DNA of 57,723 nt, taken from Candidatus Iainarchaeum sp. GTDB taxonomy: Archaea; Iainarchaeota; Iainarchaeia; Iainarchaeales; JAZDDZ01. The notes beneath the pieces were generated by a model. That model did no database searches. It saw nothing but the letters and a program-made list of their open reading frames with translations, and was not told the DNA's origin. Shown piece after piece: positions 1-57,723 of the stretch. The translations under genes and the position numbers were made by a program. The stretch's first letter is position 1. The number at the start of each line of letters is the position of its first letter. The stretch is taken from the NCBI GenBank assembly GCA_043809245.1, contig JAZDDZ010000004.1, positions 1-57,723 of the forward strand. Direction: 5' to 3'.

Positions 1-126
1 AAAATCACCAACGCAGCAAGCGAAGCATTCAACAACAAAATCGGTCTACTGAAAAGACGAGCATACGGTTACAAGGACTTGGAATACTTCAAACTCAAAA
101 TCATAAACTCATGCTGGAGGTCCTAA
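1..126 (+). CDS. ISL3-family transposase, C-terminal fragment (truncated by window start)
   Basis: Frame 1 reads KITNAASEAFNNKIGLLKRRAYGYKDLEYFKLKIINSCWRS*, matching the ISL3 C-terminal motif (TN..SE..NNKI...KR.AYG...). Confidence 0.85.
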   Translation, partial: KITNAASEAFNNKIGLLKRRAYGYKDLEYFKLKIINSCWRS

Positions 127-141
127 ATATGCAGAAGAGCC
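1..141 (+). mobile_element. Right end of ISL3-family insertion sequence
   Basis: Transposase tail followed by GAAGAGCC (134-141), the complement of the GGCTCTTC-type ISL3 terminus, then AT-rich TAAAATAT (possible 8-bp target duplication). Confidence 0.75.
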
Positions 142-226
142 TAAAATATTTACTTGCGCACACCAAATAAACAGAAGATACCCCCATAGCGCAAACACTC
201 TCGAAAGACTCAAGAGAGAAAAAGAT

Positions 227-619
227 ATGAATAATTCAATAATGTGCCAGAGAACTATCACAAAATTAATTTTTCAGGAAAGCTTGCGTAATACTGAACT
301 TCCACCTCGGCTAAAAAGGAGATTTATCGACGTATTTAACCTGCTTTCGAATAAAGTGAGAATCGAGAACTTTTCCGAGTCACTAGGCACATTGGAAGAG
401 AAAAAAATACAATTCACCACTGCAGAAAAAAGAAAAATTCTGCATTTGAAAAATAAGGAAGGACAGAAATTTATAGGCAATGCAGGTAAGTTTCTAGTAG
501 ATATGGATAGGCTGCTTTCCACAGAAGAAATAAAAGATAAGTTATCGGAGCATACTGTAAGCAGAAGCATTTATAATGTCAGAGAGCTATTGCGAAAGCT
601 TTCGCAATTAATTCATTAA
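227..619 (+). CDS. Hypothetical protein
   Basis: 130-aa ORF, AT-rich, no recognisable motif. Confidence 0.5.
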   Translation: MNNSIMCQRTITKLIFQESLRNTELPPRLKRRFIDVFNLLSNKVRIENFSESLGTLEEKKIQFTTAEKRKILHLKNKEGQKFIGNAGKFLVDMDRLLSTEEIKDKLSEHTVSRSIYNVRELLRKLSQLIH

Positions 620-661
620 ATAAAAGAAAAAAAATTATCAATTAAACTATTTTTGGGTCTT

Positions 662-922
662 TTATCTTTTGTAAACCCTTTCAACCCACAGTTTTTTTAT
701 AAACGGCATTGATGTGTTCTGAATCAGGTAAGCGCCTGCCGGCACCAAGGAGTTAAGGTATGGTTCCGGCGCATTAATCAGGAGAAGGAAGTAAAGCACG
801 ATTACATAGGTGGCAAAGGCATTTATTGCGCGCCTTGTTTTGCTTAACTCCCACGCCTTATCCGTTTCAACTCTTTTATTCCTTTCAAAGATTGAATTAA
901 CTTTTTGCTCAACGCTTTCCAT
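662..922 (-). CDS. Small membrane protein (2 TM)
   Basis: 86 aa, two hydrophobic segments, last gene of the minus-strand operon. Confidence 0.7.
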   Translation of the reverse strand: MESVEQKVNSIFERNKRVETDKAWELSKTRRAINAFATYVIVLYFLLLINAPEPYLNSLVPAGAYLIQNTSMPFIKKLWVERVYKR

Positions 923-931
923 TTGAATGCC

Positions 932-1957
932 TCAGCCGCTTACTTCTTTCAACGAACCTTCAACATCTTTTTTAGGGAGAGCATTGTAAAGCAGTTCAAC
1001 GCATTTTTTTAAAACGCTTTCAATGTCCTTTGCTTTTCCGTTGAATGCCGCGGCCCCCGGATGCCCGCCGCCGTCTCCCTCAAAGTTTTTGGAAAGGGGA
1101 ATGAAGACATCGCGAGCCAAATCAAGGCCCGTGGCTTTAAGAAAGCGGTTGGATGCGCGGCCGCTCACGCGAACCATTCCATTCTCAACTGCTCCGCAAA
1201 AAGCCGCATCAGCGCCTATCCTGACCAAAACGTTTGCGGCGGTTGCCTCAAATGCGCCGACCTCTGATGCAGCGAAAATAAAATTTTTGGTCTTGAAAAA
1301 GGAAGCGCGTTTCGCGGATTTCAGCGAGGCAATTCTTTCGCTTAAATCCTGTTTTGCCTTGAAAAGCGAAAGCAGTTCAGGGTAATTCCTTTGGCTTTTC
1401 TCCATCACTTCCGCCATTATCTTGAATGTTTCATGGTCTGCGACGAGAAAAGAAGAGCTATCAGTTATTATTCCACAGGCAATCAGCGAGGCGATTTGCG
1501 GGGTTACAGGAATTTTTTCGGCTACAAGCAAATCATGCACTAATTCCGTTGTGGAAATCGCTTCCTCTTTTATGATTGAGTTCTCCTTTGAAGTGATTCC
1601 CTGTTTTGCGGGAGCATGATGGTCTAAAACAAAAATTGGCTTGCGGAATTCCTTTAACTCCCCTGAAAGCTTGCCTGCCATTTCCGCGCTGTTAAAATCA
1701 ACGCATATCAGCGCGTCAAAGTCCTTGAGCAAAGGGTTTTTTATGTAAGGGATTTCCATGTTTTCCGCCAATGCTTTGGCGTTAATGTTCAAGTGCTCGG
1801 GAACCCCAATGTAAGAGGGGCATTTTTTTCTCAGGGAAAGGTATAGCGCTGCGGCGCTTGCGATTGCGTCAACGTCTGCGCCGGAGTGCGTTAAAATGAG
1901 CAGCTTTTTGCCTGTGATTTTTTTGAGGAACTCGCCGAATTCCCGGAATTCATTCAA
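932..1957 (-). CDS. DHH/DHHA1 phosphoesterase (RecJ/NrnA-like)
   Basis: H..ADVD, VD, DHH, GIITDS and GGGHPGAA motifs; usual member of the archaeal exosome superoperon. Confidence 0.92.
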   Translation of the reverse strand: MNEFREFGEFLKKITGKKLLILTHSGADVDAIASAAALYLSLRKKCPSYIGVPEHLNINAKALAENMEIPYIKNPLLKDFDALICVDFNSAEMAGKLSGELKEFRKPIFVLDHHAPAKQGITSKENSIIKEEAISTTELVHDLLVAEKIPVTPQIASLIACGIITDSSSFLVADHETFKIMAEVMEKSQRNYPELLSLFKAKQDLSERIASLKSAKRASFFKTKNFIFAASEVGAFEATAANVLVRIGADAAFCGAVENGMVRVSGRASNRFLKATGLDLARDVFIPLSKNFEGDGGGHPGAAAFNGKAKDIESVLKKCVELLYNALPKKDVEGSLKEVSG

Positions 1958-1959
1958 TT

Positions 1960-2307
1960 TTATTCACTTTCTTCTTTGCCGGGTTTCGCGCTTCCCTCAA
2001 TTGATGCCTTTAACTTGTTGAGCTTGTCAACCAAAGCATCTTCCTGTTTTTGCAAGGTTTTAACGCGAAGGTCAACTGATTCCTTTTGCTCTTTTATCTG
2101 TTTTTCGACTTCTTTTGCGTCGGTTAAAAGCATTATCGGGCCCACTGCCTTGAATACCTTTTTTTCCGCGGTTTTGCCGAGCTCTTCAAGAGAGGCATTT
2201 AGGCCCTGGCTCTGCATTTGCAGCTGCTGTTTTTGCGATGAAACATTCATCAGCTGCACGCGGTTCCTTTCAAAGTCCTGGATTGACTGCTGCTGCTCAT
2301 TTGCCAT
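1960..2307 (-). CDS. pfdB: Prefoldin beta subunit
   Basis: Coiled coil - KVFKAVG beta hairpin - coiled coil; operon position. Confidence 0.92.
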   Translation of the reverse strand: MANEQQQSIQDFERNRVQLMNVSSQKQQLQMQSQGLNASLEELGKTAEKKVFKAVGPIMLLTDAKEVEKQIKEQKESVDLRVKTLQKQEDALVDKLNKLKASIEGSAKPGKEESE

Positions 2308-2324
2308 AAATTTTTCCCTCCGTT

Positions 2325-2567
2325 TTATTCGCAAAGTTCTCCAACCAATGAAATCAATTTAATGCAGGAGTTAGCCGATGCCTTCAGCGCAGTTGGGTCT
2401 CCCGCTTTAATTTTCAGGGTTAAAATGTTTTTATTCGTTTGCATTGAGGTTTTCGAGCGCCTTTCAACCGCATCCCTTTTATCAATGGAGATTGCCTTCA
2501 ATGCTGTTTCCGCGTTTTTTTCAGATGGAAAAACAAAGCGCGCCTCAAGCAAAAATTTTTCCTGCAT
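2325..2567 (-). CDS. pcc1: KEOPS complex Pcc1-like subunit
   Basis: 80 aa, RS..., 'LKIKAGDPTALKASANS' motif, between rpoP and pfdB. Confidence 0.85.
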   Translation of the reverse strand: MQEKFLLEARFVFPSEKNAETALKAISIDKRDAVERRSKTSMQTNKNILTLKIKAGDPTALKASANSCIKLISLVGELCE

Positions 2568-2699
2568 TTACCTTGCCTTTATGTCTTTTGCAATCGGGTC
2601 CCTTGTTTTCACGACAATCTTGTAGGCGCAGTTAGGGCACCTCACAAGGCCTTTCGGCAGCTCGTTGAATTCCTCTCCGCATTTCACACACTTGTACAT
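2568..2699 (-). CDS. rpoP: RNA polymerase subunit P (Rpo12), not in the ORF track
   Basis: Manual translation MYKCVKCGEEFNELPKGLVRCPNCAYKIVVKTRDPIAKDIKAR*; Zn ribbon, canonical position after rpl37ae. Confidence 0.95.
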   Translation of the reverse strand: MYKCVKCGEEFNELPKGLVRCPNCAYKIVVKTRDPIAKDIKAR

Positions 2700-3251
2700 T
2701 CACTCAACTCCGGTAAAAGCGTCCTCGTCCTGTTCGCTTGTTTCCCCTGCGAACTCTTGTTCCGCTGTTTCAGCTTGCCCTTCCCCGCTTTCTTCGCCTT
2801 CCTCTTCATCTTCATCTTCTTCTTCTTCTTCGGCTGCCTCTTTTTTTTGCTCTTCTTTCGGGGCTTCTGTTTTTTTCGCGTGCTTTTCTTTTTTCTCCTT
2901 TTCCTGCGCTTCCTTTTCAGGCAAATCTTTTTCGTAGGATTTTTTGTCGCCTTCCTCTTCAACGCTTATGAGTTCGGTCATGTGAGGCATGAACTGTTTC
3001 TGTGAAACCATTTTTCGTATGATTGAGCCGGTCAGTGTTTCCGGGAAGAATGCGCCTCCTGCAAACTTGTGGCCGCATTTCCTGCACGAAAAGATTCCCT
3101 TGCTTAAGCGCTTGACTTTTTTTGCGCCGCAAGTAGGGCAGGCTGACTTTGCCTTTTGCTTTGCCTCCACTTTGAGGAGCCTTTTTCTCACGCCGACGCC
3201 GTAGCGTGCCTTGTATCTTCCCGCGCTTTTGACTTTTTTCGTCGAACTCAT
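2700..3251 (-). CDS. rpl37ae: 50S ribosomal protein L37Ae (eL43) with long acidic C-terminal extension
   Basis: GRYKARYG...CPTCG...VKR...GIFSCRKCG..FAGGA. Confidence 0.95.
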   Translation of the reverse strand: MSSTKKVKSAGRYKARYGVGVRKRLLKVEAKQKAKSACPTCGAKKVKRLSKGIFSCRKCGHKFAGGAFFPETLTGSIIRKMVSQKQFMPHMTELISVEEEGDKKSYEKDLPEKEAQEKEKKEKHAKKTEAPKEEQKKEAAEEEEEDEDEEEGEESGEGQAETAEQEFAGETSEQDEDAFTGVE

Positions 3252-3279
3252 ATTATATCATCTCTTTTAAGGAGGGCTT

Positions 3280-4062
3280 TTAAAGCAGTTTCCTAAGCTG
3301 CTTTGCCTTTTCGAACGCGTGGTCAATCGATGAATCGATTTCAGCCGAGGTAAAGCTGCCTCCGCCGCCTTTCTGAAAGGCGGTGATTTGGCCGTCGTCT
3401 GTTGTTGCAACGCTGAACCTTGCGCTCATGGCTATTTCCTCTGCAAGCATTGGGTCCAAAACAACTGTTCCCCCCACTTTTGCAAAGGTTGAAAGCAAGG
3501 GCTTTCTTGAAAGCTTCAGCTTTCCGGAGAACTCGCCTTTCACTATCTTGTTTTCGTCGTCAAGCTTTGGCACTTTTGCCTCCAAAAGGCTGCTTAATGC
3601 CGCAAGGCTTGCCGCGTCAAAAAGGTTTCCGTCAAAGTTCAGGGCGTACATGTCAATGAACACTATCCAAACCTTTTCGCCTTCTTTTATGCACAAATCC
3701 TTGAAGTCAATTGCCTTGCTTTCCCTTATGCCTCGGTCAACTACCCTTGAAAGCTCGATTGACTCTTCTCTTGGGGGCCCTGACTCAAAGCTAGGTGAAG
3801 CCAAAGGCAATAACTCCATTCCAACTGAAATAGAGCCCTGGTCAGGCATGTCAGGATATGGTTCCCCTGGAAGCATTTTTACTCCAGCCATGACATCAGT
3901 CTCCCCAATCCTAACCCTTGCTGAGCCATCAGCGTTCTCGGAAATGTGATTTTGAATGCTTACCTTGCGGTATTCATCCACTTTTCTTCCGTCAAGCCTT
4001 ATGCCTTTCTTCATTTCAGCCAAAACCTTGTCCGAATTAATGTCCCACAAAATCCTAGTCAT
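3280..4062 (-). CDS. rrp42: Exosome complex subunit Rrp42
   Basis: RLDGRK..EYR, FESGPP, LSRVVDRGIRES; RNase PH fold. Confidence 0.95.
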   Translation of the reverse strand: MTRILWDINSDKVLAEMKKGIRLDGRKVDEYRKVSIQNHISENADGSARVRIGETDVMAGVKMLPGEPYPDMPDQGSISVGMELLPLASPSFESGPPREESIELSRVVDRGIRESKAIDFKDLCIKEGEKVWIVFIDMYALNFDGNLFDAASLAALSSLLEAKVPKLDDENKIVKGEFSGKLKLSRKPLLSTFAKVGGTVVLDPMLAEEIAMSARFSVATTDDGQITAFQKGGGGSFTSAEIDSSIDHAFEKAKQLRKLL

Positions 4063-4829
4063 TTGGATTCCTCCTTTGCCTCTTTGGCTGAATTTTCCGC
4101 GCTCTCGGCAACGGCTTCGTATTTTTTCTTCAAGGCCGCAACCTGCATTTCATTTATTTTCTTTATTGCAGTTGAAGCCATTTTGAACGCTTCCTGCCAT
4201 TCCTCTTTTGAAATGAGGCCGTCAAGCTGCAGCAAAACAATTTCATTTGAATTCGGCAATAACGCCACTGGAATGTCAACAGCGTCATCCGCGTCCTCTT
4301 CTTCCTTGTTCAGGTCCAATAAAATTTTTCCGTTTGCCCTTCCCACGCTGCAGGAAGCAACCAAATCCCTCATGGGAATTCCCGCATCCGCCAATGCAAG
4401 CGATGCTGCTGTAAGCGCGGCAACCCTTGTGCCCGCATTTGAGTCGATTATTTCAACGTCAACATCGATTGCGGTGTTTGGAAAGCGCTCAGTGAAAATA
4501 GCCCTTTCAAGCGCTTCGCCGGAAACCTTTGAAATCTCTATCTCCCTTCTCCCCGGCTTCGGGTTCTTCCTGTCCGGAACCGAAAAGGTCGCCATCCGGT
4601 AATTGTATCTCACAACCGCCTTGTACGGAGACGCGGTGTGCTTTGGAATGCATTCCCTTGGCCCGTAAACAGTTGCAAGGACTTTGTTCTGCCCCCATTC
4701 AAGGTAAGCTGAACCGTCAGCGCTTTTCAAAACGCCCACTTCCATTTTAATCGGCCTTAATTCGTCCGATTTCCTGCCGTCAGGCCTTGCGCCCTTGGCA
4801 TGCTTTTTGTCATCCTTTTTTTCACTCAT
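4059..4829 (-). CDS. rrp41: Exosome complex exonuclease Rrp41
   Basis: RPDGRK.DELRP, YGPRE, RREIEIS, AGTR, EED motifs. Confidence 0.96.
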   Translation of the reverse strand: MSEKKDDKKHAKGARPDGRKSDELRPIKMEVGVLKSADGSAYLEWGQNKVLATVYGPRECIPKHTASPYKAVVRYNYRMATFSVPDRKNPKPGRREIEISKVSGEALERAIFTERFPNTAIDVDVEIIDSNAGTRVAALTAASLALADAGIPMRDLVASCSVGRANGKILLDLNKEEEDADDAVDIPVALLPNSNEIVLLQLDGLISKEEWQEAFKMASTAIKKINEMQVAALKKKYEAVAESAENSAKEAKEESK

Positions 4830-4849
4830 CTTTTTTTCACCTTCAAAAA

Positions 4850-5509
4850 TCATTTTTCCTTAACCGCGGCCTTTTCCTCGGTTTGCGCGCCCGCGGTCTG
4901 CGCCTTCGCCTGCTCTAAAAAGGCAGCCATCCTGTTCGTCAAATTGTCCAGGTGCGCTTCCCTCTCAATTTTATCAATTGCCTGCACCAAGAGCGGAATA
5001 TTCCCTCCCTTCACCCAGATGCGGCCATTCCTGCCCACCATTAAATTGCAGCCAGTGCCGTTCTTCAGGACTTCAAGCATTGAACCGTTCTTGCCTATGA
5101 TGCGCGGCACTTTGACAGGGGAAACGGAAATAATTTCGCCCCCAAAAAAAACCCTTGGCCTTGACAAGTCAACTTCGTTCAATTCATTTACCTTCATCAC
5201 CTGCGCGGATAAAACGTTTCCGTTGCGCAAGGGGTCCCTTAACTCTTTCTTTGAAATGAACGCAGGGTAAAACGAATTAATGTTAGCATTATAGCCGGAG
5301 AATTTCTCGGCAACAATTACGCCAATGATTACGTCGCCCTCCAAAGGCATATAACAGCCTTCAAGCGGCACAACCGAGGCCTCGCTTGCGCTTTCATTAA
5401 CCAAGCCCAGGACATCGGAGTAAATCTTCCCTTCCTGCATGTAAACATGCGATCCCGCGCGCTTCCTTTCCTCTGTGACCAGTTCTCCCGGCACAACAAT
5501 TTTCTTCAT
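4850..5509 (-). CDS. rrp4: Exosome RNA-binding protein Rrp4
   Basis: VVPGE, S1 domain, KH domain (VPRIIGKNGSM, GRNGRIWV). Confidence 0.95.
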   Translation of the reverse strand: MKKIVVPGELVTEERKRAGSHVYMQEGKIYSDVLGLVNESASEASVVPLEGCYMPLEGDVIIGVIVAEKFSGYNANINSFYPAFISKKELRDPLRNGNVLSAQVMKVNELNEVDLSRPRVFFGGEIISVSPVKVPRIIGKNGSMLEVLKNGTGCNLMVGRNGRIWVKGGNIPLLVQAIDKIEREAHLDNLTNRMAAFLEQAKAQTAGAQTEEKAAVKEK

Positions 5510-5550
5510 CCAATTACCACTTCCTTTTTTCCTGTAAAAATAAATTCCGT

Positions 5551-6249
5551 TTATTTGTTTTCAACTATTTTTGTTTCAACCGCTCCGTGGGTCAAATTGT
5601 TGAGCTCGTTGAACAGCTGCTGTTTTAAGCCAACAGGCAGTTCAAGCATTGCGACAAGCGAGCCGTCCTTCATCCATTCCTCCTGTTTGACTCCGTACTT
5701 GTGCAGCAAAGCGTTTCCCTTGCCTGAAAACTGTGCGGGAATCCTCACGGCAACCTTCACGTTTTCAAGCGAAATCGGGATAAGCTTTTTTATCTCCTTT
5801 ATCGCTTCCTGCACTTCATCCTTAACCGATTTGTTAAGGTCCACGGAAAACTTTATTTCCTGCAGTGCGGTCTCAATCCTTTGCGGGGGATGTGGGGATT
5901 GGGTCTGCGGGTTTATCGCGTTATGCACAATGAAGTTCACTATCTCTTTTTTTCTTTTCTCCGCCATTTCTCGCCTTTGCTCTGTTGTTAACTGCACTTC
6001 CCCTTCCAGGAGGATTTTTTTCGCAATCGCCTGCACGTCGCTTGTGCCGAAAACCTTTTTCAGGGTTTCCTCTGATTTTATGTCGCCTTTTTTCGCGTCC
6101 TTGAAAACCGAGTCAGCCGCGAGAAGCTCGTCAAAGTTGACCTCTTTCCCGTGCCTGAAATCAATCGCCAAATGCGGGTCCACGAGGACTTCGAATTTTT
6201 CCCCGTGCGTTTCAAGCCGCGCTATAACTGCTTCCTCTAGCTTTACCAT
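5551..6249 (-). CDS. sdo1: Ribosome maturation factor SBDS/Sdo1
   Basis: GEKFEVLVDP, GEVQLTTEQRR, PHPPQRIE motifs. Confidence 0.96.
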   Translation of the reverse strand: MVKLEEAVIARLETHGEKFEVLVDPHLAIDFRHGKEVNFDELLAADSVFKDAKKGDIKSEETLKKVFGTSDVQAIAKKILLEGEVQLTTEQRREMAEKRKKEIVNFIVHNAINPQTQSPHPPQRIETALQEIKFSVDLNKSVKDEVQEAIKEIKKLIPISLENVKVAVRIPAQFSGKGNALLHKYGVKQEEWMKDGSLVAMLELPVGLKQQLFNELNNLTHGAVETKIVENK

Positions 6250-6292
6250 GAAAAACTCAGCCTTCAAAAAAGCTTTTTTTTAAATTCAATTC

Positions 6293-7027
6293 TCAGCTTT
6301 GCTTGTTGTTTGAAACAAAGCCTTTAAGCCTTTCAACGGGAATCCGCTCGAATTCCCTTTTGCCCTCTTCAACAAATGAAAACTCCAATCGCTTGTAATC
6401 CAGTTTTTCCTTTTCGTCAAGCCCTTTTTTGAGGACGTCAACCAAAAGCTGTATTCCCGCATCAAAGGAAAGGCCTTCCTTGTAATCCTTTTCCAATAAC
6501 TCCATTGCCTTGTGCTTGTTTTTTCCAATTGCAACCGCAGTGTACTCAGCCAATGCGCCTGAGGGCTCTGTTTCAAAAAGCCTGTTGCCTGTCTCGTCAA
6601 TTCCCCCGAAAATAAATGAAACCCCGAAAGGCCTCATGCCTCCGTATTGGGTGAAAATCTGGTTAATGTTTGAAATCTCTTTCACCAATGTTTCAACGTT
6701 TATCGGCTCATCATAATACATCCTGTTTTCCTGTGCCTTCTGCCTTGCAATCTGCACCAAGCGCCTTGCATCCCCCACCAATCCAGCGCTTACAGCGACA
6801 ATGTGGTTATCCACTTTAAACATTTTTTCAATGGATTCAGGCAATAAAAGCCTGCTTGGCACCTTTTTATCCGCGCCAAATAAAACGCCTTTATCATACT
6901 TTAAGGCCGCTGCAAGCGTGCCCTGGCTCACAATTTTGCCAGCGTACTCTACTTGGTACAGCCTTCCGTCAGGCGAAAACATCGTTGCAACGCGGTCGTA
7001 ACCGCCTGTCTGAGAAACAGGGTACAT
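6293..7027 (-). CDS. psmA: Proteasome alpha subunit
   Basis: YDR..TMFSPDGRLYQVEYA, RPFGVS signatures. Confidence 0.97.
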   Translation of the reverse strand: MYPVSQTGGYDRVATMFSPDGRLYQVEYAGKIVSQGTLAAALKYDKGVLFGADKKVPSRLLLPESIEKMFKVDNHIVAVSAGLVGDARRLVQIARQKAQENRMYYDEPINVETLVKEISNINQIFTQYGGMRPFGVSFIFGGIDETGNRLFETEPSGALAEYTAVAIGKNKHKAMELLEKDYKEGLSFDAGIQLLVDVLKKGLDEKEKLDYKRLEFSFVEEGKREFERIPVERLKGFVSNNKQS

Positions 7028-7091
7028 AAACGCTCAAAACTCCTCTTTTTTCCCTATAATATATCATCTCCTATACAGTAAAATATATAAA

Positions 7092-7475
7092 TCAGTGCTT
7101 GGCGCGGCCGGCTGAAACCATTGATTCCGCCTTTGCCTTCAATTTCTTCAATGAACCGCTTGAGGAAAGCGTTTGCGGCAGAACCTTTTGCCCGTTAACT
7201 TCCTTCAAAAAAAGCAGTGCGGCAACCGTTTTTTCAGTGAATTTGTGGCCGCATAAAAACACGCCAAAGCCGCTTTTTTCATCAAAGAGAATCGGCTTTA
7301 TTCTGGCTTCCGCGTAACCAGCCTGCCCTAAAATGTTTAAAAAATTCTTCCGCAAGGCGTGGAACACCTCTTCTTTTCCAAGGCGCTTTTCGCTTTCCAA
7401 GTGAAAGAGAATATAGCGCTTCTTTCCCCTGAGCGTTGGAGGCAAAGGCCTCAAAGAGCTTTTTTCGTTCTTCAT
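7092..7475 (-). CDS. rnp2: RNase P protein Pop5/Rpp14
   Basis: LPPTLRGKKRYILF and SGSLKK motifs; position before psmA. Confidence 0.9.
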   Translation of the reverse strand: MKNEKSSLRPLPPTLRGKKRYILFHLESEKRLGKEEVFHALRKNFLNILGQAGYAEARIKPILFDEKSGFGVFLCGHKFTEKTVAALLFLKEVNGQKVLPQTLSSSGSLKKLKAKAESMVSAGRAKH

Positions 7476-8005
7476 TTCAGTTCACTTAAAGACTTATCCG
7501 CGCCTGCTTTCTTAAATATTTCTTCCTCAAGTTTTTCCGCTGGAGCCTGGCAAGAGGCAATGGCTTTCATTTTTTCAGCGGATTTTTCACCGTAAGCTTT
7601 TTTGAGGTACGCAAACCTTTCCTTTAATGAAACAATTTTGTCATGGTTGACGCGCTTGTCTGAAAGCCAGACAATTTTCTCCTCCAAAGAATTCAGTTTC
7701 CCCAAAATCCTGCCGAGGTTATGCATTGCGACAAGCCGTCCGACTTCGGGAAAGCCCTCTTCGCGCAGAATCCTTTCACCCTCGTCTCCATGGTTTCCAG
7801 TTAAAAAAGTCTTGTGCTTGTCAATGTCATGCAGCAAAGCAGCGGCAACCACGAGCTCCAAGTTCACGGCTTCGCCTTTTTCGCGCAGTTTTTCCGCCAA
7901 AAAGCGCGCGATTTTTTCAACAGCCAAAGAATGCGCGAGAATGTGCTTCGGCATTTTGTGCTTTTCAAGCAATGCAAGCGCCTCTTCACGCGAAGGAACA
8001 TTCAT
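7472..8005 (-). CDS. HD-domain phosphohydrolase
   Basis: HS...V, AALLHDIDK, H...G, H, SDKR; 4-nt overlaps with both RNase P genes. Confidence 0.9.
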   Translation of the reverse strand: MNVPSREEALALLEKHKMPKHILAHSLAVEKIARFLAEKLREKGEAVNLELVVAAALLHDIDKHKTFLTGNHGDEGERILREEGFPEVGRLVAMHNLGRILGKLNSLEEKIVWLSDKRVNHDKIVSLKERFAYLKKAYGEKSAEKMKAIASCQAPAEKLEEEIFKKAGADKSLSELK

Positions 8006-8619
8006 TTCAACACCCTGAAACCCTTAACCGTTTTTTCGCTGAACAATTCATCAGGGTTTTCCCCAACCGCTTTCCCTGCTTCTTTTTCCGTGAAGCCAAG
8101 CAAGCGCGCAAAAACTTTAAGGTCTTTAGGGGAACGCATTTCCCATTCGCTTTCCGCTCCAGAAAAAACGCATGCCTTAATCTTAAACCTGCGCAGCAGT
8201 TTCACAACAATTGCCGCGTTCCTGAACAGCTGCGCCTGCTCGAATGGCTTTGCGTTAAGGAATGCGCTGAAAAGAAACGCAACCGAAACATTGTTTCTCG
8301 CGCACAACTGCGCTAAACCCGAATCAAAAAACATTTTTCCCGCATCAAGGGGCTGCAACAGCAAATCAATTCCTTTGGTGGACGCCGCAAAACGGTTAGC
8401 GGAAAGCGATGCGCCGTCAACCGCAGCAAGGAATCCTTTTTGCCTGAATTTCCGCGCTTCCTCAAAGTTAAGTTTTTGCAGCACAGCACAGGAACGGAAT
8501 TCAATTCCCTTTACTGGGGGAATTTTTCCGTCGGATGAAACAATTACTTTTTCAATGCCTAAAAGTTTTGCCTGTGAAGCGATTGCCTTAGCGTTGTTGA
8601 AGAAAACCAAGTCAGACAT
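8002..8619 (-). CDS. rnp3: RNase P protein Rpp30
   Basis: NRFAA...IDLL, SGAESEWEMRSPKDL...LLG motifs. Confidence 0.85.
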   Translation of the reverse strand: MSDLVFFNNAKAIASQAKLLGIEKVIVSSDGKIPPVKGIEFRSCAVLQKLNFEEARKFRQKGFLAAVDGASLSANRFAASTKGIDLLLQPLDAGKMFFDSGLAQLCARNNVSVAFLFSAFLNAKPFEQAQLFRNAAIVVKLLRRFKIKACVFSGAESEWEMRSPKDLKVFARLLGFTEKEAGKAVGENPDELFSEKTVKGFRVLK

Positions 8620-8701
8620 TTACATCTATAATGAATAGGGTAAGATAAATCATAAAATGGTTGGTTTTTGCTTTCTGGAAAAAACATATTATTAATTGAA
8701 A

Positions 8702-9160
8702 TCAGCGTGAATTCCCCGCAGCTACAGATACGCGCTTTTTTTGTTTTGCTAACCTGATGCGCCTTGGGAGCCGTATAGGAGTGCTGCGAATAATTTCATT
8801 GACAGTCGCAATATCTTTATCAGTGAAAACCGCTCTTCTGCCGCCATCATGGGCATGACTCTCTCCTCCCCTGCCGGGTTTTACAGGCGGAAAAATTGAG
8901 TATTTATTTCTTCCACTCTTTGCAAGCATGTGACTTTCTCTAGTGACCTTGGAAATCGACCCCCAGCCTTCCCTTCTAAATCCTGCTCTTGTTAATTTTC
9001 GCCCAGCCCGAACCATAAACTTTTCCATTTGCGCGGGGGCCAAAGCTTTGCCTCCAATCTTTGGTATCGTTGCCTGGTACAGCATTTTTGATGCATCCCA
9101 TGCGAATATCTTCCCAGGGGTTAATCTCCCTTCAACTCTTCGCGGTTTATTTAATTTCAA
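8702..9160 (-). CDS. Orphan basic (K/R/P-rich) protein
   Basis: 152-aa ORF with its own upstream TATA-like TTTAAA, inserted between rpl15e and rpp30. Confidence 0.6.
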   Translation of the reverse strand: MKLNKPRRVEGRLTPGKIFAWDASKMLYQATIPKIGGKALAPAQMEKFMVRAGRKLTRAGFRREGWGSISKVTRESHMLAKSGRNKYSIFPPVKPGRGGESHAHDGGRRAVFTDKDIATVNEIIRSTPIRLPRRIRLAKQKKRVSVAAGNSR

Positions 9161-9230
9161 TTAGCCCACGCCTAAAAAGGATTGGAAAAAAGAGATTTTA
9201 AATTTATTTATCTGTTTTGACGGAAGAAAG

Positions 9231-9836
9231 TCATTTCGTTTTTCTTCCTATTGCGCGCAGCCTTGGCCTTGTTCTTTCCGCGCCCTTGCCTTTTCTTCGC
9301 AGTCCGCGGCTTTTTTTCTGCGCTGAGGTCAGGCCTCTTTCGCCCCTGCCCCTGTGCTGTTTTTCGCAAATCCAGCCAATGTCCTTGTCTGACTTGATTG
9401 CGGGGTGCATTGGGTCAACTAAAATGACTTCAAAGTATTTTTTTCTTCCGTCTTCGCCTACAAAATAAGAATTCAAAACCTCCATGTTTTCATAGGCCTT
9501 GCTTGCCTTTTTTTCAGCCATTGACTGAATGGAGATTTTTCTAGTGAGCTTTCTTACACCCATTCTTTTCGGCCTGCGGGCATTCCAGGGCCTTTCATGC
9601 ATTCCGGAGCCCTTTCTCACGCGAACCCTGACAACAACAAAGCCCTGCTTTGCCTTGTAACCCAAAGAGCGCGCCCTCGCAATATTCAAGGGCTTTTCCA
9701 CCCTCACAACCGATAAAGGCTCTTTCCTGAACTCAATTAAGCGTTCGCGGTAAATTTTGCCATAATCGTAGTCCGCATTCTCTTCCCCTTTGAATTCGCT
9801 TTCAAAGGCATTCCTTAAATGCTGAGCTAAACCCAT
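9231..9836 (-). CDS. rpl15e: 50S ribosomal protein L15e
   Basis: ARSLGYKAKQG, EVLNSYFV, YFEVILVDP, RGLTSA. Confidence 0.97.
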   Translation of the reverse strand: MGLAQHLRNAFESEFKGEENADYDYGKIYRERLIEFRKEPLSVVRVEKPLNIARARSLGYKAKQGFVVVRVRVRKGSGMHERPWNARRPKRMGVRKLTRKISIQSMAEKKASKAYENMEVLNSYFVGEDGRKKYFEVILVDPMHPAIKSDKDIGWICEKQHRGRGERGLTSAQKKSRGLRRKGKGAERTRPRLRAIGRKTK

Positions 9837-9941
9837 AAAAAAAACCCGTTTTACATTAAATTTCGCTTAAAATAAGCATAAGATTTTTGCATTAGGAAGG
9901 AATTTAAAGGAATATTACAATAAAAAAGAAGCCCTGAACCG

Positions 9942-10241
9942 CTATTGTTTTTTTCTAGACCCTGCTTTTTCCGGCATTTTTCTTCTACGGTGCAAATCGT
10001 TGGTTGGTCCAAAAGCCACCCCGCCTGGCCCAGCACCTTTCCTAGCCTGCATAGCATCAGCCAGCATTTTCTTTTTTACAGGTCTTTTCAAAACCCTGCG
10101 CTCAATGCCCATTGCTGCCCTACCACTCGCACCCTCTCGCCCTCCAACAATGTAATGCACTCTGGGCTTTTTTTGTGTTCCTGTTTGAGTGGTAAACAGC
10201 CGATATCTTACTTTTCCAGATCTTCTTCCTTTTGGCAGCAT
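9942..10241 (-). CDS. Orphan basic protein
   Basis: 99-aa K/R-rich ORF filling the intergenic space. Confidence 0.5.
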   Translation of the reverse strand: MLPKGRRSGKVRYRLFTTQTGTQKKPRVHYIVGGREGASGRAAMGIERRVLKRPVKKKMLADAMQARKGAGPGGVAFGPTNDLHRRRKMPEKAGSRKKQ

Positions 10242-10302
10242 TATTTAGGGAAGAAACAAACAGTATAAAATGCTTTGCAGGAGAAATCTTTCGGTTTTAA
10301 AC

Positions 10303-11235
10303 ATGAGCAAATGCGTTAAATGCGCAAAGCAGGCAAAAATCTCTTTGGCTTACGGCCCGCACAGGTTTTGCGCGGAGCACTTCAATGAGTTCTTTGAAAA
10401 ACGAGTTTTCAAAACCGTTAGGGAAAACAAATTGCTGGGCAACGCGGAAAAATGCGCTGTGGGCTTAAGCGGAGGCAAGGACAGCACTGCAGCGCTTTTT
10501 TTGCTGCAAAAGCTTTTCGCAAAAACCAATCCAATTGAAGCGGTAATGGTGGATGAAGGAATCAAAGGCTACAGGGACAAGGCGCTTAAAATAGCCAAAA
10601 AGAATTGCGAAGAATGGCGGATTCCATTCACTGTGGTGGACATGAAAAAAGAACTGGGCTATTCAATGACAGACGTGTTCAAAAAAATTTCAAAAAACGA
10701 GGAACTGGGCTCAAGCTGTTCTTTTTGCGGGGTGTTCAGGAGAAGGCTTTTGAACAAAGGCGCGCTTGCAATAGGCGCGGATAAAACCGCGACAGGGCAC
10801 AACCTTGATGATGAAGCGCAAAGCATTGTGATGAATTTTTTTGAAAGCGATTTAAGGCGCTTAAGCCGGTTGGGGCCGATTGTAAGCGAAAAAAAAAGCA
10901 AAAAACTCGTGCCACGCATCAAGCCATTATACGAGTCGCCTGAAAATGAAATACTCGCTTTCTGCTCTTTCAATGGCTTAAAGCATTACTCCGAGGAATG
11001 CTGCCCTTTCAGCTGGCAGGCAAAACGCAATGAATTCCGTTCAACCGTTGATTCATTTGAGGAAAAGTTTCCCGGAACAAAATTCAAATTACTCGCGTCA
11101 TTCAGGCAGTTAAAGCCCTTGCTTGAAAAAAGCTTTGCGGGAGAAAAATTCAATTACTGCGCAAAATGCGGTGAACCGACAAGCGCAAGGGAATGCAGGA
11201 GCTGCTCTAAATTGGACGCGCTGCTCAAGCATTAA
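10303..11235 (+). CDS. ttuA: tRNA 2-thiolation protein TtuA/NcsA (TIGR00269 type)
   Basis: N-terminal CxxC..CxxH, PP-loop SGGKDS, CSFC, TGHNLDD, CCP, C-terminal Zn finger. Confidence 0.92.
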   Translation: MSKCVKCAKQAKISLAYGPHRFCAEHFNEFFEKRVFKTVRENKLLGNAEKCAVGLSGGKDSTAALFLLQKLFAKTNPIEAVMVDEGIKGYRDKALKIAKKNCEEWRIPFTVVDMKKELGYSMTDVFKKISKNEELGSSCSFCGVFRRRLLNKGALAIGADKTATGHNLDDEAQSIVMNFFESDLRRLSRLGPIVSEKKSKKLVPRIKPLYESPENEILAFCSFNGLKHYSEECCPFSWQAKRNEFRSTVDSFEEKFPGTKFKLLASFRQLKPLLEKSFAGEKFNYCAKCGEPTSARECRSCSKLDALLKH

Positions 11236-11265
11236 AAAGCTTTCCAAGGAGAAAATTGTTTTACT

Positions 11266-11378
11266 GGGCCCGTGGTCTAGCGGTTAAGGGAAGCGGGGAT
11301 TACTTTCTGCCCGCTCACTCCGTAAATGACACCACCTTGACATGGTGGGAGTCGTCGGTTCGAATCCGGCCGGGCCCA
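11266..11378 (+). tRNA. tRNA-Val(GAC) with 40-nt intron in the D-loop (11286-11325)
   Basis: Acceptor GGGCCCG/CGGGCCC, anticodon arm CCACC-TTGACAT-GGTGG, T-loop TTCGAAT; removing 11286-11325 restores D-arm GTCTAGCGGTTATGAC. Confidence 0.92.
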
Positions 11379-11384
11379 CTACTT

Positions 11385-12872
11385 TTATTTCTTTTTTAGT
11401 TTTTTTAGCGCGCCTGTTTCAGAGGCCTCGTCTATCTTCATCCCGATTTCTTCCGCGAATTTTTTCTCAAAATCAGTTAACTCGGCTATTTTGGCGTCAA
11501 CCGCCTTGATGTGCTCGTCAATTGCTTTCTCGCGCTGCTGCATTTGCTCTGTCCAGTCCTTTTTTGTTTTCTGGAAGGAATCAGTGTTTGCCTTAACGAC
11601 CTTTACAAATTGCACCTTGAATTCGTTCAGTGAATCCATTGCAGTGTTAAGCTTCTCCATTTTTGCCTTTATTTCAACAGGGCTAATCTTAACGGAAACC
11701 TCGTCTATTTCCTTTATTTTTTTGTTCAGTTCCTTTTCCAACTCGTTTTCTTTTGCCAGCTCAATTTTTTCAACTTTTTGCTTGACCTTGTCTACTAGGT
11801 CCTTGTCAATGCTTGACTGCAGTTGAATGACTTTCTCGGTTTCCTCGTCAAGTTCCTTTAATTTTTCCCTCAGCGCCTTTTCAAGCTCGCCTTCCCTCAT
11901 CAGCGCAATGTTCTCCACTTTTTGCTGCGCGTCCTCTACAAGGCCCTCGTTGATTTTTGACTGGAGCTGCAGTGCCTTGTTAATGCGTTCATCGGTTTCG
12001 CTTATTTTCGCGTCAACCGCTTTTAACAGGTCCTCGAGCTTTGACTTGGATTCGATGAGCGAGGCATTGTATTCCGCGACGATTCTTGAACGCGTTTTAT
12101 CCAATTCCACCAGGCGCTTGTTTGCCTCTTCCACGAGCTTTTCATTCATTTTCTGCTCGGTTTTGAATGCTGAAAGCGAGTGTGTTGCCTCGGAATTAAT
12201 TTCCTTTAATTCCTTTATTTTTCCGTCAATCATTGACGTTAGCTCATTTGTCTTTTTTTCAAGCTCTGAGTTGACCTTTGACACAAGCAAATCGCGCTGG
12301 GATTCAAGCAAAACATTTATTTTTTTCACTTCGCCTTTCAGGCCATCTTCGATTTTTTTCTCGATTTCATCTTCGATTTCCTTTTTGAGTCTGCGCATTT
12401 CCTCGAGCTTTGAGTCAACAGTGGTGATTATTCCTTTCTCCCAGAGCCTGGAGAAATCGCTTTCACTTGCCTTTGTCGAGGAGCCGCGGGATGAATCCGT
12501 TGACTGCCTTGTTTTTTCCTCGCGCCCGGAATAACGGCTTTCTTCGGCTTCGCGTTCCTTTTCCGCTCTCGGTTCCCTTGCCCTTGGTTCTTTTGAGAAA
12601 ACAGAGTCATCAAAATCATCAATTGCTTCCCCTGAACCCGCGTTTTTTTCACCGAACAACTGCCTTGCCCTTTCCTCTTCAAGGCCTTTTTCCTCTGCGT
12701 GCTTTTCCCTGAGTTTTTTTACGCCGCCATCCTTTGCCTCCGCAATCAAATCCGTTGCCTCATCGGAATCCACGCCTATCTCGCGCAAATTGGCGACAAT
12801 CTCCTTGTCGGGAATATTCAGGCCCAGGAGCTTTTCAATGGACTCCAAAAGCACTTCCTTTTTGTCAATCAT
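11385..12872 (-). CDS. Large coiled-coil protein
   Basis: ~495 aa, heptad-rich E/K/L; start moved to MIDKK because the longer ORF runs through tRNA-Ala. Confidence 0.8.
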   Translation of the reverse strand: MIDKKEVLLESIEKLLGLNIPDKEIVANLREIGVDSDEATDLIAEAKDGGVKKLREKHAEEKGLEEERARQLFGEKNAGSGEAIDDFDDSVFSKEPRAREPRAEKEREAEESRYSGREEKTRQSTDSSRGSSTKASESDFSRLWEKGIITTVDSKLEEMRRLKKEIEDEIEKKIEDGLKGEVKKINVLLESQRDLLVSKVNSELEKKTNELTSMIDGKIKELKEINSEATHSLSAFKTEQKMNEKLVEEANKRLVELDKTRSRIVAEYNASLIESKSKLEDLLKAVDAKISETDERINKALQLQSKINEGLVEDAQQKVENIALMREGELEKALREKLKELDEETEKVIQLQSSIDKDLVDKVKQKVEKIELAKENELEKELNKKIKEIDEVSVKISPVEIKAKMEKLNTAMDSLNEFKVQFVKVVKANTDSFQKTKKDWTEQMQQREKAIDEHIKAVDAKIAELTDFEKKFAEEIGMKIDEASETGALKKLKKK

Positions 12873-12920
12873 CAGAAATAGTACGCAATTGGATAATTTA
12901 AAACTTTGCAGGTAAAAAAA

Positions 12921-12992
12921 TGGACCCTGCGGGGATCGAACCCGCAACCTCCCGATTGCCAACCGAGCGTTCTGCCATTGAACTAAGGGCCC
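12921..12992 (-). tRNA. tRNA-Ala(GGC)
   Basis: Cloverleaf GGGCCCT...AGGGTCCA with G3:U70 identity pair, anticodon loop TTGGCAA. Confidence 0.96.
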
Positions 12993-13083
12993 GCGCCTGT
13001 ACACAATTAATTTTGGAGAACTAATTTAAAATCAGGGGTTTCCGCAGCCTGTTTGAATGGCTGGGGCCGTCTTTCATCTTAAT

Positions 13084-13302
13084 TTACGGGGATATCAACA
13101 GCACGTTGTCTCCGCGCAGGATTATTTTTCCGTACTTTGTGTAGGGCTTTCCTTCGCGCAATTCTTCCGCGTTTTCAAGCACGATGTTCATGTGGACATC
13201 AAATGCCTTCAAATTTCCGCGGATTGAAACATTGTCCTTTAATTTTACCAAAACGTCTTTTCCAAGTGATTCGTTCAAAAAATCAAACGGCCTGTTGCTC
13301 AT
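13084..13302 (-). CDS. Sm-like archaeal protein (SmAP/Lsm)
   Basis: RP.DFL...LGK.VLVKLK, FDVHMNIVL, RGDNVLLISP. Confidence 0.95.
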   Translation of the reverse strand: MSNRPFDFLNESLGKDVLVKLKDNVSIRGNLKAFDVHMNIVLENAEELREGKPYTKYGKIILRGDNVLLISP

Positions 13303-14162
13303 GCTTCATCCTCTCCTTCCACAGCCTCTCCGCCCAATTCATCCGCTTCCGCGGCTGCAATTGCCGGCTGTTTTTTCTTTCCTTTAAATATTCCGAATAA
13401 TCTGCTTAAAAACCCTGCCTTTTTTTTCTTAACCGCGTCAAGCTGTACTGAAAGGCCGACAAGCTTTGCAGCTGTCTTCTGCAATGCAATTGACGCGGGG
13501 CTGTTTGGCTTTCTGAGAATGACTGGCGCTGCCTTCTGCTGCATGAAGCTCCGTCTAACCTCCTGGTCATAGGGAATCAGGCCGTAAATCGGAAGTTCAA
13601 GCATTTTGATTATGTCCTCGTTTGTTATCTCGCCTTTTTCACCGCGAACAAAGTTAAGCACGGCGCCAATCGGTTTCACTCCCAGGCGCTGTACAACCAT
13701 TTTTGTTTTCAAAACATCGGCAACAGATGGGGGGTCAGGAGCCGTTATCAGCAGCACTTCGTCTGCCGCGCTAATTGCCGCAATCGCGGTTCGCTCAATT
13801 CCAGCTGGGCCGTCCAATAAAATGAAATCAAACTGGTTTGCAATTGATTCAATTACGGATTCAAGCCTTTCCGCGTCAACCCTTCGGTAATTCTCCAAGG
13901 AAAGCCCTGAGGGAATCAGTTTCACTCCCGCCGGGCCGTCGTAAATCGCGTCCTGAACCCCTGCTTCTCCAAGCAAAACATCATGCAATGTGATGGGAGA
14001 ACTCTGCAGGCCGAGCAAAAGCGAAAGGTTTGCCATTGCAATGTCCGCATCAACCAAACAAACTTTCAGGTTTCTTTTTGCAAGCGCGATGCCGACATTT
14101 GCAGTGACAACTGTTTTGCCGACTCCGCCTTTTCCTGAAACAAGCGCTATAACCCTTCCCAT
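13299..14162 (-). CDS. minD: MinD-family ATPase
   Basis: SGKGGVGKT deviant Walker A, DADIAMANL, DGPAG; C-terminal amphipathic GFLSRLFGIF. Confidence 0.93.
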   Translation of the reverse strand: MGRVIALVSGKGGVGKTVVTANVGIALAKRNLKVCLVDADIAMANLSLLLGLQSSPITLHDVLLGEAGVQDAIYDGPAGVKLIPSGLSLENYRRVDAERLESVIESIANQFDFILLDGPAGIERTAIAAISAADEVLLITAPDPPSVADVLKTKMVVQRLGVKPIGAVLNFVRGEKGEITNEDIIKMLELPIYGLIPYDQEVRRSFMQQKAAPVILRKPNSPASIALQKTAAKLVGLSVQLDAVKKKKAGFLSRLFGIFKGKKKQPAIAAAEADELGGEAVEGEDEA

Positions 14163-14237
14163 TTATTCCACCAAAAAAAAATGCCTTTACCTTGCTATAA
14201 TGATTATTGAATAATTTAATAAAAGTATTCGCTTCGC

Positions 14238-14711
14238 TTACAGCGCTTTGGTTTCCTGGCGCTTTAGGAATTGCTCGACTTCTTTTGCCATTACGTTTAA
14301 CTCTGTTCGCGTAAGGTTTTCGCCCGCGCGGATAATGTAAATTTTTTCCCTGAAAGGCAAAAGCATGTACCAGTCCTTTTCCTTTATGAATATTGCCTCG
14401 CTTGAGGGAATCTCGGAGAGAATGTAGTTGAACAAAGCGCTTCCAGTTAAAGCTTCATTTAAGCCCGAGCCATTGCTGGAGACAATCAAGGAACCATTGC
14501 GCGAGGCAATGCAGATGGAGTCAACCAAGTGCTTTTTCTGCAGTTGCTTTACAAGCTTGCCTAGCTCTTTTGCGTTTGTTTCAAAGCTTTTCCTTGCAAG
14601 AGTGTCAAAAAGAATTTTGACCTGCTGTTCCGGCACCTGCGTGTCATCAATGTCCAGAACCTTTTCAGCGAAACGCTTCAACGCCATGCGAATATGTGTT
14701 CCTAAAGGCAT
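14238..14711 (-). CDS. Hypothetical protein, possible roadblock/LC7-like C-terminal domain
   Basis: helix-'VDSICIASRNGSLIVSS'-helix-beta-beta-beta-helix pattern. Confidence 0.55.
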   Translation of the reverse strand: MPLGTHIRMALKRFAEKVLDIDDTQVPEQQVKILFDTLARKSFETNAKELGKLVKQLQKKHLVDSICIASRNGSLIVSSNGSGLNEALTGSALFNYILSEIPSSEAIFIKEKDWYMLLPFREKIYIIRAGENLTRTELNVMAKEVEQFLKRQETKAL

Positions 14712-14737
14712 ATCTCTTGCTCACCAGTTAAAGTTAT

Positions 14738-15235
14738 TCAGCCAAGTTCGTGCAACCCAAGCTTTTTGAAGACCTCGTGCTTGGATTCAACCCTCTTCAC
14801 AATCGTGCTGAGAATGTTTTGCGCAAAGTAAGGTGAATACTCTTGTGTATAGAAACTAATTAAATCCTTCTTAGCGTGGGGCCTGGATAAGGCCATTTTT
14901 TCATGGAAAGCCATTACAAGCTCGGTTTGCTGCTGGGAAAGCGCGACAACATCCATTACCCCGACAGCGGCACCTAACGCGTTGAAAAACTGCTGCAATG
15001 CAGGCGGGCCCTCAACGACCACCCCATACTTTGAGTACTCGTAAACCGCGCCTACAACCGAGCCGTTCCTTAAAATTATCACGCCTTCCTCTAATCCGTC
15101 AAAGCCCTCTATTGTCAAAACAAGGTAGCCTGAAAAGCCCTTGCCCAACAACTCCTCTATTTTTTGCCTTGGCTTGATTGCCTTGATGTTTAACGCCTGT
15201 GAAAGAAGCTGCCCCTGAGGAAAAGAAACACCCAT
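14738..15235 (-). CDS. DUF2226-like protein
   Basis: FP.G, FSGYL.L....G.EEG.I...G..VGA.YE pattern; this family occurs near archaeal minD. Confidence 0.7.
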   Translation of the reverse strand: MGVSFPQGQLLSQALNIKAIKPRQKIEELLGKGFSGYLVLTIEGFDGLEEGVIILRNGSVVGAVYEYSKYGVVVEGPPALQQFFNALGAAVGVMDVVALSQQQTELVMAFHEKMALSRPHAKKDLISFYTQEYSPYFAQNILSTIVKRVESKHEVFKKLGLHELG

Positions 15236-15256
15236 AAATTCACCTGTTGCCCAACC

Positions 15257-15314
15257 AAACCGCGGGTACCCTGCAGGGCACCCCCAGTTTCAGGGTCTTC
15301 CTGACCCCCCTCCT
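15257..15314 (-). repeat. Conserved hairpin element, copy 1
   Basis: AGGAGGGGGGTCAGGA-N8-AAACTGGGGG-TGCCCTGCAGGGTA-CCCGCGGTTT; second copy at 25586-25644. Confidence 0.8.
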
Positions 15315-15348
15315 ACCTGAATTTTGTATCAATCCTTGAATCATCATT

Positions 15349-15822
15349 TCACCTGTTGCCTAATACTATGACTTTATCCGCGTTGTTTTTCAATGCTGCA
15401 GCGCTTGCCTCTTCTGCAAGCAAGACAATCGTGTCCTTGCCGTATCTTTTTGCCTTAACTATTGCTGGAAGGAAATCAGAATCCCTTGTGACAAATGCAA
15501 CAATCTGGATTGAGGGATTGAAGATGACTTCAACTGCTTCCGCAACCATTGAAACATCCACGTCTCCGACTGTTATCACGGTTTCAAAGCCCTGGTTGAC
15601 CACGGCTTCCAATAACTTGTTGGACGCGTACTGGTTTAAGAAAACCTTTCCGATTTTTATCTGCCCGAAATCGCTTAATGCTTTTTTAACCGAGGTTAAG
15701 TCAATGCCCAGCTCTTTGCGCAAAATGTTGGGACCGTCAACGAATACTGCAATGTTTGCCTTTGGCTTTTTGCCCTGTTTTTTGACAACGCTTTCAATGC
15801 CTTCCTTTACTTTTTCAAACAT
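15349..15822 (-). CDS. NYN-domain (PIN-like) protein, TIGR00288 type
   Basis: VFVDGPN, GDVDV, TRDSDFLP, LKNNAD. Confidence 0.9.
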   Translation of the reverse strand: MFEKVKEGIESVVKKQGKKPKANIAVFVDGPNILRKELGIDLTSVKKALSDFGQIKIGKVFLNQYASNKLLEAVVNQGFETVITVGDVDVSMVAEAVEVIFNPSIQIVAFVTRDSDFLPAIVKAKRYGKDTIVLLAEEASAAALKNNADKVIVLGNR

Positions 15823-15951
15823 TCCAAAGCCCCAAAGGTATAGTAATGTATAAAGGAATTCGCTTTAAAAAACTTAATACACTCAAGTAGTTAAACAATT
15901 TTGCTTAAATTAAAGGAATCATGGCTTTAAGGGAATTCGGGGGTGTTTTTT

Positions 15952-16350
15952 TTGGTTGAAGAGGGAGAGAAGAAGTTTGGAACCGCAGGGCACTTAAAGG
16001 AAGGCAGCTATGTATTGATTGAGGGCTGCGTTTGCCAGGTTAAAAGCGTTGAAAAATCAAAGCCAGGCAAGCACGGAGCCGCAAAAGTGCGCATAACCGC
16101 AATAGACGTCTTCTCAAGCCAGAAAAAAAACCTTTTAAAGTCAACAGACGCGGATGTTGAAATCCCCATCATCAAAAAAGGCTCAGGCCAAGTGGTGGCT
16201 GTAATGGGCGACATCGTTCAAGTAATGGACATGATGGACTACAACACGTTTGACTCGCCAAAGCCATCAGACGTTCAAGGCTTAGCCTCTGGAGCTGAAG
16301 TGGAATACATCAAATTCGGCGCGAATGTAAAAATAGTGAGGAAAAAGTAA
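15952..16350 (+). CDS. eif5a: Translation factor aIF5A
   Basis: KSKPGKHGAAK hypusine motif; TTG start after GGGGTG. Confidence 0.96.
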   Translation: MVEEGEKKFGTAGHLKEGSYVLIEGCVCQVKSVEKSKPGKHGAAKVRITAIDVFSSQKKNLLKSTDADVEIPIIKKGSGQVVAVMGDIVQVMDMMDYNTFDSPKPSDVQGLASGAEVEYIKFGANVKIVRKK

Positions 16351-16467
16351 TCATCTTGTTTTCTTCTTCCTTCTGACAAGAAAGTCTATGTCCTCAAAAA
16401 TAGAGGTATGCCTTTTTGGTTTTTGCCCAACAATACGTGGTTTTGCAGGTCTTACCGGTCCAGCCAT
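16351..16467 (-). CDS. Small basic orphan peptide (38 aa), not in the ORF track
   Basis: MAGPVRPAKPRIVGQKPKRHTSIFEDIDFLVRRKKKTR*, preceded by SD AGGTGA and a TTTAAA box. Confidence 0.55.
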   Translation of the reverse strand: MAGPVRPAKPRIVGQKPKRHTSIFEDIDFLVRRKKKTR

Positions 16468-16512
16468 TTCTTTTTCACCTAATACAATTAATGCATCACA
16501 ACTATTTAAAGC

Positions 16513-17003
16513 TTTTCTGGGAAGGCACATTTTTTAAGCCAGTTCACAGTTGTTTGTAATGAATAGCCAAAAGCAGTTCTACAATCTCCTTCTCCATAAA
16601 TGCCGGGTGCACCCCACTAGGTATTTTTGCATTTCTTAGATTATAACGCAACAAATCAGATAAAATCTTTCCGGCTTTGGCGCGGGAAACGCCTGCTTTC
16701 AAAAGACTTTTTGCAAATATCCCAAACTGGCTGTCCCCTTTTTCAGAAGAATTTTTGATTTTACGGTATTCCCAAAATACCCTGTCAGCTTGCGTTTGCG
16801 CCAAAGAATTCCTAATAATTTCCGCAGTAGCAGAAGTATGGGGAAGGGGTTTTGTTTTCTCGCATTTTCTTAAAAACCGCATGGCTTCAATTGGTTTTGG
16901 AGCAACTGTTTTCATAATTCACAAATAGTGCAATTTATTTTAAAGCTTTGCTTGTTTTTCTGGGAAGGCACATTTTTGACGCCAATTCACGGTTATTTGT
17001 AAT
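16513..17003. repeat. 48-bp imperfect direct repeat (16513-16560 and 16956-17003)
   Basis: 43/48 identical: TTTTCTGGGAAGGCACATTTTT...TTTGTAAT. Confidence 0.9.
16544..16915 (-). CDS. Orphan protein
   Basis: 123-aa ORF bracketed by the 48-bp repeat. Confidence 0.6.
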   Translation of the reverse strand: MKTVAPKPIEAMRFLRKCEKTKPLPHTSATAEIIRNSLAQTQADRVFWEYRKIKNSSEKGDSQFGIFAKSLLKAGVSRAKAGKILSDLLRYNLRNAKIPSGVHPAFMEKEIVELLLAIHYKQL

Positions 17004-17019
17004 TGTTACGTGACAGCGC

Positions 17020-17520
17020 TTATGGTTCCCTTTTTTTGCTTTTCGACCTAAGGTCAATTTTTCTACAACTAACAAATGCGCGCTCGATATCCGTTTCATT
17101 CAAAGGCTTGCCCGCATTAAACCTTAATGCGTCAATCAATGCAGCAAGTATTTTCTTCTCTTTTAAAAGAAAATCTAACCCTGTAATTTTTCTATTAGGT
17201 TTTTGCATAGGGGATTTAACGGGTTCCCCTTTTCCCGCAAATCTTTTTTTTAATGCGGTATTCTCATACTTTAAGGAAAGGAAATCATTAACTTGTTTTA
17301 ATTTATTCTCCAGTAAAAATAATTGAAGTTCCCACCTCCCTGCCGTCAGGAGTTTTCGCTTTAGGATATACTTGCTAATCTCAAGTTTAGCAATTGGCTT
17401 AGGCAGTTTTACTTTGTTGCCGCCTGATTTATTTGAGCATTGCGGGAGTCTTTTAATTGGCTTACCTTTTACCATAAACTTTCTAGGAACCAACAAATTA
17501 TTATCTGTTTTTGGAACCAC
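17020..17520 (-). CDS. Orphan basic protein
   Basis: 166-aa K-rich ORF downstream of metG; start uncertain. Confidence 0.55.
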   Translation of the reverse strand: MVPKTDNNLLVPRKFMVKGKPIKRLPQCSNKSGGNKVKLPKPIAKLEISKYILKRKLLTAGRWELQLFLLENKLKQVNDFLSLKYENTALKKRFAGKGEPVKSPMQKPNRKITGLDFLLKEKKILAALIDALRFNAGKPLNETDIERAFVSCRKIDLRSKSKKREP

Positions 17521-17523
17521 ATC

Positions 17524-19002
17524 CTAAATTTTTTTGAACAAAACCTCGCCTTTGCGTGTGCTAAGCCCTGCCCTTAAAAGGTTGAATTTGCATTCATCCA
17601 AAGCGCCTAACTTGCAGCCCAACTGCCCAGCAATTTTTTCAGCGGTTTCAGGAATGAACGGAGAAAGCAAATTTGCAATTATCCTCAATGAATCAGCCAG
17701 CGAGTAAAGCACTGCTTCCGCTGCTTTGCCTTCCAGCTTCCAAGGCTCTTTTTCATTAACGAAAACATTGCATGATTTCACGAAAGCCATTATTTCCGCG
17801 AGCGCCAAGTGCAGTTCAAGCGCGTCCAAATGAACTTCAATTTTTTTCAAGTTCAGTTTTTTCTGCAGCGCATCATCGGTTTTCGCGGAAGGGATTTTTC
17901 CAGCGCACTTTTTTTCAAGCAAAACAATTGAGCGATTCAAGAGGTTTCCCAACTCGTTTGCCAGTTCGTTGTTGATTCTTTCCCTGAGCGATTCTTCGGA
18001 GAAGTTTCCGTCCTCGCCGAAGGGAATTTCGCGCAATAAAAAATAACGGAGCGCGTCAGTGCCGTATTGCTCCGCGAGCTTTATGGGGTCAACAACCAAG
18101 CCAGAGCTTTTGCTTAATTTTTCCCCACCCAAGTTGATGAAGCCATGCACGAAAACAGAGCGCGGGGGCTCAATGCCCGCGGAGAAAAGCATTGCGGGAA
18201 AAATGCAGCTGTGAAACCAGAGGATGTCCTTGCCAATCAAATGGATGTCAGCCGGCCAGAATTCCTTGAATTTTTTTTCAGGGAAATCCACGCCGGAAAC
18301 ATAGTTCAGAAGCGCATCGTACCACACGTACAAAAAATGTTTGGAGTCATTCGGCAAAGGAATTCCCCAAGTGAAAGATGTGCGTGAAACGCTTAAGTCC
18401 TTCAATCCCTCTTTCACGCGGTTGATTATTTCCTGCCTGCGAGTTTTAGGCAAAATGAAGTTCGGATTTTTTTCGTAAAACTCAAGCAACTGTTTCTGGT
18501 ACTTGCTCAGGCGGAAGAAATAGCTTTCCTCTTTCAAGAGTTCCGGCACGGTTTTATGGATTGGGCATTTTCCTTCAGCCAAATCTTTCTCGAGGTAAAA
18601 TGCCTCGCAGCCAGTGCAGTAAAGCCCCTCGTATTGACCCTTGTAAATGTCGCCTTTATCCAGAGATTTTTTAAAAAACTCCTGGGAAATTTCCCCGTGC
18701 CTTTTTTCAGTTGTGCGTATAAAGCGGTCGTTGGAAATGTTCAAAACTTTCACGAGCTTTTTGAATGATTCAACCTGCAAATCCACGAATTTCTGTGTCG
18801 GCAGCTTTGCCTCTTTCGCAGCCTTCTCCACTTTCTGGCCGTGCTCGTCTGTTCCCGTGAGAAAAAAAACCTTTTCCCCTTTAAAGCGGTGCCATCTAGC
18901 AATAGTGTCCGCGCAGATTTTTTCGTAAGCGTGGCCCAAATGGGGCACACTATTAGGATAATCTATTGCAGTGGTGATGTAAAACCCGTTTTTTCCAGCC
19001 AT
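17524..19002 (-). CDS. metG: Methionyl-tRNA synthetase (short form)
   Basis: ITTAIDY, HLGH, GTDEHG, Zn knuckle, YVWYDAL, KLSKS. Confidence 0.96.
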   Translation of the reverse strand: MAGKNGFYITTAIDYPNSVPHLGHAYEKICADTIARWHRFKGEKVFFLTGTDEHGQKVEKAAKEAKLPTQKFVDLQVESFKKLVKVLNISNDRFIRTTEKRHGEISQEFFKKSLDKGDIYKGQYEGLYCTGCEAFYLEKDLAEGKCPIHKTVPELLKEESYFFRLSKYQKQLLEFYEKNPNFILPKTRRQEIINRVKEGLKDLSVSRTSFTWGIPLPNDSKHFLYVWYDALLNYVSGVDFPEKKFKEFWPADIHLIGKDILWFHSCIFPAMLFSAGIEPPRSVFVHGFINLGGEKLSKSSGLVVDPIKLAEQYGTDALRYFLLREIPFGEDGNFSEESLRERINNELANELGNLLNRSIVLLEKKCAGKIPSAKTDDALQKKLNLKKIEVHLDALELHLALAEIMAFVKSCNVFVNEKEPWKLEGKAAEAVLYSLADSLRIIANLLSPFIPETAEKIAGQLGCKLGALDECKFNLLRAGLSTRKGEVLFKKI

Positions 19003-19055
19003 ACATAAAAAGTGAACTGGAAAGATTTAAAAGACGTTTAAATATCCCTTTAACG

Positions 19056-19682
19056 ATGCTGCAGTTTTTTTTGTTTGCATTCGCTTCCCTGTTCGCAATA
19101 GTTGACCCGATTGCGAATATTCCGCTTTACAATTCTTTGCTTGAAAGGTTTGCGGAAAAAGAAAAAATGGAGATAATCCGAAAAGCGGTTTTAATTGCCT
19201 TGCTTGTTCTGCTGGTCTTCGCTTTTGCAGGCAACTACATTTTTGCGTTAATGCGCATCTCCATGTACTCGTTCATGATTGCAGGCGGCATTCTCTTGTT
19301 CATTATTTCCATTGAAATGCTCTTCGGGTTAAGGACTAGGACAGAGACAAGCAGTGAAGAGCAGAGAAGCGCAATGGACAAGGAAAACATTGCAGTGACC
19401 CCTCTTGCAGTGCCCTTGCTTACAGGACCCGGGGCGATTACAACCGCAATGGTTGTGTTCAGCCAGGCGAAAACACCAGCGCTTGCAGGCGAATTCCTCA
19501 TTGCAGCAATAGGAGTTTTCCTCATCAGCTACGTCATTCTCTTAAGGGGAAGAAAAGTATTCAGCTTATTGGGCACCACTGGCAGCAAAACCATTACAAG
19601 AATAATGGGCCTTCTTTTGGCGGCGATTGCCGTGGAATTCGTTTTAAACGGAGTAAGCCAGGCGGCGATGGTGCTGTTCTGA
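19056..19682 (+). CDS. MarC-family integral membrane protein
   Basis: DP, AGGILL, PLAVPLLTGPGAI, RIMGLLLAAIAV. Confidence 0.93.
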   Translation: MLQFFLFAFASLFAIVDPIANIPLYNSLLERFAEKEKMEIIRKAVLIALLVLLVFAFAGNYIFALMRISMYSFMIAGGILLFIISIEMLFGLRTRTETSSEEQRSAMDKENIAVTPLAVPLLTGPGAITTAMVVFSQAKTPALAGEFLIAAIGVFLISYVILLRGRKVFSLLGTTGSKTITRIMGLLLAAIAVEFVLNGVSQAAMVLF

Positions 19683-19830
19683 AAGTTGCGTTACAATGTA
19701 TATCTATTTCCAATGGAATTCAGCAAAGCAAGTTAGTTTCCCTGTATTTTTCCGGCAAACATTATATGGCACAAGGCGATAAAGAGCTGGGCTGCAAACA
19801 AATTTATACACCTACGCGGCTAGTTATTTC

Positions 19831-20597
19831 ATGCCAAAAAGCAAGGAAGGCACTGTGCTTATAGGCACGGTTCACTGGGGAGAAGAGAATGCCCAAAAAG
19901 TTATTGAAGCATTAAAAAGAGAGGGAATAAAAAGAGGCGACACGGTTTTTCTGGAAGGCTACCCAACAGAGATGAAAATTGATAAGGCTGCAGTTGAAAA
20001 AAAACAGAAAATGAAACATTAAGGGAATTCAAAAGTAGAGTTGAAGAATTCAAGAAAAAGTACAATTACCGCCCCCCAAATAAATTCACTGATGGGCACA
20101 CTGAATTAGACTTTGAATTTAAGCGCCTTGTTAGCGTGTTAGAACAGCACGAGTTTATATTCTCACTGCATAGGTTTTTCCACGAAAAAGGAATAAATGT
20201 AAAGCCTTTGGATACCGATTCAATAAAACGGCGAATTTTTTTCAGCCCATTGGCTAAAGGCGCCTCCGCTATGGCGAGAAAGAAGTATAAACTCAACCCG
20301 TTTTTTTTGGGCCCTGTAAGGGAAAAGGCATGGGCAAAAAAAATTAATCATGAAAAACCAGGCTTTGTTATAACCGGCGAGCTCCACAGGAAATCTATGA
20401 TGCGAAGAATAAAATTCCGAACTGCCATAAAAGTAATGCATAGGCCGCCAAACATGCCTTTTTTTATATTTCACATAGGCGCGCCTATAGCAGCAGCCAC
20501 ATCCAATTTAAGAAGGGCGCAGTACAAGCTCCATGAAATAAGGGGGAAAATAAGGCGCAGAAGAAAAGGACTAAAGCCGTATGCTCCCCCTAGGTGA
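19831..20597 (+). pseudogene. Frameshifted TraB/TIKI-like orphan gene (A8 tract 19997-20004)
   Basis: LIGTVH and VFLE in ORF1, RE and GELH in ORF2; one extra A in the A8 run fuses them into ~255 aa. Confidence 0.65.
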
Positions 20598-20871
20598 AAA
20601 ATGCTTCAATTAGTAAGGGCAACAAAATAACGTGTAATTAAAAAAATTCCTTTGGTTCGCTTTCCTAACTGCAAACGAATAATAAATTTTAAGGGGTAAT
20701 ATGTAAAGGAAAAATTCTTCGGAGTTTTTCCTATTTACTCCCATTACTGTTTTTAACTCCCGATGCGATTGCCTTGGCAGCCGGCTATTTTGCATTTGGC
20801 ACCGGCAGTGCACTGTCTGGAAAGGCTTTAAAGCGCGAAAAACGCAATTATTAGGGAAAACGGGGTTTTTT

Positions 20872-22998
20872 TTGGTGGCGGAAAAAGGAAGGGAGTCTGT
20901 TGTAGAGGAAATGGAGAAAGAGGGCTCAGACAACCCATTTGTTTCAAAGTTTGAGTCTTTCTTCAAGCAAACGCAGATGAAGCCCATTGAAAGGCTTGTT
21001 GAAAAATACCCCGAAAAGAGAAGCCTGTTTGTTGACTTCACGGAATTAGAGCACTTTGACTACGAGTTAGCCGATGAACTGCTTGAAAACCCGGATTACG
21101 TTTTAGAGGCAGCTGAGACAGCAATTCAGCGCATTGACGTTCCCGCATTGGATGTGGAGGAATTCAAGCCGCATGTAAGGTTTTTCGGGGTTCCAAAAGA
21201 GCATCGGCCTTTTTTGCGCGACATTGGCGCAGCGCACATCGGAAAACTGATTACAATTGAAGGGGTAATAAAGCAAATCACTGAAGTGATGCCGAAGTTA
21301 AAGGTTGCAACATGGGAGTGCAGGCGCTGCGGCAACAAATACACCACTTATCAGTCCTCGCAGCAGATTAAGTCGCCTTCAATGTGCCAATGCAAGCACC
21401 GCGATTTTGCATTGGTGACAGAGAGCTCGACTTTTGTGGATTTTCAAAAAATCCAGATTCAGGAGCCCATTGAATTGCTGAAGGGCTCTGAGCAGCCGAC
21501 AAACGTTGACATTCATGTAACCGATGATTTGGTTAACAAGGTTGCGCCGGGAGACAAGATAAACATTACGGGCGTTATCAGGCTTTACCCTCCAAAGGAA
21601 AAGAAAATAGTTTACGGAAGGTTTTTGGAAGCGATTCACTTGGAGGAAACCGCAAGGGAATTCGAGGAAGTTGAAATTTCAAAGGAAGAGGAAGCCGAAA
21701 TAAGGGAGCTTTCAAAGGACAAAAAAGTTTACGACATGCTCACGCAAAGCCTTGCCCCCGCAATTTACGGCCATGAAACAGTCAAGGAAGCAATCGTGCT
21801 GCAGTTGTTTGGCGGAGTAAGAAAAGTTTTGCCCGAGGAAACAAAAATCAGGGGAAACATTCACGTATTGCTTGTGGGGGATCCGGGAGCGGCCAAATCG
21901 ATGCTACTTTTGGCAACAAATCGCATTGCGCCGAAATCAATTTACGTTGCGGGAAAAAGCGCTTCAGGCGCGGGAATCTCGGCAACCGCGGTAAAAGATG
22001 AATTCGGCGAAGGCGGCTGGACAATAAAGGCTGGAGCGCTTGTGCTTGCATCCGGCGGTCTGGCTGCAATTGATGAATTTGACAAAATGGAGCCCGACGA
22101 CAGGAGCGCAATGCATGAAGCGCTCGAGCAACAAACCGTCAGTGTAGCCAAGGCTGGAATTGTAACGCAGTTCAAAACCGAGACAAGCATTTTGGCCGCG
22201 GCAAACCCGAAGTTTTCGCGCTTTGACCCTTACTCTCCTTTCATGCAGCAAGTGAACCTTCCCGCTTCATTGATTTCAAGGTTTGACTTGTTCTTCATGA
22301 TTAGGGATGTTTTGGACAGGAAAAAAGACGAGGAAATCGCGGCGCACATTCTTAACACGCATCATGTGGGTGAAATGATTTCACAGAGAAAAAGCGGTGG
22401 AAAAAACGTGAAAGAAAAAGATTTGGTGGATGCGGAAAAACTCGTTCACTCTCCAATCAGGCCGCATTTGTTCAAGAAATACATTTCTTTTGCAAGGCAA
22501 AAAATTTTTCCTGCGTTAAGCAAGGAAGCCATAACTGCTATTTCTGACTTTTACGTTAACTTAAGGGAACAGGGAAGAAAGGAAGGCGCTTACAGTGCAA
22601 CGCACAGGCAGCTTGAAGGCTTGGTGAGGTTAAGTGAGGCAAGCGCGCGCGTAAGGCTAAGCGACACGGTAACCAAAGATGACGCTGAACGAGCGATAAG
22701 GCTTGTTAGGGCTTCACTGCAGGACGTTGTAACAGACCCATCCACTGGAAAAATTGACATTGACATTATAACCTCGGGGCAAACGCACACGCAATTGAAT
22801 GCAATCCGAAACATTTACGCAATCATCAAGGGAAAGGCAGTGGAAATGGATATGGTGCCCGAAGAAGATGTTTTAGCTGAAGCCAAAACACAGGGCATTG
22901 AAGAAGAAAAGGCAAGGGAAGCACTGCAAAAGCTTGAGAAAGTCGGGGACATTTACAAGCCAAGGCACGGTTTCGTTAAGCCCACGCAGAAAAAATGA
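20872..22998 (+). CDS. mcm: Replicative helicase MCM
   Basis: Zn finger, GDPGAAKS, IDEFDKM, AAANP, SRFD, RQLE, C-terminal wHTH. Confidence 0.97.
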   Translation: MVAEKGRESVVEEMEKEGSDNPFVSKFESFFKQTQMKPIERLVEKYPEKRSLFVDFTELEHFDYELADELLENPDYVLEAAETAIQRIDVPALDVEEFKPHVRFFGVPKEHRPFLRDIGAAHIGKLITIEGVIKQITEVMPKLKVATWECRRCGNKYTTYQSSQQIKSPSMCQCKHRDFALVTESSTFVDFQKIQIQEPIELLKGSEQPTNVDIHVTDDLVNKVAPGDKINITGVIRLYPPKEKKIVYGRFLEAIHLEETAREFEEVEISKEEEAEIRELSKDKKVYDMLTQSLAPAIYGHETVKEAIVLQLFGGVRKVLPEETKIRGNIHVLLVGDPGAAKSMLLLATNRIAPKSIYVAGKSASGAGISATAVKDEFGEGGWTIKAGALVLASGGLAAIDEFDKMEPDDRSAMHEALEQQTVSVAKAGIVTQFKTETSILAAANPKFSRFDPYSPFMQQVNLPASLISRFDLFFMIRDVLDRKKDEEIAAHILNTHHVGEMISQRKSGGKNVKEKDLVDAEKLVHSPIRPHLFKKYISFARQKIFPALSKEAITAISDFYVNLREQGRKEGAYSATHRQLEGLVRLSEASARVRLSDTVTKDDAERAIRLVRASLQDVVTDPSTGKIDIDIITSGQTHTQLNAIRNIYAIIKGKAVEMDMVPEEDVLAEAKTQGIEEEKAREALQKLEKVGDIYKPRHGFVKPTQKK

Positions 22999-23042
22999 CA
23001 AAATAGCTGCTTTTTTTAATTAATTGCCCTATTTTTTATTTC

Positions 23043-23993
23043 ATGGACAAGCAGCTTTTGTCATACCTTGTGATTCTTTTCCTCGCCACGCAGTTGATTG
23101 GCTTGTTTGTTGGCAACGAATGGATTAAGGCAATTGAATTGCAGCCAGAGTTAAGGCCCACGATTGTAAACGACAACCCGGAAGACATAAGCAATTCAAT
23201 TGGATTGATTGTCTACATTCTTTCCTTCACCGCGGGAATGCTTATCGCTATAAAATTGTTCAAGAAAAAAACTTTCTGGATTTTCAAGCTATTGGAATCG
23301 CTTGCTGTTCTTGGGGCTTCATGGATTGTGTTTGTCACAGTAATGCCTTTGGAGCTTGCGACAACGCTTTCACTGCTTTTGATTCTTGCACGGTTCATTT
23401 TCGCAAAAAACCTTTTGCTGAGGAACATCGCAACCATCCTTTCTGTTTCAGGCGCGGGAGCATTCATTGGAATCTCGTTGGGCGTTATTCCTGTTCTTGT
23501 GTTCGCAGTGCTTTTGGCGGTGTACGATTACATTGCGGTGTTCAAGACAAAGCACATGGTCACTTTGGCGAAAAACATTGTCGGGAAAAACCTTGCCTTC
23601 ACTTTCGGGCTTCCCTCAGGAGTGCAGGAAAAAGAAGGCAAAATGGAATTAATTGAAAAAGAAGAGCCTGCAATGGAAGCAAAGGCCTGGCCGAAAAAAG
23701 AACTGCAAACAGTAACGCAAAAAAAAGGGCAATTCCACTTGTTTGAATTGGGCGCAGGGGACATGGTTATCCCGCTTGTGTTTGCCGTTAGCGTTTTAGG
23801 TGAAGCGAAACTCGCGCACGCATTCCCTATTTACTGGATTTCACCCGCATTGATTCTTTTGGCTTCGCTGATTGGCTTGATTGCGACAATGGTGATTGCC
23901 GAGAGAAAAATCGGAAGGGCTTTGCCAGCGCTGCCCTTGCAGACCGCGTTAATGGTTTTGGTTTGGCTTGGATTGGCAGCGATTGGTTTCTGA
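23043..23993 (+). CDS. Presenilin/SPP-family intramembrane aspartyl protease
   Basis: YD, LGAGD and PALP motifs in a polytopic membrane protein. Confidence 0.92.
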   Translation: MDKQLLSYLVILFLATQLIGLFVGNEWIKAIELQPELRPTIVNDNPEDISNSIGLIVYILSFTAGMLIAIKLFKKKTFWIFKLLESLAVLGASWIVFVTVMPLELATTLSLLLILARFIFAKNLLLRNIATILSVSGAGAFIGISLGVIPVLVFAVLLAVYDYIAVFKTKHMVTLAKNIVGKNLAFTFGLPSGVQEKEGKMELIEKEEPAMEAKAWPKKELQTVTQKKGQFHLFELGAGDMVIPLVFAVSVLGEAKLAHAFPIYWISPALILLASLIGLIATMVIAERKIGRALPALPLQTALMVLVWLGLAAIGF

Positions 23994-24048
23994 CTGCTTT
24001 TTGCCTAACGGCTCAATTTAAAACAATTTTTTGGCAATTTTTCAATTA

Positions 24049-24795
24049 ATGGCTAGGCAAAAACCGAAAAGGATTCTTTTAACACACGAATGGGGCAGCA
24101 TAGCCGATGCCTTTAAAGAAATCATACAAGAAACATTTCCAGGAGCACACGTAGATACTGCTGCTAACGCTAATGAGGTAAGGAAACTTACGCAAAAAAA
24201 TCCGTACGACGTAATATTTTTGAACCAGGTATCTCCTCCAAAAACAGGCATTGAAATAAACCCAAAAAATATTCAATTAAGTTACGAGCTTCTTGTGCTT
24301 GTCAGGAAAAGAAATCCTTTTGCAAGCATTGGTTTTCTTGAGGGTTACGGAGGGGTAGCGGAAACTGTCAAAGGAATTGATTTTTACATTAATTACCGCG
24401 GCAGAGCTGAGGCCGCACGGAAAGAGATTTTACGAATTATCCATAAGCACAAGCCATCGCCAGTTCCAAAGCCCCTTCCCTCCAAGGAGGATTTTCACGC
24501 AGTTTCATTGCATAAAGTTCCGCCATCGCAAAGAGAACTTTATGCAGCAATTCAAGCAACAAAAGACCCAAACCTGCCCATGGAACAAAGAATTCAGGCT
24601 GGGTTGCTAATTGAAGCGCACAAATTGGAATCGGGTATTTTCGCCGGTGAAATTCCGAAAAAAGAGTTTTCGGAGGCTTTTGCACGTTTAGAAAGGATAA
24701 AAGAAAGGTTATCAGGGAAACCTGTCCCTATTAGGCGGGTTCCAGATGGCTTTGGTTCAACAAAAAAAAGAAAGCCGCCAGAACACCTAAAGTAA
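24049..24795 (+). CDS. Orphan protein with degenerate receiver-like N-terminal domain
   Basis: RILL.....IA..FKEII...VDTA.N..E....YDVIFLN pattern; expected phospho-Asp appears replaced by Asn. Confidence 0.55.
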   Translation: MARQKPKRILLTHEWGSIADAFKEIIQETFPGAHVDTAANANEVRKLTQKNPYDVIFLNQVSPPKTGIEINPKNIQLSYELLVLVRKRNPFASIGFLEGYGGVAETVKGIDFYINYRGRAEAARKEILRIIHKHKPSPVPKPLPSKEDFHAVSLHKVPPSQRELYAAIQATKDPNLPMEQRIQAGLLIEAHKLESGIFAGEIPKKEFSEAFARLERIKERLSGKPVPIRRVPDGFGSTKKRKPPEHLK

Positions 24796-24800
24796 GTAAT

Positions 24801-25439
24801 TCACGCGCCGTGCAGAAAGTATGCCTTAATCAATCCGATGCCGAACATTCCCGCATAACAGATTATGATGTAGCGCAGGGTTTTTCCGAATAGCGCTGCC
24901 AGAAAGAATTTTTTGTAATCGAATTTCATCATTCCCGCGGCAATGCCAATCAGGTCAAAGGGAAAGGGAGTCATTGTTGCAAGGAAAACGAATAACGCGC
25001 CCTTGTCCTCCAGCCTTAACCTTAACTCGTTCAGGGTGCCTGATTCTTTTTTTCTTTTCTCTTCAAGCGCTTTTGCGCCGAGCGCGCCGATTAAATAGGA
25101 GTTCATTTCCCCAATTGATGCGCCTACTCCCCCGAAGATTCCGATGAGAAGCGGTGCGAAAATGTTTGAAGTGCTTAAGCCGACTATTTCCGGTGCGCCG
25201 CCCAAAAAGAAAACAAATAAGTCAATTGGAATCGGGAAAAGAATTGTGGCGTTTGCGAGGATTGACGCGACGAACAAGCCGATTAATCCGTAATCCCTTG
25301 CAATGTCGTTTAACGCGTTTGGGTCGCTTAAAAAAATCGCACCCAAAACAATTATTATGAGCACGGCAATGCCTATTCCTGAAATCAATCCGAATTTTTC
25401 CGCAAAAGTTTCAGCTGATTTCTGCGCCCATTTCGCCAT
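24801..25439 (-). CDS. VTT/DedA (SNARE-associated Golgi family) membrane protein
   Basis: FPIP, GASIGE..SY.IG, TPFPFDL..IAAG, GKTLRY. Confidence 0.88.
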   Translation of the reverse strand: MAKWAQKSAETFAEKFGLISGIGIAVLIIIVLGAIFLSDPNALNDIARDYGLIGLFVASILANATILFPIPIDLFVFFLGGAPEIVGLSTSNIFAPLLIGIFGGVGASIGEMNSYLIGALGAKALEEKRKKESGTLNELRLRLEDKGALFVFLATMTPFPFDLIGIAAGMMKFDYKKFFLAALFGKTLRYIIICYAGMFGIGLIKAYFLHGA

Positions 25440-25585
25440 TGCACCGCCTTAAAGGAATAGCTTGAAGGCATTATTATATGTTTCTTCCATGAGAAGAAGA
25501 AAGGCAGTGGAAAAATTGAGTAAATTTACAGGAAGGAAGGGATTCTGATTACCTTGCAAAGCAAAGATTTAGAAAAAATATATAG

Positions 25586-25644
25586 AGGAGAGGGGTCAGG
25601 ATTAACATAAAACTGGGGGAGAACCTTGGGTTCTCCCGCGGTTT
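25586..25644 (+). repeat. Conserved hairpin element, copy 2
   Basis: AGGAGAGGGGTCAGGA-N8-AAACTGGGGG-AGAACCTTGGGTTCT-CCCGCGGTTT. Confidence 0.8.
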
Positions 25645-25685
25645 TGCGCGGAAACAATTATAAACTTCCAGGGCAGTATTTTGTT

Positions 25686-26444
25686 ATGTTCATTCCGCAG
25701 CTTTTTGTGTTTGGTTTGGGCGCGCTCGGTTTCGGCGGGTTTATTTTTTTCAAGGGCTTCGGCTGGATGAAGCAGAAAAGGCTCATTGAAAACACGCCGA
25801 CCTCAAAAGTGCGCTCAATTGCAATGGGGCAGGTTGAAGTGTTCGGTGAAGCGATTGCAAATGAAAACCGCCTGATAAAAAGCCCACTTTCAAACAGCGA
25901 CTGCGTTTACTACAAGTATTCGGTAATGGAGCACCGCGGCTCGGGCAAAAACAGCAGGTGGGTGGTTGTAAAGAAAGGCGAGGAAAGGGCTCATTTTTAC
26001 CTGAAGGATGAAACTGGCTTGGTTCTTGTAGATCCCGCGGATGCGGAGATTGATATTCCCGCGGATTTCCAATTTGATTCCTCTTGGGGCAAGGACCCCC
26101 CTGAAACAGTGAAGAATTTCCTCAGGGCAAACAATCTAAGCTTTGAGGGCTGGCTTGGGATAAACAAGCGCATGCACTACACCGAATTCTTCATTGCGCC
26201 AGGCGACAGGCTTTACATCATGGGCTCTGCAGGCGACAACCCTTTTGTTGAAGAGGGAGCCGGGGAAAAAAACGAGGCAGACATAATGCTTCAGAAAGGC
26301 GCGGGGGCTTACCTTATTTCGGATAAAAGCGAAAAAGAGGTATTGCAAAAATTTTTTTTGAAAACAGTCGGCGGCCTTTTGGGCGGCACGGCACTAATAA
26401 TAATAGGCCTTTTAATTGTTTTCGCAAACATTGGAATACTGTAA
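25686..26444 (+). CDS. GIDE-domain membrane protein
   Basis: TM-'RLIENTPTSKVRS.A.G.VE..G'-SPLS..CVYY-F.L.D.TG-TM; upstream of lemA. Confidence 0.8.
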   Translation: MFIPQLFVFGLGALGFGGFIFFKGFGWMKQKRLIENTPTSKVRSIAMGQVEVFGEAIANENRLIKSPLSNSDCVYYKYSVMEHRGSGKNSRWVVVKKGEERAHFYLKDETGLVLVDPADAEIDIPADFQFDSSWGKDPPETVKNFLRANNLSFEGWLGINKRMHYTEFFIAPGDRLYIMGSAGDNPFVEEGAGEKNEADIMLQKGAGAYLISDKSEKEVLQKFFLKTVGGLLGGTALIIIGLLIVFANIGIL

Positions 26445-26456
26445 GGGTGCAGAAAA

Positions 26457-27026
26457 ATGGCTTTGGGAATGGAAATAGTAATCGGCGCCGCGGTTGTGCT
26501 GTTCCTCGCGATTGTAATCGGCTATATCATGATTATTTTCAACAGCCTAATCAGCCTGAAGAACAACATTGACAGGTCCTGGGCGAACATTGATGTTTTA
26601 TTGAAGCAGAGGACAGACGAGCTGCCAAATCTTGTTGAAACAGTGAAGGGCTATATGAAGCACGAAAGGGAAGTGCTTGAAAATGTAACAAAAGCCAGGG
26701 CAGCCATTATGCATGCGCAAACCGTCGGAGAAAAAGCCGAAGCGGACAACCTGATCTCAGAAGCGTTGAAAACAATTTTCGCTGTAGCCGAAAAATACCC
26801 CAACCTAAAGGCAAACGAAAACTTCCTCAAGCTGCAGGCAAGGATCAGCGGATTGGAAAACGAGATAGCCGACAGGAGGGAATTCTACAATGATTCCGTC
26901 ACAAACTATAACATCAGGATTGAATCAGTTCCAGACCTTATTGTTGCGGGGTTGATGAAGTTCCAGATAAGGGAATTGTTCAAGATTGGCGAAGATGAAA
27001 AGCAGCCTGTAAAAGTCGCATTCTGA
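26457..27026 (+). CDS. lemA: LemA-family protein
   Basis: WANIDVLLKQR.D.LPNLV, AVAEKYPNLKAN. Confidence 0.95.
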   Translation: MALGMEIVIGAAVVLFLAIVIGYIMIIFNSLISLKNNIDRSWANIDVLLKQRTDELPNLVETVKGYMKHEREVLENVTKARAAIMHAQTVGEKAEADNLISEALKTIFAVAEKYPNLKANENFLKLQARISGLENEIADRREFYNDSVTNYNIRIESVPDLIVAGLMKFQIRELFKIGEDEKQPVKVAF

Positions 27027-27092
27027 TTTTGCTCAAAGCCTTAACCTATAGGTATTTATTTGTTCTACAGCCAAATTGTTTTAGGGAAGCAA

Positions 27093-27497
27093 ATGGAATA
27101 CGAAAAAATGCTTGACAGGGCTTATGCGTTGCTGCCAAAAGAGGCGCTGGCAAAGGAAAGGTTTGAAATGCCGAGAGTCGAGGCGTTCATTCAGGGAAAC
27201 AAGACAATCATCAGGAATTTCGGGCAAATAGTTAAGGCATTGAACCGCGAGGAAAGGCACATCATCAAATTCATCACGAATGAAACCGCTGCCCCTGCAA
27301 CGTTAAGCGATGGAAAGGTGACGATTAACTCGAAGTTTTCGCAGCAGCAGGTTGTAAAGCTGTTTGACAACTATTTGAACCAGTATGTTTTATGCCATGA
27401 GTGCGGAAAGCCTGACACGCGGTTCATTGAACAGCACGGCGTGAAAGTGTTGAAGTGCGATGCATGCGGCGCGACAAAGCCCGTAAAAAGGCTTTAA
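27093..27497 (+). CDS. eif2b: Translation initiation factor aIF2 beta
   Basis: YEKMLDRAY, ERFEMP, YVLCHECGKPDT, CDACGA. Confidence 0.95.
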   Translation: MEYEKMLDRAYALLPKEALAKERFEMPRVEAFIQGNKTIIRNFGQIVKALNREERHIIKFITNETAAPATLSDGKVTINSKFSQQQVVKLFDNYLNQYVLCHECGKPDTRFIEQHGVKVLKCDACGATKPVKRL

Positions 27498-27500
27498 CGA

Positions 27501-27803
27501 GTGATGCTTTTGTACGGTAAAATGCATAAAGCACAGGGATTAACTGTTTTCGCGTGCTGTGAAAAAGAGCTTCTTGGAAAAACACTGGAAGACGAAAAAT
27601 TTCGGGTAAAGATAAGCGAGTCCTTTTTTGGCGGAAAAGAAATGGGTGAAGAAAAGGTCAGGCGAATGCTTCACGAAGCCGATTCCGCAAATCTTTTCGG
27701 GGAAACCCCTGTAAGGATTGCATTAGAGAAAAAAATCGCCGGAGAAAGGGATGTAATAAAAATAAAAGGAGTACCGCACCTCCAGATATATAGGTTAAGG
27801 TAA
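27501..27803 (+). CDS. DUF424-family protein
   Basis: ACCEKELLGK, FFGG, ANLFG, GVPHLQ; canonical neighbour of aIF2 beta. Confidence 0.85.
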   Translation: MMLLYGKMHKAQGLTVFACCEKELLGKTLEDEKFRVKISESFFGGKEMGEEKVRRMLHEADSANLFGETPVRIALEKKIAGERDVIKIKGVPHLQIYRLR

Positions 27804-27816
27804 GGAAAGTGGTTTT

Positions 27817-28149
27817 TTGAGCAGAAGGGAAGAGGAAGAAGCTGAACAGAAACGATTACAGGAGATTAGGTACATTAAGCTGCCGAAAAGGGAAAACCTT
27901 GAAATGTTCGGAACCGTTACGCAATTGCACGGCACAAACCAGATCCGCGTGATGTGCGAGGACAAGCAGGAAAGAATGTGCAGAATCCCGGGAAAAATGA
28001 AGAAAAGGGTTTGGATTAGAGAGAATGACGTTGTAATTGTAAGGCTCTGGGATTTCCAGCCAATAAAAGCCGACATTGTTTGGCGCTTCACTGGAATTCA
28101 GTCAGAGCACCTGAGAAAAAAAGGCTATTTGGACAAATTGCTGCAATGA
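27817..28149 (+). CDS. eif1a: Translation initiation factor aIF1A
   Basis: CRIPGKMKKRVWIRENDVVIV..WDFQ..KADIVWR. Confidence 0.96.
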   Translation: MSRREEEEAEQKRLQEIRYIKLPKRENLEMFGTVTQLHGTNQIRVMCEDKQERMCRIPGKMKKRVWIRENDVVIVRLWDFQPIKADIVWRFTGIQSEHLRKKGYLDKLLQ

Positions 28150-28157
28150 AAAAAGAT

Positions 28158-28865
28158 TCACATTGGCTGTTCAACGTAATGGCTTCTGAATTCATTCCAT
28201 CTTTTTTCAACCAATTGTTTAACAAATGCTTCAATTTCTTTTTCCCTTTCCGCGCTAATCCTGCTTGCCCCGTGGCCAGGCAGCTTGACGCTGTGGCCCC
28301 TTAGAAAAGCAGTGATTTCTTTGGCTTCGGTTTCACGCGAGAATGCTTCAACTATTTTCTGGGGCGTTAATCTCGTGCCTAGGCTTAAAAAATTTTTTAT
28401 CTGGACAAGGTTGAACAAGGGCCTGTTGCTTTCAGTTTCTTCTTCTTTAAGTATTTTTTCAATTGCTTTCATTCTTTTTTCAGGGTCTTTTTCCTGCAGG
28501 ACATGCTCTTGAAACAATTCATTCAAGTCATCCAGAAATCCCTTCCTTTGGTCGTTAAGGGATTTAATTAAGCCAATGCATTGCCCCCCGACTTCTTTGC
28601 TTGCAGCAGCCCTCCATTCAGGGCTTCCTTTGCCTAGTTCGCACATTCCTGCAAGAGAAAACAGCTCTGATTCGGGTTCGCTTAATGCTTTGCGCGCAAG
28701 CCTCGCGCAAGCCAAGGAGTTGCCTGCATACTTTTTTATCAGGGCTTCAGCGTTAAAATTAAGCGCAGCATTCTCGCGCGCAATCCTGTGAAGCCTGCGC
28801 ACGCCAACCCACGCTCTTTTCAATCTTCTTGCAATGCTTTTTGACACAATGGCTTTCAGCGGCAT
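28158..28865 (-). CDS. Orphan helical protein with basic N-terminus
   Basis: 235-aa ORF inserted antisense between eIF1A and RIO1. Confidence 0.65.
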   Translation of the reverse strand: MPLKAIVSKSIARRLKRAWVGVRRLHRIARENAALNFNAEALIKKYAGNSLACARLARKALSEPESELFSLAGMCELGKGSPEWRAAASKEVGGQCIGLIKSLNDQRKGFLDDLNELFQEHVLQEKDPEKRMKAIEKILKEEETESNRPLFNLVQIKNFLSLGTRLTPQKIVEAFSRETEAKEITAFLRGHSVKLPGHGASRISAEREKEIEAFVKQLVEKRWNEFRSHYVEQPM

Positions 28866-28917
28866 AACAAAAAAAACCCAGCCAAAGTGATTAAAACCGT
28901 TTCTGCGAACTGCGGCA

Positions 28918-29229
28918 TCAAGCTATTTCTATTCCTTCCATTAATGCCTTGCGGATTATCCCTGTCTTTTTCTTTTCCTTGAATTCTTCAGGCGTATAGC
29001 ATAATGGTTCAATGAATTCCTTTTTATTCCATAAGCCGTGAACTTCAGCCATGCGTTCGTCAAACCTTTTTCCCTTGAAGTCGTTTGATACAACAATGAA
29101 GTCGTAGTCGCTGTGAATGAAGTTGTCTCCGCGTGCCCTGCTGCCGAACAAAACAAGCCTTTCAAGCCGGTATTTTTGCTTAAGCTTTTTGGCAATCCAT
29201 TTAACCGTTTTTCTGGTTTCTTTATCCAT
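28918..29229 (-). CDS. Minimal nucleotidyltransferase (MNT)
   Basis: LFGSRARG...SDYD. Confidence 0.92.
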   Translation of the reverse strand: MDKETRKTVKWIAKKLKQKYRLERLVLFGSRARGDNFIHSDYDFIVVSNDFKGKRFDERMAEVHGLWNKKEFIEPLCYTPEEFKEKKKTGIIRKALMEGIEIA

Positions 29230-29284
29230 AAATTAATCAATTAATGCACAAAGCAATTAAAACTGTTTTCAGGTCAGTTATTGT

Positions 29285-30052
29285 ATGCACAAGCGCGAAG
29301 AGGATACCCTGAGGAATTACATCCGCGAGGAATCAGTCCGGAAAATTTTTGCAAAGGTATTTGACGACCACGCGGTTCAGGCAATCCATTCGCTTGCATC
29401 AAAGGGATTGTTTGATGTAGTTGAATTCATTGTGAGCACTGGAAAAGAAGCGCATGTGTTCAGGGCAAGGGATACGAGTGGAAATTTTCGCGCTGTGAAG
29501 ATTTACAAAATCAGCACCTCGGATTTCAGGAACATGAACAAGTACATTGAAGGGGATGAAAGGTTCAAGGCAATAAAGCGCGACAAGAAAAGCGTTGTAT
29601 TCGCCTGGACACAAAAAGAATTCAAAAACCTTGAAGTTGCAGTGAAAGCTGGCGTGAGGGTTCCAATGCCTGCCGGCTTCAAGGACAACGTATTGGTTAT
29701 GGAGTTCATTGGAGAAAAAGGCGTGGCAGCGAAAACCCTGAAAGAAGTGGGATTGAAGAATTCCCTTTTCACTCCAGAGGAAGCGTACGAAATTTTCATT
29801 GAATGGATGGCAAAGCTTTACAAGGCGAATTTGATTCACGCTGATTTGTCGGAATACAATGTTTTGGTGAACGGAGAAGAACTGGTTTTGATTGACATCG
29901 GGCAGGCTGTATTGCGCTCGCATCCAAATGCAAGGGAATTCTTTGAAAGGGACGTGAAAAACGTGGCGATTTATTTTTCAAAAAACGGCCTGGAGAAAAG
30001 CGCGGAAGAGGTTTACGCGGACGTGAAAAAGGCGATTGGAGAAAAGGCGTGA
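29285..30052 (+). CDS. rio1: RIO1 serine/threonine kinase
   Basis: STGKEA.V, AVKIY, W..KEF.NL, HADLSEYN, IDIGQ. Confidence 0.96.
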   Translation: MHKREEDTLRNYIREESVRKIFAKVFDDHAVQAIHSLASKGLFDVVEFIVSTGKEAHVFRARDTSGNFRAVKIYKISTSDFRNMNKYIEGDERFKAIKRDKKSVVFAWTQKEFKNLEVAVKAGVRVPMPAGFKDNVLVMEFIGEKGVAAKTLKEVGLKNSLFTPEEAYEIFIEWMAKLYKANLIHADLSEYNVLVNGEELVLIDIGQAVLRSHPNAREFFERDVKNVAIYFSKNGLEKSAEEVYADVKKAIGEKA

Positions 30053-30058
30053 TTGTGT

Positions 30059-30466
30059 TTATTTGTCGGTTTTTCGCCTTTGATGGTCTGGATTGCTACC
30101 TCTTCTTTCGGTTATCGCCTTTGTGGGCGGAGCCCAAGGGCTCCCATAGTCTCTTTGTGTTATTTTAATTTTTTTTCCTTCAAAAGTGCGCGTCGCTTCT
30201 CCCCTTGGATTACTGCCAACCAGCTTATCATACAACTTAAGCCTTCCGCCAAGAACATCACCGCCGGAATGACCTACTTCAAACGCCACCATTCTTCTCT
30301 CACCTGTTTTTCTTCGGTCGCCTTGTTGCACCCTAGCTTCTCCATGAACCATTGGACTAGGATCAAATAATTCCCCTCTTTTAGCGCGCCTGTTAAAAGT
30401 GCCTGAATTAACGCGCTGATTAGAATTGCCTGAACCGCGCCTTTTCAAACCGCCTGAACCTGCCAT
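30059..30466 (-). CDS. Orphan basic (R/G-rich) protein
   Basis: ORF preceded by AGGTGG SD; antisense insert between rio1 and the KH gene. Confidence 0.55.
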   Translation of the reverse strand: MAGSGGLKRRGSGNSNQRVNSGTFNRRAKRGELFDPSPMVHGEARVQQGDRRKTGERRMVAFEVGHSGGDVLGGRLKLYDKLVGSNPRGEATRTFEGKKIKITQRDYGSPWAPPTKAITERRGSNPDHQRRKTDK

Positions 30467-30706
30467 TAAAACCACCTAAAGTAAAAGGGAAAAGGCTCTT
30501 AAAAACCTTTCGCACTTGAGTTGATTAGCCTTTAAAGCGTTTTGAACGGTTGAAGAATTTAAGCCAAAAATGGCAGTTTATTCTTTTGTTCCAAGCGCTT
30601 TTGTTTTCCTTGCAGTTTAACCGTTAAACCGCGGGAAAGCAATATAAATTATATATATTATATATATTATAGGCGGGTTTTTTCGGCTTAAGGCGAGTGG
30701 TTTTGC

Positions 30707-31234
30707 TTGTTAACTGAATTGGTGAAGGTTCCAGCCGAGAGAATAGCGGTTTTAATCGGCAAAAAAGGCGAAACAAAAAGGGAACTGGAGCAGAAAACCA
30801 AGGCCCGAATTGACGTGGATTCGGAGAGCGGGGAAGTAGAGGTTTCAGGCAAAAACGCAGAGGGAGTCGTGAAAGCGGAAAGCGTTGTCAAGGCAATTGC
30901 AAGGGGCTTTTCCCCTGAAAAGGCATTCATGCTTTTGAAGGAAGATTTTTTCCTTGAAATAATTGATTTGGCTGAAGAGCTTGGAAAAAAAGGAAAAAGG
31001 CTTGAATCAAAAAAAGGAAGGGTCATAGGCAGGCACGGCTTGTTCCGCGAGGAAATTGAAAAGAAAACAAAGGCGTTTGTCTCGGTTTACGGGAAAACAA
31101 TCTGCCTGATTGGAACAGAGGGGGAAATTGGAAAAGCCTTGAGGGCGGTTGAAATGCTTTTGGAGGGCGCAAAGCATAAATCCGTTAAAAAGTTTTTGGA
31201 TAAAAAAGAAAAAAGAGAAATTTTTGAAATTTAG
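30707..31234 (+). CDS. KH-domain ribosome-biogenesis protein (Dim2/Pno1/Krr1-like)
   Basis: RIAVLIGKKG, AIARGFSPE, KGRVIGRHG, MLLEG..H. Confidence 0.93.
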   Translation: MLTELVKVPAERIAVLIGKKGETKRELEQKTKARIDVDSESGEVEVSGKNAEGVVKAESVVKAIARGFSPEKAFMLLKEDFFLEIIDLAEELGKKGKRLESKKGRVIGRHGLFREEIEKKTKAFVSVYGKTICLIGTEGEIGKALRAVEMLLEGAKHKSVKKFLDKKEKREIFEI

Positions 31235-31249
31235 TGAATGGTGGAATTG

Positions 31250-33004
31250 ATGGCTGAAGAGGAAAAAAAGGAGCAGAAGGCACCGACTTCAATTATTGCA
31301 GCGGAAGAACTCGCAAAGGAATTCCGCGAACACTCTGTTGCGGAGTTCTTCAAGAAAAACAAGCAGATGCTTGGCTTGAGCGGAAAAATAAAGACGCTTA
31401 CGACGATTGTGCATGAATATTGTTCCAATAGTCTCGATGCCTGCGAGGAAGCAAAGATTTTGCCAGAGATTGAAGTGAAGCTGACTGAATTGGGAGATGA
31501 ATATTACGAAGTGTATGTGAAGGACAACGGCCCTGGGCTGACAAGGGACACAATTGGAAAGGCATTGGGGCAGTTGCTTGCGGGAACAAAATTCCATAGA
31601 TTGATTCAGCAGAGGGGGCAGCAGGGAATTGGCGCCGCGGGAGTGACAATGCTAAGCCAGACCACGACTGGAAAGCCAGTGAAAGTAATCACTGGCACTG
31701 GAAAGGGAAAAACGATTTCATGCGAGATAGCGGTTGAGCCGAAAAAAAACGAAGCAAAAATAATGAATTTGGAGGAGCTTGACAGGAGCTTCAGGGGCCT
31801 TGCAATAAAGGCAATGTTCAAGGACGTAAAGTACCAGCGCTCAGACCAGGGCGCAATGGAGTACCTCAGGAGGACAGCGATTGCAAACCCGCATGCAAAA
31901 ATAACTTTCACTGAACCAACAGGGGAAACAGTTGTATTTGAGAGAAGCAGCAAGGTGATTCCCGCAAGGCCGATTGCAATCAGCCCGCATCCCAAAGGCG
32001 TTTCAGTTGACGAAGCAATCACGATGGCAAAGCACACTCAGGCAAGAAAGCTTTCGTCTTTCCTTAAAACAGAGTTTGACAGGATGGGAGACAAGGCAGT
32101 TGAAGAGATTGCAAAGGAAACGCAATTGGACATGAATTTGGACCCAAAAAAGCTTGAATGGGAGCAGGTTGAAAGGATTGTAAAGCAGTTCAAGAAAATG
32201 ACTTTCATTGCGCCGAGGCTTGACGGGTTAAGGGCGATAGGCGAGGAAAGAATCAAGGTTTCAATCAAAAGCATTGTTGAGCCGGAATTATTGGAGGTTG
32301 TCACCAGAAAACCCGCAGTATACCACGGCGGCTTTCCATTCCAGGTGGAAGTTGGAGTTGCATTCGGCGGAAACGCCGGAAAGGCAATGGGAAAAGACGA
32401 AGAGGGAAACAGCGTTAAAAAAATGGAGTTAATGAGGTTTGCCAACCGCGTTCCCTTGCTGTTTGATTCAGGGGGCTGCGCCTTGACTAAAGCGGTTCAG
32501 TCAATTGACTGGAAGAGGTATGGAATAAAGGACTTGGATAACGCGCCCCTTACGCTTTTCGTTCACTTGCTTTCAGTGCATATCCCTTACACTGGCGCGG
32601 GAAAGCAGGCTGTAAGCGACGAGGATGAAATCATTGAGGAACTGCGCCTCGCGTTAATGGACGCGGGAAGGAAAATTTACAGGTTCATCGGCCACAGGAG
32701 AAGGGAAGCGGAAAAACAGGAGAAAAGAAAGCTTTACTACAAGTACGCCACTGAAATCGCGCTGGCGGTTGCAAAGCTGACAGGGCACAAAAAGGATGAC
32801 GTTGAAAAAAAGCTTCACGCAATTGTCTTAAAGCATTTGAAGCTAGAGGAAAAAAAGGACGCAGCGGAAGCGGAGAAAATGGATAACATTTCAGAGGAAG
32901 AAATTGAAAAAAATTACAAGAAACGCCTTGAAAAGGAAAAAAAAGAGGAGAAAAAGGGAAAGAAAAAGAAAACAGTGAAAGCTGCAGGCGGGGAAGGTGA
33001 GTAA
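31250..33004 (+). CDS. top6B: DNA topoisomerase VI subunit B
   Basis: SVAEFF.KN, NSLDACE, DNGPG, RGQQGIG, RFANRVPLL. Confidence 0.97.
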   Translation: MAEEEKKEQKAPTSIIAAEELAKEFREHSVAEFFKKNKQMLGLSGKIKTLTTIVHEYCSNSLDACEEAKILPEIEVKLTELGDEYYEVYVKDNGPGLTRDTIGKALGQLLAGTKFHRLIQQRGQQGIGAAGVTMLSQTTTGKPVKVITGTGKGKTISCEIAVEPKKNEAKIMNLEELDRSFRGLAIKAMFKDVKYQRSDQGAMEYLRRTAIANPHAKITFTEPTGETVVFERSSKVIPARPIAISPHPKGVSVDEAITMAKHTQARKLSSFLKTEFDRMGDKAVEEIAKETQLDMNLDPKKLEWEQVERIVKQFKKMTFIAPRLDGLRAIGEERIKVSIKSIVEPELLEVVTRKPAVYHGGFPFQVEVGVAFGGNAGKAMGKDEEGNSVKKMELMRFANRVPLLFDSGGCALTKAVQSIDWKRYGIKDLDNAPLTLFVHLLSVHIPYTGAGKQAVSDEDEIIEELRLALMDAGRKIYRFIGHRRREAEKQEKRKLYYKYATEIALAVAKLTGHKKDDVEKKLHAIVLKHLKLEEKKDAAEAEKMDNISEEEIEKNYKKRLEKEKKEEKKGKKKKTVKAAGGEGE

Positions 33005-33006
33005 GG

Positions 33007-34131
33007 ATGGCTGCGAAAAAGGAAAAAAGCAAGGCGAAAGTGGTTTCCGACAAGGAAGTCATTGAAAAGCTCGAGGGCGTTGGAAAGCAGATACTCAAGC
33101 AGATAGAGAAAGGGCAGAACCCGAATTACGCTTTGCCTGTGAGGACATTGAACAACATTTACTTTGACCAGAAATCAAGGACAATCAAGTTGGGTGACAA
33201 GATGTCGGAGCGAACTTTCCTAAATGTAGCGCATGCAAGGAAGTTCATGCAGACCATGCTTGTGGCTTCGGAGATAAAGGAAGTCATAGAGCAAAAAGCG
33301 ACTGTCTCCATCCGTGACCTTTACTATGCGTTAAAGCACACTATTGCGGGAACAAACGAGAACACTTTTGAAAATCAGTCAGAGTCAGATCCCTTGATTG
33401 AGGACATTGAATCTTCGCTGGATTTATTGCGCGAAGAACTGCACCTTGCTGCAAGCGCGAAGGGAATAATCGCGGGGGACATGAAGCTAAAGGACGGAAA
33501 GGACTTGATTGATTTGAATAAAATGGGTTCAGGGGGATGGAGTGTTCCCTCAAATGTTGAGCCGAGCCAGATTGAAATAAAGGACATAAACGCGGAATAC
33601 ATTTTGTTCATTGAAAAGGACGCGGTTTGGAGAAGGTTTAACGAGGACAGGTTCTGGCAGAAAAACGACTGCATTATCATAACCGGTAGAGGCCAGGCTG
33701 CACGAGGCGAAAGGCGCATGGTGCAGAGGCTGAACAAGGAGTATGGCTTGCCGGTTTTCGCTTTAATGGATGCAGACCCATGGGGAATGTACATTTACTC
33801 AGTGATAAAGCAGGGGTCAATTTCGCTTTCTTATTCCGAGGAAAAACTGGCAACTCCTGAAACAAAATACATTGGGCTTACGACCAAGGATGTGGAGAAA
33901 TTCAAGATTCCAAAAGAGGTCACAATCAAATTGAACGCGCTTGACGTAAAGCGCCTGAATGAAATGAAGAACTACGAGTGGTTCAAGAAAAAGGAATGGC
34001 AGGAAGAATTCAGCAACATGAAGGAAAAAGGCTACAAGCTTGAATTGGAAGCGCTTTCAAAGAAAGGAATCAGGTTCATCACCGAAACGTATCTGCCTGA
34101 GAAAATCAAAAGCAAGGATTTTTTGCCGTAA
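33007..34131 (+). CDS. top6A: DNA topoisomerase VI subunit A
   Basis: RDLYY, IEKDA, DADPWG, ELEAL. Confidence 0.97.
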   Translation: MAAKKEKSKAKVVSDKEVIEKLEGVGKQILKQIEKGQNPNYALPVRTLNNIYFDQKSRTIKLGDKMSERTFLNVAHARKFMQTMLVASEIKEVIEQKATVSIRDLYYALKHTIAGTNENTFENQSESDPLIEDIESSLDLLREELHLAASAKGIIAGDMKLKDGKDLIDLNKMGSGGWSVPSNVEPSQIEIKDINAEYILFIEKDAVWRRFNEDRFWQKNDCIIITGRGQAARGERRMVQRLNKEYGLPVFALMDADPWGMYIYSVIKQGSISLSYSEEKLATPETKYIGLTTKDVEKFKIPKEVTIKLNALDVKRLNEMKNYEWFKKKEWQEEFSNMKEKGYKLELEALSKKGIRFITETYLPEKIKSKDFLP

Positions 34132-34140
34132 GCTAAAATT

Positions 34141-34929
34141 TCACCATTCTGCTTCAATGGTTTTTTTCATTTTGGCAAGGGATTCCATTGAAACAAGTTC
34201 CAGGCTTATCGGCGTTATGGAAATTTTTCCTTCAGCCAATGCTTTCAGGTCAGTGCCTTCCATTAAATTCCTGAAGTCAAGGAGGGGCCTTGAGTGCACG
34301 AATTTTCCGCCTTTTTTCTCAAATAATTTGCCGTAAGGCTCCCTGAACGGAATTGTTATTGCAAAATCAGAATCAACTGTTGCCTCAAAAGGAATGTTCA
34401 CTGAAAGCAAATCAACGCCTTCGCCAAAATCCTTTTCTACAAATATTTTTACAAGCCTTGAAGTGATTTCCGCGGCATTCTTGAAAATTGAAATATTTTC
34501 TTTGCCAAAAAAATCAATGCCCCTTTTATCATCAGGAATATAAAGTGAGGAAGCGATTGCCTTCACGCCGCCAATTGATGCCTCCATTGCCGCTCCGATA
34601 GTGCCGGAGCTTAAAATTCTTGCATGCCCGACGTTTTCGCCGGGATTTATTCCCGAAACAACCAGTTTTGGTTTTCTGTTCATGACATCATACAAGCCTA
34701 TTTGAACGCAGTCCGCGGGAGAGCCATTTACTGTGAATGCATCAAATCCATTTATTTTTGTTTTATTTAACGACAACGGCTGCCCCTTTGAAATTGATTT
34801 TCCAATCCAGCTTTTCTCAGTTTCAGGGGCAACAGCTGCAACTGAAAAATCCTTGGATAATTCTTTAAGCAATGCAAGAAAACCGATCGCATTAAAACCG
34901 TCGTCGTTTGTCAGCAATATGTCCGCCAT
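34141..34929 (-). CDS. surE: 5'/3'-nucleotidase SurE
   Basis: ILLTNDDG, GSPADCV, VSGINPG.N, SGTIGAA.E. Confidence 0.95.
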   Translation of the reverse strand: MADILLTNDDGFNAIGFLALLKELSKDFSVAAVAPETEKSWIGKSISKGQPLSLNKTKINGFDAFTVNGSPADCVQIGLYDVMNRKPKLVVSGINPGENVGHARILSSGTIGAAMEASIGGVKAIASSLYIPDDKRGIDFFGKENISIFKNAAEITSRLVKIFVEKDFGEGVDLLSVNIPFEATVDSDFAITIPFREPYGKLFEKKGGKFVHSRPLLDFRNLMEGTDLKALAEGKISITPISLELVSMESLAKMKKTIEAEW

Positions 34930-35001
34930 ACCGTTACATTTCCCCATATACTCACAGCGCAAAATTATTAATATCCTTATTCCCTTTATTTATTGGTTTA
35001 A

Positions 35002-36369
35002 ATGAAGGAACTTGATTTCTTTTTCTATCCTAAAACCGTTGCCGTAATCGGCGCGTCAAGGGAGCCGGGAAAGGTAGGGCATGCAATAATGCAGAACTTT
35101 ACCTCGGAAAAATTCGAAGGAAAAGTTTTTCCCGTGAACCCTAAAGCCGAGGAAATAATGGGATTCAAGGCGCATTCGTCAATCGCGAAAATAAAGGAAA
35201 GGATTGATTTGGCTGTAATCTGCACTCCTTCCGCAACAGTGCCAAAGGTTTTCCTTGAATGCTGCAAGAAAAAAGTGCCTGCAGTTATAATCATTAGCGC
35301 TGGCTTTGAAGAAATAGGCAACAAGGAATTGACGAACTCTTTGCGCGCGCTGATAAAAAAATACCCAAAAACAAGGGTTGTGGGGCCTAATTGCCTTGGA
35401 ACGCTTAACTGCGCGAACGGAGTGGACACTTTGTTCCTTCCGCAGTACAGGCTTGAAAGGCCTGAAGCAGGAGTTGTTTCATTTATCTCCCAAAGCGGGG
35501 CACTTGGAAGCGCTGTTCTGGATTGGAGTTCAATGAACGAGTACGGAATAGCAAAATTTGCCTCTTATGGGAACGCAATGGATGTGGATGAAAGTGATTT
35601 GCTTGAATACCTTGCAAATGACCTTCAGACAAAAGTCATTGTAATGTACATTGAAGGCGTGAAAAACGGGAAAAAGTTTTTTGAAACCGCCAAAAAGTAC
35701 GCGAAAAAAAAGCCGATAATTGTGTTGAAAGGCGGTACAACAGAGGCGGGCACAAAGGCCGTTGCATCCCATACAGGCTCAATGGCCGGAAGCATGGCTG
35801 CCTATGACGCGGTTTTTAAGCAGACTGGGCTGATTAAAGCGAATAATTTGCTTGAATTGTTTGATTATGCAAGGGTGCTTTCACGCTTGCCTCCAGCTAA
35901 GGGCAAAAGAGTGCAGATAATCACTGACGGGGGAGGCTATGGGGTTGTTACAGCAGACGAAGTCATAAATCACGGCCTTGAATTGGCGAAAATGAGTGAA
36001 AAAAGCATTGCAGAGATACGGAAAGTGGTACCGCCCTATGTCATCCTTAGAAACCCCATGGACCTCACAGGGGACGCGAACAACGAAAGGTATCAGGTGG
36101 CGGTGGAGGCTGCATTGAAAGACAAGAACGTTGACATGGTGATAGCAATTGTCTTATACCAGGTGCCCTCGCTTGACTCTGACGTAGTTGAAACCATCAG
36201 GGCATTAAATGAGAAAAGCTCCAAGCCAATGATTGTCATTTCCGTTGGCGGGGCATACAGTGAAGTGCACAAGCGCGCGCTGGAACGCGAAGGGGTTGTG
36301 AATTTCTCGTACCCTGATGATGCGGTGAAGGCGCTAAAAGCGCTGGTGGAGTTTTACGCGGAAAAGTAG
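35002..36369 (+). CDS. acdA: ADP-forming acetate/acyl-CoA ligase alpha subunit
   Basis: VAVIGAS, GPNCLG, SQSGALG, SHTGSMAG, NPMDLTGD. Confidence 0.93.
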   Translation: MKELDFFFYPKTVAVIGASREPGKVGHAIMQNFTSEKFEGKVFPVNPKAEEIMGFKAHSSIAKIKERIDLAVICTPSATVPKVFLECCKKKVPAVIIISAGFEEIGNKELTNSLRALIKKYPKTRVVGPNCLGTLNCANGVDTLFLPQYRLERPEAGVVSFISQSGALGSAVLDWSSMNEYGIAKFASYGNAMDVDESDLLEYLANDLQTKVIVMYIEGVKNGKKFFETAKKYAKKKPIIVLKGGTTEAGTKAVASHTGSMAGSMAAYDAVFKQTGLIKANNLLELFDYARVLSRLPPAKGKRVQIITDGGGYGVVTADEVINHGLELAKMSEKSIAEIRKVVPPYVILRNPMDLTGDANNERYQVAVEAALKDKNVDMVIAIVLYQVPSLDSDVVETIRALNEKSSKPMIVISVGGAYSEVHKRALEREGVVNFSYPDDAVKALKALVEFYAEK

Positions 36370-37614
36370 TTATTTTTTTGCTTCTGGGTTTTCCATCAGC
36401 GCAACAACCTCGTCCACTTTCCCTTCCGCCAATAAGTCGAATACTTTTTTTGCGTCAAAGGAATTGTTAAACTGCGTTTCCTCCAAGTTCTTTTCAAGGA
36501 TCTGGTAGCCAAGCGCAATGACTGATTGTTTTTCTTTCTGCATCTCCCTTAACTCGGAGATTTTTTTCTTGAAAGCCTCGGCTGAAAAATCCTTTGAAAT
36601 GGAGAGAATTGCTTTGCCTTTGAATTCCTCCTCTATTTCAGCAATTGAAAGGTCAGCGGGATTAAATCCTTTTGCAAGCGAACCGGAAAGGTTCAGGCGG
36701 ATTAGCGGCAAAAGCCCGTGTTTTTCGCTTAAATCATCGTAAACCTGCCTCAACAGTTTTTCCTTTACCTCTTCAATGGATGCGCCCTCGAATTTAATTT
36801 TGTGGTAGAACAGCTTTCTTTGCTTTGGCAAAGGATGGAAAGAAAGTTTTTTCTCCGCGGAATCAAAAATGTAAATTCCTTTCGGTTTTTCGCCTTCAAG
36901 GCGCTTCATCTGCGTAATAATAGTGGAGCCGGGCAGCAAAAACTTTGAGCCGTTGACTTCCTGCTCGTTGCACCAATGGAGATGCCCATTTACAACCAAA
37001 TCGAACCCCTTTGGCAAATCGCTTAGGGAAATTGACGCAATCATTTCGTCATCAAACGGCAAAAATTCCTTTATTGACTGGTGCATTACGAAAATATTGC
37101 ACACATCGGCTAAAGGCCGGGGGTTGAATTTGTTAAGGACATCTAGCGCATTTTTTTCAGGAACCCCGCCCAAGCCGTGGACAGCAACTTCCTCTGCTCC
37201 GTTGCTCAACAGGGCATGCGCACCGTGAAGGTAAACAAGAAAGCCAGATTCCTCAAACAACTGCAATACATTTGCGTAATCTTTTCCCCTGAATTCATGC
37301 GTGCCGTGAATCGCAATCAAGGGAATGCCCTGCGCTTCAACTTTTTTTCTCTCGCCTTTGCGTGAAACCTTTTCAATGGAAAGCATTTGCTTTGGCTCCG
37401 CATTCCTCAGTTTTGAGAAAACCTGGAATGCCTTGAGCAAAACTTCCTGTGATGGCACGGTTTCGTCAAAGACATCGCCCGCGAGAATAACAGCGTCAGC
37501 GTTTTCCTTCAGCGCAAGGGCTATTGCCTGCTCGGCGTTCTCAAAGCACTCGCTTTCCCGCGCGGTTCCCTCGCCGAAGCCAAAATGCGTGTCTGAAATG
37601 ATTGCAATGCGCAT
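36370..37614 (-). CDS. mre11: Mre11/SbcD-family DNA repair nuclease
   Basis: SDTHFG, AGDVFD, HGTHE, MHQ, GHLH, PGS. Confidence 0.88.
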   Translation of the reverse strand: MRIAIISDTHFGFGEGTARESECFENAEQAIALALKENADAVILAGDVFDETVPSQEVLLKAFQVFSKLRNAEPKQMLSIEKVSRKGERKKVEAQGIPLIAIHGTHEFRGKDYANVLQLFEESGFLVYLHGAHALLSNGAEEVAVHGLGGVPEKNALDVLNKFNPRPLADVCNIFVMHQSIKEFLPFDDEMIASISLSDLPKGFDLVVNGHLHWCNEQEVNGSKFLLPGSTIITQMKRLEGEKPKGIYIFDSAEKKLSFHPLPKQRKLFYHKIKFEGASIEEVKEKLLRQVYDDLSEKHGLLPLIRLNLSGSLAKGFNPADLSIAEIEEEFKGKAILSISKDFSAEAFKKKISELREMQKEKQSVIALGYQILEKNLEETQFNNSFDAKKVFDLLAEGKVDEVVALMENPEAKK

Positions 37615-37615
37615 C

Positions 37616-38272
37616 CTATCGCTCCCCTAAACCCATAATTATTTTGGGGGAAAGCTGCTTTAAGCTTTTCACCACAAGCTCCGCGCCCGCTGCCTTCAAT
37701 TTCTCTGCAGGAAAAGAATTTGTCACAGCAATGCACTTCATTCCAGCTGCCTTTGCAGCATTAACGCCCTGGATTGCATCCTCTATTACAACGCATTCTT
37801 TTGGTTCCAATGAAAGCTTTTTTGCTGCAAGCAAAAAAATGTCTGGCGCTGGCTTTCCCTGCTTAACCTCGCTTGAAGAGGCAATTACAGGGATTTTTTC
37901 CTTCAAACCAATTGCCGCCAGGGCTTTTTCCACAAAAAAAGTGCGAGAACTGGAACCGACTGCAATCAAAAAACCAGAGGATTTAAGGGATTCCACCAAC
38001 TCGATTGCGCCTGGAAAAGCGGGAATTTTTTCTGCGCCGAATTCCATGAGCGCATATTTTCTTTCAAGAAGCTTTTCAGGGTCGCCTTTTTTTCCGTATT
38101 TTTTCAGCATTGCCTTGAAAAAATCACCCGCGGGAACTCCAATGAATTCATGGAGCTCCTCCATTGTAGCGGGCACGCCCATTTCATGCAATGGCTGCAA
38201 CTCGGTTTTGCAGTGCTGCTCCATTGAATCAATGAGCACGCCATCCAAATCAAAAATCACTGCTTTAATCAT
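37616..38272 (-). CDS. HAD-family phosphatase (beta-PGM-like)
   Basis: FDLDGVL.DS, KPAPD, EDA..G..AA. Confidence 0.93.
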   Translation of the reverse strand: MIKAVIFDLDGVLIDSMEQHCKTELQPLHEMGVPATMEELHEFIGVPAGDFFKAMLKKYGKKGDPEKLLERKYALMEFGAEKIPAFPGAIELVESLKSSGFLIAVGSSSRTFFVEKALAAIGLKEKIPVIASSSEVKQGKPAPDIFLLAAKKLSLEPKECVVIEDAIQGVNAAKAAGMKCIAVTNSFPAEKLKAAGAELVVKSLKQLSPKIIMGLGER

Positions 38273-39168
38273 GCGCTTTCACCAATCAGCTGCATTTTTT
38301 CATTGAAAAATTCTTCGGGGTAAAATACGAGCGGGCGCAAGACAGGCAATGCCTGCTTTTCGTCTGATTTTTTGAAATCCGATTTCAATTCCCTGTCCGC
38401 TTTCACCAATGCCTTGATTTTTTTTTCGGAAAACAATTTTTTTGAGTGCTTTTCCTCTGTCAGGGAAAATTCCCGAAAAGAATTCCATGGCTCAAGCTGC
38501 CTTAACTGTGCCAAGATTTTTTTGGAGCGCTTTTTTGCAATTGGAAAAACATTGCAGCCGCGCTTCATCAAAAGCCATGCCGCAAGCAAATCCTCTTCCT
38601 TTCCCTCAAACAAGACTGCAACGCTTCCCTCAACGCCTAGAGGAAGCCCGCCTGAACAGCGGAGTTCCGAGAAGAAAATGTAAAATGAATCCTGCTGCAC
38701 TTCAACGAAAACCTCCTTTGCTGGAGTGGAAAGATTCACTTTCAGTTTAGGGAAATGGTTCATCAATTCCCTTCCGAGAAAAATTTCAATGTCCTTTGAT
38801 GAGAAGTCATGCTCTCCGTTCCTTGAGGCTCTCACGGCAAAGGAATCGCCTTCGCGCAGAAAGCCCTTTGCGGCAGCGAGTGCTTTTTCCGCTATTGATT
38901 CAAGCGAGGCTTTTTTGTGCTCTTCCGCGAGCGCGATTGCGTGAACCCCAAAAGTGAAACGGAGCAATGAAAAGGCTTTCTCCAAGTCATCGGCAAACAA
39001 GTAAAGCCTTCCGCCTTTTCTCTCGATTTTTCGAACAGCAATTCCGTTTTTCTTTAACGCCAAGCGAATGTTCTGAACCAGTTTTTTCACGAAAAAACGC
39101 CTTACCTGCGTACTTTTAAGCGAAATCTCGGAAGCCGTTTTCACGAGAATGCAGTCCGGTACTAGCAT
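38269..39168 (-). CDS. ThiI-like THUMP-domain protein with degenerate PP-loop
   Basis: EI.LKS..VR, THUMP (FAVR..R.G.H.F.S), GGLPLG, AWLLMKRG; SGGxDS replaced by FEGKEED. Confidence 0.85.
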   Translation of the reverse strand: MLVPDCILVKTASEISLKSTQVRRFFVKKLVQNIRLALKKNGIAVRKIERKGGRLYLFADDLEKAFSLLRFTFGVHAIALAEEHKKASLESIAEKALAAAKGFLREGDSFAVRASRNGEHDFSSKDIEIFLGRELMNHFPKLKVNLSTPAKEVFVEVQQDSFYIFFSELRCSGGLPLGVEGSVAVLFEGKEEDLLAAWLLMKRGCNVFPIAKKRSKKILAQLRQLEPWNSFREFSLTEEKHSKKLFSEKKIKALVKADRELKSDFKKSDEKQALPVLRPLVFYPEEFFNEKMQLIGESA

Positions 39169-39212
39169 AAAGAGATTTAAATGCATTAGGGTTAAAATAT
39201 TACTGAATCAAA

Positions 39213-39266
39213 ATGAGCGCCCAAAACAACAAGGCCTGCAATTGCTGCTGTTGCTGTTGTTGTTAG
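39213..39266 (+). CDS. Poly-cysteine leader peptide MSAQNNKACNCCCCCCC (not in the ORF track)
   Basis: ATG AGC GCC CAA AAC AAC AAG GCC TGC AAT TGC TGC TGT TGC TGT TGT TGT TAG, 49 nt before cysE. Confidence 0.8.
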   Translation: MSAQNNKACNCCCCCCC

Positions 39267-39315
39267 CGGGCCCGCTCAAAAAACAATTTAACGATTTTTT
39301 GGGGGGTTAAAAAAA
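39213..39315 (+). promoter_or_regulatory. Candidate cysteine-responsive attenuator of cysE
   Basis: Leader peptide plus stems 39225-39232/39257-39264, 39265-39276 and 39275-39283/39295-39303; the last overlaps the G-rich SD-like tract. Confidence 0.7.
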
Positions 39316-39975
39316 ATGAGCCAAGGGCATGACGCGCAAAAAAAGAATTTCCTGCAGTTGATCTGGCGGGACATGAAGGCGGTTCCCGCAAACGACCCTG
39401 CTTCAAGGGGAGTGCTTGATGCATTAATCTGCCATCACCCATTGCATGCGATAATCGTGCACCGCCTGGTGCATCCATTGTACACCTGGCGTGTGCCGCT
39501 GCTGCCTAGGTTTATCGCGAATTTCGCGCGCTTCTGGAGCGGGGTTGAAATCCACCCCGGCGCGGAAATAGGGGAAAGCTTTTTCATTGACCACGGCACT
39601 GGAACAGTCATTGGGGAAACAACCAAGATTGGAAAAAACTGCGTTGTATTTCAGCAGGTTACTTTGGGGGGCACTGGAAAGCACAAGGGAAAAAGGCATC
39701 CAACGCTTGGGGACAATGTTTACGTAGGGGTTGGAAGCATTCTGTTGGGCCCGATTAAAGCAGGAGAGAACGCGAAAATCGGCGCGAATTCCTTTGTGTT
39801 AATGCATGACATTCCCGCGAATGCAACGGTTGTCGGAAACCCTGCAAGGATTATTAGACTGGATGGGAAGAAAGTGAATCTAGAGCTTCCAAAGACATCT
39901 GATCAGCAGGTTGAACAAGAAAATAATGGGGCACAAACTTCAAACGTTAAACCTGCTGAGACCCAAACAATTTAA
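39316..39975 (+). CDS. cysE: Serine O-acetyltransferase
   Basis: NDPA, GVEIHPGA.IG..FFIDHGTG.VIGET, VTLGGTGK..GKRHPT. Confidence 0.95.
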   Translation: MSQGHDAQKKNFLQLIWRDMKAVPANDPASRGVLDALICHHPLHAIIVHRLVHPLYTWRVPLLPRFIANFARFWSGVEIHPGAEIGESFFIDHGTGTVIGETTKIGKNCVVFQQVTLGGTGKHKGKRHPTLGDNVYVGVGSILLGPIKAGENAKIGANSFVLMHDIPANATVVGNPARIIRLDGKKVNLELPKTSDQQVEQENNGAQTSNVKPAETQTI

Positions 39976-40030
39976 ATCCAAACGGAGGATAGAATTTGTT
40001 TAAGCCTTTCAATGCGAACGGAGCTGTGGT

Positions 40031-40098
40031 GCGTCATGCGAGGCGAAAGCCGAGCAAGCCTCCCTGAAGGGGATGCCCGTACCCGGCGGACGTGACGC
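40031..40098 (+). ncRNA. Candidate structured RNA abutting tRNA-Cys
   Basis: 8-bp closing stem GCGTCATG/CGTGACGC enclosing a GGC-GAAA-GCC hairpin with tandem GA pairs and two more stems; TTTAAG box ~30 nt upstream. Confidence 0.55.
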
Positions 40099-40099
40099 C

Positions 40100-40171
40100 G
40101 CTGAGGTGGCAGAGAGGCTATGCATCGGCCTGCAGAGCCGAAGATCGTGGGTTCGAATCCCACCCTCAGCT
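40100..40171 (+). tRNA. tRNA-Cys(GCA)
   Basis: GCTGAGG/CCTCAGC acceptor, U73, anticodon arm TCGGC-CTGCAGA-GCCGA, TTCGAAT T-loop. Confidence 0.96.
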
Positions 40172-40205
40172 CTAATAAAACGGTGATAAGCTTCTGGCTT
40201 TTTAT

Positions 40206-41447
40206 ATGCCAAAAACCGAAAGGGTTTTTATGGCAAAGAAAAAAGAAAAGCCGGAACTGTTTGATATTCACGGATCCGCTGAATTACTGAAAGGCAGCAT
40301 TAAGCGATTAAAGGAAAGCAAAGCCACGGACAAAAACAAAAAACTTATTTTGGCGTTCATTAATAGCTGCGTTACTTCTGGCAACCGCGGCACACACCGG
40401 CGCAACAAATACCTTTTTCACTTAAAGGTAATAGCTGAACGAATAGGCAAAGACTTAGACAAGGCACAAAAAAAGGACATTGAAGCCTTTGTTACTTGGC
40501 TTGAAAAAAGCGATTACGGCGACAACACACGCCGCGACTTCAGGGGCTGTTTAAAGGTATTCTTTAAATGGCTGGAAGCCGAACGGCTTAAAATAAGTGT
40601 TCGGGAATTAGAACAGCAAAGAAAAGAACCCGCTACTGTCGCCTGGTTTAGCACCGGCGGAAAAAAGAACGGAATAACGCTGCCGCAACAAATACTTAAC
40701 GAGGACGACATTATTTTGTTGTTGAACAACACAACCTGCAGCCGCGACCGCGCCTTTATTTCGGTTTTATACGAAAGCGCGGGAAGGATCGGGGAAATTG
40801 GAAGCCTGAAAATTGGCAGTATTGCCTTTGACGAATTCGGCTGCAAAATTTCCGTTAGCGGAAAGACCGGCGACCGCGTTATAAGGTGCATTACCTGCAC
40901 CAAATTTTTACAAACCTGGCTGAACGAGCATCAGCTAAACGGCGATCTGAACGCGCCTTTGTGGATTGGAAAGCAAACAAAAAAACCGATTGAATACGCT
41001 GGCTTGGCAAAAATAATTAAGCAGGCAGCACGCAGGGCCGGGCTGCAGAAGCCGATAAACCCGCACGCCTTCCGGCACGCGCGATTGACGGCATTGGCGA
41101 AGGTTTTGAAAGAGGCGCAATTAACGCTTTTTGCGGGCTGGACTTCTTCGGATCAATGCAAGACCTATGTTCACTTATCGCAGCGTGACGTGGACGACGC
41201 GATCCTGGGCGCTTATGGATTGAAGGAAAAGCCGTCCGAAGAAAAAAGCAAGCTGCTGCCCCGCGTCTGCATTTACTGCACCGAACCCAATGAACCCACT
41301 GCCCTTTTTTGCAGCAAATGCCTAAAACCCTTAACTTTGCAGGCCGCCCAACAATATGAAACGGAATTCCAGGAAAAATGGCTGCGCCTGCGCGAAATGG
41401 AAACCAGGCTTGCGTTAGTGGAACAAATGCTTAAAGCGAAAAAATAA
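40206..41447 (+). CDS. Tyrosine recombinase/integrase with C-terminal Zn ribbon
   Basis: SAGRIGE, GKTG, HAFRH, AGW, KTYVH; CIYC..CSKC; alternative start at 40230. Confidence 0.94.
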   Translation: MPKTERVFMAKKKEKPELFDIHGSAELLKGSIKRLKESKATDKNKKLILAFINSCVTSGNRGTHRRNKYLFHLKVIAERIGKDLDKAQKKDIEAFVTWLEKSDYGDNTRRDFRGCLKVFFKWLEAERLKISVRELEQQRKEPATVAWFSTGGKKNGITLPQQILNEDDIILLLNNTTCSRDRAFISVLYESAGRIGEIGSLKIGSIAFDEFGCKISVSGKTGDRVIRCITCTKFLQTWLNEHQLNGDLNAPLWIGKQTKKPIEYAGLAKIIKQAARRAGLQKPINPHAFRHARLTALAKVLKEAQLTLFAGWTSSDQCKTYVHLSQRDVDDAILGAYGLKEKPSEEKSKLLPRVCIYCTEPNEPTALFCSKCLKPLTLQAAQQYETEFQEKWLRLREMETRLALVEQMLKAKK

Positions 41448-41468
41448 AAGGTTAAATGGTGTTATTTT

Positions 41469-41954
41469 ATGGAAATGACTGCAAAATATAACTGGCAAAC
41501 TTCACGAGATGCCTTTAATGTATTGACCGAATTGTTTTTTATGGAAGAATATCCGTTTAGCACTAACCCACGTTACAAAAACAAAGTATCCTTGACGGAA
41601 CTTAGTAAAAGTATGGGGGCAAGCAAGCAAACCATAAGCGACCAGTTAGCCTGTTTCAAAGAAGAAAATATCGTTGTTGGGGAATATAACAAAGGGCAAA
41701 AATATTTTACTATTAATATGCCTGTGTTATTGCACCACTTAGGCGCAAGGTTTGATTCGGAACAAAAATGGGAAACTATGCCCCAAAAAGTAAGGAAATA
41801 TATGACTGCAACCTTGGTGTTATCCCAATGTTTTGCGGAATGGAAATACCTTTGCATTGCAGAAGGCACATTAAAAGAGGTAAAAAAAGGTATTACTCTA
41901 AAGTTAAATACCCTTAAAGCAAAGCACGCCATTCTGAAAAAATTGGAAAAATAG
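41469..41954 (+). CDS. Winged-helix transcriptional regulator
   Basis: SLTELSKSMGASKQTISDQLACF..ENIV....GQKYF. Confidence 0.75.
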   Translation: MEMTAKYNWQTSRDAFNVLTELFFMEEYPFSTNPRYKNKVSLTELSKSMGASKQTISDQLACFKEENIVVGEYNKGQKYFTINMPVLLHHLGARFDSEQKWETMPQKVRKYMTATLVLSQCFAEWKYLCIAEGTLKEVKKGITLKLNTLKAKHAILKKLEK

Positions 41955-41971
41955 CCCTAATTCTGTGTTTT

Positions 41972-42033
41972 CGCAATTTGCGTAAACCTTATATATATCT
42001 TCAGCACCAAAGGTATATACGCAATTTGCGTAT
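41972..42033 (+). promoter_or_regulatory. Two palindromic operators flanking a TATA box
   Basis: CGCAATTTGCG at 41972-41982 and ATACGCAATTTGCGTAT at 42017-42033 around TTATATATA. Confidence 0.75.
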
Positions 42034-42045
42034 TTGGTGGTAAAA

Positions 42046-42216
42046 ATGAAGTTTCAAAATAAACCTGAAAAAAGAAAGACAATTTTCTTAACGCCGAAAG
42101 ACGAGCGGAACTTATTTGCAGTTATGCGCGCGGAAGATTGCCGCAGCCAAATTGAAGGCGTAAGAGCGGCATTGAGAATTGCGGTGCAAACCATAAACGG
42201 AGTTGATCCAGAATGA
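42046..42216 (+). CDS. Small ribbon-helix-helix-like protein
   Basis: RKTIFLT beta strand followed by two helices (S..E.VR.AL). Confidence 0.6.
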   Translation: MKFQNKPEKRKTIFLTPKDERNLFAVMRAEDCRSQIEGVRAALRIAVQTINGVDPE

Positions 42217-42338
42217 AAGACGAAGAACTGCTTGAATTTATGCGAAAGCAGCCAGTTGAAAAATTGGAAAACGATTTTCCTTTCCTAACAGCGGCGATAA
42301 AAGTTTTAGCGGAGAAAAAAGCGCAGGCTAAAGGTTAA
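42213..42338 (+). CDS. 41-aa hypothetical protein (not in the ORF track)
   Basis: MKDEELLEFMRKQPVEKLENDFPFLTAAIKVLAEKKAQAKG*, ATGA overlap with the upstream gene. Confidence 0.55.
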   Translation: MKDEELLEFMRKQPVEKLENDFPFLTAAIKVLAEKKAQAKG

Positions 42339-42379
42339 AAAAAATTGCCGGGAAAACCCCCGGCGGGTATGGTGTAAAT

Positions 42380-42631
42380 ATGTTGCAAGCAATAGGATAT
42401 AAAAAGGCTGAAAGGTGTTGTGCGCGCTGTGGCAATGGATCCGGTGCTGGCACAAAGAAATACTGGTTTTACCTGCATAAAGGCCAAATGCGGAAACGAT
42501 TATGTTTGCCCTGCATTGAGTTGCTGGGTGGTTCTCAAATAGCGTTGGCCTGGCTGGAAGAAACCTATCCCACGCTAAACGATAATCGGATTTTACGAAT
42601 GAAGCCGCAGGCTGGTGAAACGAATGGCTAA
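42380..42631 (+). CDS. Small Zn-finger protein
   Basis: CARC...CLPC. Confidence 0.6.
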   Translation: MLQAIGYKKAERCCARCGNGSGAGTKKYWFYLHKGQMRKRLCLPCIELLGGSQIALAWLEETYPTLNDNRILRMKPQAGETNG

Positions 42632-44642
42632 GAAAGCGCGCAAAGCAAAGCAAAAAAAGATTAAGGCTGTGAGCAAAGCAAAACCATTTAGCGATTATTC
42701 CATTGACGCCGCTGGCTGGATCACCTTAAAATTCGGCAGCCAAAAAAAGCGCTGGGATAGAATTCAAAACTTAAAAGTAGATCTACAGGCAGATATTGAC
42801 GCCAATCAAACCGAACTGAAAGAAATGGGCGTTACCGAATTTGACGATCGCGCGTATATCATTGACGGAATTATTGCGTTTCAGCGAAAGGAAAAGGAAA
42901 AGAAAAAATTGCAGGAAGAAAAAGAACTGGCAAAAAAACCCGCACCAGTTGTTGAAGAACAGGAGGAACAGCCAAAAGAATTTCCGCGTATTGAGGAACT
43001 AACGCTTAACCCTGCTGGAGGAATAGTTAAGGCTACTGGCCTGGTTTACGAACCCATTGGCCGCGGATGGTATGCCTTTAATTTGCAGGGCGTGCGCGGA
43101 CTTGCAAAGGCAAAACCAGTTTTTGCGCCGACAACAAACAAACAGGCGAAGCGGAAATTATTGGATTTTGCTTTGGAGATAGACGGGCAACAGTTGTTTT
43201 TCCAGGAGAAGCCTTTGCTTCATAAATTGCCCTGGCAAATTCCAGAATATATTTTCTTTGAAGAATGGAAAGTCGGCGGCGTTCGCACGCCAACAGGTGA
43301 ACAAATTTTTAATGAACTGCGCACTTACTTCCGCACCTTCCTTGACTTTCCCCTGGAATACTGTTATGACGTGGCAGTTGTTGCGAACCTGCAGACCTGG
43401 GTTAAACATATTTTGCCTTCCGTTGCCTTTGTTTGCTATGAAGGCGAATTCGGCGGCGGAAAAAGCACGGCGTTGGAAGCAGCAACAGATATTCAACGTC
43501 ACGGAATATTAGGCGGCAATGTTTCAACAGCCGCTTTGCCGCGATTAATACAGGATTGGGATTGTAGCATAAACCTTGACGAAGTTGAAGTTAAGGCTAA
43601 CAGGAAAGACGACGACACCTGGCTTTCCATTAGGCAGGCGAACCGGCGCGGAAACTTTTATATTAGAATGAACCCAGGCGATAAAACCACGCTGGATATA
43701 TTCAGCCAATTTACAGTTATTTCCTTCACGGCCCACGGAATAGTTGAAGTCGCCGCAAAAACGCGATCCATTCCAATCCCTTGCAGGAAATCAAAGGACA
43801 GCCGTTTGCCTGCCGTTAATATGGTTCGCAGCGTTCAGGCCGGCGAAGTGTTGAAACTGCTATATGCCTGGTATTTAGACAACGCCTGGCGACAGGTTGC
43901 CGTAATTGACGCGGTTGCCACAGTTGCCACGTTGCCAGATAACCCTGAAGGCAATAGGACTAACCTTTGGAACGCATTAACAAAGAAATTCAGCCAGGGA
44001 GAAATTGACTTTATCCTGGCTTTTACTGGAAGAAACAACGAATTGGCAATAACCGCATTGTTGGTTTGCAGGGCGTTGGGCCTTAGTCCTTTATTTCTTG
44101 AAGGCTTAAAGACTTCCTTAAAGCTAAAAGCGGAAACCGAAGCCGATAGGGATCTTAACAGCTATGAAACAATTTTGGCCCTGGTGCTTAAAGATTGGCA
44201 CGGAAAAACAGGGTTAATGGATAGCACCGGCACAAAATTCGTGGTGCAGGCCGATGTTTACAAGGACTATTTAAGCCGCTTATCTTTGGAAGGCCTTAGC
44301 CTGGTGAGCGCCCCAAAATTCCACGAGCATTTAATGGGTTTTGGGTTTTTGGATAACGTAAACCGGAAAAAGGCAAAAGTAAAGGACGCCGTAAGGGAAA
44401 CTACTGCCAGGTGCCTTTTCTTTGACGCGAATGTAATTGAAAAGATACTGCCCCCAACGCCTTCCCCCCCTGAAGTGGCAACCGACAACCACGGCAACAA
44501 CGGCAACCAAACAGATCCTAAATGCGTTCGCTGTGGGCAAACCGAAGGGCAATTTTTCCTTAAGCCTGAAGGCCAGTTATGCCACAGCTGCACCATTCAG
44601 CAATATCCAGACGACTTCAGGCATAAGGCGGTGGTTCAATGA
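42624..44642 (+). CDS. Replication protein, P-loop helicase-like, with C-terminal Zn finger
   Basis: Walker A GEFGGGKST, Walker B INLDE, TRS arginine-finger-like motif, CVRC..CHSC. Confidence 0.75.
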   Translation: MAKKARKAKQKKIKAVSKAKPFSDYSIDAAGWITLKFGSQKKRWDRIQNLKVDLQADIDANQTELKEMGVTEFDDRAYIIDGIIAFQRKEKEKKKLQEEKELAKKPAPVVEEQEEQPKEFPRIEELTLNPAGGIVKATGLVYEPIGRGWYAFNLQGVRGLAKAKPVFAPTTNKQAKRKLLDFALEIDGQQLFFQEKPLLHKLPWQIPEYIFFEEWKVGGVRTPTGEQIFNELRTYFRTFLDFPLEYCYDVAVVANLQTWVKHILPSVAFVCYEGEFGGGKSTALEAATDIQRHGILGGNVSTAALPRLIQDWDCSINLDEVEVKANRKDDDTWLSIRQANRRGNFYIRMNPGDKTTLDIFSQFTVISFTAHGIVEVAAKTRSIPIPCRKSKDSRLPAVNMVRSVQAGEVLKLLYAWYLDNAWRQVAVIDAVATVATLPDNPEGNRTNLWNALTKKFSQGEIDFILAFTGRNNELAITALLVCRALGLSPLFLEGLKTSLKLKAETEADRDLNSYETILALVLKDWHGKTGLMDSTGTKFVVQADVYKDYLSRLSLEGLSLVSAPKFHEHLMGFGFLDNVNRKKAKVKDAVRETTARCLFFDANVIEKILPPTPSPPEVATDNHGNNGNQTDPKCVRCGQTEGQFFLKPEGQLCHSCTIQQYPDDFRHKAVVQ

Positions 44643-44818
44643 ATGGCGCTAATTCTACAAATTGCATAACGTCACCCAAACGGGAAGGCGGGCGGTTACG
44701 TGTTCGCCGCTTGCCTTTCACTAACTTAACGCAGAATTTCGCTGTTTGCGCGCTGCGGGAAAATTCCGTTCGCTGCGGCAGCTGCTTAAAGTGTTTTATG
44801 AGGCGGTTGAATGGCTAA
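44639..44818 (+). CDS. 59-aa Cys-containing hypothetical protein (not in the ORF track)
   Basis: ATGA overlap with rep; ends ...VRCGSCLKCFMRRLNG*. Confidence 0.45.
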   Translation: MNGANSTNCITSPKREGGRLRVRRLPFTNLTQNFAVCALRENSVRCGSCLKCFMRRLNG

Positions 44819-45059
44819 ACGCGTTAAGGGTTTCCGGCTTTCAGATCAAGCGCTTAAATGGCTGGGTTTCATTAAATCAAAAGGATTAAGTGAAACCGCG
44901 GCAGTTGAAACAGCGCTTGGGGCCTATTCAACAGCGCTTATAATTGCTGAAGAAAGCAAAACAAACGCTGGCATTAATGTTGAACAGCATAATAACGCTT
45001 CTAAATCGGTTAAATCACTTTCAAACGAAGCCAAACTTAACGAAAACGAAGGGGTTTGA
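44811..45059 (+). CDS. Ribbon-helix-helix-like protein
   Basis: KRVKGFRLSD.AL..L......SET.AVE.AL. Confidence 0.6.
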   Translation: MAKRVKGFRLSDQALKWLGFIKSKGLSETAAVETALGAYSTALIIAEESKTNAGINVEQHNNASKSVKSLSNEAKLNENEGV

Positions 45060-45437
45060 ATGGGCGCGTTTGAGGAACGATTAAAAGACCGAACTAAAAA
45101 AATGGTTGTCAGCGTTGAAGGCGGGGATTACGAAACGCTTTATTCAAAAATTGGGGAATTGGAAAAATTTGGCTTCCAGCTTTTCAAAGTTAGGGAAAGC
45201 AAAGGCGAGTTTTTTTCCTCTTTGAACGCCTTGATGATTCGGAAAATGGATGAAGCCGATGACGACAGTTGCCATTTTTGCGGGAAAGTTAATGTGTCGG
45301 AGGATGGCGCACTTTTAACCCCAAATTTTGCAGGGGGAAAAAAAACAAGGATTTGCACGCATTGTCTTCAAATCCTGCGATTCCTTACAGCGAACTTTGT
45401 AAAGGAAGAAAAGAAAAACAAGGAGGTGAAAAAATGA
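45060..45437 (+). CDS. Hypothetical protein with C4 Zn finger
   Basis: CHFCGK...ICTHCL. Confidence 0.65.
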   Translation: MGAFEERLKDRTKKMVVSVEGGDYETLYSKIGELEKFGFQLFKVRESKGEFFSSLNALMIRKMDEADDDSCHFCGKVNVSEDGALLTPNFAGGKKTRICTHCLQILRFLTANFVKEEKKNKEVKK

Positions 45438-45604
45438 ATGATTTCAAAATAATTGACGAATACCAAAAAAAGCGCTTTGCAAAAGCCGAGAAAAACTTAA
45501 AACGCCCACTAACCGCTTATGAGATGTGCGTTTTAAGCAAGCAAATTGAAAACGATATAAAGCAAGGTTTTCACTTAAAGGGAGTTGAAAAAAATGTTAA
45601 ATAA
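45434..45604 (+). CDS. Small hypothetical protein
   Basis: Perfect SD GGAGGTGA before ATG 45434. Confidence 0.6.
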   Translation: MNDFKIIDEYQKKRFAKAEKNLKRPLTAYEMCVLSKQIENDIKQGFHLKGVEKNVK

Positions 45605-46514
45605 AAACGAACAACAAAGAAAAGATGTAATGCCCAAACTGGTTGCAGGCTCGCCTTTCTTAAGCGATGTTTGGCGACAGGTTCACCGAAACAAAGGCTC
45701 ACAAATAATTTTAGTGAACGGCTTGCCGAGAACAGGAAAAAGCGAGCTTTGTTTGGTTTTTGCCCACGCGTTAGACCCAAACTTTTCAGTGCAGAACAAT
45801 GTCGCATTCAACAAGCTGCAATTTTTGCAGTTGGTGCGAAAAAACAATTATGTCGGCGCCGTGAACATTTGGGAGGAAGCAGGGTTAATGGAATACGGTG
45901 CAAGCGCAAGAGAGTTTTGGAGTGCAGATAATAGACGAATGAGCAGCTTGTTTCAGTCAATGGGTTTTCACCGCCAAATTTGCATTGTGAACCTGCCCCA
46001 AAAAATAATGCTGGACAAGCACTTGAGGTCGCTGTGCCACTGGATTGTTGAAACAAAAAGCATTGACGTGCAAAGAGGAAAAGTGAAGTTTAAGGTTTTT
46101 CACATTCAGCCAAGCGACAAAATTTTTTATAAAAAATATATCAGGGTATTTGAAGATGATGGCATTACAAAGATTATGTCTTTTGTTGCACCCCGCCCCC
46201 CAATGGATATTTTGGAGGAGTATTGGGCGAGGGAAAAATTGTTCAAGGAAATGGTTTCGGATAAATTGGAGAAGGAAATGCTGGAAGAGTAAAAAAAACC
46301 TAACGACAGCGAGTCAAGGAAACTGACCACACAAAAGAGGAATGCTGCCTTGGTTGAAGCCATTGCCAAAGAGCCTAAAGCGTTCAGCAAGCCAAAGAAG
46401 AACAAGCTGGAATTGAATGCTGACTTGATTGCAGGCACGTTTGGGATTAGCGTGCCAACGGCAAGGGTTATCAAAGCGCTTTATACACAAAAGCACGGCG
46501 AAGTCAAGATATAA
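45594..46514 (+). pseudogene. P-loop ATPase (Zot/pI/packaging-like) plus C-terminal HTH, interrupted by in-frame TAA at 46290-46292
   Basis: GLPRTGKS, IWEEAG, Q...LDK.LR; the frame stays open 73 codons past the TAA and contains LIAGTFGISVPTARVIK. Confidence 0.7.
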
Positions 46515-46638
46515 GAATAAAAAAAAAGCAAATAACATTTCCCTTCCTATTAATGACTTGTATAGTGGTTTCGGCGTGGCGTTCTTTCCTTGACTTAAAC
46601 ATAAAACCTTTTTCTGCTTTTCGCAAGCATTTATTTGT

Positions 46639-47388
46639 ATGGATTACTGCAAAAATTGCGAAACCCACTTGTGCTGTAAAAGCATTACAATGCCAGTGCA
46701 ACTAACCCTATTTGACCTTTACCGAATAGCTAAAGAAAAGAGAATGAAAGTTTCCGAATTATTTTCTTCAAAGTGTTGCTTATTACCTGGCCTACTTCGG
46801 CCTGGCGCTGCATACAAAATAGATACAACCTTTGGTGTGCCTTGTGCTTTTTTAAAAGATGGTTGTGATTGCCATCTCTCAAAGCCAATAGCTTGCTTAA
46901 AATTTCCAGCCTCAGTACAATCATTGAAAGAATACGATTATTTTGATTATCCTTGTAGTGGCTATAACCTGCCAGAAGAAAAATCGTTAGTAGAACTAGA
47001 GGCAGTGCATGAAGAAGAGGATAATAAAACCCGGGCTTCCTTGTTCTTTAAGAAAACTCCGTTGCTTTTCATTGGTTCTTTGCCTCAAGAAATAAGTCTT
47101 CAGATTCAAAATTCTGATACAAAAATAATCCGCCAAAATTTGCCTCAGAAAGAAGCACATAAGAAAGCCATTGAGTTTTATCAAGCAGTATTAACCCCAC
47201 TTATTAGAAGTTCTGAATTAACTTACCAGTTTTGGCATGAATATGGTCATTCATTTGATAAAAAAATTAACCTTTGGAATTTTTGCCTTGAACGAATAAA
47301 AGATATTGAACAAAGCAAGAGCTTTTTAGAATCAGCAGAATTTTCTTCAAGAAAATATTTTAAGATTAGAAAAAAATACCAGATATAA
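46639..47388 (+). CDS. YkgJ/CxxCxxCC cysteine-cluster protein (cargo)
   Basis: C..C...CC, PCAFL..GC..H..KP.AC..FP; AT-rich. Confidence 0.75.
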   Translation: MDYCKNCETHLCCKSITMPVQLTLFDLYRIAKEKRMKVSELFSSKCCLLPGLLRPGAAYKIDTTFGVPCAFLKDGCDCHLSKPIACLKFPASVQSLKEYDYFDYPCSGYNLPEEKSLVELEAVHEEEDNKTRASLFFKKTPLLFIGSLPQEISLQIQNSDTKIIRQNLPQKEAHKKAIEFYQAVLTPLIRSSELTYQFWHEYGHSFDKKINLWNFCLERIKDIEQSKSFLESAEFSSRKYFKIRKKYQI

Positions 47389-47481
47389 CACAAAAGATTA
47401 ACAGACTTCGGATGGGGGGTTTACAATGCAAACAAGGGAAGAACTGGAACAAGCCTATAAGGAATCACTGAAAAAGTTTTT

Positions 47482-47931
47482 CTACTCTTTTTTGTGGATT
47501 ACAAAACGGATAAGCATACTGAGAGTTAATGTAATACAAAAAAACGACAAAGCACCCATATAGCCAGTTAAATTAAAAAACTCACTAACCAATGTGTTAA
47601 TAGTAATACAAGTTATTAAAAAAAATGAAATTTTTACCAAGTCTACTCCAAAGTCGTAAGACTTATGTGCAAATCTCACAGAAAGATCGGATAATGCGAG
47701 TGCTTCTTCCTTCTTAAATATCCCCGAAATTAATAGTAAGTATAACAAGAAAAAGATCCCCGGGATTATTACTACACAGATGATAAGAGAATATATAACG
47801 TCTAAAATTAATGTTCCTTTAGGAATGAATGAAAAACCAAAATAAGCGACAGCGAATAACGCGGCAGTAAGGCCCAAAGCAAAATTAATCCTTATCTGTT
47901 CTTCTTTAAGGTATACCCTTCTGGCAGTCAT
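47482..47931 (-). CDS. 4-TM membrane protein (cargo)
   Basis: Four hydrophobic segments, AT-rich. Confidence 0.65.
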   Translation of the reverse strand: MTARRVYLKEEQIRINFALGLTAALFAVAYFGFSFIPKGTLILDVIYSLIICVVIIPGIFFLLYLLLISGIFKKEEALALSDLSVRFAHKSYDFGVDLVKISFFLITCITINTLVSEFFNLTGYMGALSFFCITLTLSMLIRFVIHKKE

Positions 47932-48002
47932 ACATAAAAAACCAAAATAATTTATTTAAACCCACTTATTGTAAGAATATGCCTTAATTTAAAGAAGGAA
48001 AG

Positions 48003-48179
48003 ATGACGCTAAGGGGCTTGCCTGATTTTTGGGATGATGCCAAACAATCCTTCGCGGGGTATAAGGTTCGCAATGCGCAACTAAAACCCGAACAGGTTCA
48101 ATGGAAAGAAATATTTGAAAAAGCAGGATTCAAATACATTGTCCACAGGCCGGATGAAAAAAAACCGTTAGAAAATTGA
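48003..48179 (+). pseudogene. VRR-NUC-like nuclease fragment
   Basis: MTLRGLPDFWDDAKQSFAGYKVRNAQLKPEQVQWKEIFEKAGFKYIVHRP; PD..ExK motif with E replaced by G. Confidence 0.6.
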
Positions 48180-48310
48180 CGCTTGTTTTTCCTCCTTCGG
48201 GCGGGCAAAAACAGCCCACCCCTCTCCTCTTAAGCTTCTCAGCATTTTTCCACTAAAATAGCATTTTTAGGCTTTTCGATGGCACAATTTAAGCAGGGGA
48301 GTGGATTCTT

Positions 48311-48697
48311 TTGAATGGCAAAATAGTCTTATTGATTGCACTGATTTTAGCGATTATTTTTAGTGGATGCACGCAAACAAACAACACGCCAACAGGTCAA
48401 GCGAGTTTAGCTTCTGTTTCACAAAATAAAACGCCTGATTATCAAGCTGCTGACGCCAAATTAGAAAAGGAAATCTGTGAATTGAAGCAAGAACACTACG
48501 CCCTTGAAGCCTATACTAATTGCCTGCAGAATGTTTTAGCGGTTAGCCTTCCATTTGAATTATCTAAATTGAACTGCGAGCAAATTGATGTGAATGAAAC
48601 ACTATGTAAAGATTATATTCAGGGTTACAACGATAATATTGATAGATGCAGAAGCCAATACGAACAACCACAAAACTTCGGTTGGACTTGCGAATAA
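48311..48697 (+). CDS. Predicted lipoprotein
   Basis: Signal peptide with FSGC lipobox; Cys-rich mature part. Confidence 0.7.
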   Translation: MNGKIVLLIALILAIIFSGCTQTNNTPTGQASLASVSQNKTPDYQAADAKLEKEICELKQEHYALEAYTNCLQNVLAVSLPFELSKLNCEQIDVNETLCKDYIQGYNDNIDRCRSQYEQPQNFGWTCE

Positions 48698-49208
48698 TTG
48701 ACGCAGTTTGCTTTATTAAAGTGATTTGATTGAAAGAAAAAAAGGAAGAATTGTGGATTGTAAAAAGATTAAAGAGATTAGGCTATACTGGAAAACTACT
48801 TGATATTTTGGAAGATAAGCATTCATCTTAGAAAAATTGAAACCATTTTGTTCAAACGGTTTCCAGCTTGTCCTTCTGTGGCAGTTAGGCGTTAATTTTT
48901 TCCAGGATTATGCGGCCGCTTATGCGGTCGTAGTTTACCAATAGCTGCGTTTCCTTAGTCAGGCCTGCGGCCTGCACTACTTCCCGCGGGATCCGGCAGT
49001 AAAGGTTTTTTCCATTCTTGATTAGTTTAACCACAAAAACACCTTAATAATTTTTTAACTGTTTGTTAAATAAGTGTTAATGAAACGCATATAAAATAGC
49101 TGAAGAAACAGGTAAGCTATGAACTGTTATGCCAATGCTCACCCTCAGCTTTTGATATCAAGAGATATCTTTATATATCTTATTCTATAATAATATTTCA
49201 GTGATTCC

Positions 49209-49436
49209 TTGCAGAAGGGCGCTTATCATATAGTGATTTCAAGGCACGCGTTTGTCAGGGCAGTGCAGAGGAGGATTCACCCTGACTTGATTGAGGACAC
49301 GGTTAAAACAGGGAAAATGAAGCGATTTGGAAAGAATAATGTCAAAATCGAAAAGAGGTTCAAGCATTATACTATAACTTGCGTTGATGAGATTGTTGGT
49401 TTGATAATTAAAATTGTGACTATTACAAAAAGGTGA
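49209..49436 (+). CDS. DUF4258-like (RelE/BrnT-fold) toxin
   Basis: ISRHA..RA.QR.I....I..TV..G...I.IVTI. Confidence 0.75.
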   Translation: MQKGAYHIVISRHAFVRAVQRRIHPDLIEDTVKTGKMKRFGKNNVKIEKRFKHYTITCVDEIVGLIIKIVTITKR

Positions 49437-49440
49437 AATT

Positions 49441-49752
49441 ATGAACTGCCCTAAATGTTCTCGCAAAATGGTCGAGAAAAAGGATAAAACGCCCGAAGGC
49501 GTCGAGTATCGTTTCTTTAGCTGCGGCAACTGCGGCGAGGAGATCGTTAACATGAAACAGTTGCATAACGTGGCTGAAAAATACAGGGAAATGAAACATT
49601 ACAGCGCAAAGGTTTCAAAGTGGGGTGAAAGCATCGCCATCAGGATACCTAAGCCGCTGATAACACAATACGGCTTCAAGGCTGATGACGAGGTTTCATT
49701 GATTCCTGAAAAACAGGCAATAAAGATTGTTGCAAGACACAATAGCAGATAA
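49441..49752 (+). CDS. Zn-ribbon (YgiT/MqsA-type) plus AbrB/MazE antitoxin
   Basis: CPKC...CGNCGE; KVSKWGES.AIRIPK. Confidence 0.82.
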   Translation: MNCPKCSRKMVEKKDKTPEGVEYRFFSCGNCGEEIVNMKQLHNVAEKYREMKHYSAKVSKWGESIAIRIPKPLITQYGFKADDEVSLIPEKQAIKIVARHNSR

Positions 49753-49896
49753 ACATAGACCGGGATTGCCGGAGCAAGCCCGGGGATTCAATAGTAATAA
49801 TTATACTTATTTGTGCTTTTAAATATTACTGCTTTAAAAAACAAACAAAAACTTTCTGCGCTTATTTTTTAACCCCATTTACCGCATATCATTCTT

Positions 49897-50838
49897 ATGA
49901 ACCCCCCAGCCATTTCCATAAAAAATCTTTCCAAGGCTTACAAAAAGATCAAGGCAGTGGATAACGTTTCCTTTGACATTTTGGAGGGCGAGTTCTTCGG
50001 CTATTTGGGGCCCAATGGAGCGGGAAAAACCACGACAATTAATTCAATTGTGGGCTTGACGAATTTTGACAGTGGAAGCGTTAAGGTAATGGGTTTAGAT
50101 GTTGTGAAGGATTATGTCAAGGCAAGGAAACTGATTGGGTTCGCGCAGCAGGAGCTTTCATTTGACCCTTTTCTTTCTGTGAGGGAAATTTTGTTGTACC
50201 AGGGCGGTTACTTTGAAATGAAAGGCAAGGCGCTGGAAGCAAGGGTTGAAGAGCTGTTAAAGCAGTTTAATTTAAAGCACCAGGAAAAAGACGATTTCAG
50301 AAAGCTTTCAGGCGGAATGAAGAGAAGGCTGCAGCTGGCAAAGGCATTGATGCATGAGCCGAAAATACTCATACTTGACGAGCCATCCGCTGGAGTTGAC
50401 GTTGAATTAAGGCATAACCTCTGGAGGTATCTTGCAAAGATAAACAAGCAGGGCACGACAATCCTTCTTACAACCCATTACATTGAGGAAGCCGAAAAAT
50501 TATGCGAGCGAATAGGCGTAATCAACAGGGGAAAAATAATCAAGCTTGACTCAAAGGAAAATTTGCTGAAGGAGTTAAGCGAACAGCTTGTCCTGATTGA
50601 ATTGAAGGAAAAAATCAAAAAATTGCCGCAGTCCCTGCAGAAGCACAAGTGCGGGCTTGACTTGAAAAAAGGCGTAATAACAGTCAAGTGCCGTGACGCG
50701 CAAAAAGAATTGGGGGGAATTGTGGCGCGGCTTTCAAGGGAAGGATTGAACGTTGACAACATTGACATAGTGAAAGACGATTTGGAAAAGATTTACATCA
50801 GGCTCGTGGGGGAAAGCGATGAATTTAACGGGTTTTAG
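49897..50838 (+). CDS. ABC transporter ATP-binding protein (YadG-like)
   Basis: GPNGAGKT, LSGGMKRR, LILDEP, TTHY. Confidence 0.95.
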   Translation: MNPPAISIKNLSKAYKKIKAVDNVSFDILEGEFFGYLGPNGAGKTTTINSIVGLTNFDSGSVKVMGLDVVKDYVKARKLIGFAQQELSFDPFLSVREILLYQGGYFEMKGKALEARVEELLKQFNLKHQEKDDFRKLSGGMKRRLQLAKALMHEPKILILDEPSAGVDVELRHNLWRYLAKINKQGTTILLTTHYIEEAEKLCERIGVINRGKIIKLDSKENLLKELSEQLVLIELKEKIKKLPQSLQKHKCGLDLKKGVITVKCRDAQKELGGIVARLSREGLNVDNIDIVKDDLEKIYIRLVGESDEFNGF

Positions 50839-51580
50839 CGCAATGACAAGGCGCGAGATAAGGCGTTTCATGGTTATTCCCGCGCAGACAATCCTGCCGC
50901 CGATTGTTTCATCCTTTCTATTTATACTTATTTTTGGAACATTTTTGGGCGGGAGCCTTGGAAGCGTGGACGGCATTCCATACGCGCTCTTTTTCGTTCC
51001 GGGTTTAGTGGTATTAGACATTATCACGAGCGCTTACGCGAACTCGGCTTTCTCTTTGTTTTTGATGCGTTTCCTGAATTTCACAAGCGACATCCTCACA
51101 GCACCACTCTCATATTTTGAAATTGTTTTGGCGTTCACAATCGGCTCGGTGTTGAGGAGCCTTATTGTTGCAACGCTTGTGTTCATTGTCGCAGCTTTCT
51201 TTGTACAGTTAAGCTTTCACAGCATCCCCCTGTTGATTTTCTCAGCCATAATTGCTTCCGTGCTTTTCTCTTCAATCGGCTTGGTTGTCGGCTTGTGGGC
51301 AAAGGAATTCGAGCACCTGGAGCTTTTGACTACTTTCCTTATAACGCCTTTGACTTTTTTGGGGGGAATGTTTAACTCTGTTGCAATGCTTCCCGAGCCA
51401 TTGAAAACCGCGACTTACTGGAATCCTTTCTTTTACATCATCAACGCTACAAGGTATTCTGTCACAGGAGTAAGCGAGGCAAGCCTCTGGCTGAGCTTCC
51501 TTATCCCAATTGTTCTTGCAGCTGGTTTCTTTTATTTCGCGTTTTACCTTTTCAGAAAAGGATACAATTTGAGGAGCTGA
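50819..51580 (+). CDS. ABC-2 permease (YadH-like)
   Basis: REIRRF, QTILPP, PLTFLGG, NPFFY. Confidence 0.93.
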   Translation: MNLTGFSAMTRREIRRFMVIPAQTILPPIVSSFLFILIFGTFLGGSLGSVDGIPYALFFVPGLVVLDIITSAYANSAFSLFLMRFLNFTSDILTAPLSYFEIVLAFTIGSVLRSLIVATLVFIVAAFFVQLSFHSIPLLIFSAIIASVLFSSIGLVVGLWAKEFEHLELLTTFLITPLTFLGGMFNSVAMLPEPLKTATYWNPFFYIINATRYSVTGVSEASLWLSFLIPIVLAAGFFYFAFYLFRKGYNLRS

Positions 51581-51631
51581 ACGCACCGCCTACTTTTTAA
51601 CCTTTTGCCAGCAGAATTTTTTCCGGTTAGA

Positions 51632-51988
51632 ATGTTTCACATGGGAAAGGTTTCAACTGTTATTTCGCCTAAAAGCAAAGAAGTATTGAGCTCTGACAGC
51701 TCGACACAGGCAGTCGTGAAAATGTGGGATGAAAACCTTTTAACCCTGCTTGTAGAGGAAAGCATTGCACAGGAGTTAAAGGAAAACGACATTGTATTGG
51801 TCAATTACAGGCCTGCAAGCAAGGCAGGGGGCCAGGCTGTTCCGAAAATGACTGTGTGCAAGATTTTGAGGGGAAAGCTCGCGAAAAAAACATGGGAAGA
51901 ATTCGCTGCAAAAAACAAGGGGCTAAAGGACCCTGCAAAACAGCCGCAGGGCCAGGCACAGCAGCCGCACTTCAGCCAGATACACTGA
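51632..51988 (+). CDS. Hypothetical protein (possible OB-like fold)
   Basis: Well-formed beta-rich ORF; start uncertain. Confidence 0.65.
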   Translation: MFHMGKVSTVISPKSKEVLSSDSSTQAVVKMWDENLLTLLVEESIAQELKENDIVLVNYRPASKAGGQAVPKMTVCKILRGKLAKKTWEEFAAKNKGLKDPAKQPQGQAQQPHFSQIH

Positions 51989-52116
51989 GGCTAAAAAGGC
52001 GCGTGAAAAAACCCGCATAATAAGCTTTAAAAAGAATTGCAGGGCAGAATCAGTAATACTTCCCCTTTTTTTCTGATAAAAAGGATTGGATTTATACATA
52101 ATAAAAGTGGTTTTTT

Positions 52117-52887
52117 ATGGGTTTAAGGCCAGGGCATTGCTACAGCAGTTCGGTTAAGAATCGTGCTTACACGCGTTCCGCTGTAACCGTGCATAGAAAG
52201 AATTACATTGGCGCGATTCCGCACCTGAAGACAAGGCAGTTCAACATGGGCAATCCGATAAAGGATTTCACCCATATACTTGACCTGATTGTTGACGACT
52301 CCGGCTGGCAGATAAGGGATAACGCGATTGAGGCCTCAAGGATTGCAATCAACCGTTATTTGAACCGAAAGCTTGGAAAAGACGGATATTTCATGAAAAT
52401 AAGGGTCTATCCCTATCACATTCTGCGCGAAAACAAGCAGGCGCAGGGCGCTGGAGCAGACCGTGTATCCAAGGGAATGAGCCTTTCATTCGGCAAACCC
52501 ATTGGAAGAGCGGCAAGGGTGCGCATTGGGCAAAAAATTATTTCTGTTTTGGTTGACGAAAAAGACTTGGTGCTTGCAAAAGAGGCGCTGTTAAGGGCGC
52601 GCTCAAAGATGAATGTAGAGTTAAAGGTTAGGGTTGGCACGGATGTGAAATCCATTGGCACAAAGCCGAGGAAAATCACAGAGGAAGCCGTTGAAGTTAA
52701 AGCGGAAGAGAAAAAAGAGGAAGGCGCAGAGGCAGTTGCAGGCGAAGGCGAGGCAAAGGAAGGCGAAAAGAAAGCCGAAGGCAAGGAAGGCGCAGGCGGA
52801 GCAAAAGGAAAAGAAGCATCTGCAAAGGGAAAGGACGCATCAAAAGCCACTGGAAAAACAGATAAAGCCGCGGAAAAAAAGAAGTAA
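52117..52887 (+). CDS. rpl10e: 50S ribosomal protein L10e (uL16) with charged C-terminal extension
   Basis: LRPGHCY, IEASRI, RVYPYHILRENK, GADRVSKGM..SFGKP. Confidence 0.96.
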   Translation: MGLRPGHCYSSSVKNRAYTRSAVTVHRKNYIGAIPHLKTRQFNMGNPIKDFTHILDLIVDDSGWQIRDNAIEASRIAINRYLNRKLGKDGYFMKIRVYPYHILRENKQAQGAGADRVSKGMSLSFGKPIGRAARVRIGQKIISVLVDEKDLVLAKEALLRARSKMNVELKVRVGTDVKSIGTKPRKITEEAVEVKAEEKKEEGAEAVAGEGEAKEGEKKAEGKEGAGGAKGKEASAKGKDASKATGKTDKAAEKKK

Positions 52888-53279
52888 CGCGCATTAAACA
52901 GGCTTTTTACGCCTTTTGAAGCGGTTTTAAAAAACCCGCTTAGTCATCGTTTTTTTCCAAATTAGTCATGCCTGTTTTTTTCGGATTCTAAATCGGCAGC
53001 GCTTTATAGGAGAACGCATACTATATTATTGCATTTTTTTCCTTGGATAAATCGGTTGCCTTGGAAAAAGGTGTGTGAGGAGTACCTCTGTCATGCAATC
53101 GCCATTAATGCAGGAACTGGACTACACCTTCTTGCACGAAACCTTTGCATGTTAAGTTATTCTCTACGCACGAAGGAAACTGGCAAAAAAACCTAAGGTT
53201 AAGTTGATAGGTGCGCTTTTTTGCGAAGCCTTTCACCGTGTCCACAAAGGAAAAAATGCGGAAAAAAAATGGTGAGCTA

Positions 53280-53621
53280 ATGGTTTGCACTAAATTGGAT
53301 TCCGGATGTTGCATGCTTTCAAACGAATCATGCGACAAGCCCTACGAGATGAAGATGATTTCATTCCAGTCCTGCCCTGTATTCAAGTCAGGTGGAAAAG
53401 GGCTTTCATTGCACGCGGAAAACATCAAGCACGCGGTAAGGAAAAACGTTAACAAGCTCTTTGCCTCAAAGCAATCAAGCCAGCAGAAACCAGTGAAAAA
53501 GGGTTCGGCTAAAATTTCTGCAAAAAAAGTTAAAAGCAAGAAATCAGGCGTGAAGGCAAAATCAAGCAAAAGCAGCGGCAAAGGCAAAGCTAAATCCAAG
53601 GCGAAAAAGAAAAAACGCTGA
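53280..53621 (+). CDS. Small Cys-motif protein with Lys-rich tail
   Basis: GGTGAG SD before MVCTKL; five Cys followed by a histone-H1-like K/S/A tail. Confidence 0.55.
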   Translation: MVCTKLDSGCCMLSNESCDKPYEMKMISFQSCPVFKSGGKGLSLHAENIKHAVRKNVNKLFASKQSSQQKPVKKGSAKISAKKVKSKKSGVKAKSSKSSGKGKAKSKAKKKKR

Positions 53622-53680
53622 ACTAGAAAAGCGGCTTTTTTTACACACTGTTTTTATGTTCTTCGGGTATTTTTGGCTAT

Positions 53681-53941
53681 ATGCTGGTTGACCTTTTAGG
53701 CTATACTGCAGGCATTCTTGTTGTAATTTCACTGCTTCCACAGGTTATAAAAAGTTGGAAAACGAAGTCCACTGAGGACTTGTCTTTCTGGCGGTACATA
53801 ATTTATTGTATAGGTTTAATTTTGTGGATAACCTATGCGGCGATAATCCAGAATGGGCCTGTGGCACTAATGAACTCAATCGGGTTAATACTGGCGCTGT
53901 CAATTCTCTTCCTGAAAATCAAATACGAGTATTTGAAATAA
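53681..53941 (+). CDS. SemiSWEET/PQ-loop transporter
   Basis: LPQVIKSWKTKS..DLS, LW..Y, N; 3 TM. Confidence 0.9.
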   Translation: MLVDLLGYTAGILVVISLLPQVIKSWKTKSTEDLSFWRYIIYCIGLILWITYAAIIQNGPVALMNSIGLILALSILFLKIKYEYLK

Positions 53942-54027
53942 ACCTCCCGAGGCAAGATTTTGAATAAAAAACGCTGAATCCGCAATCTATTTATACTTCT
54001 TTCTTCTTTTTCTTTTACTGAACGCAC

Positions 54028-56511
54028 ATGCAGTTTGTTTTATGGTTCAAGGACGTTGGAAAGGATGACGTGGGTACGGCCGGGGGAAAAGCCAGCAACC
54101 TCGGGGAAATGACCAACGCGGGCTTTCCGGTTCCGCCGGGCTTTGTTGTTTCGGCGCAGGCGTATTTTGCGTTCATTGAAAGGACAGGCTTGAAGAAAAA
54201 ACTGGTTGAAATAATCGACGCCATTGACGTTGAAAGGACAATGGAGCTGGAAGAAAAGGCAAAGCAAGTGCGTGCCCTAATTCTCTCCGCGAAAATGCCT
54301 GAAGACATTTCCGTGGAAATACAAAAGGCTTACATGAAGCTTTCATCAACAGAGCTGCCCATATTCAAAAGCTCTTCGGAGCTGGCATACGTTGCCGTCA
54401 GGTCAAGCGCCACGGCCGAGGATCTTCCCGAGGCCAGTTTTGCAGGGCAGCAGGACACTTACTTGAACATGCTTGGAAGAAAAGAATTAACCGATGCAGT
54501 GCAGAGATGCTGGGCATCGCTTTTCACTGCGCGCGCAGTGTATTACCGAAAAAAACAGGGCTTCCCGACTGATAAGGTTGGCATTGCAGTCGTGGTGCAG
54601 AAAATGGTTGAATCCGAGAGCTCAGGCATAATGTTCACCGCGGAGCCAGCAACAGGTGACACAAGCAAGATAGTGATTGAGGCGGGCTTGGGCTTGGGGG
54701 AAGCGATTGTGAGCGGTTCAATAACGCCTGACACTTTTGTTATTGAAAAGGATTCCATGCAACTGATGAGCAAAAAAATTTCAGTGCAAAAATGGCGAAT
54801 AGTTAAATCCGGAAAGGGAACGAAAAGAGAGGAGATTCAGGAAAAGATTGGCGCGGCGCAAAAGCTTTCGGACAAATTCATTTTAGAGCTTGCTGGAATC
54901 GGCGCTGAAATCGAAGCACATTACGGAGCACCACAGGACATTGAATGGGCCTTGGAGAAAAACAAATTGTACATTGTGCAAAGCAGGGCAATTACGACTA
55001 TAAAGTCAGGCAGGAAAGCAAAAGAAGGAGAGGAAGCCGAGGAAAAAAAGCTGAAGAAAGGGCTTGTCGTTTTGACAAGGGGGCTAGCGGCTTCGCCTGG
55101 AATTTCCTATGGGAAAGTGAAGCTGATTCCGTCAGTTGAGCAAATTGAAAAAGTCGAGGAAGGAGACGTGCTTGTAACGAAAATGACTGCGCCTGATTGG
55201 GTGCCTGCAATGAGGAAAAGCGCCGCAATTGTCACGGAGGAAGGCGGAACGACTTGTCACGCCTCAATAGTAAGCAGGGAGTTAGGCATTCCCTGCGTAG
55301 TTGGCACACTGAATGCCCTAACTGCAATGAAGAACTCTGCTTTTGCAACTGTTGACGGCTTCAAGGGATTGGTGTACGAGGGAAAAGCGGAAATAGAAGT
55401 CGACAGCAGGGAAAAGGAAAAAATAAAGACTGTCGAGGTAAAGGAATTCGATGAACTTGAAAAGGCATTGAAGAAAGAGGAAACTGAATTGTTCCCGGAG
55501 AAAAAGGCAAGGGATGGAATTGACGGCATATGGAATGAATACGGGAAAGTTCCCGCGGAAAAAATGAGCGCACACGAGCAGCTGGACGAGGAAGAAAAAT
55601 TATTGGATGTTTTGAGAAGCGTTGCGGTTAAGGTTAAGGTGAATGTCGCCTTGCCTGAGGCAGCGGAATCAGCTGCTGCAACCGGCGCTGACGGAATAGG
55701 GCTTTTGAGGGCAGAGCACATGATTACCGGTTCAGGGGAACACCCTGCGGAGTTTTTGCGCGAGGGAAAATATGGCGAGCTTGTTGAAACAGTGAAAAAC
55801 GGAGTGCGAAAAGTCGCCTTGCTTTTCAAGGGAAAGCCGGTTTGGTATAGGACTTTTGATGCGCGAAGCGATGAATTCAGGCATCTGAAAGGAGGGGAAA
55901 AGGAGCCGCATGAAGACAATCCAATGATTGGATGGCACGGCATAAGGCGTGATTTGGATGAGCCTGAACTGTTAAAGGCGCAGCTGGAGGGAATAAGGCA
56001 GTTAAGGGAAGAAGGGCTTGACAATGTCGGGGTGATGCTGCCATTCGTTATTTCCGCCGAGGAAGTGAGGAAAGCAAAGGAAATCGCCAGGGAAGTTGGA
56101 TTGTTTGACGGGGGGAAATGCGAGTTTGGGGTAATGGTTGAAACCCCTGCCGCAGTATGGGTGATTGACGAGCTTATAGCAGAGGGAATTGATTTCATTT
56201 CTTTTGGAACAAACGATTTGACACAATTGACCCTGGGAATTGACAGGAACAATGAGCGCATTCAGAAGATTTTCTCGGAGCTGCATCCCGCAGTGCAAAG
56301 GGAACTGGAGCACGTAATCAAAAAATGCAAGAAAGCGGGAGTGAAGACAAGCATTTGCGGCCAGGCAGGCAGCAACCCTGCAATGGTGAAAAACCTTGTG
56401 CGCATGGGAATTGACTCTGTTTCCGCAAACATTGATGCGGTTGAGAAAATCCGCTCGGTTGTCCTGTTAGAGGAAAAAAAGCTGATTCTGGAGAAAGCGC
56501 ATAAAAAATAA
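54028..56511 (+). CDS. ppsA: Phosphoenolpyruvate synthase
   Basis: GGKASNLGE, AVRSSATAED, SFAGQQDT, GGTTCHASIVSRE, SFGTNDLTQ. Confidence 0.96.
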   Translation: MQFVLWFKDVGKDDVGTAGGKASNLGEMTNAGFPVPPGFVVSAQAYFAFIERTGLKKKLVEIIDAIDVERTMELEEKAKQVRALILSAKMPEDISVEIQKAYMKLSSTELPIFKSSSELAYVAVRSSATAEDLPEASFAGQQDTYLNMLGRKELTDAVQRCWASLFTARAVYYRKKQGFPTDKVGIAVVVQKMVESESSGIMFTAEPATGDTSKIVIEAGLGLGEAIVSGSITPDTFVIEKDSMQLMSKKISVQKWRIVKSGKGTKREEIQEKIGAAQKLSDKFILELAGIGAEIEAHYGAPQDIEWALEKNKLYIVQSRAITTIKSGRKAKEGEEAEEKKLKKGLVVLTRGLAASPGISYGKVKLIPSVEQIEKVEEGDVLVTKMTAPDWVPAMRKSAAIVTEEGGTTCHASIVSRELGIPCVVGTLNALTAMKNSAFATVDGFKGLVYEGKAEIEVDSREKEKIKTVEVKEFDELEKALKKEETELFPEKKARDGIDGIWNEYGKVPAEKMSAHEQLDEEEKLLDVLRSVAVKVKVNVALPEAAESAAATGADGIGLLRAEHMITGSGEHPAEFLREGKYGELVETVKNGVRKVALLFKGKPVWYRTFDARSDEFRHLKGGEKEPHEDNPMIGWHGIRRDLDEPELLKAQLEGIRQLREEGLDNVGVMLPFVISAEEVRKAKEIAREVGLFDGGKCEFGVMVETPAAVWVIDELIAEGIDFISFGTNDLTQLTLGIDRNNERIQKIFSELHPAVQRELEHVIKKCKKAGVKTSICGQAGSNPAMVKNLVRMGIDSVSANIDAVEKIRSVVLLEEKKLILEKAHKK

Positions 56512-56555
56512 GCGGAAAAATAACTGATTTAAAGCCGTTGCATCCGAATTCTTTA

Positions 56556-57500
56556 ATGCTGAAAATTGACGCGAAAAAAATCGCAGCGGAAGTGAAGAAA
56601 AGAAAGGCTAGGCTTGTTTTGCTCCAGCTGCCGGAAGGCTTGAAAGAAAAAGCCACGGGATTAGCTGAAGCGGTTGAGAAAGGCAGCAAAGCGAAAGCGA
56701 TTGTGCTGCTTGACCCGTGTTTTGGAGCATGCGATTTGGCGGAAGAGAAAGCCAAAGCGCTTGGAGCAGACTTAATTGTGCATTTCGGGCACTCAGCTTT
56801 CTTTAAGCCGGAAAAGGAAACAGTTTTCGTGCCATTAAATTACGAATTAGGCAAAGCAAAAATCGGGCTGTTGGCGGAAAAGATTTCCAAGAAACTGAAT
56901 GAAAACAGCGTGAAAAAAATCGCGCTTGTTTCGACGATTCAATTTGCTGATTTGCTTCCAATTGCAAAAAAATTGCTTAAAGCGAAAGGAATCAGCGCGT
57001 TCATTGAAGGGAACGGAGCAGTGCTTGGCTGCAGGCACGAAAATGCGTTAAAGGCAGCAAGGAAAGCGGAAGCGATTGTTTTTGTGGGGGACGGCTTGTT
57101 CCATCCGCTTGGGGTTGCATTCGCCTCAAAAAAACCGGTTTTTGCGGCAAATCCTTTTTCATTGGAAGTTAAAGGGCTTGAAAAGGAAAAGGAACTGTTT
57201 GAGAGGGCAAGGATTGCGCGCATTGCGCTTGCTGGAAAAGCGAAAAGCTTTGGAATAATTGTTTCAACGAAAAAAGGGCAGATGCAGATGGAGAATGCGC
57301 TGAAGCTGAAGGAATTGCTCGAGCGGAAAGGGAAAAAGGCGTTTATTCTTGCGATGGATTTGGTGAAGCCGGATTATTTTTTGGGAGTTAAAGCCGATTG
57401 TTTAGTGAATACGGCTTGCCCACGCATTGTCTTGGATGACGCGAAAAACTTTGGAAGGCTTATAGTGGAAGCGGATGATGCAAGGAAGGCATTTTTGTGA
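56556..57500 (+). CDS. dph2: Diphthamide biosynthesis enzyme Dph2
   Basis: LQLPEGL, CFGACD, HFGH, LGC, GDGLFH, TACPRI. Confidence 0.95.
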   Translation: MLKIDAKKIAAEVKKRKARLVLLQLPEGLKEKATGLAEAVEKGSKAKAIVLLDPCFGACDLAEEKAKALGADLIVHFGHSAFFKPEKETVFVPLNYELGKAKIGLLAEKISKKLNENSVKKIALVSTIQFADLLPIAKKLLKAKGISAFIEGNGAVLGCRHENALKAARKAEAIVFVGDGLFHPLGVAFASKKPVFAANPFSLEVKGLEKEKELFERARIARIALAGKAKSFGIIVSTKKGQMQMENALKLKELLERKGKKAFILAMDLVKPDYFLGVKADCLVNTACPRIVLDDAKNFGRLIVEADDARKAFL

Positions 57501-57592
57501 AAAAATTAAAACAGCCGAGATTCGATATTTTAGAGGATTATGACTCTGTTATGAATCATTGGGAAATCGTTATAAAAGATTTAAAAATGACA

Positions 57593-57679
57593 ATAGGGGC
57601 TCCGCCCCTATGACCCTGTGAATTTACTCTGCGGGCTCTTCGCTTGGGCTTCGAGCCGCGCAGTATCTTTCAAATTCAT
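57593..57679. repeat. GC-rich palindromic element
   Basis: ATAGGGGC-TCC-GCCCCTAT hairpin followed by a long imperfect hairpin at 57618-57679. Confidence 0.6.
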
Positions 57680-57723
57680 TCCTGGATGCTGTCCTCTATA
57701 ACTGAAACATTGTGGTGTGCTTG

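What the first reader, a model, noticed from the sequence alone, without database searches (positions are those of the whole stretch)
39213..39315. Poly-cysteine leader peptide upstream of cysE: candidate cysteine-sensing attenuator in an archaeon
Seen: ORF MSAQNNKACNCCCCCCC* (8 of the last 9 codons are Cys, 7 consecutive, mixed TGC/TGT so not a pure microsatellite) ends 49 nt before serine acetyltransferase, the committed step of cysteine synthesis. A TTTAAA box lies at 39176-39181. Alternative pairings: AACAACAA (39225-32) with TTGTTGTT (39257-64) across the Cys codons; AGCGGGCCCGCT at the stop; and CTCAAAAAA (39275-83) with TTTTTTGGG (39295-303), which covers a U6 tract and part of the G-rich SD-like run. 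Known: amino-acid-rich leader peptides drive bacterial attenuation, and poly-Cys short ORFs control cysteine genes in mycobacteria; I know of no described Cys example in archaea. Inference: ribosome stalling on Cys codons switches the structure to control cysE initiation or termination at the U-tract, either native or co-transferred with cysE.
Basis: partly seen in the sequence, partly recalled or inferred. Interest (0 to 1): 0.92.

Follow-up and report, generated by a model that had tools for sequence, protein, structure and literature searches.

The report
Poly-cysteine leader ORF before archaeal cysE
A tiny gene ending in seven cysteine codons sits just ahead of a cysteine-synthesis gene in a small archaeal genome and recurs in related archaea, which suggests that these archaea gauge cysteine supply through a stalling ribosome, a control so far described only in bacteria.

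Summary
ORF 39213-39266 (+) reads MSAQNNKACNCCCCCCC* and ends 49 nt before cysE (39316-39975). Its (TGY)7 run is the longest in the 1.48 Mb genome.

The ORF is not a chance repeat. Two genomes of another family carry a homologous leader (MSGQNNKKKCTCNCCCCCCC*, MSGQDNKKKCTCKCCCCCCC*) before cysK-cysE. That leader is 76% identical in DNA, against 55-60% for the flanking genes. Related ORFs precede cysK in further families. Eight of 27 cysK upstream regions pass a strict test, against 1.5% of random windows.

A TATA-like box places the ATG at or near the predicted transcript start. Only the Cys frame stays open in homologues. The genome's only detected tRNA-Cys gene lies downstream on the same strand, as it does in five relatives. 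The genome is archaeal.

Most likely this is a ribosome-stalling sensor of Cys-tRNA. The bases just after the stop codon pair with the cysE Shine-Dalgarno run, and a ribosome held on the last Cys codons would cover them. No expression data exist, so the mechanism is inferred.

Poly-Cys leaders are known in bacteria. Six literature searches found no archaeal case, so I class this as a new variant of a known kind.

The parts
38269..39168 (-). ThiI-like gene (ThiI ferredoxin-like plus THUMP domains), divergent from the leader. The likely start is the second Met, at 39168.
   Evidence: Pfam PF22025 and PF02926. TIGR00342 gives a partial match. Homologues in G045 and G027 begin MLSPNC, which aligns with MLVPDC. 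The same divergent gene stands next to the short ORF in G045, G027 and G105.
39176..39183 (+). TATA-like box TTTAAATG, the candidate promoter of the leader-cysE transcript. It predicts a start near 39205-39206, giving a 5' UTR of about 7-8 nt.
   Evidence: The sequence is and the box is conserved in G045 and G027. The start site is inferred from the usual archaeal TATA-to-start distance, which is recalled, not measured.
39192..39202 (.). Second conserved A/T box TTAAAATATTA. It is the candidate TATA box of the divergent ThiI-like gene, centred about 29 nt from that gene's ATG. Alternatively it is a second plus-strand promoter that would start inside the short ORF.
   Evidence: Assigning it to the minus strand is inference.
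39213..39266 (+). Leader ORF of 17 codons plus TAG: MSAQNNKACNCCCCCCC.
   Evidence: Homologues are shown. It is the only frame that stays open in all six close homologues.
39237..39263 (+). Cys-codon block: TGC AAT, then seven TGY.
   Evidence: It is the longest TGY run in the genome. Differences from G045 and G027 within the Cys codons are all TGC/TGT swaps.
39269..39284 (+). 5' arm of the hairpin: GGCCC-G-CUC, read as an anti-Shine-Dalgarno segment, followed by A6 and C.
   Evidence: The minimum-energy fold of the spacer is -14.3 kcal/mol, z = -2.64 against 200 mononucleotide shuffles. CTCAAAAA is invariant in the three full-length homologues.
39285..39292 (+). Hairpin loop AAUUUAAC.
   Evidence: This stretch varies among the three homologues while both arms are kept.
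39293..39308 (+). 3' arm of the hairpin: G-A-U6 (39295-39300), G6 (39301-39306, the cysE Shine-Dalgarno site 9 nt before the ATG) and UU.
   Evidence: TTTTTTGGGGG is invariant in the three homologues. The 16S rRNA 3' end is GGAUCACCUCCU, so the G-run can pair with CCUCC through one G-U pair.
39316..39975 (+). cysE, serine O-acetyltransferase, 219 aa.
   Evidence: It is the only true copy in the genome; the second match has E = 4.9e-5.
39971..39977 (+). TTTAAAT box overlapping the cysE stop codon. It may be an internal promoter for tRNA-Cys with a leader of about 100 nt.
   Evidence: A similar box occurs in G045 and G027. Its function was not tested.
40100..40172 (+). tRNA-Cys (GCA), the only tRNA-Cys detected in the assembly, on the same strand 124 nt after cysE.
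   Evidence: The same arrangement occurs after the cys genes in G045, G027, G043, G105 and G041. By my reading, no run of 5 or more T lies between cysE and the tRNA.

Best explanation
The 17-codon ORF is a cis-acting leader that reports the supply of charged tRNA-Cys and sets the expression of cysE. In relatives it sets the expression of cysK or cysK-cysE.

Proposed sequence of events:
1. Transcription starts about 7 nt before the ATG, from the TTTAAATG box, so the short ORF is the first, nearly leaderless cistron.
2. When Cys-tRNA is plentiful, ribosomes run through the eight Cys codons and leave at UAG.
3. The spacer then folds into a 15-bp hairpin, 39269-39284 with 39293-39308. In it the segment just after the stop codon (GGCCCGCUC) and an A6 tract pair with the U6 tract and the G6 Shine-Dalgarno site of cysE. 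cysE is then poorly translated.
4. When Cys-tRNA is scarce, ribosomes linger on the Cys codons. Those held on the last two or three codons cover the first bases after the stop codon. This loosens the outer part of the hairpin and exposes the Shine-Dalgarno site.

Shown here:
- the ORF and its conservation;
- its association with cysK and cysE;
- the promoter spacing;
- the conserved hairpin arms;
- pairing between the post-stop segment and the cognate Shine-Dalgarno region in three genera.

Inferred only: transcription, translation, stalling, the sign and size of the response, and the choice of translational rather than transcriptional output.
For: 1. Conservation. Full-length homologous leaders occur in G045 and G027, with DNA search E-values of 6.1e-25 and 1.8e-26 among 215 genomes. 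Leader identity is 76%, against 55-57% for the first 300 nt of the ThiI-like gene and 59-60% for cysE. The arms CTCAAAAA and TTTTTTGGGGG are invariant while the loop varies.

2. Related ORFs. MKTNNARPCNCCCCCYC (G105), MNKVKAEKKCNCCCCH (G041), MVFLNRILCKCANCCCCC (G005) and others precede cysK. Eight of 27 cysK upstream regions have a short ORF with at least 3 Cys in its last 6 residues. The rate in 20,000 random windows of loci from the same order is 1.5% (binomial p = 3.5e-9; the genomes are related, and the eight fall in 6 genera).

3. Coding signal. Only the Cys frame has a kept ATG-to-stop ORF in all six close homologues. Cys codons differ between G000 and G045/G027 only by TGC/TGT swaps. 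The N-terminal residues vary across families.

4. Promoter spacing. TTTA[AT]A begins 29-30 nt before the ATG in 7 of the 10 leaders that have 60 nt of upstream sequence. It begins 36-37 nt before the ATG in G000, G045 and G027.

5. Post-stop pairing. The 14 nt after the stop codon pair with the cognate Shine-Dalgarno window at -10.2 to -13.2 kcal/mol in G000, G045, G027, G105 and G041. Non-cognate pairs average -5.5 to -8.2. A permutation reached the observed mean in 2 of 20,000 trials with all 12 leaders, and in 258 of 20,000 with 8 leaders, one per genus.

6. Fold energy. The G000 spacer folds at -14.3 kcal/mol, z = -2.64.

7. Ribosome masking. Masking a ribosome footprint on the last Cys codons raises the predicted unpaired fraction of the Shine-Dalgarno site. 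It goes from 0.17 to 0.22-0.33 in G000, from 0.18 to 0.52 in G045 and from 0.29 to 0.61 in G027.

8. A complete pathway for the signal. The genome has cysE, cysK, CysRS at 545.7 bits against a cut-off of 340 and one tRNA-Cys.

9. Precedent. Polycysteine leaderless short ORFs act this way in mycobacteria (bioRxiv 10.1101/834739; I read the abstract and sections 6 and 10).
Against: - There is no transcript, start-site or ribosome data.
- The whole leader (39205-39330) does not fold better than shuffles: z = -0.52, with 57 of 200 shuffles as good.
- In G000 the predicted unmasking is small, and it needs a stall on the last Cys codons or at the stop codon. Stalls on the first Cys codons change nothing.
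- In G005 masking has no effect.
- The A/T-rich leaders (G003, G007, G078, G089, G159) show no cognate pairing. The output step is therefore not uniform across the order.
- Only three full-length homologues exist, two of them from one genus, so there is no proper covariation test.
- The downstream start codons in G105 and G041 are my guesses.
- Nineteen of 27 cysK upstream regions fail the strict test, and 17 of 17 other cysE upstream regions examined have no such ORF.
- All genomes are assemblies of uncultured organisms.
Confidence: 0.62

Rival explanations
1. The sensor is the same but the output is transcriptional. The U6 tract (39295-39300) is an archaeal oligo-U termination or cleavage signal inside the leader. 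The position of the ribosome on the Cys codons decides whether RNA polymerase reads through into cysE, and perhaps into tRNA-Cys.
For: - A run of 6-8 T lies between the short ORF and the next start in 9 of 12 leaders, by my reading.
- In G003 a perfect 12-bp hairpin that begins at the stop codon is followed by U7, the shape of a classical terminator.
- Archaeal RNA polymerase terminates at oligo-T, and aCPSF1/FttA recognises U tracts (passages of PMC13675443).
- No T run of 5 or more separates cysE from tRNA-Cys, so read-through would reach the tRNA.
Against: - A run of 6 or more T occurs in 17.5% of 60-nt stretches before long ORFs in this genome, against 23% after them. The tract is therefore unremarkable on its own.
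- The terminator scan found none in 38900-40300.
- In G000 the U6 tract lies inside the stem, not after it.
- In G105 and G041 the T run may simply separate a Shine-Dalgarno-like GGGUGAU from a UUG start.
- The simplest coupling model (stalled ribosome, uncoupled polymerase, more termination) gives the wrong sign for a biosynthetic gene.
Confidence: 0.17
2. The ORF encodes a working small peptide, a thiol-rich binder of metal or sulfur, that is made together with cysteine-synthesis enzymes. It is not a sensor.
For: - The genome has another Cys-run peptide gene, MPDKKIKSAKKELKEEKAGCCCCCD. It has a good Shine-Dalgarno site and stands before a gene that begins with a heavy-metal-binding motif.
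- The N-terminus MS.Q(N/D)NK is kept between G000 and G045/G027.
- The neighbouring ThiI-like gene handles sulfur.
Against: - Across families only the C-terminal Cys run and its position are kept. Length (13-24 residues) and N-terminal sequence vary.
- The N-terminal similarity to G045 and G027 is matched by equal conservation of the non-coding bases around it.
- The association is with cysK and cysE specifically.
- The run always ends at or one or two codons before the stop, next to the regulatory spacer.
Confidence: 0.1
3. It is a chance trinucleotide repeat in a promoter region, with no function.
For: - The repeat also reads poly-Leu, poly-Ala/Val or poly-Gln in other frames.
- None of the 80 metagenome cysE loci carried it.
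Against: - It is conserved across families, with the Cys frame alone kept open.
- It is enriched before cysK.
- The leader is more conserved than its flanking genes.
Confidence: 0.03

Closest known systems
Polycysteine leaderless short ORFs of mycobacteria (Ms5788A and the 'Cys ribulon'; Canestrari et al., bioRxiv 10.1101/834739; abstract and sections 6 and 10 read)
   Same: A short ORF sits at the 5' end of the mRNA. It carries a run of Cys codons close to the stop codon and stands upstream of cysteine-metabolism genes. [quoted passage not shown]
   Different: - The domain of life differs, and with it the promoter and translation apparatus.
- There is no sequence relationship.
- In Ms5788A the Cys codons themselves pair with the Shine-Dalgarno region. 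Here the partner is the segment after the stop codon together with an A tract.
- Mycobacteria have six or more such loci per genome. G000 has one linked to cysteine genes.
- The mycobacterial case is shown by experiment. This one is not.
uORFC-8-2 motif before cysS in Rhodobacterales (PMC8632094; one passage read)
   Same: It is a predicted ribosome-mediated attenuator that uses Cys codons in an upstream ORF of a cysteine-related gene.
   Different: It has two tandem Cys codons at positions 14-15 inside a stem, followed by a terminator stem with a U run. It precedes cysS, not cysK or cysE, and it is bacterial.
Cys-run leader peptides predicted before cys operons of Mycobacterium and Propionibacterium and before cbs of Bifidobacterium (PMC1262725; passages read)
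   Same: They are short ORFs with runs of Cys codons near the stop codon, before cysteine genes, and no classical terminator hairpin was found.
   Different: They are actinobacterial. Those authors proposed Rho-dependent termination.
Classical his, trp, leu and thr attenuators of enterobacteria (recalled, not read here)
   Same: A leader peptide enriched in the codons of the regulated amino acid. The his leader has seven in a row, as here.
   Different: Those use a terminator/antiterminator switch read by bacterial RNA polymerase. No such terminator is seen here.

Membership tests
Ribosome-mediated amino-acid attenuators (leader-peptide control) | A short ORF lies in the 5' leader of a gene for synthesis of the same amino acid. 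| tested here: met
   The ORF ends 49 nt before cysE. Homologues lie before cysK or cysK-cysE.
Ribosome-mediated amino-acid attenuators (leader-peptide control) | The ORF is enriched in codons of the regulated amino acid, and this is conserved while the rest of the peptide varies. | tested here: met
   8 of the last 9 codons are Cys. The Cys run is kept in 7 genera while the N-termini vary. Only the Cys frame stays open.
Ribosome-mediated amino-acid attenuators (leader-peptide control) | An inhibitory RNA structure (a terminator or a Shine-Dalgarno-hiding hairpin) can be prevented from forming by a ribosome on the regulatory codons. | tested here: inconclusive
   A hairpin with conserved arms hides the Shine-Dalgarno site. 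Cognate pairing is supported in three genera. However, the predicted unmasking in G000 is small and only occurs from the last codons. The whole leader is also not unusually stable.
Ribosome-mediated amino-acid attenuators (leader-peptide control) | Expression of the downstream gene responds to the amino acid, or to tRNA charging, through translation of the leader. | not testable with these tools
   The search for sequencing runs listed none on record as RNA. The organism is uncultured.
Mycobacterial polycysteine leaderless short ORFs (Cys ribulon) | The ORF's start codon lies at the transcription start, making it leaderless. | tested here: inconclusive
   The TATA-like box begins 29-30 nt before the ATG in 7 of 10 leaders, which predicts a leaderless transcript. 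In G000 it begins 37 nt before the ATG, which predicts a 5' UTR of about 7 nt. No start site has been mapped.
Mycobacterial polycysteine leaderless short ORFs (Cys ribulon) | The Cys codons themselves base-pair with the ribosome-binding region of the next gene. | tested here: not met
   In the folds of G000 the Cys codons pair with AACAACAA inside the ORF. The Shine-Dalgarno site pairs with the post-stop segment.
Mycobacterial polycysteine leaderless short ORFs (Cys ribulon) | Several cysteine-related operons in one genome each carry such an ORF. | tested here: not met
   The genome-wide scan of G000 found 7 candidates, and only this one lies next to a cysteine gene. G000's own cysK has none.
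Classical terminator-type attenuators (trp and his type) | A G+C-rich terminator hairpin is followed by a U run, with an alternative antiterminator. | tested here: not met
   The scan found 0 terminator-like sites in 38900-40300. The U6 tract lies inside the stem.
Any curated RNA family (Rfam 15) | A match to a covariance model. | tested here: not met
   Only tRNAs reach threshold in the window. Nothing relevant appears at E up to 1 in 39100-40250.

The most novel reading that the evidence does not exclude
Archaea possess ribosome-mediated amino-acid attenuation, and here it governs a complete cysteine unit. A nearly leaderless poly-Cys sensor ORF, the cysteine-synthesis gene or genes and the genome's only tRNA-Cys gene would form one transcription unit. 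The charging level of tRNA-Cys would then feed back, through read-through at the U6 tract, on both cysteine synthesis and the supply of the tRNA itself.
Probability: 0.2. Interest if true: 0.9.

Novelty: new variant of a known kind. Interest (0 to 1): 0.72.

Why it matters
Control of amino-acid genes by a stalling ribosome on a leader peptide is a textbook bacterial mechanism. It depends on the coupling of translation to the fate of the same mRNA. I know of no described archaeal example, and six full-text searches found none.

A conserved, promoter-proximal poly-Cys ORF before cysK or cysE in a phylum of small-genome archaea would show three things:
- The logic also evolved with archaeal promoters, leaderless initiation and archaeal ribosomes.
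- It gives a compact sequence of about 150 nt that can be tested in a tractable archaeon.
- Organisms often regarded as metabolically minimal still regulate cysteine supply.

The linkage to the single tRNA-Cys gene raises the further question of whether tRNA supply is co-regulated.

Tried and rejected
**Chance repeat.** Rejected by conservation and enrichment.

**Other reading frames.** A 53-aa poly-Leu ORF at 39149-39310 and a 23-aa minus-strand ORF at 39208-39279 are broken by stops or lack starts in homologues.

**Known RNA family.** None found.

**Close relatives in metagenomes.** The cysE protein search gave 160 relatives, of which 80 loci were kept; the best is 61% identical. None had a short ORF with a C-terminal run of Cys, either within 500 nt upstream of cysE or anywhere in the locus. 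The exception is a pair of loci (L084, L091) that share a ...TCCC ORF, which I did not follow up.

**My first upstream scan.** looked only 500 nt before cysE. It therefore missed the leaders of G045 and G027, which lie before cysK. They came to light through the pattern search.

**U6 as a terminator.** The tract is not unusual in this genome, and the terminator scan found nothing. I keep this as a rival explanation only.

**Stability of the whole leader.** Not significant.

**Second order of the phylum.** The one cysK-bearing genome found outside the order, G214, has no such ORF.

**Spacer between cysE and tRNA-Cys.** Alignment of three genomes gave only weak consensus structure.

**Attachment-site repeat.** No repeat of the tRNA-Cys 3' end was found beyond the integrase.

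**Expression.** The search for sequencing runs listed no RNA holder, only one DNA run with a small share of words.

**Supplements.** Supplementary files of papers were not opened. Table S2 of 10.1101/834739 lists the mycobacterial ORFs and could refine the comparison.

**Naming the phylum.** I could not name it.
Full report
**1. What is there**

ATG 39213 to TAG 39266 encodes MSAQNNKACNCCCCCCC. The last seven codons are TGC TGC TGT TGC TGT TGT TGT. The stop codon is followed by 49 nt and then by the ATG of a 219-aa serine O-acetyltransferase. That protein scores 204.1 bits against NCBIfam NF041874 (cut-off 150), and 200.2 against TIGR01172, just under that model's cut-off of 210.65. Pfam finds Hexapep.

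A ThiI-like gene with THUMP and ThiI ferredoxin-like domains lies divergently upstream. On the same strand, 124 nt after cysE, lies tRNA-Cys(GCA) at 40100-40172, followed by a tyrosine-recombinase gene.

The genome is archaeal. It has full-length archaeal SSU rRNA (1417.9 bits) and part of an archaeal LSU rRNA. The window itself encodes MCM and both subunits of topoisomerase VI. The assembly has 1.48 Mb in 55 contigs and is 91.8% complete. In the resource its phylum holds only 215 species-level genomes of about 0.3-1.5 Mb, 196 of them in one order. I describe it as a small-genome, DPANN-like archaeon; that label is my inference.

**2. Is it chance?**

In the whole genome, on both strands, there are 270 runs of three or more TGY, 23 of four or more, 4 of five or more, 2 of six or more and a single run of seven, which is this one. 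A genome-wide scan for intergenic short ORFs with at least three Cys in the last six residues gave 7 candidates. Only two have an ATG and a gene directly downstream. One is this ORF before the only cysE. The other is MPDKKIKSAKKELKEEKAGCCCCCD, before a gene that begins with a heavy-metal-binding motif.

**3. Conservation**

My first look at 6 cysE loci of relatives and 80 metagenome loci, 500 nt upstream of cysE, found nothing. A pattern search for six TGY across the 196 genomes of the order then hit the cysE contigs of G045 and G027 about 1 kb upstream of cysE.

There, short ORFs MSGQNNKKKCTCNCCCCCCC* and MSGQDNKKKCTCKCCCCCCC* precede a cysK-cysE operon. They are again divergent from a ThiI-like gene. 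The whole leader aligns with the window:
- the TTTAAA(T/G)G box;
- a second box TT(A/T)AAATATTACTGA;
- the ATG, the Cys run and the TAG;
- CTCAAAAA, a variable loop, and TTTTTTGGGGG.

Leader identity between G000 and G045/G027 is 76%. The first 300 nt of the ThiI-like gene are 55-57% identical and cysE is 59-60% identical. A DNA search of all 215 genomes found full-length matches only in these two (E = 1.8e-26 and 6.1e-25). It also found a partial match in G105. That match turned out to be another short ORF, MKTNNARPCNCCCCCYC*, lying between a ThiI-like gene and cysK.

**4. Wider family**

cysK is present in 28 of the 196 genomes. Within 400 nt upstream of the 27 cysK genes other than G000's own, a short ORF of 5-45 residues with at least three Cys among its last six occurs in 8: G045, G027, G105, G041, G005, G003, G007 and G089. 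These fall in six genera and six families.

A looser rule, at least two Cys in the last eight residues, gives 12. By my reading one of those (G179) is spurious. In 20,000 random 410-nt windows from the order's fetched loci, the strict rule is met in 1.5% and the loose rule in 15.7%. The binomial p-values are 3.5e-9 and 3.8e-4. The genomes are related, so these p-values overstate the case. Six independent genera is the fairer figure.

The peptides share little beyond the C-terminal Cys run, often as C-N-C-C-C-C. Lengths run from 13 to 24 residues.

cysE is present in 24 of 196 genomes. In 17 other genomes whose cysE upstream regions I examined there is no such ORF directly before cysE. Four further cysE-bearing genomes were not fetched. 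G000 is therefore the only case in which the leader abuts cysE. G000's cysK sits elsewhere (contig 8), after a NifU-like gene by my reading, and has no leader.

The G-run after the U6 tract resembles the G-run at the cysK-cysE junction of G027. I therefore infer that cysK was deleted between the two G-runs in the G000 lineage. This is inference only.

**5. Evidence that it is read as a Cys ORF at the start of a transcript**

Of the six reading frames, only the Cys frame has a kept ATG-to-stop ORF in all six close homologues. Differences within the Cys codons between G000 and G045/G027 are all TGC/TGT swaps.

The hexamer TTTA[AT]A begins 29-30 nt before the ATG in 7 of the 10 leaders that have 60 nt of upstream sequence. 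This puts the centre of the 8-mer at -25.5 or -26.5. By the usual archaeal TATA-to-start distance, which I recall rather than measured, that predicts a leaderless mRNA. In G000, G045 and G027 the box begins 36-37 nt before the ATG, which predicts a 5' UTR of about 7 nt.

In G105 the start codons of the ThiI-like gene and of the short ORF are only 36 nt apart. Each lies next to the other gene's A/T box.

**6. The spacer**

Folded from the stop codon to the cysE start, the G000 spacer forms one hairpin of -14.3 kcal/mol. Its z-score is -2.64 against 200 mononucleotide shuffles. The pairing is:
- GGCCC (39269-73) with GGGUU (39304-08);
- G39274 bulged;
- CUC-A6-C (39275-84) with G-(A)-U6-GGG (39293-39303).

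The stem thus buries the whole G6 run. That run lies 9 nt before the ATG and can pair with the CCUCC of the 16S 3' end, GGAUCACCUCCU.

In G045 and G027 the corresponding post-stop segment is AGACCUCUCUC. In the minimum-energy folds it pairs with the cysK Shine-Dalgarno region (AGAGAGAUGG and AGAGAGGUGA), and the A/U stem is nested inside. In G041 the post-stop CGCCC pairs with GGGUG, and in G105 AAGCAUCGGC pairs with GUUGA-GUGUU. In both, the partner sits just before a possible UUG start.

Duplex energies between the 14 nt after the stop codon and the 19 nt before the downstream start are -10.2 to -13.2 kcal/mol for these five cognate pairs. Non-cognate pairs average -5.5 to -8.2. Shuffling the partners reached the observed mean in 2 of 20,000 trials with all 12 leaders, and in 258 of 20,000 with 8 leaders, one per genus. 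The five A/T-rich leaders show no such pairing. G003 instead has a perfect hairpin that starts at the stop codon and is followed by U7.

**7. Mechanism**

The reading that fits most of this is translational attenuation. The bases just after the stop codon act as an anti-Shine-Dalgarno segment. A ribosome held on the last Cys codons covers them.

Masking a footprint from 12 nt before to 15 nt after the first base of the P-site raises the predicted unpaired fraction of the Shine-Dalgarno site:

| Genome | No ribosome | Ribosome on the last Cys codons or the stop |
|---|---|---|
| G045 | 0.18 | up to 0.52 |
| G027 | 0.29 | up to 0.61 |
| G000 | 0.17 | 0.22-0.33 |
| G005 | 0.40 | no rise |

Stalls on the earlier Cys codons have no predicted effect.

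This explains why the Cys run abuts the stop codon in all members. It also explains why the post-stop segment differs between G000, whose Shine-Dalgarno site is GGGGGG, and G045/G027, whose site is GAGAGGUGA. It remains a model.

The rival is termination at the U6 tract. It draws on the known sensitivity of archaeal transcription to oligo-U (PMC13675443, passages) and on the terminator-like hairpin of G003. However, a run of six or more T is found in 17.5% of 60-nt stretches before long ORFs in this genome. The terminator scan also found nothing.

**8. The tRNA**

tRNA-Cys(GCA) follows the cys genes on the same strand in G000, G045, G027, G043, G105 and G041. That is 6 of the 12 places checked: 11 loci plus the window. 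It is the only tRNA-Cys among the 28 tRNAs that ARAGORN found in G000.

Between cysE and the tRNA there is no run of five or more T. A TTTAAAT box overlaps the cysE stop codon. The tRNA may therefore be co-transcribed, or it may have its own promoter with a leader of about 100 nt. I could not decide which.

CysRS is present, at 545.7 bits against a cut-off of 340. The signal that the model needs therefore exists.

**9. What is known**

- Polycysteine leaderless short ORFs are shown by experiment to be cysteine-responsive translational attenuators in Mycobacterium smegmatis (bioRxiv 10.1101/834739; abstract and sections 6 and 10 read).
- Cys-run leader peptides were predicted in Actinobacteria in 2005 (PMC1262725, passages).
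- A Cys-codon upstream ORF before cysS is described in Rhodobacterales (PMC8632094, one passage).
In Bacteroidota it showed such ORFs 50-200 nt before the following genes:
  - cysS (two cases);
  - an APS/PAPS reductase;
  - an O-succinylhomoserine sulfhydrylase;
  - two O-acetylhomoserine sulfhydrylases;
  - a gene with a partial, below-cut-off match to thioredoxin reductase.

The kind is therefore known and widespread in bacteria.

Six full-text searches returned no archaeal leader-peptide attenuator. I recall none either. Supplements were not opened.

**10. Verdict**

The element is a conserved poly-Cys leader ORF that lies at or near the predicted transcript start, and it belongs to the cysteine genes of one archaeal phylum. 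It works like the bacterial poly-Cys leaders. It is not a member of any of those families by descent, and it differs in which RNA segment hides the ribosome-binding site. I rate it a new variant of a known kind, with interest 0.72.

Noticed in passing
G000 contig C46, minus strand, reverse-complement coordinates 1988-2065: A second Cys-run short ORF, MPDKKIKSAKKELKEEKAGCCCCCD. It has a GGAGG site before its ATG. It lies 36 nt before a gene that begins ...GVSGMHCAACA (a heavy-metal-binding motif by recall) and after a Met/His-rich ORF. It may be a metal-binding peptide or a leader of a metal pump.
   Followed up: partly
G000 contig C10, minus strand, reverse-complement coordinates 6852-7073: A 73-aa ORF with a Cys/His-rich N-terminus, two hydrophobic stretches and a C-terminal CCCC. 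It looks like a small membrane protein. No family search was made.
   Followed up: no
window 39976-40099; L004 2083-2201; L005 2083-2175: The spacer of 90-125 nt between cysE and tRNA-Cys is G+C-rich. It shares blocks (GCGAGGC...GCCGAG and CCC.GAAGGGG) among three genomes. The consensus fold is weak and there is no Rfam match.
   Followed up: partly
window 40206-41447 and onwards: A tyrosine-recombinase gene sits directly after tRNA-Cys, followed by ORFs without Pfam matches and a low-G+C stretch at 46-50 kb (0.36-0.39). This suggests an integrated element. No repeat of the tRNA end was found.
   Followed up: partly
L180 (G003), L184 (G051), L173 (G007), L190 (G078), L192 (G089), upstream of cysK: In these A/T-rich families a second short ORF with a strong GGAGG site lies between the Cys-ended ORF and cysK (for example MKEKISIGKIKLGERRCQ*). 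It overlaps the apparent cysK start in another frame, and the block CGGTGTCA is conserved there. This may be translational coupling or a second regulatory ORF.
   Followed up: no
L174, L182, L183, L186, L196, L197, directly upstream of cysK: In six other genomes cysK has no Cys-ended ORF before it. Instead it follows a small ORF whose sequence (...LSQKEI...RTVRYNL..L...GLV...W.DLRQK...) looks like a winged-helix regulator. This would be an alternative means of control. The family was not tested.
   Followed up: no
L207, L210, L212, L224, L241, L257, L259 (Bacteroidota records): Short ORFs ending in six to eight Cys codons lie 50-200 nt before cysS (two cases), an APS/PAPS reductase, an O-succinylhomoserine sulfhydrylase, two O-acetylhomoserine sulfhydrylases and a gene with a partial, below-cut-off match to thioredoxin reductase. 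Three Flavobacterium-type records (L217, L240, L252) share M..NKRN.FNF......ANMRMCCCCCCC before a 268-aa protein that has no NCBIfam match. I found no paper describing these.
   Followed up: partly
L131 (G120:C62) 1486-1539: MKCKCCCCCCECKQKK, with a GGAGGTG site, lies between an ArsR-like ORF and a gene that looks like a cysteine desulfurase by its N-terminal sequence. Families were not tested.
   Followed up: no
L084 (minus strand) and L091 860-922 (metagenome loci): Two cysE-bearing contigs share a short ORF ...KYPLPVHV(P/S)TCCC.., about 2 kb from cysE.
   Followed up: no
window 11266-11378: Rfam finds a tRNA spanning 113 nt, presumably intron-bearing. ARAGORN did not report it.
   Followed up: no
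L002 (G058), L006 (G043): Two genomes of another family keep the ThiI-like gene divergent from cysE, and G043 also keeps the downstream tRNA-Cys. Their intergenic region is only about 60 nt and has no short ORF. They are natural leader-less comparators.
   Followed up: partly
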